This document shows, piece after piece, positions 1 to 11,637 of a DNA stretch of 11,637 nucleotides (position 1 is the stretch's first letter; the number at the start of each line of letters is the position of its first letter). The notes beneath the pieces were generated by a model, which was not told the origin of the DNA, made no database searches, and saw only the letters and a list, made by a program, of their open reading frames with translations. Both the position numbers and the translations under genes were made by a program. This stretch comes from Acidobacteriota bacterium (lineage in GTDB: Bacteria > Acidobacteriota > Thermoanaerobaculia > Multivoradales > UBA5704): the NCBI GenBank assembly GCA_040005235.1, contig JBDTZG010000110.1:1-11637 (forward strand), in the 5' to 3' direction.

Positions 1-26
1 CCTCGAGAACGTTCTCGAGCGGCTCA

Positions 27-131
27 AGTTCGATCTTTTTTCAAAAAAGTTCGCTTCTCAACCGTTCGAGTTCACTTTTGAGTCGCTCGAGTTCACTCTT
101 TTTTCGGAAAAGTTCGATCTTTTTTGATCGA
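27..131. repeat. Degenerate tandem repeat with exact 21-bp period (5 units, AGTTC core)
   Basis: AGTTC starts at 27, 48, 69, 90 and 111; units 1 and 5 share AAGTTCGATCTTTTTT, units 3 and 4 share TCGAGTTCACT. AT-rich compared with flanking genes. May continue left of the window. Confidence 0.85.
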
Positions 132-133
132 AC
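108..133 (-). terminator. Possible intrinsic terminator for the minus-strand membrane operon
   Basis: Perfect 8-bp stem GTTCGATC (112-119)/GATCGAAC (126-133) with 6-nt loop, 6 nt after the protease stop codon, followed by TTTT on the minus strand. Stem is not GC-rich and U-tract is short. Confidence 0.35.
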
Positions 134-139
134 GTCGGC

Positions 140-1135
140 CTACGGCGCTCCCGGCACCTTTAGCAGAGTCAGCGCCGCAAGGACCGCCACCAGCCCTGCA
201 TACTGAAAGAATGCCAGGCGGTCCCCTTCGAGGGGATCGGTCACAGTCTTGCGCGGGTTGAATAGCCAGAACACCGCGCCGAGCAGGAGGAGGATCAGGA
301 GTCCCTCTCGCACGAAGAACCAGACTCCGCCGATCCAGACGACGAGGGCGATCTTCTGCCCTTTGGAGAGGGCGCCGAAGGCCCGTCCGCCATCGAGCGG
401 ACCGAGCGGCAGAAGGTTGAAGAGGTTGATCCACGCGCCGAGGCGCGCAACCGCCGCCCAGATTGGACCGCCGCCGGCCAGATGGACGCCCCAGGCGACG
501 AGCGCAGCGCCCAGCCCCCAGATCGGTCCGGCCAGCCCTACCCGGGCGTCCTCGCGCGGGCTCACCGGGTGCTGTTTCAAGCGGATGAACGCTCCGAGGC
601 CGGGAATGAACGTCGGCGCCGAGGCGGGGAATCCCAGCCGATGCAGGGCGGCGACATGCCCCATCTCGTGGACGTAGATCGACAGGATCAGCCCCAAGGC
701 GAGCTGCCAGCCGAAGATCGACCAGTAGACACCTAGCGAGAGGAGCATTGTTCCCAAGGTCCCGATCTTGGTCAGGCCGAGCAAAAGGAACTTCGCCTTG
801 GTAAGTAGAAACGCCAGAACCGCGACGACCCCGCCCCCTTTCCAAGCGCTGCGCAGACCGCGTGCTTCGCCGCCGGGAACGACAAGGCCCCCTGCCTCGG
901 CCCGCTTGGAGAGCGTCTCGGCCCGTTGCGCGATCGTCCGGGCCTGCCCCGACTCCGGCGGCAGCAGCTCGAGCGCCCGGCGCCAGGCGTTCAGGGCGTC
1001 GGCCGGCCGATCCGCCTCGGCCTCCTCGGCCTCCTGCGCCAGTCGCTTCAGCTCTTCGGAATGGATCAGCGCCTGACAAAGCGGACAGCTCTGGCGGGCG
1101 GGCGAGACTTCCGTGCCGCAACCGGGACAACGCAT
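140..1135 (-). CDS. Site-2 protease family (peptidase M50) intramembrane zinc metalloprotease with N-terminal zinc ribbon, 331 aa
   Basis: HEMGH (HExxH) within a hydrophobic segment and NLLPLGPLDGG (NxxPxxxxDG) motif; several TM helices; N-terminal CPGC-x10-CPLC. True start taken as ATG 1133-1135 (TGATG overlap with upstream stop), not 2008 as in the ORF track. Confidence 0.93.
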   Translation of the reverse strand: MRCPGCGTEVSPARQSCPLCQALIHSEELKRLAQEAEEAEADRPADALNAWRRALELLPPESGQARTIAQRAETLSKRAEAGGLVVPGGEARGLRSAWKGGGVVAVLAFLLTKAKFLLLGLTKIGTLGTMLLSLGVYWSIFGWQLALGLILSIYVHEMGHVAALHRLGFPASAPTFIPGLGAFIRLKQHPVSPREDARVGLAGPIWGLGAALVAWGVHLAGGGPIWAAVARLGAWINLFNLLPLGPLDGGRAFGALSKGQKIALVVWIGGVWFFVREGLLILLLLGAVFWLFNPRKTVTDPLEGDRLAFFQYAGLVAVLAALTLLKVPGAP

Positions 1136-1854
1136 CAGATGTCGGCGGGGGCGGGAGGGGACGGCGGCGCCGCGCCGAAATCGAGCGGGCCGAGAATCGC
1201 GATCACCGGACGCTTGTTGAGCTTCCACGCTTCCCAAAGGCCGAAAGCGATGATGGCGAGGCCCAGGATGTTCCCGAAGCCGGCGAGGAAAGGTACCGCG
1301 GCGGCGAGCGCGAAAATCTTGAACACGGCCTTGGAGTCCATTTGCTCCTTCAACCCGCTGACCAAAAGAGGAATGTAGGCGCTCACGATCGCCATGTAAG
1401 TCAGAAACATGGCCAGCGTCTGATAGACCCACCCGCCGCGCCCTCGCGCTCCCCAATGAACGGACCTTCCCACCATGTAACCGACCAGGATCGAAATAAG
1501 ACCGATCTGGTATCCGGTGAGCGCCCGCACGGCGTAATAGATGCCGCTGCCGATGATCGCCGCGCCAAAACCCGCTCCGGCGGCCCGCAGAAAACCGGCC
1601 GCGCCGGGACCCTTCTGGAACTGCTGCTCGATTTTGAACCGGCAGGACTCGCAGGCCATCCGGCCGTTGACATCGAAATAAGAGCCAAAAAGAGGGGTGC
1701 GGCAGAACGCGCACGCCGGGGCCTGCCGTCCCTCCGCAGCCTCCGTCAGCTCGGCGCGATCGAATTGCAAGCCGCTCGGCCGGGAGTCCGGAGTGATGGG
1801 CGCGACGGGCGCGATGGAAGAATCGGGGCCGATGGGGGCATTGGGATCGCTCAT
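1135..1854 (-). CDS. Hypothetical membrane protein with CxxC-x16-CxxC motif, 239 aa
   Basis: Starts MSDPNAPIG at ATG 1852-1854 (ATGA overlap with DUF2238 stop); Pro-rich termini, CAFC...CESC motif, then 4-5 hydrophobic segments; stop overlaps the protease start. Confidence 0.8.
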   Translation of the reverse strand: MSDPNAPIGPDSSIAPVAPITPDSRPSGLQFDRAELTEAAEGRQAPACAFCRTPLFGSYFDVNGRMACESCRFKIEQQFQKGPGAAGFLRAAGAGFGAAIIGSGIYYAVRALTGYQIGLISILVGYMVGRSVHWGARGRGGWVYQTLAMFLTYMAIVSAYIPLLVSGLKEQMDSKAVFKIFALAAAVPFLAGFGNILGLAIIAFGLWEAWKLNKRPVIAILGPLDFGAAPPSPPAPADI

Positions 1855-2525
1855 TTCGTTTTCTTCCGCCGATCCAGCCAAACCGCGAAGAGAATCGCCA
1901 CCAAAGCACCCGTGCTCGCGAGGGCCATGTCTTTGTGGGCGTCCCAGACATCGCCCTGGGTTCCGAGGTACGCCATGCCGAGACCGCCGCCAAAGGCTTC
2001 CGAGGCACCCCATTCGATCAGCTCGTAAAGGGCCGATGTAGAAACCATGATGTCGAGCGGCAGGAAGTAGCTCCAGAAGCCGCGCACGCCGGCTCGAGGA
2101 ACCACCAGCTCGCGAAGCGGCAGGGCGAGCAGCAGGCCGTAACCGAAGTGGATCACGCGATCGAAATTGTTGCGCTGCCAACCGACTAGGGAATTGAACG
2201 TCGAGCCGGTGAGCGCCTTCCACCACTCGTCGTACGGCACTTCGGCGTAGGTGTAGTGGGCACCCACCTCGTGCAGGCAGAGGAAGACGAAGATCAGCGT
2301 GTAGGAGATCGTCGACAGCCGCGCGCGCGCCCAAGTCCAGGCGACGAACAGGACGGCGGCGACCACCAGCGCGTTTTCGAGCAGCCAATCGTGGCGGTCG
2401 TTCGGGTGGATCGCGAGAGCCACCCAGAGCACCGCGAACAGCACGGCAAGAATCGAAACGTAGCGACCGCTCGCGGGCGTGATCGGAGCGAAAGGAAGTG
2501 GAACTCCAGCGGATCTGAGATTCAT
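1851..2525 (-). CDS. DUF2238 (YjdF-like) inner membrane protein, 224 aa
   Basis: Family-typical motifs W-x-x-EN, GAHYTYAEVP, RNNFDRVIHFGYG, YELIEW, YLGTQGDVWDAHKDM; multiple TM helices; GAGGA SD-like sequence upstream of ATG. Confidence 0.88.
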   Translation of the reverse strand: MNLRSAGVPLPFAPITPASGRYVSILAVLFAVLWVALAIHPNDRHDWLLENALVVAAVLFVAWTWARARLSTISYTLIFVFLCLHEVGAHYTYAEVPYDEWWKALTGSTFNSLVGWQRNNFDRVIHFGYGLLLALPLRELVVPRAGVRGFWSYFLPLDIMVSTSALYELIEWGASEAFGGGLGMAYLGTQGDVWDAHKDMALASTGALVAILFAVWLDRRKKTK

Positions 2526-2603
2526 CTTAGGATCCTCATCGGCCGATTTGTCGAGAGCCTCATGCTATGCCAGGACAGGACGGCACCACGAACGGCTCGG
2601 CTT

Positions 2604-3089
2604 TCAAGAGAACCGGGTCCGAATGTATTCCTTGGCGCTGTCCGGAGGAAGTTTCACCGTGCCAGGCCCGCTCCGCACGAAGAAATCCCCCTCTGGGCTC
2701 GCCTCCAGCCCCTTCCACTTGAGGAATACCGGCTCCAGGCTCCGCTGGCAGCTCACGACGCATACGGTCTTGCCCTGCACGATCTGGGTCTTCGGATCGA
2801 TGCAGGTACCGGCGCGGTCGTTGAGCCCGTTCCGGACGACCTGCGCCAGGTGGCGCATGAACTTGTCGTCGCTCTCCAGCCCGTCGCGCTCTATGCCGAC
2901 GATTCCCCCATCGTCCGCCACCCCGATCAGTAGATCGCCGCCTTCGGTGTTGAGAAACGCGGCGACCGTCTTGAGAACGGCGTGGGTAACGAACTTATCG
3001 TCCTGCCGGTCTTCTTTGAGGCTCCAGCGCAACGTGGACTTAAACTCCAAGGTCTTCGACTCGCCACGCCGAATCAGCTCCTCGGCGTT
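2604..3089 (-). other. Schlafen/AlbA_2 (PF04326-like) putative ribonuclease domain of HsdR, aa ~1016-1176
   Basis: ELIRRGESKTLEFKS, LKTVAAFLNTEGGDLLIGVADDGGIVG and terminal FFVRSGPGT match the AlbA_2 pattern E-x4-EFK ... AFxNxxGGxLxIGVxDxG ... xxRxG. Confidence 0.88.
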
Positions 3090-6000
3090 GCGATGGGCGC
3101 GCAGGTATTGATCGAAGAGGAAGTTCTTGACCACATCACCAAAAGCCCGATCGTCGGTGATCCGCTTATAGAGGTCGAAGTTCGAGTCGACGATCTCCTG
3201 GATCACGTTTTCGACCTTCTGATCGAAAGTGAGCCGGACGTTTTCCCGCGTGTTGACCCGGGCCGCCGCATCGAGCGCGGCGTCTCCATCGAGCATCTCC
3301 ATCATCTGACCGAACGTGACGCGATGCTCCGGTCCGAGATTGAGCCCGAAGCGCTCATTCAACTCGGAGAGGATTCGGGAAAGCATCTCCACCTCCTCCG
3401 CCTCTACACGCTGCACGCCTTTGGTGCTCACGGGCTCCAGTACACCCGGGCGGCGTTCCAGAACGATCTGTCCCCCGCCAGTCTGCTGGAGGCGATAGGA
3501 CTCCATGTCGATGTTCGCCTGTACTTCGAGCGGCAGGGTTTCTTCAGCTTTGGATACGAAGCGCCTCAGGTAGCGTGCGAAGACGTAGAGCTTTTCCAAA
3601 TCGGCGTCGGCAAAGGTGAGCACCTGGGCGAGGAAGGCGTAGAGCCGCAGGTAGTCGGTGAGCTGCCCCCGAAAGTCCTGCTGCTCCTCGTTTCCGAGCG
3701 CTCGAAACCGTTCGGCCACCGGGGCGAGAAGAGAGTAGAGCCGGTCCTGGGGAACCTTCCGGTCGAAGTAGGCCTGGGCGAAGGCGTCCACCTCGGCCTC
3801 GGTATAGACCGGAAATGCGCCGAGCCCCGACTGCCGCTCGTAGAGCAGGTTCGGGTCGGTCCCCTCCGAAAGCAAGGTCGTCTCGAAGTAGGGTTCGAAA
3901 GCCGCCCGGATCTCGTCCGCCTCGTTGGCGAAGTCAAGGACCAGGGTGCCCGTCTTCTCGGGAGCCAAAGTACGGTTCAGTCTCGAGAGGGTCTGAACGG
4001 CGTTGACGCCGCCGAGCTTTTTGTCCACGTACATGGTGTGGAGCAACGGCTGGTCGAACCCGGTCTGGAACTTGTTGGCGACGATCAAGAAGCGATACTC
4101 GGAGCGCTCGAAGGTCTTGGCGGTCTGCGTTTCACCGATCGTCGCGGACTCGCCTTCCGAGTTCATCTTCGACTCGGTGTAGTCCTTGCCCCCGTCCGAC
4201 ACGGTACCGGAGAAGGCCACCAGCGCCTTCCACGGGTAGCCCCTCTCCGCGAGGTACTTGTCCACCGCCCGCTTGTAGCGCACCGCGTGAAGGCGCGAGC
4301 GGGTGACGATCATCGCCTTGGCCCGGCCGCCGATTTCACCCTGCACCTTGGCCGCGAAGTGCTCTATGCAGATCTTTACCTTCTCGGCGATCGCGTGCGG
4401 GTGCAGCTCGACGAACGACTTGAGCAGGTATTCGGCTTTCTTCCGGTCGTAATGCGGGTCGTCCTCGATCGTCTTCAAAAGCCGCCAATAGGCCTGGTAC
4501 GTCGTGTAGTTCGTCAGCACGTCGAGGATGAATTCCTCCTCGATCGCCTGCCGCATGCTGTAGAGGTGGAAGGGCTCGAACTTACCGTCTTCTCGCTTCC
4601 TGCCGAACAGCTCCAGCGTCTTGGGCTTGGGGGTGGCGGTGAAGGCGAAAAGCGAGAGATTCGGGAGGTGGCCGCGTTTGACCGCCTCCGCCAGGGCAAG
4701 ATTGTCCACCTCGTTTCCGCCAGGTTCGGCGGCGGCGTCTTCCCGCTCAGCCTCGCTCAGATCTCTTGCTGCGAGGATTACCTTGAGCGGCTTGGTGCTC
4801 TCGCCCGACTGGGAGGAATGTGCCTCATCGACGATGACGGCGAAGCGCGTGCCGGGCAGCTTGCCGATTCCTTCGGCGATCACCGGGAACTTCTGGAGGG
4901 TGGTGACGATGATGGTCTTACCCGATTCGAGGGCTTCTTTGAGCTGGCGTGACGTCTTGTCGATGTTTTCGACCACCCCGAGCTGCTGCTCGAACTGGCG
5001 CATGGTGGTCTGGAGCTGGCGGTCGAGGATGCGCCGGTCGGTGACGACGACGATCGAATCGAAAACGCGCCGATCCCAAACGTCGTGGAGGGTCGAGAGC
5101 TGGTGGGCGAGCCACGCGATGGTGAAGCTCTTGCCGCTGCCGGCCGAGTGCTGAATCAGATAGCGCTGCCCCGCGCCCATTCCACGCGCGTCGGCCACCA
5201 GTTTTCGCACGCAGTCGAGCTGCTGGTAGCGTGGAAACATCAAGATGCGCTCGCCGGTCTTCTGCCCCTTGTCGTCTTCCGGCTCGACCTCGTGAATGAA
5301 CTGGCGCACCAGGTCGAGCACGCTGTCCCGCGCCCAGGTTTCGTCCCACAGGTAGCCGGTGGCGTAGCCTTTCTGCGTGGGCGGCACGGGTGGATTTCCG
5401 GCGCCGCCGTATTTCCCCTGGTTGAAGGGAAGAAAGCGCGTCTTGTCGCCCGCGAGCCGGGTGGCGACGTAAACCAGCTCCGGATCGACCGCGAAGTGCG
5501 CGAGGCAGCGGCCGTAGGCGAGAAGCGGCTCGCGCGGGTCGCGGTTGGTTTTGTACTGGCGGATCGCGTCGTCGACGTGCTGGCCGGAGAGCCGGTTTTT
5601 GAGCTCGGCGGTGAAGATCGGAATCCCGTTCAGGAGGAGCCCCAGATCGAGGCTGTTTTCGTTCTTCGTGCTGTAGCGGAGCTGGCGCACCACGGCGAAC
5701 AGGTTCGCGGCGTAAAGGCTCCTCGTCTCTTCGTTGAGCCCGCTCGCGGGCCGGAAGTAGGCGAGCCGGAACTTGACGCCCGAATCTTTGATTCCGTTGC
5801 GCAGCACGTCGAGCGCCCCGCGCCGCTCGATCTCGGAGGCGAGCCGCCGAAGGAACTGCTCCCTCACCGCCGCGCCGTGGTGCTGCGCGAGCTTTTTCCA
5901 CTCCTTCGGCTGGGTGGCGAGCACGAAGTCCATCACGTCGCGAGGCAGCAGGCAGAGCGCGCGGTCGTACTCGTCCGGCGTACGCTTCCGATAGCCGCCC

Positions 6001-6134
6001 GGTGGGTAATCACCGAAAGGAGGCGCCGTCTCGCGCACCACGGATGCGTCTTCCATGTAGGCATCCGGACCGTACCGAAGCAGCGTACGCTCGATCGCCT
6101 CCTCGAAAGAAAGTTCGGAGATGACAGGGCTCAT
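2604..6134 (-). CDS. hsdR: Type I restriction enzyme R subunit with C-terminal Schlafen/AlbA_2 domain fusion, 1176 aa
   Basis: Nuclease motif LDLGLLLNGIPIFTAELKN; SF2 translocase motifs HSAGSGKS, DEAH, FTATPK, FQTGFDQP, QTLSRLNR; ATGA overlap with hsdS stop (6131-6134); extra domain at aa ~1016-1176. Confidence 0.96.
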   Translation of the reverse strand: MSPVISELSFEEAIERTLLRYGPDAYMEDASVVRETAPPFGDYPPGGYRKRTPDEYDRALCLLPRDVMDFVLATQPKEWKKLAQHHGAAVREQFLRRLASEIERRGALDVLRNGIKDSGVKFRLAYFRPASGLNEETRSLYAANLFAVVRQLRYSTKNENSLDLGLLLNGIPIFTAELKNRLSGQHVDDAIRQYKTNRDPREPLLAYGRCLAHFAVDPELVYVATRLAGDKTRFLPFNQGKYGGAGNPPVPPTQKGYATGYLWDETWARDSVLDLVRQFIHEVEPEDDKGQKTGERILMFPRYQQLDCVRKLVADARGMGAGQRYLIQHSAGSGKSFTIAWLAHQLSTLHDVWDRRVFDSIVVVTDRRILDRQLQTTMRQFEQQLGVVENIDKTSRQLKEALESGKTIIVTTLQKFPVIAEGIGKLPGTRFAVIVDEAHSSQSGESTKPLKVILAARDLSEAEREDAAAEPGGNEVDNLALAEAVKRGHLPNLSLFAFTATPKPKTLELFGRKREDGKFEPFHLYSMRQAIEEEFILDVLTNYTTYQAYWRLLKTIEDDPHYDRKKAEYLLKSFVELHPHAIAEKVKICIEHFAAKVQGEIGGRAKAMIVTRSRLHAVRYKRAVDKYLAERGYPWKALVAFSGTVSDGGKDYTESKMNSEGESATIGETQTAKTFERSEYRFLIVANKFQTGFDQPLLHTMYVDKKLGGVNAVQTLSRLNRTLAPEKTGTLVLDFANEADEIRAAFEPYFETTLLSEGTDPNLLYERQSGLGAFPVYTEAEVDAFAQAYFDRKVPQDRLYSLLAPVAERFRALGNEEQQDFRGQLTDYLRLYAFLAQVLTFADADLEKLYVFARYLRRFVSKAEETLPLEVQANIDMESYRLQQTGGGQIVLERRPGVLEPVSTKGVQRVEAEEVEMLSRILSELNERFGLNLGPEHRVTFGQMMEMLDGDAALDAAARVNTRENVRLTFDQKVENVIQEIVDSNFDLYKRITDDRAFGDVVKNFLFDQYLRAHRNAEELIRRGESKTLEFKSTLRWSLKEDRQDDKFVTHAVLKTVAAFLNTEGGDLLIGVADDGGIVGIERDGLESDDKFMRHLAQVVRNGLNDRAGTCIDPKTQIVQGKTVCVVSCQRSLEPVFLKWKGLEASPEGDFFVRSGPGTVKLPPDSAKEYIRTRFS

Positions 6135-7573
6135 GCGGCTTCCCCTCGCACGTCGATCTTGCCGGTCACCGCGGCGGAGATCAGGGCGGTGCGGAGTTCT
6201 TTGAGGCGGTTGATGGCCTCGCGGACCTTGGCGATGAGGGCGTCGATCCTCGCCGTCTGGCTAGCGATCCCGACGACGATTTGATCTTGCTCACGGAGGC
6301 CTGGCATCGGCATCGGTAGGTTCCGGAGCTTTGTGCTGTTGGTCGACGCAAGGTTCGTGGATTGCTTGGACGTTGCCGTGAAGTAGGCTCGCCCATAGCC
6401 GCTGCTCATCGCAAACGCCAAGTAGCGAGGGCTAAGGACGTCACGTCGCGGGCGCACCGCAAAGATGTGATTTTGGTGCAAACACCCTGAAATCTGGCCT
6501 TCCCAGACATGCCCACGTCCGAGTTTGTCGAAGTCGCCGCCTTCGGTCATCAACACGTCGCCCTCTCGGAGTTCGTAGCGAGGCGCTTCATGCACGGGTA
6601 TTTCGATTTCTGCAATATCCTGCAGAGCGAGATACCCATCCTGCACGTTGGCTACCCGGAGGTAAGGACGCCCTGCCAAGTTACCGCCTTCATAGTTCTT
6701 TCCGAGCGTCACACCTGTCTGAAGCACGCTAACAGCCTTCAGTGGCTTCACCTCCCAATGCGCCGGAATCTCCCCCAGCCACTCGACACCGGAGTCCTTC
6801 ATGGGGACGTTTGGGTCAAGGCCCTTGGTGACGGCGCGGGTGATGAGGGCGGTACGCTGTTCTTGGAGCAGCTCGATCAGGCGCTCTTTCTTCGCCACCA
6901 GCGCATCGATTCGCGCGGTCTCTCGGTCTAAAAATGCGGCAATGGGGCGCTGCTCGGGCTCCGGAGGTAGCCCGATGGCTTCGCTTAGGTAGCTAGAACT
7001 GTCGAGGTTCTGAATACCGGTGCTCTGCTTGATGTGGCGCGTATTGATGCGTTGTGCATAGAGAGCAGCATGGAGGTAGCTCTGGTACCGAGGGTCATGT
7101 CCATCGGCTATCGTGACGCGCGCCACAAAGTTTGAGCAGACTGCGGGCACCTCATGATCGAAGAGGACCACCGCTCCTACCGGCTGATTCTCACCACCAC
7201 CGGATTTCTCCAGCAGAAGGTCGCCCGATCGAAGACCACGCGCGCTGACAACCTCCGGATCGATTGATCGCATGGTGGGTTCTTCAATTTCGACCCTGAA
7301 GGCATTTCGATTGAAGTCGGCGACTCGCACGCAAACGATGTCGTGGACCCCATCAGGCTCATCGCCCCAAACGCCGTTCTGGCAGCTCGTCACAGTTGAC
7401 CGCAGCCGCCGAACCTCCCAGCCCGCTGGAATCTCTCCCAGCCACTCGACGCTGGAGTCCTTGTACGCCGCGTACGGCTTGTACCGCCGCGGCCTCGCGG
7501 AATGCTCAGCGCTATTCGTCCCCCTCGTGTGAAGGTCACCTGCGCGCGAGGGACGATGAGAAGGGGCACTCAT
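6131..7573 (-). CDS. hsdS: Type I R-M specificity subunit S, 480 aa
   Basis: Two TRDs with duplicated conserved regions (YKDSSVEWLGEIPAGWEV / MKDSGVEWLGEIPAHWEV; TARIDAL...RTALI..AVT twice). Start ATG 7571-7573 overlaps abiEii stop (ATGA) with upstream GGAAGGA; the 7828 start in the ORF track overlaps abiEii and is unlikely. Confidence 0.95.
   Translation of the reverse strand: MSAPSHRPSRAGDLHTRGTNSAEHSARPRRYKPYAAYKDSSVEWLGEIPAGWEVRRLRSTVTSCQNGVWGDEPDGVHDIVCVRVADFNRNAFRVEIEEPTMRSIDPEVVSARGLRSGDLLLEKSGGGENQPVGAVVLFDHEVPAVCSNFVARVTIADGHDPRYQSYLHAALYAQRINTRHIKQSTGIQNLDSSSYLSEAIGLPPEPEQRPIAAFLDRETARIDALVAKKERLIELLQEQRTALITRAVTKGLDPNVPMKDSGVEWLGEIPAHWEVKPLKAVSVLQTGVTLGKNYEGGNLAGRPYLRVANVQDGYLALQDIAEIEIPVHEAPRYELREGDVLMTEGGDFDKLGRGHVWEGQISGCLHQNHIFAVRPRRDVLSPRYLAFAMSSGYGRAYFTATSKQSTNLASTNSTKLRNLPMPMPGLREQDQIVVGIASQTARIDALIAKVREAINRLKELRTALISAAVTGKIDVRGEAA
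6765..7462. repeat. Intragenic direct repeat pair in hsdS (6765-6799 and 7428-7462)
   Basis: GGAATCTCCCCCAGCCACTCGACACCGGAGTCCTT vs GGAATCTCTCCCAGCCACTCGACGCTGGAGTCCTT, 32/35 identical; encodes KDS(G/S)VEWLGEIP preceding each TRD. Confidence 0.85.
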
Positions 7574-8511
7574 AGCTTTCCTTCCTGCGCAATAGGTGAC
7601 AGCTCCCAAGGACCTCCAGGCAACCAAGTACGCTCGAACGATGTGCCCAGCACGATGCTTTCTCTCACGGGGCCAAGGAACTGCGCGATTCGCTCGCCGA
7701 TGACCTCGAACTGCGCGGGCGGCGAAACCAACACAGTGCCCGCTTTGAGGTAGTTCCGCCAGCGAGTTTCCAGCTCCGGCCCTTGATAGAAGGCCGTAGT
7801 GAGGACGGGCGGCGTTCCAACCGTCCATGGAGTTTCCCGGCGCCCGAAGCAGGCGGAGACGGCCTGCCGTAGCAACGGGCCATCGAACGCGAACGCACCG
7901 GCGAGCGCCCAGATATCGTGAAAATCTTTCATTCGGCTATTGTTCGTGCCGAGCTTGACCATGGCTTCGAACTTCTCGGCAACCGCCGCCTCGCGCGGAT
8001 AGGCGCGGAGCCGGGGCGGGGGTAAACCTTCCAGCAAGGTCGGATAGACGATCTCCTCCGGCCCGGTCACCAACGCATCTCCGAAGCCAACGTCGAGCTT
8101 TACCGAGATACGTGCGCTGCCCAGACTCGCGCGGAAGCGGGCACTCTTTCCCTTGTATTCTTCATTGGGACGGATCGTTTCAACCACCAGATTGGAAAGG
8201 TCGAACCGGATTCCGTCCTCGGGGCAAGGTACGGCACAAATCTCGGTCACCAGCGATCGGATGGCTTCCTCGTCCGCCGGTCCCGAAGCCAAGACGTCCA
8301 TATCCCGCGTCGCCCGATAGGGATCGGAAAGCCAGACCGAGAGCAGGCTCGCCCCTTTGAGGATGCAGCGGTTTCGAGCCTTCGATTCGCCGAGGCGGTA
8401 GAGGAGGCGCTCGGCTGCGAAACGCGTCAGGGTCAGCTCAAACTCCTCCCCCTTCGCTTTCGCCTGATTCAGGAGGCGAGCCCGAATCGAAGCTGCGACA
8501 TCGGGGCTCAT
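7570..8511 (-). CDS. abiEii: AbiEii/AbiGii-family nucleotidyltransferase toxin (type IV TA), 313 aa
   Basis: MSPDVAASIRARLLN start, ERLLYRL, ILKGASLL, RATRDMD (DxD), AEKFEAM, NSRMKDFHDI motifs; ATG 8509-8511 with GAGGT SD and ATGA overlap with the antitoxin stop. Confidence 0.92.
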   Translation of the reverse strand: MSPDVAASIRARLLNQAKAKGEEFELTLTRFAAERLLYRLGESKARNRCILKGASLLSVWLSDPYRATRDMDVLASGPADEEAIRSLVTEICAVPCPEDGIRFDLSNLVVETIRPNEEYKGKSARFRASLGSARISVKLDVGFGDALVTGPEEIVYPTLLEGLPPPRLRAYPREAAVAEKFEAMVKLGTNNSRMKDFHDIWALAGAFAFDGPLLRQAVSACFGRRETPWTVGTPPVLTTAFYQGPELETRWRNYLKAGTVLVSPPAQFEVIGERIAQFLGPVRESIVLGTSFERTWLPGGPWELSPIAQEGKL

Positions 8512-9146
8512 ATCGACCTCATGTCGAGAGCGACGCTGAGGCGGCGCGACGGAAGAACCTCCAGCACGCGCGAGAGCTCCGCGATCGTGGTCTTCCGCTG
8601 GCGTAGGGCATCCTGCAGCGCCTCGATCGCCACATCGGCCCCAACGAGGCGCTCGAACCGAAAGCAATCCACTACGGTTCGCGCAGGCGAGGTGATCCGG
8701 CCCGGAACCCCCTCGAACTCCATCTTCTGGACGCCAAAGATCCATGCAGGCCCACTGAAGCGGACGACGCGTAGCTTGATCTCGGGGAGCCGAGGTTCAT
8801 GCGCCTTGTGCGGAATAGCGAGCCAGACCGCCGCCGGGGATTGGGTGCCGATCTCGTGAAAACGCAGTGCCGTGAGCAGGCAGAAGATGCTATTAGGCAC
8901 TCGCGCGCTGACCATGCCCAGGGAGTAGTTCTCGGTCGGCTCGGCGTCCGCAAACCGATAGAGGCCGCGACCGATCCGCTCGACACTCCCCGATCGCACG
9001 AGAGCCGGGAGCTGGTCGCGGGTCAGACCCGCTTCTTCAAGCTGAGTCGGACGGAAGAAAGCACCGATCCCGGCGGCATGAAGACGCCCCAGGGGATCCA
9101 GGGTAGGTTCAAGATGACCCGTTTTGTCGGCATGGTAGTCGTTCAT
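8508..9146 (-). CDS. abiEi: AbiEi-family antitoxin / transcriptional regulator (type IV TA), 212 aa (alternative TTG start at 9164)
   Basis: N-terminal wHTH-like segment ending ERIGRGLY, CLLTALRFHEIGTQSP, ITSPARTVVDCFR, DVAIEAL; directly upstream of and coupled to the AbiEii gene. Confidence 0.9.
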   Translation of the reverse strand: MNDYHADKTGHLEPTLDPLGRLHAAGIGAFFRPTQLEEAGLTRDQLPALVRSGSVERIGRGLYRFADAEPTENYSLGMVSARVPNSIFCLLTALRFHEIGTQSPAAVWLAIPHKAHEPRLPEIKLRVVRFSGPAWIFGVQKMEFEGVPGRITSPARTVVDCFRFERLVGADVAIEALQDALRQRKTTIAELSRVLEVLPSRRLSVALDMRSI

Positions 9147-9289
9147 GCCGACAATATGCGTCAATTGAACCGCAGAGTCAACTCAAAACGTCGGCATGGA
9201 CTTCGCTCATGCCGAGACTTTGCGTCATCCGGCCATCACCAGGGTAGTAAATGTCGGCAGATACGCACAAGTGCCGACATTTTGCGTCA
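9125..9289. repeat. Three 38-39-bp palindromic direct repeats, candidate AbiEi operators
   Basis: Units 9125-9163, 9189-9227, 9252-9289, consensus GTCGGCA-N12/13-TGCCGA(C/G)-N4-TGCGTCA; perfect IR arms TTGTCGGCATG/CATGCCGACAA, TCGGCATG/CATGCCGA, AAATGTCGGCA/TGCCGACATTT; units 1 and 2 are 31/39 identical. Confidence 0.88.
9153..9181 (-). promoter_or_regulatory. Sigma70-type promoter for abiEi-abiEii-hsdS-hsdR, probably leaderless
   Basis: Minus strand TTGACT (9181-9176) - 17 nt - CATATT (9158-9153) - 6 nt - ATG (9146); no SD between -10 and ATG. Confidence 0.65.
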
Positions 9290-11446
9290 TCCCGCCGCCA
9301 CTCCCCCCGTCACCTCGGCCAGCATCCGCAGGATGTCGCTCTCGATCCCGCGGATGTCCGCTTCGATCTCCTCCAACGGGCGGGGCGGCGTGTAACGGTA
9401 GAAATAGCGGTTGAAGTTGATCTCGTAGCCCACCAGGCCGACGTGGCCGTCTTTCGGGTCGCGCCTACTCGTGTCGATCCAGGCGTCCGGCACATGCGGC
9501 TTCACCTCGCGATCAAAGAACGCGCGCACACTGGCCGGCCGCCCCTCGGCATCCACCGGATCGGCGCCCACGGGAAGGGGCACGCTTTCCGTGTCGCGCA
9601 GCTCCGGATCGGGCTCGGGGTTGCCGTCCTTGTCGAGACAGATCTCGGCGTTCTCATCCCTCTCGGAGAGCGCCGAGAGGATCGCCTTTCGCACCGGGGC
9701 CGGGAGCTTCAAGCCTGCCTTCTTCGTGGCGGCGTCCAGCTTCTGTTCGAACTCGTCGCGGTCCTGGATCAAGGTCTTCGGCAGGCCGCGCAGCAGCTTG
9801 CGGACCGCCTCTTGCAGCGCACGGCCTTCCGCGATCTCTTGGGCGGCGGCGGCACCCTTCCTCTTCGATTGGGCGAGCGCCTGGAAGCCCTTTTCGTCAT
9901 CGAGCCTTGAAACCCGCTCCGGGCTGGCTTGGAAGTTGAGGCGCAGCGGGCGCTCGACCGTGATCTTGCGGAAGCCGAAATGCGTCGTCGGGAAGATCCG
10001 GCTGACCACCGCTTCCTCGTCCCTCTTGTCTTTCGTGACCTTGCCCGTCTCGCCGTCCTTGAACCGGGAGAGGATCTTTACGATGTCCAGCGCGCGCGGG
10101 AGCGGGATCTCGCGCCGCTTGTCGCCGAGGCTCTTCTTCATCGGCTGCCAGAAGGAGGTCGCGTCGATGAGCTGCACCTTGCCCCGGCGGGCCGGGGTCT
10201 TGCGGTTCGTCACCACCCACACGTAAGTGGCGATGCCGGTGTTGTAGAAGAGCTGCTCCGGCAGGGCGATCAACGCCTCCAGCAGATCTTGCTCCAGGAT
10301 GAACCGGCGGATCTCACTCTCGCCGCTTCCGGCGTCTCCGGTGAAGAGCGGCGAGCCGTTCATGATGATGGCGATCCGCGAGCCTCCCTCCTTGATTTCC
10401 TTGGCGTGCGCCAGCATGTGGAGCAGAAACAGGAGCTGACCGTCGCTGATTCGGGGTAGCCCCGGGCCGAAGCGGCCCGACGTGCCGCGATCGTGCTCGG
10501 CGCGCACGACGTCTTCGTCGCGCTTCCAGTCCTTGCCATAGGGAGGGTTCGCGATCAGGTAGTCGAACTTCATGCCGGCGTGGCGATCGTTCGAGAGCGT
10601 ACTGCCGAACGTGATGTGGTCCGCGTCGCGGCCGGTCGGATCTTTCATGTAGAGGTCCGACTTCGAGACCGCCCAGGTCTCCGGGTTCACCTCTTGCCCG
10701 AAGAGGTGGATCTCCGCACCCTCGTGGATCGCCGGGCGCAGCAGGTCGCCGTTCTTCCGCAGCCCCACCGTGATGTGCTCCTTGGTGATCATCAGCATGC
10801 CGCCCGAGCCGCAGCACGGGTCGTAGACGCTGCAGACCACACCCGGCTTGCGAATGCGCGCCTCGTCCCCCGCGAGCATCAGATCCACCATCAGATGAAC
10901 AACGTCGCGCGGGGTGAAGTGCTCGCCGGGGTTTTCGTTCAATGCCTCGTTGAACTTGCGGATCAGCTCCTCGAAGATCGTCCCCATCGTGGGGTTGTCG
11001 ACCCGGTTCGTGTGCAGGTCCACGTTCTTGAACCGCTCCAGTACCTGGAACAGCAGACCCGACTCGTCGAGCTTGCTGATCGTGTTGTCGAAGTCGAACT
11101 TCTCCAGCACCTCGCGCATGTTCGGGCTGAAACCCGCGATGTAGTTCCGCAGATTGGCGGCGAGGTGCGGTGCGTCCGCCAGAAGCTTCTCGAAGTCGTA
11201 GCGGGAGGTGTTGTAGAAGGCGAAGCCGGAAGCTTTCCGGAGCTGCGCGCCGAGATCTTCAAGCCCCTTCCCCTTCAACTCCCCCTGGCGCTTGAGGACC
11301 TTTTCTTTGTTTCCGGCCAGCACGCAGTCGAGGCGACGAAGGACGGTGAGCGGCAGGATCACGTCCTGATACTTGCCTCGTTTGAAGGTGTCGCGTATGA
11401 GATCCGCAACGCCCCAGAGAAAACTGACGATCTCGCTATGGTTCAC
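9287..11446 (-). CDS. hsdM: Type I R-M N6-adenine DNA methyltransferase subunit M, 719 aa
   Basis: N-terminal FLWGVADLIRD...VILPLTVLRRLD, GEHFTPRDVV, motif I YDPCCGSGGML, motif IV ANPPYG, C-terminal GYEINFNRYFY; GTG start with GAGGG SD upstream. Confidence 0.96.
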   Translation of the reverse strand: MNHSEIVSFLWGVADLIRDTFKRGKYQDVILPLTVLRRLDCVLAGNKEKVLKRQGELKGKGLEDLGAQLRKASGFAFYNTSRYDFEKLLADAPHLAANLRNYIAGFSPNMREVLEKFDFDNTISKLDESGLLFQVLERFKNVDLHTNRVDNPTMGTIFEELIRKFNEALNENPGEHFTPRDVVHLMVDLMLAGDEARIRKPGVVCSVYDPCCGSGGMLMITKEHITVGLRKNGDLLRPAIHEGAEIHLFGQEVNPETWAVSKSDLYMKDPTGRDADHITFGSTLSNDRHAGMKFDYLIANPPYGKDWKRDEDVVRAEHDRGTSGRFGPGLPRISDGQLLFLLHMLAHAKEIKEGGSRIAIIMNGSPLFTGDAGSGESEIRRFILEQDLLEALIALPEQLFYNTGIATYVWVVTNRKTPARRGKVQLIDATSFWQPMKKSLGDKRREIPLPRALDIVKILSRFKDGETGKVTKDKRDEEAVVSRIFPTTHFGFRKITVERPLRLNFQASPERVSRLDDEKGFQALAQSKRKGAAAAQEIAEGRALQEAVRKLLRGLPKTLIQDRDEFEQKLDAATKKAGLKLPAPVRKAILSALSERDENAEICLDKDGNPEPDPELRDTESVPLPVGADPVDAEGRPASVRAFFDREVKPHVPDAWIDTSRRDPKDGHVGLVGYEINFNRYFYRYTPPRPLEEIEADIRGIESDILRMLAEVTGGVAAG

Positions 11447-11497
11447 CCGGTCGGCCCTCGGGGAGATCGTATACCGGCAATTGGCCGCGCAACGCCC

Positions 11498-11637
11498 TCA
11501 CTCCCAGCGAAACACCCGCGTCGAAACCGCCACGCACACCGCAGCGATCACGATCAGCGCCGCCACGTCACCCAGGTGCGCCCCCCAGCCGGAGCCGTCC
11601 CAGACGCCTTTCATCAGCGATACGGCGTGGGTCGTCG
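11498..11637 (-). CDS. ABC-2-type transporter permease, C-terminal fragment (5' part outside window)
   Basis: Own translation: TTHAVSLMKGVWDGSGWGAHLGDVAALIVIAAVCVAVSTRVFRWE*; final TM helix and FRWE terminus are typical of ABC-2 permeases. Not in the ORF track because it lacks a start in the window. Confidence 0.7.
   Translation of the reverse strand, partial: TTHAVSLMKGVWDGSGWGAHLGDVAALIVIAAVCVAVSTRVFRWE

Follow-up and report, generated by a model that had tools for sequence, protein, structure and literature searches.

A putative layered and modular defense operon: a type I restriction-modification backbone with a nested AbiE cassette and an HsdR-Schlafen fusion

Introduction

The locus described here raises the question of whether a type I restriction-modification (R-M) backbone, an AbiE toxin-antitoxin cassette nested between its genes and a Schlafen domain at the end of its restriction subunit act as one machine or are separable parts brought together in one operon. 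We refer to the whole 11,637-nt stretch of an Acidobacteriota contig (JBDTZG010000110.1) that was analyzed as the window. The original prediction, made from this sequence, was an integrated unit that combines DNA restriction with two potential tRNA-directed effectors.

The premise that accessory genes are often found within type I R-M loci is backed by a survey reporting that embedded genes are common in these systems, that 96.7% of them are oriented like their host, and that GmrSD-like genes often occur among them (10.1101/2024.01.29.577857). GmrSD guests are also present in relatives of the window operon. AbiE and Schlafen occur zero times each in the main text of that survey, whose embedded-gene tables may list AbiE. 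In the open-access literature, we found no description of AbiE nested between hsdM and hsdS or of an HsdR-Schlafen fusion. Pairs of COG2253 and COG5340 were reportedly placed in type I R-M operons by Makarova et al. in 2011.

Results

Anatomy of the operon

On the minus strand of the window, the anticipated gene order hsdM-abiEi-abiEii-hsdS-hsdR(Schlafen) was matched by both Pfam and PADLOC. The hsdM gene (11446-9287, minus strand, 719 aa, GTG start) encodes the m6A methyltransferase subunit of a type I system. Its C-terminal part is long, and the protein carries Pfam N6_Mtase (PF02384, 6.3e-55) and HsdM_N (PF12161, 4.5e-24) and, over residues 2-713, the PADLOC profile MTase_I PDLC03029 (3.6e-263). 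The protein is ~200 aa longer than the solved HsdM proteins and scores under the NCBIfam hsdM cut-off (82.6 vs 242.75 bits). The hsdS gene (7573-6131, minus strand, 480 aa), whose start overlaps the abiEii stop, encodes a specificity subunit with two target-recognition halves that matches PADLOC Specificity_I over the full profile (6.9e-121) and Pfam Methylase_S (1.8e-09). It contains an internal 50-nt direct repeat (6750-6799 and 7413-7462), the copies of which are 86% identical at a spacing of 663 nt. The N6_Mtase and HsdM_N domains and the two HsdS halves with their repeats are features of type I R-M subunits.

The hsdR gene (6134-2604, minus strand) starts within an overlap with the hsdS stop, and its product carries Pfam HSDR_N, SWI2_SNF2, ResIII and T1R_D3-like domains followed by an SLFN_AlbA_2 tail. 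The core (3069..6134, minus strand, residues 1-1022) contains a predicted PD-(D/E)xK nuclease (D163, E177-L-K179) and an SF2 motor (GSGKS 332, DEAH 436, TATP 499 and QTLSRLNR 714), and then a C-terminal helical region. Among solved proteins, EcoR124I HsdR comes closest, with a match in the motor alone (1e-14), and the NCBIfam TIGR00348 score of 218 bits lies under the cut-off of 284.55 bits. The predicted nuclease and motor motifs are intact, and they are kept in 56 aligned cores of relatives.

EcoR124I (type IC) and EcoKI (type IA) have the same three subunits with the same domains, a two-half HsdS with repeats, and an HsdR composed of a PD-(D/E)xK nuclease, an SF2 motor and a helical C-terminal region; the gene overlaps, which suggest coupled translation, are a further likeness. 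In contrast to these systems, the window operon has a longer HsdM, an extra Schlafen domain on HsdR and a toxin-antitoxin cassette between hsdM and hsdS, and it is distant from them, with HsdR matching in the motor only and both HsdM and HsdR under the NCBIfam cut-offs. The hsdM and hsdR backbone would methylate and restrict DNA in the classical type I manner.

Three ATGA overlaps had been claimed at 8508-8511, 7570-7573 and 6131-6134, and all three were read in the sequence, each with a purine-rich, Shine-Dalgarno-like stretch on its 5' side (ATGA at 8511-8508, 7573-7570 and 6134-6131 in the direction of transcription). The overlaps suggest coupling for abiEi/abiEii, abiEii/hsdS and hsdS/hsdR; there is none for hsdM/abiEi, which are separated by a 140-nt spacer (9286-9147). 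When overlaps were counted in related loci with the start nearest to -4 chosen by a script, a choice that favors the 4-nt class, a 4-nt NTGA overlap was present at the abiEi-to-abiEii junction in 43 of 45 loci, at the junction of abiEii with the next gene in 25 of 42 (with another kind of overlap in 13 more) and at the junction of hsdS with the next gene in 33 of 51. The overlaps exceed chance, and those of the 4-nt NTGA class recur across the related loci.

The AbiE cassette and its candidate promoter

The abiEi gene (9146-8508, minus strand, 212 aa) encodes a predicted antitoxin and transcriptional repressor with the N-terminal winged-helix domain of AbiEi proteins (Pfam AbiEi_4, PF13338, 2.1e-08; PADLOC AbiEi, 3e-57), with a start at ATG 9146 to which homologues in several loci align from residue 1-4. 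The abiEii gene (8511-7570, minus strand, 313 aa), whose start overlaps the abiEi stop, encodes a predicted DUF1814 nucleotidyltransferase toxin (Pfam PF08843, 1.6e-40; PADLOC AbiEii, 2e-97). Of the solved proteins, 9hlo_B matches it best (E 8.7e-19), and KG[GA], DxD, GD, AEK and KDxxD are aligned between the two. The motifs KGA, RDxD, AEK and KDxxD are kept in 39 R-M-embedded copies.

As in known AbiE systems, the antitoxin gene lies 5' of the toxin gene. The AbiE systems of Streptococcus agalactiae and Serratia and the MenAT system of Mycobacterium tuberculosis have the same AbiEi_4-type antitoxin followed by a DUF1814 toxin with a 4-nt overlap, and they share with the window cassette the conserved transferase motifs and inverted repeats over the promoter, which in the window is a putative one. 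Unlike in these systems, the cassette here lies inside an hsd operon, with the toxin gene overlapping hsdS. Relatives are reported to add nucleotides to tRNA 3' ends (PMC7450476, PMC10435456, PMC7725324). AbiEi has been described as autoregulatory in S. agalactiae, and the same is inferred in Serratia (PMC7725324). The label "type IV", which the original prediction gave to AbiE, is now contested, since AbiE has been moved to type VII in a 2026 preprint (10.64898/2026.01.19.700257). A tRNA target of AbiEii in this operon is predicted from homology.

The hsdM-abiEi spacer region (9115..9291, minus strand) contains three inverted repeats, for which the repeat search placed the arms at 9115-9134/9144-9163, 9181-9198/9208-9225 and 9249-9259/9272-9282, together with a direct repeat family, D1, spaced by 64 and 62 nt. 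Among these repeats lies a sigma-70-like site (-35 TTGACT at 9181-9176, -10 CATATT at 9158-9153). It is the only site in the scan of 8900-9400, where 0.1 would be expected, and the sole site in the whole operon; as a 9-of-12 consensus match, it is at chance level over the entire 8.8 kb (1 found vs 1.0 expected). The promoter scan found no sigma-70-like promoter upstream of hsdM, and no terminator was found 3' of hsdR. The three inverted repeats overlap the promoter-like site 5' of abiEi, making it a candidate autoregulation site, and inverted repeats at this position are enriched in related loci (72 vs 16.25 in shuffles). The AbiE of S. agalactiae has two operators, whereas the window has three candidates, 62-64 nt apart. 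Sequencing runs matching 7400-9500 comprised no RNA run and three DNA runs, all from one study and two of them possibly from the source itself.

The AbiE cassette thus appears to carry its own candidate operator and a putative promoter, and we propose that it acts here as in stand-alone loci. AbiEi would repress its own promoter via the three inverted repeats and neutralize AbiEii; upon failure of this control, AbiEii would modify tRNA 3' ends and growth would stop. Because abiEii, hsdS and hsdR are joined by 4-nt overlaps, transcription from the AbiEi-controlled promoter probably extends into hsdS and hsdR as well.

Spread of the family and exchange of its center

Among species-representative genomes, 607 stretches were confirmed by tblastn, and 51 related loci were drawn from the 80 most similar of them. 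We found AbiEi between hsdM and hsdR in 44 of the 51 and AbiEii in 41. The predicted association would have been undermined by random, unrelated genes in this place in close homologs, which is not what these loci show. AbiE is missing from 7 of the 51 loci; the tblastn queries were the AbiE proteins of the window, so that divergent cassettes may have escaped detection. The related loci are not independent samples, and the retention of AbiE may reflect common ancestry and exchange among AbiE-bearing loci rather than selection. In sister-type loci (HsdR 40-49% identity), nothing lies between hsdM and the hsdS that follows it in 4 of 5 genomic loci and in 2 of 2 on plasmids. A distant member, G034 (HsdR 62%, tail 44%), has AbiE directly upstream of hsdM.

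The distribution in kin genomes is patchy, with any match, fragments included, in 15 of 41, and one operon copy in kin carries 9 in-frame TGA. HsdR relatives are present in 766 plasmid records, all at <60% identity; among the 15 plasmid matches listed, none extends past HsdR residue 1046, and the phage search gave three weak matches. The fused HsdR-Schlafen form is absent among the plasmid and phage matches listed. No long direct repeat spanning the operon was found, on a contig that ends 190 nt upstream of hsdM. The window operon is intact and belongs to a widespread, horizontally spread family.

To compare the histories of the parts, we correlated their distances in the related loci. The Mantel r was 0.82 for HsdM-HsdR and 0.56 for AbiEi-AbiEii, while that of AbiE against the HsdM/HsdR backbone ranged from -0.06 to 0.20. 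A candidate block of AbiE moving together with hsdS was rejected (HsdS-AbiEi r = 0.09, HsdS-AbiEii r = 0.20). Against the same-genus relative G006, the DNA identity is 92.6% in hsdM and 89.7% in the hsdR core, and the center (6250-9267) shows short matching patches only. Cassettes whose AbiEii is 53-74% identical to that of the window stand alone beside PIN/HigB genes, beside metabolic genes or in prophage, and 16 of 57 AbiEii-seeded metagenome rows with readable context are non-R-M. The parts of the operon are modular and not co-evolved.

These results bear directly on a coupled arrangement, in which AbiE and/or the tail sense the failure of restriction, for example through anti-restriction proteins, and arrest translation, and in which AbiE may bind M2S or R2M2S. 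Such coupling would fit the retention of AbiE at the same junction despite sequence exchange, as well as the second kind of linkage seen in G034. An overlap of abiEii with the gene that follows, present in 38 of 42 loci, wires it into the operon; the AbiEii clade containing the window copy is mostly R-M-embedded (70 of 87 rows, against 8 non-R-M and 9 of unclear context). There is also a precedent in PrrC, which is reported to occur almost only as an embedded gene of type I R-M systems (10.1101/2024.01.29.577857). On the other hand, AbiE lacks the correlation with HsdM and HsdR that true partners show, its close relatives stand alone in unrelated contexts including the non-R-M metagenome rows, some loci do without it, and the cassette has its own candidate operator and promoter. 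We consider functional coupling of the three layers unlikely. The same evidence, along with the loci that lack the tail (4 of 50, and G006), does not sustain the view of one integrated unit of interacting, co-evolving parts.

The junctions hsdM-hsdS and hsdS-hsdR in relatives also house other passengers: GmrSD in 6 loci, Fic in 6-7, M78+DUF4411 in 5, ThsB-TIR in 2, as well as PIN, an AAA_13 gene split by an IS and others. This variety of unrelated guests, the exchange of cassettes between near-identical backbones and the decayed operon copies in kin would be expected if AbiE were a selfish addiction cassette on a recombination hot spot that stabilizes the operon after transfer, with the tail as a nucleic-acid-binding accessory and DNA restriction as the sole layer of defense. 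For the cassette, this is countered by the phage resistance shown for AbiE family members (PMC7725324) and by the catalytic motifs of AbiEii, which are retained among relatives at a median identity of 44%.

The Schlafen tail of HsdR

The tail (2604..3068, minus strand, residues ~1023-1176) matches Pfam SLFN_AlbA_2 (PF04326) at residues 1025-1162 (E 2.7e-18), and its boundary at 3068 is the end of similarity to G006, in which HsdR is cut off at residue 1024 and has no Schlafen tail. The tail contains the motif ESKTLEFK at 1025-1032, which reads as E1025-x4-E1030-x-K1032, and G1071-VADDG; the catalytic glutamates and the aspartate are aligned with those of rat Slfn13 (5yd0) and SLFN11 (7fex). 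The AlphaFold model of the tail has a pLDDT of 91.5, and Foldseek matched it to DIP2311, the SAMD9 tRNase domain and SLFN13/14/11. There were 24 matches with E<=0.001, and those listed at that cut-off are all AlbA_2, Schlafen or SAMD9.

Of 8000 HsdR relatives scored, the best 120, which are 80-83% identical and come from many phyla, all have the Schlafen tail (PF04326). Of 66 related tails, 65 retain the Ex4ExK motif. In 38 of 52 loci, conservation is higher in the tail than in the core (means 78.9% vs 75.2%). By alignment, the tail is at least as conserved as the HsdR motor. The 4 of 50 checkable loci that lack it are all from Chloroflexota and, together with G006, indicate that the tail is dispensable in nature.

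The two effectors of the original prediction thus stand as far as the catalytic motifs kept in the tail and in AbiEii, and their tRNA target is assigned by homology only. The tail could instead act on DNA or merely bind nucleic acid: the AlbA_2 fold is also found in proteins listed as DNA/RNA binders, including the Foldseek-matched SLFN5 and the SAMD9 DNA-binding domain, and some otherwise intact systems lack the tail, as the selfish-cassette account with its accessory tail would have it. However, a mere binding domain need not keep catalytic residues, so the retention of Ex4ExK and the aspartate, in a tail that exceeds the motor in conservation, disfavors a binding-only role. Taken together with the evidence on AbiE, this makes DNA restriction as the only layer an improbable explanation.

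Prokaryotic Schlafens with the Ex4ExK motif are reported to cleave tRNA and to defend against phage (PMC13056530). The pSlfn (PMC13056530) and Cash (PMC13462974) proteins likewise have an AlbA_2/Schlafen domain with Ex4ExK fused to a larger possible sensor, and upon activation this domain is reported to cleave tRNA (PMC13056530, PMC13462974). Unlike in these proteins, the Schlafen domain of the window operon is joined to an entire type I restriction subunit. The architecture table of PMC13056530 (5,930 proteins, 55 architectures) has no HSDR, ResIII or SNF2 row; it contains one 516-aa T1R_D3-like.SLFN_AlbA_2 fragment and one N6_Mtase.SLFN_AlbA_2.

Discussion

From the domains, motifs and gene neighborhoods, we consider it probable that the locus is a layered, modular defense operon composed of a type I backbone, a Schlafen nuclease fused to HsdR and a variable AbiE/hsdS center. 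The enzymatic activities are inferred: the C-terminal Schlafen domain would most likely be an RNA (tRNA) nuclease under the control of the restriction complex and its state. The variable center, which lies between the conserved hsdM and hsdR flanks, holds an autonomous and presumably self-repressed abiEi/abiEii pair with hsdS and, in relatives, more defense cargo, and it is swapped among family members by recombination. Cross-talk between the R-M, AbiE and Schlafen layers may exist as a hypothetical addition to this modular arrangement.

In PrrC/EcoprrI, too, a type I R-M operon harbors a translation-directed effector that is oriented like its host. PrrC is latent under EcoprrI. In the window operon, by contrast, the RNase-like domain is not a subunit of its own but is covalently fused to HsdR. 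No PrrC-type ABC ATPase (AAA_13) or anticodon nuclease is present in the operon, in which hsdR is the only ATPase gene found, and the likeness to PrrC/RloC-type anticodon nucleases is one of logic only. Human SLFN11 combines a motor with a Schlafen nuclease, as HsdR-Schlafen would.

A tentative extension, which we rate as rather doubtful, is that HsdR-Schlafen is the covalent counterpart of PrrC-EcoprrI and of SLFN11, with a gated tail and an AbiEi promoter that doses HsdS and HsdR. The tRNase tail would be silent in the resting R2M2S1 complex. Contact of the motor with unmodified DNA, or a complex blocked by a phage anti-restriction protein, would activate it, so that restriction, whether failed or still under way, would lead to an arrest of translation. 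The amounts of HsdS and HsdR would be set from the AbiEi-repressed promoter, and the cassette would serve as a control element similar to the C proteins of type II systems.

The loci are found in >600 species-representative genomes, mostly from uncultured soil and sediment phyla, so that most of them have gone unnoticed in surveys based on reference genomes. The family shows how a defense operon is assembled, with a conserved hsdM/hsdR frame in which hsdS and a toxin-antitoxin cassette are exchanged independently. If the tail is an active, motor-gated RNase, foreign DNA and translation in the host cell would both be targets of a single enzyme. This would link the oldest known phage defense to the Schlafen branch of immunity that is shared with animals, and would provide a simple bacterial model of a nucleic-acid motor controlling a Schlafen nuclease.

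Organization of the operon

The source genome comprises 6.2 Mb in 140 contigs, one of which is the window in its entirety. The minus strand carries five large open frames in head-to-tail order: hsdM (11446-9287; Pfam N6_Mtase, 6.3e-55, and HsdM_N, 4.5e-24; PADLOC MTase_I, 3.6e-263), abiEi (9146-8508; Pfam AbiEi_4, 2.1e-08; PADLOC AbiEi, 3e-57), abiEii (8511-7570; PF08843, 1.6e-40; PADLOC AbiEii, 2e-97), hsdS (7573-6131; PADLOC Specificity_I, 6.9e-121) and hsdR (6134-2604; 1176 aa with HSDR_N, SWI2_SNF2, ResIII and T1R_D3-like domains). HsdR also contains an SLFN_AlbA_2 domain at residues 1025-1162 (Pfam, 2.7e-18). Pfam and PADLOC bear out the gene order and the Schlafen domain of the original prediction, and the sequence holds the three ATGA overlaps at exactly the positions claimed (8508-8511, 7570-7573 and 6131-6134), each with a purine-rich stretch ahead of it. 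The anatomy needs one amendment, in that a 140-nt gap sets hsdM apart from abiEi.

The last ~280 residues of HsdM (about 440-719; window 9287-10129) match no Pfam family and are covered by the PADLOC MTase_I profile PDLC03029 (661 positions); solved HsdM chains are 445-544 aa long. Outside the operon, near the contig start, the 16-nt word AAGTTCGATCTTTTTT with its terminal T run is present in three copies, two exact and one at 81% (26-41, 89-104 and 110-125).

HsdR carries an intact motor and a conserved Schlafen tail

The HsdR nuclease residues (D163 and E177-x-K179) and motor motifs (GSGKS, DEAH, TATP and QTLSRLNR) are kept across 56 aligned relatives. In the C-terminal tail, phmmer aligns E1025-SKTL-E1030-F-K1032 and GVADDG at 1071 with SESASIEFK and GVDD of rat Slfn13 (5yd0) and with the equivalent sites in SLFN11; these are the catalytic Glu/Glu/Asp residues. 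Of 66 related tails, 65 have the Ex4ExK motif; PMC13056530 describes it as catalytic and essential for tRNA cleavage. The AlphaFold model of residues 1001-1176, built from 43 aligned tails, has a mean pLDDT of 91.5 and a pTM of 0.87, and Foldseek returned 24 matches to it at E<=0.001, with the AlbA_2 protein DIP2311, the SAMD9 tRNase domain, SLFN13, SLFN14, SLFN11, SLFN12 and SLFN5 as the top rows. Conservation of the tail is at least that of the remaining HsdR (mean identity to the window 78.9% vs 75.2%; tail higher in 38 of 52 loci).

The fusion is widespread. When 5.8 billion proteins were searched with HsdR, 8000 of 8000 scored candidates were significant, and PF04326 is present in all of the best 120 of these 8000 (80-83% identical, about 1170-1200 aa), which come from Pelomicrobium, Deltaproteobacteria, Longimicrobiaceae, Nevskiales, Planctomycetes, Rokubacteria, Eisenbacteria, Alphaproteobacteria and Burkholderiales and are labeled at source as 'type I restriction enzyme R subunit', 'RNA-binding domain-containing protein' or 'putative DNA binding domain-containing protein'. 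A species-representative genome collection yielded at least 613 stretches with a peptide-pattern match, at least 607 of them confirmed; the best 80 of these confirmed stretches gave our set of 77 loci (L008-L084). Of the 50 loci in which it could be checked, 46 have the tail, and the 4 exceptions, from Dehalococcoidia/Chloroflexota, all keep AbiE. Among 40 kin genomes, the distribution is patchy, with a match at E<=1e-20 in 15 of 41 genomes when the window's own is counted. Full-length fused copies are found in G016 (83%), G009 (71%) and G034 (61%), the copy in G013 has 9 in-frame TGA codons, and G022, G003 and G004 hold pieces. Six kin HsdR copies (42-49% identity) stop at about residue 1000-1018, short of the tail. 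In a plasmid collection, 766 records contain tail-less HsdR relatives (<60% identity; 483 from Klebsiella, 512 predicted conjugative), and the 15 best plasmid rows end by residue 1046.

AbiE at the hsdM-hsdS junction is a trait of the clade

AbiEii residues 17-257 align to the solved chain 9hlo_B ('AbiGII'; E 8.7e-19) with matching KG[GA], DxD, GD, AEK and KDxxD motifs. We scored AbiE as present when the window's own proteins gave a tblastn match between hsdM and hsdR, and based the count on the 51 of 77 loci that hold the full stretch from hsdM to the hsdR start, leaving out 26 loci cut by contig ends. AbiEi was found in 44 of the 51 and AbiEii in 41, 38 of the latter with at least 75% of its length in one open piece. 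Seven of these loci have neither gene (L035, L061, L062, L072, L076, L082 and L083), and three have AbiEi without AbiEii (L055, L068 and L069). In the sister HsdR group (40-49% identity, no tail), four of the 5 genomic loci have hsdS directly after hsdM and one has 4.4 kb of cargo between them, and the same direct order is seen in both plasmid loci of this type examined; AbiE was not detected in any of these 5 genomic and 2 plasmid loci. This difference between the family and the sister type indicates that AbiE at the junction is a trait of the clade including the fused HsdR, not of type I systems at large. The alternative raised with the original prediction, that close homologs carry random cargo here, is at odds with these neighborhoods.

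In one more distant member (L170, G034:C2, 8691-19718; HsdR 62% and tail 44% identical), abiEi-abiEii instead lies directly upstream of hsdM. Related operons also house other guests, mostly between hsdS and hsdR. Our scan of 71 gap ORFs found GmrSD (6 loci), Fic (6 loci and one weak), Peptidase_M78 with DUF4411 (5 loci), ThsB-type TIR (2 loci), PIN, DUF3644, DUF5655, a pPIWI-associated nuclease domain and an S8 peptidase, accompanied by AAA in one locus. Within the related R-M operon of L060 (3291-7655), a gene of AAA_13, the Pfam family of PrrC/RloC-type ATPases, is split by a DDE transposase gene.

AbiE and the restriction-modification backbone diverge separately

For the 33 loci with HsdM, HsdR, AbiEi and AbiEii, we compared pairwise identities by Spearman/Mantel correlation with 500 permutations. 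Median identity is 0.74 for HsdM, 0.75 for HsdR, 0.52 for AbiEi and 0.44 for AbiEii. HsdM correlates with HsdR (0.82) and AbiEi with AbiEii (0.56), each equaled by 0 of 500 permutations, while the values across the two pairs are -0.04 (AbiEi-HsdM), -0.06 (AbiEi-HsdR), 0.20 (AbiEii-HsdM) and 0.18 (AbiEii-HsdR). HsdS tracks neither HsdM/HsdR nor AbiE closely (30 loci; HsdM 0.35, HsdR 0.21, AbiEi 0.09, AbiEii 0.20).

A genome of the same genus (G006; L173, G006:C115, 2317-8420) contains an operon flanked by the same upstream host gene as the window (86.6% identity). It matches the window over hsdM and the first putative operator (9268-11479, 92.6%) and over the hsdR core with the last 115 nt of hsdS (3068-6249, 89.7%). 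Over 6250-9267 similarity is confined to short patches, namely the hsdS repeats, a 184-nt part of abiEi (68%) and a single 45-nt copy of the putative operator (96%); this operon carries abiEi twice (55% and 47%) and keeps an 80-residue remnant of abiEii. The HsdR encoded there stops at residue 1024, immediately ahead of the Schlafen motif, and so has no tail.

The cassette also occurs outside R-M operons. An AbiEii-seeded search of metagenome contigs gave 170 confirmed relatives, of which the best 80 were analyzed: abiEi adjoins abiEii in 77 of 80, the family hsdM lies upstream of abiEi in 23 of the 43 loci whose upstream sequence reaches at least 400 nt, and hsdS lies downstream in 35 of the 59 with that much downstream sequence. 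Non-R-M contexts (60 flanking ORFs scanned) include PIN and HigB genes, genes for solute-binding proteins and dehydrogenases, RDD/ArgJ, an integrase, a ResIII helicase accompanied by Fic, and a prophage that carries terminase and capsid genes. In a FastTree phylogeny of 109 AbiEii rows, from which 10 of the 80 metagenome loci were excluded because their matches were short or broken, 80 rows are labeled R-M, 16 non-R-M and 13 unknown; relatedness among the rows inflates these numbers, and HsdR-seeded loci supplied 39 of the rows. The window's clade has 87 rows (70 R-M, 8 non-R-M and 9 unknown, likewise inflated), and the non-R-M label requires 9 changes, at least 6 of these forced by starred branches. 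Embedding in R-M operons is thus the main state of the AbiEii lineage, which has left or entered them repeatedly.

From these correlations, the G006 case and the stand-alone cassettes, we conclude that the operon is not one co-evolving unit. The integrated unit envisaged in the original prediction is borne out in its anatomy and is not supported as a set of interacting, co-evolving parts (AbiE-backbone correlations of -0.06 to 0.20).

One stand-alone cassette (L092, 5198-6906), at 72% identity to that of the window, is preceded only by an HsdM-like fragment of 53 residues; the locus may be what is left of a former R-M operon. A cyclase-NACHT-FGE-sulfatase protein neighbors the cassette on one side and Ppx/CHAD genes on the other. 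The window's own genome has six more AbiEii-family matches above the Pfam cut-off (contigs C8, C11, C18, C36, C91 and C98).

Predicted regulation in the hsdM-abiEi spacer

The spacer region contains three inverted repeats, at 9249-9259/9272-9282 (11-nt arms, 100%), 9181-9198/9208-9225 (18 nt, 78%) and 9115-9134/9144-9163 (20 nt, 85%), whose centers are spaced by 62-64 nt, or roughly six helical turns. Among them lies the sole sigma-70-like site that the promoter scan found in the whole operon (minus strand; -35 TTGACT, 9181-9176; -10 CATATT, 9158-9153). Its -35 overlaps the middle repeat, and its -10 and the ATG at 9146 are inside the last. This ATG stands 7 nt past the -10 without a Shine-Dalgarno stretch; a leaderless abiEi message is therefore possible. 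Of 44 related loci, 38 have inverted repeats of 9 nt or more ahead of abiEi; the total is 72 vs 16.25 in shuffles (45 regions). PMC7725324 states that AbiEi regulates its own expression in S. agalactiae and infers the same for Serratia. We found no terminator-like site after abiEii in the window and the next genes overlap, so transcripts from the candidate promoter in the AbiEi region should run into hsdS and hsdR.

Proposed mechanism and relation to known systems

By homology to other type I systems, M2S1 would methylate and R2M2S1 would restrict. The tail would act as a Schlafen RNase whose substrate is probably tRNA and whose activity the restriction complex probably gates, as suggested by its strong conservation and by homology to the work on prokaryotic (PMC13056530) and CRISPR-associated (PMC13462974) Schlafens. 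AbiE would form an independent toxin-antitoxin/abortive-infection layer that also stabilizes the operon, with AbiEii, to judge from its homology to MenT and Serratia AbiE, a putative nucleotidyltransferase acting on tRNA 3' ends. According to a 2026 preprint (10.64898/2026.01.19.700257), AbiEi binds AbiEii and triggers auto-phosphorylation of the toxin; the same preprint moves AbiE to type VII. Cross-talk between the defense layers is possible but unsupported.

Type I R-M systems with embedded same-orientation defense genes, including GmrSD-like guests, have been described (10.1101/2024.01.29.577857); AbiE and Schlafen each have 0 occurrences in the main text of that report. Prokaryotic Schlafens are known as tRNA-cleaving defense effectors with 55 architectures (PMC13056530); the architecture table there (supplement file 21) has no row with HSDR, ResIII or SNF2, and it lists one truncated T1R_D3-like.SLFN_AlbA_2 and one N6_Mtase.SLFN_AlbA_2. 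The latter row (NZ_CP011038.1_56) is a methylase-Schlafen fusion, a second way of tying a Schlafen domain to a DNA methylase/R-M protein. Our search of the open-access literature found no description of AbiE between hsdM and hsdS or of an HsdR-Schlafen fusion.

The first observation is confirmed, and its interpretation is supported in part. New here are the size of the AbiE association, its lack of co-divergence with the backbone, the natural exchange of the cassette and loss of the tail seen in a close relative, and the predicted operator architecture. Judged from sequence, the operon represents a type I R-M family in which a predicted Schlafen nuclease domain is covalently attached and the AbiE cassette is nearly constant, yet freely exchanged.
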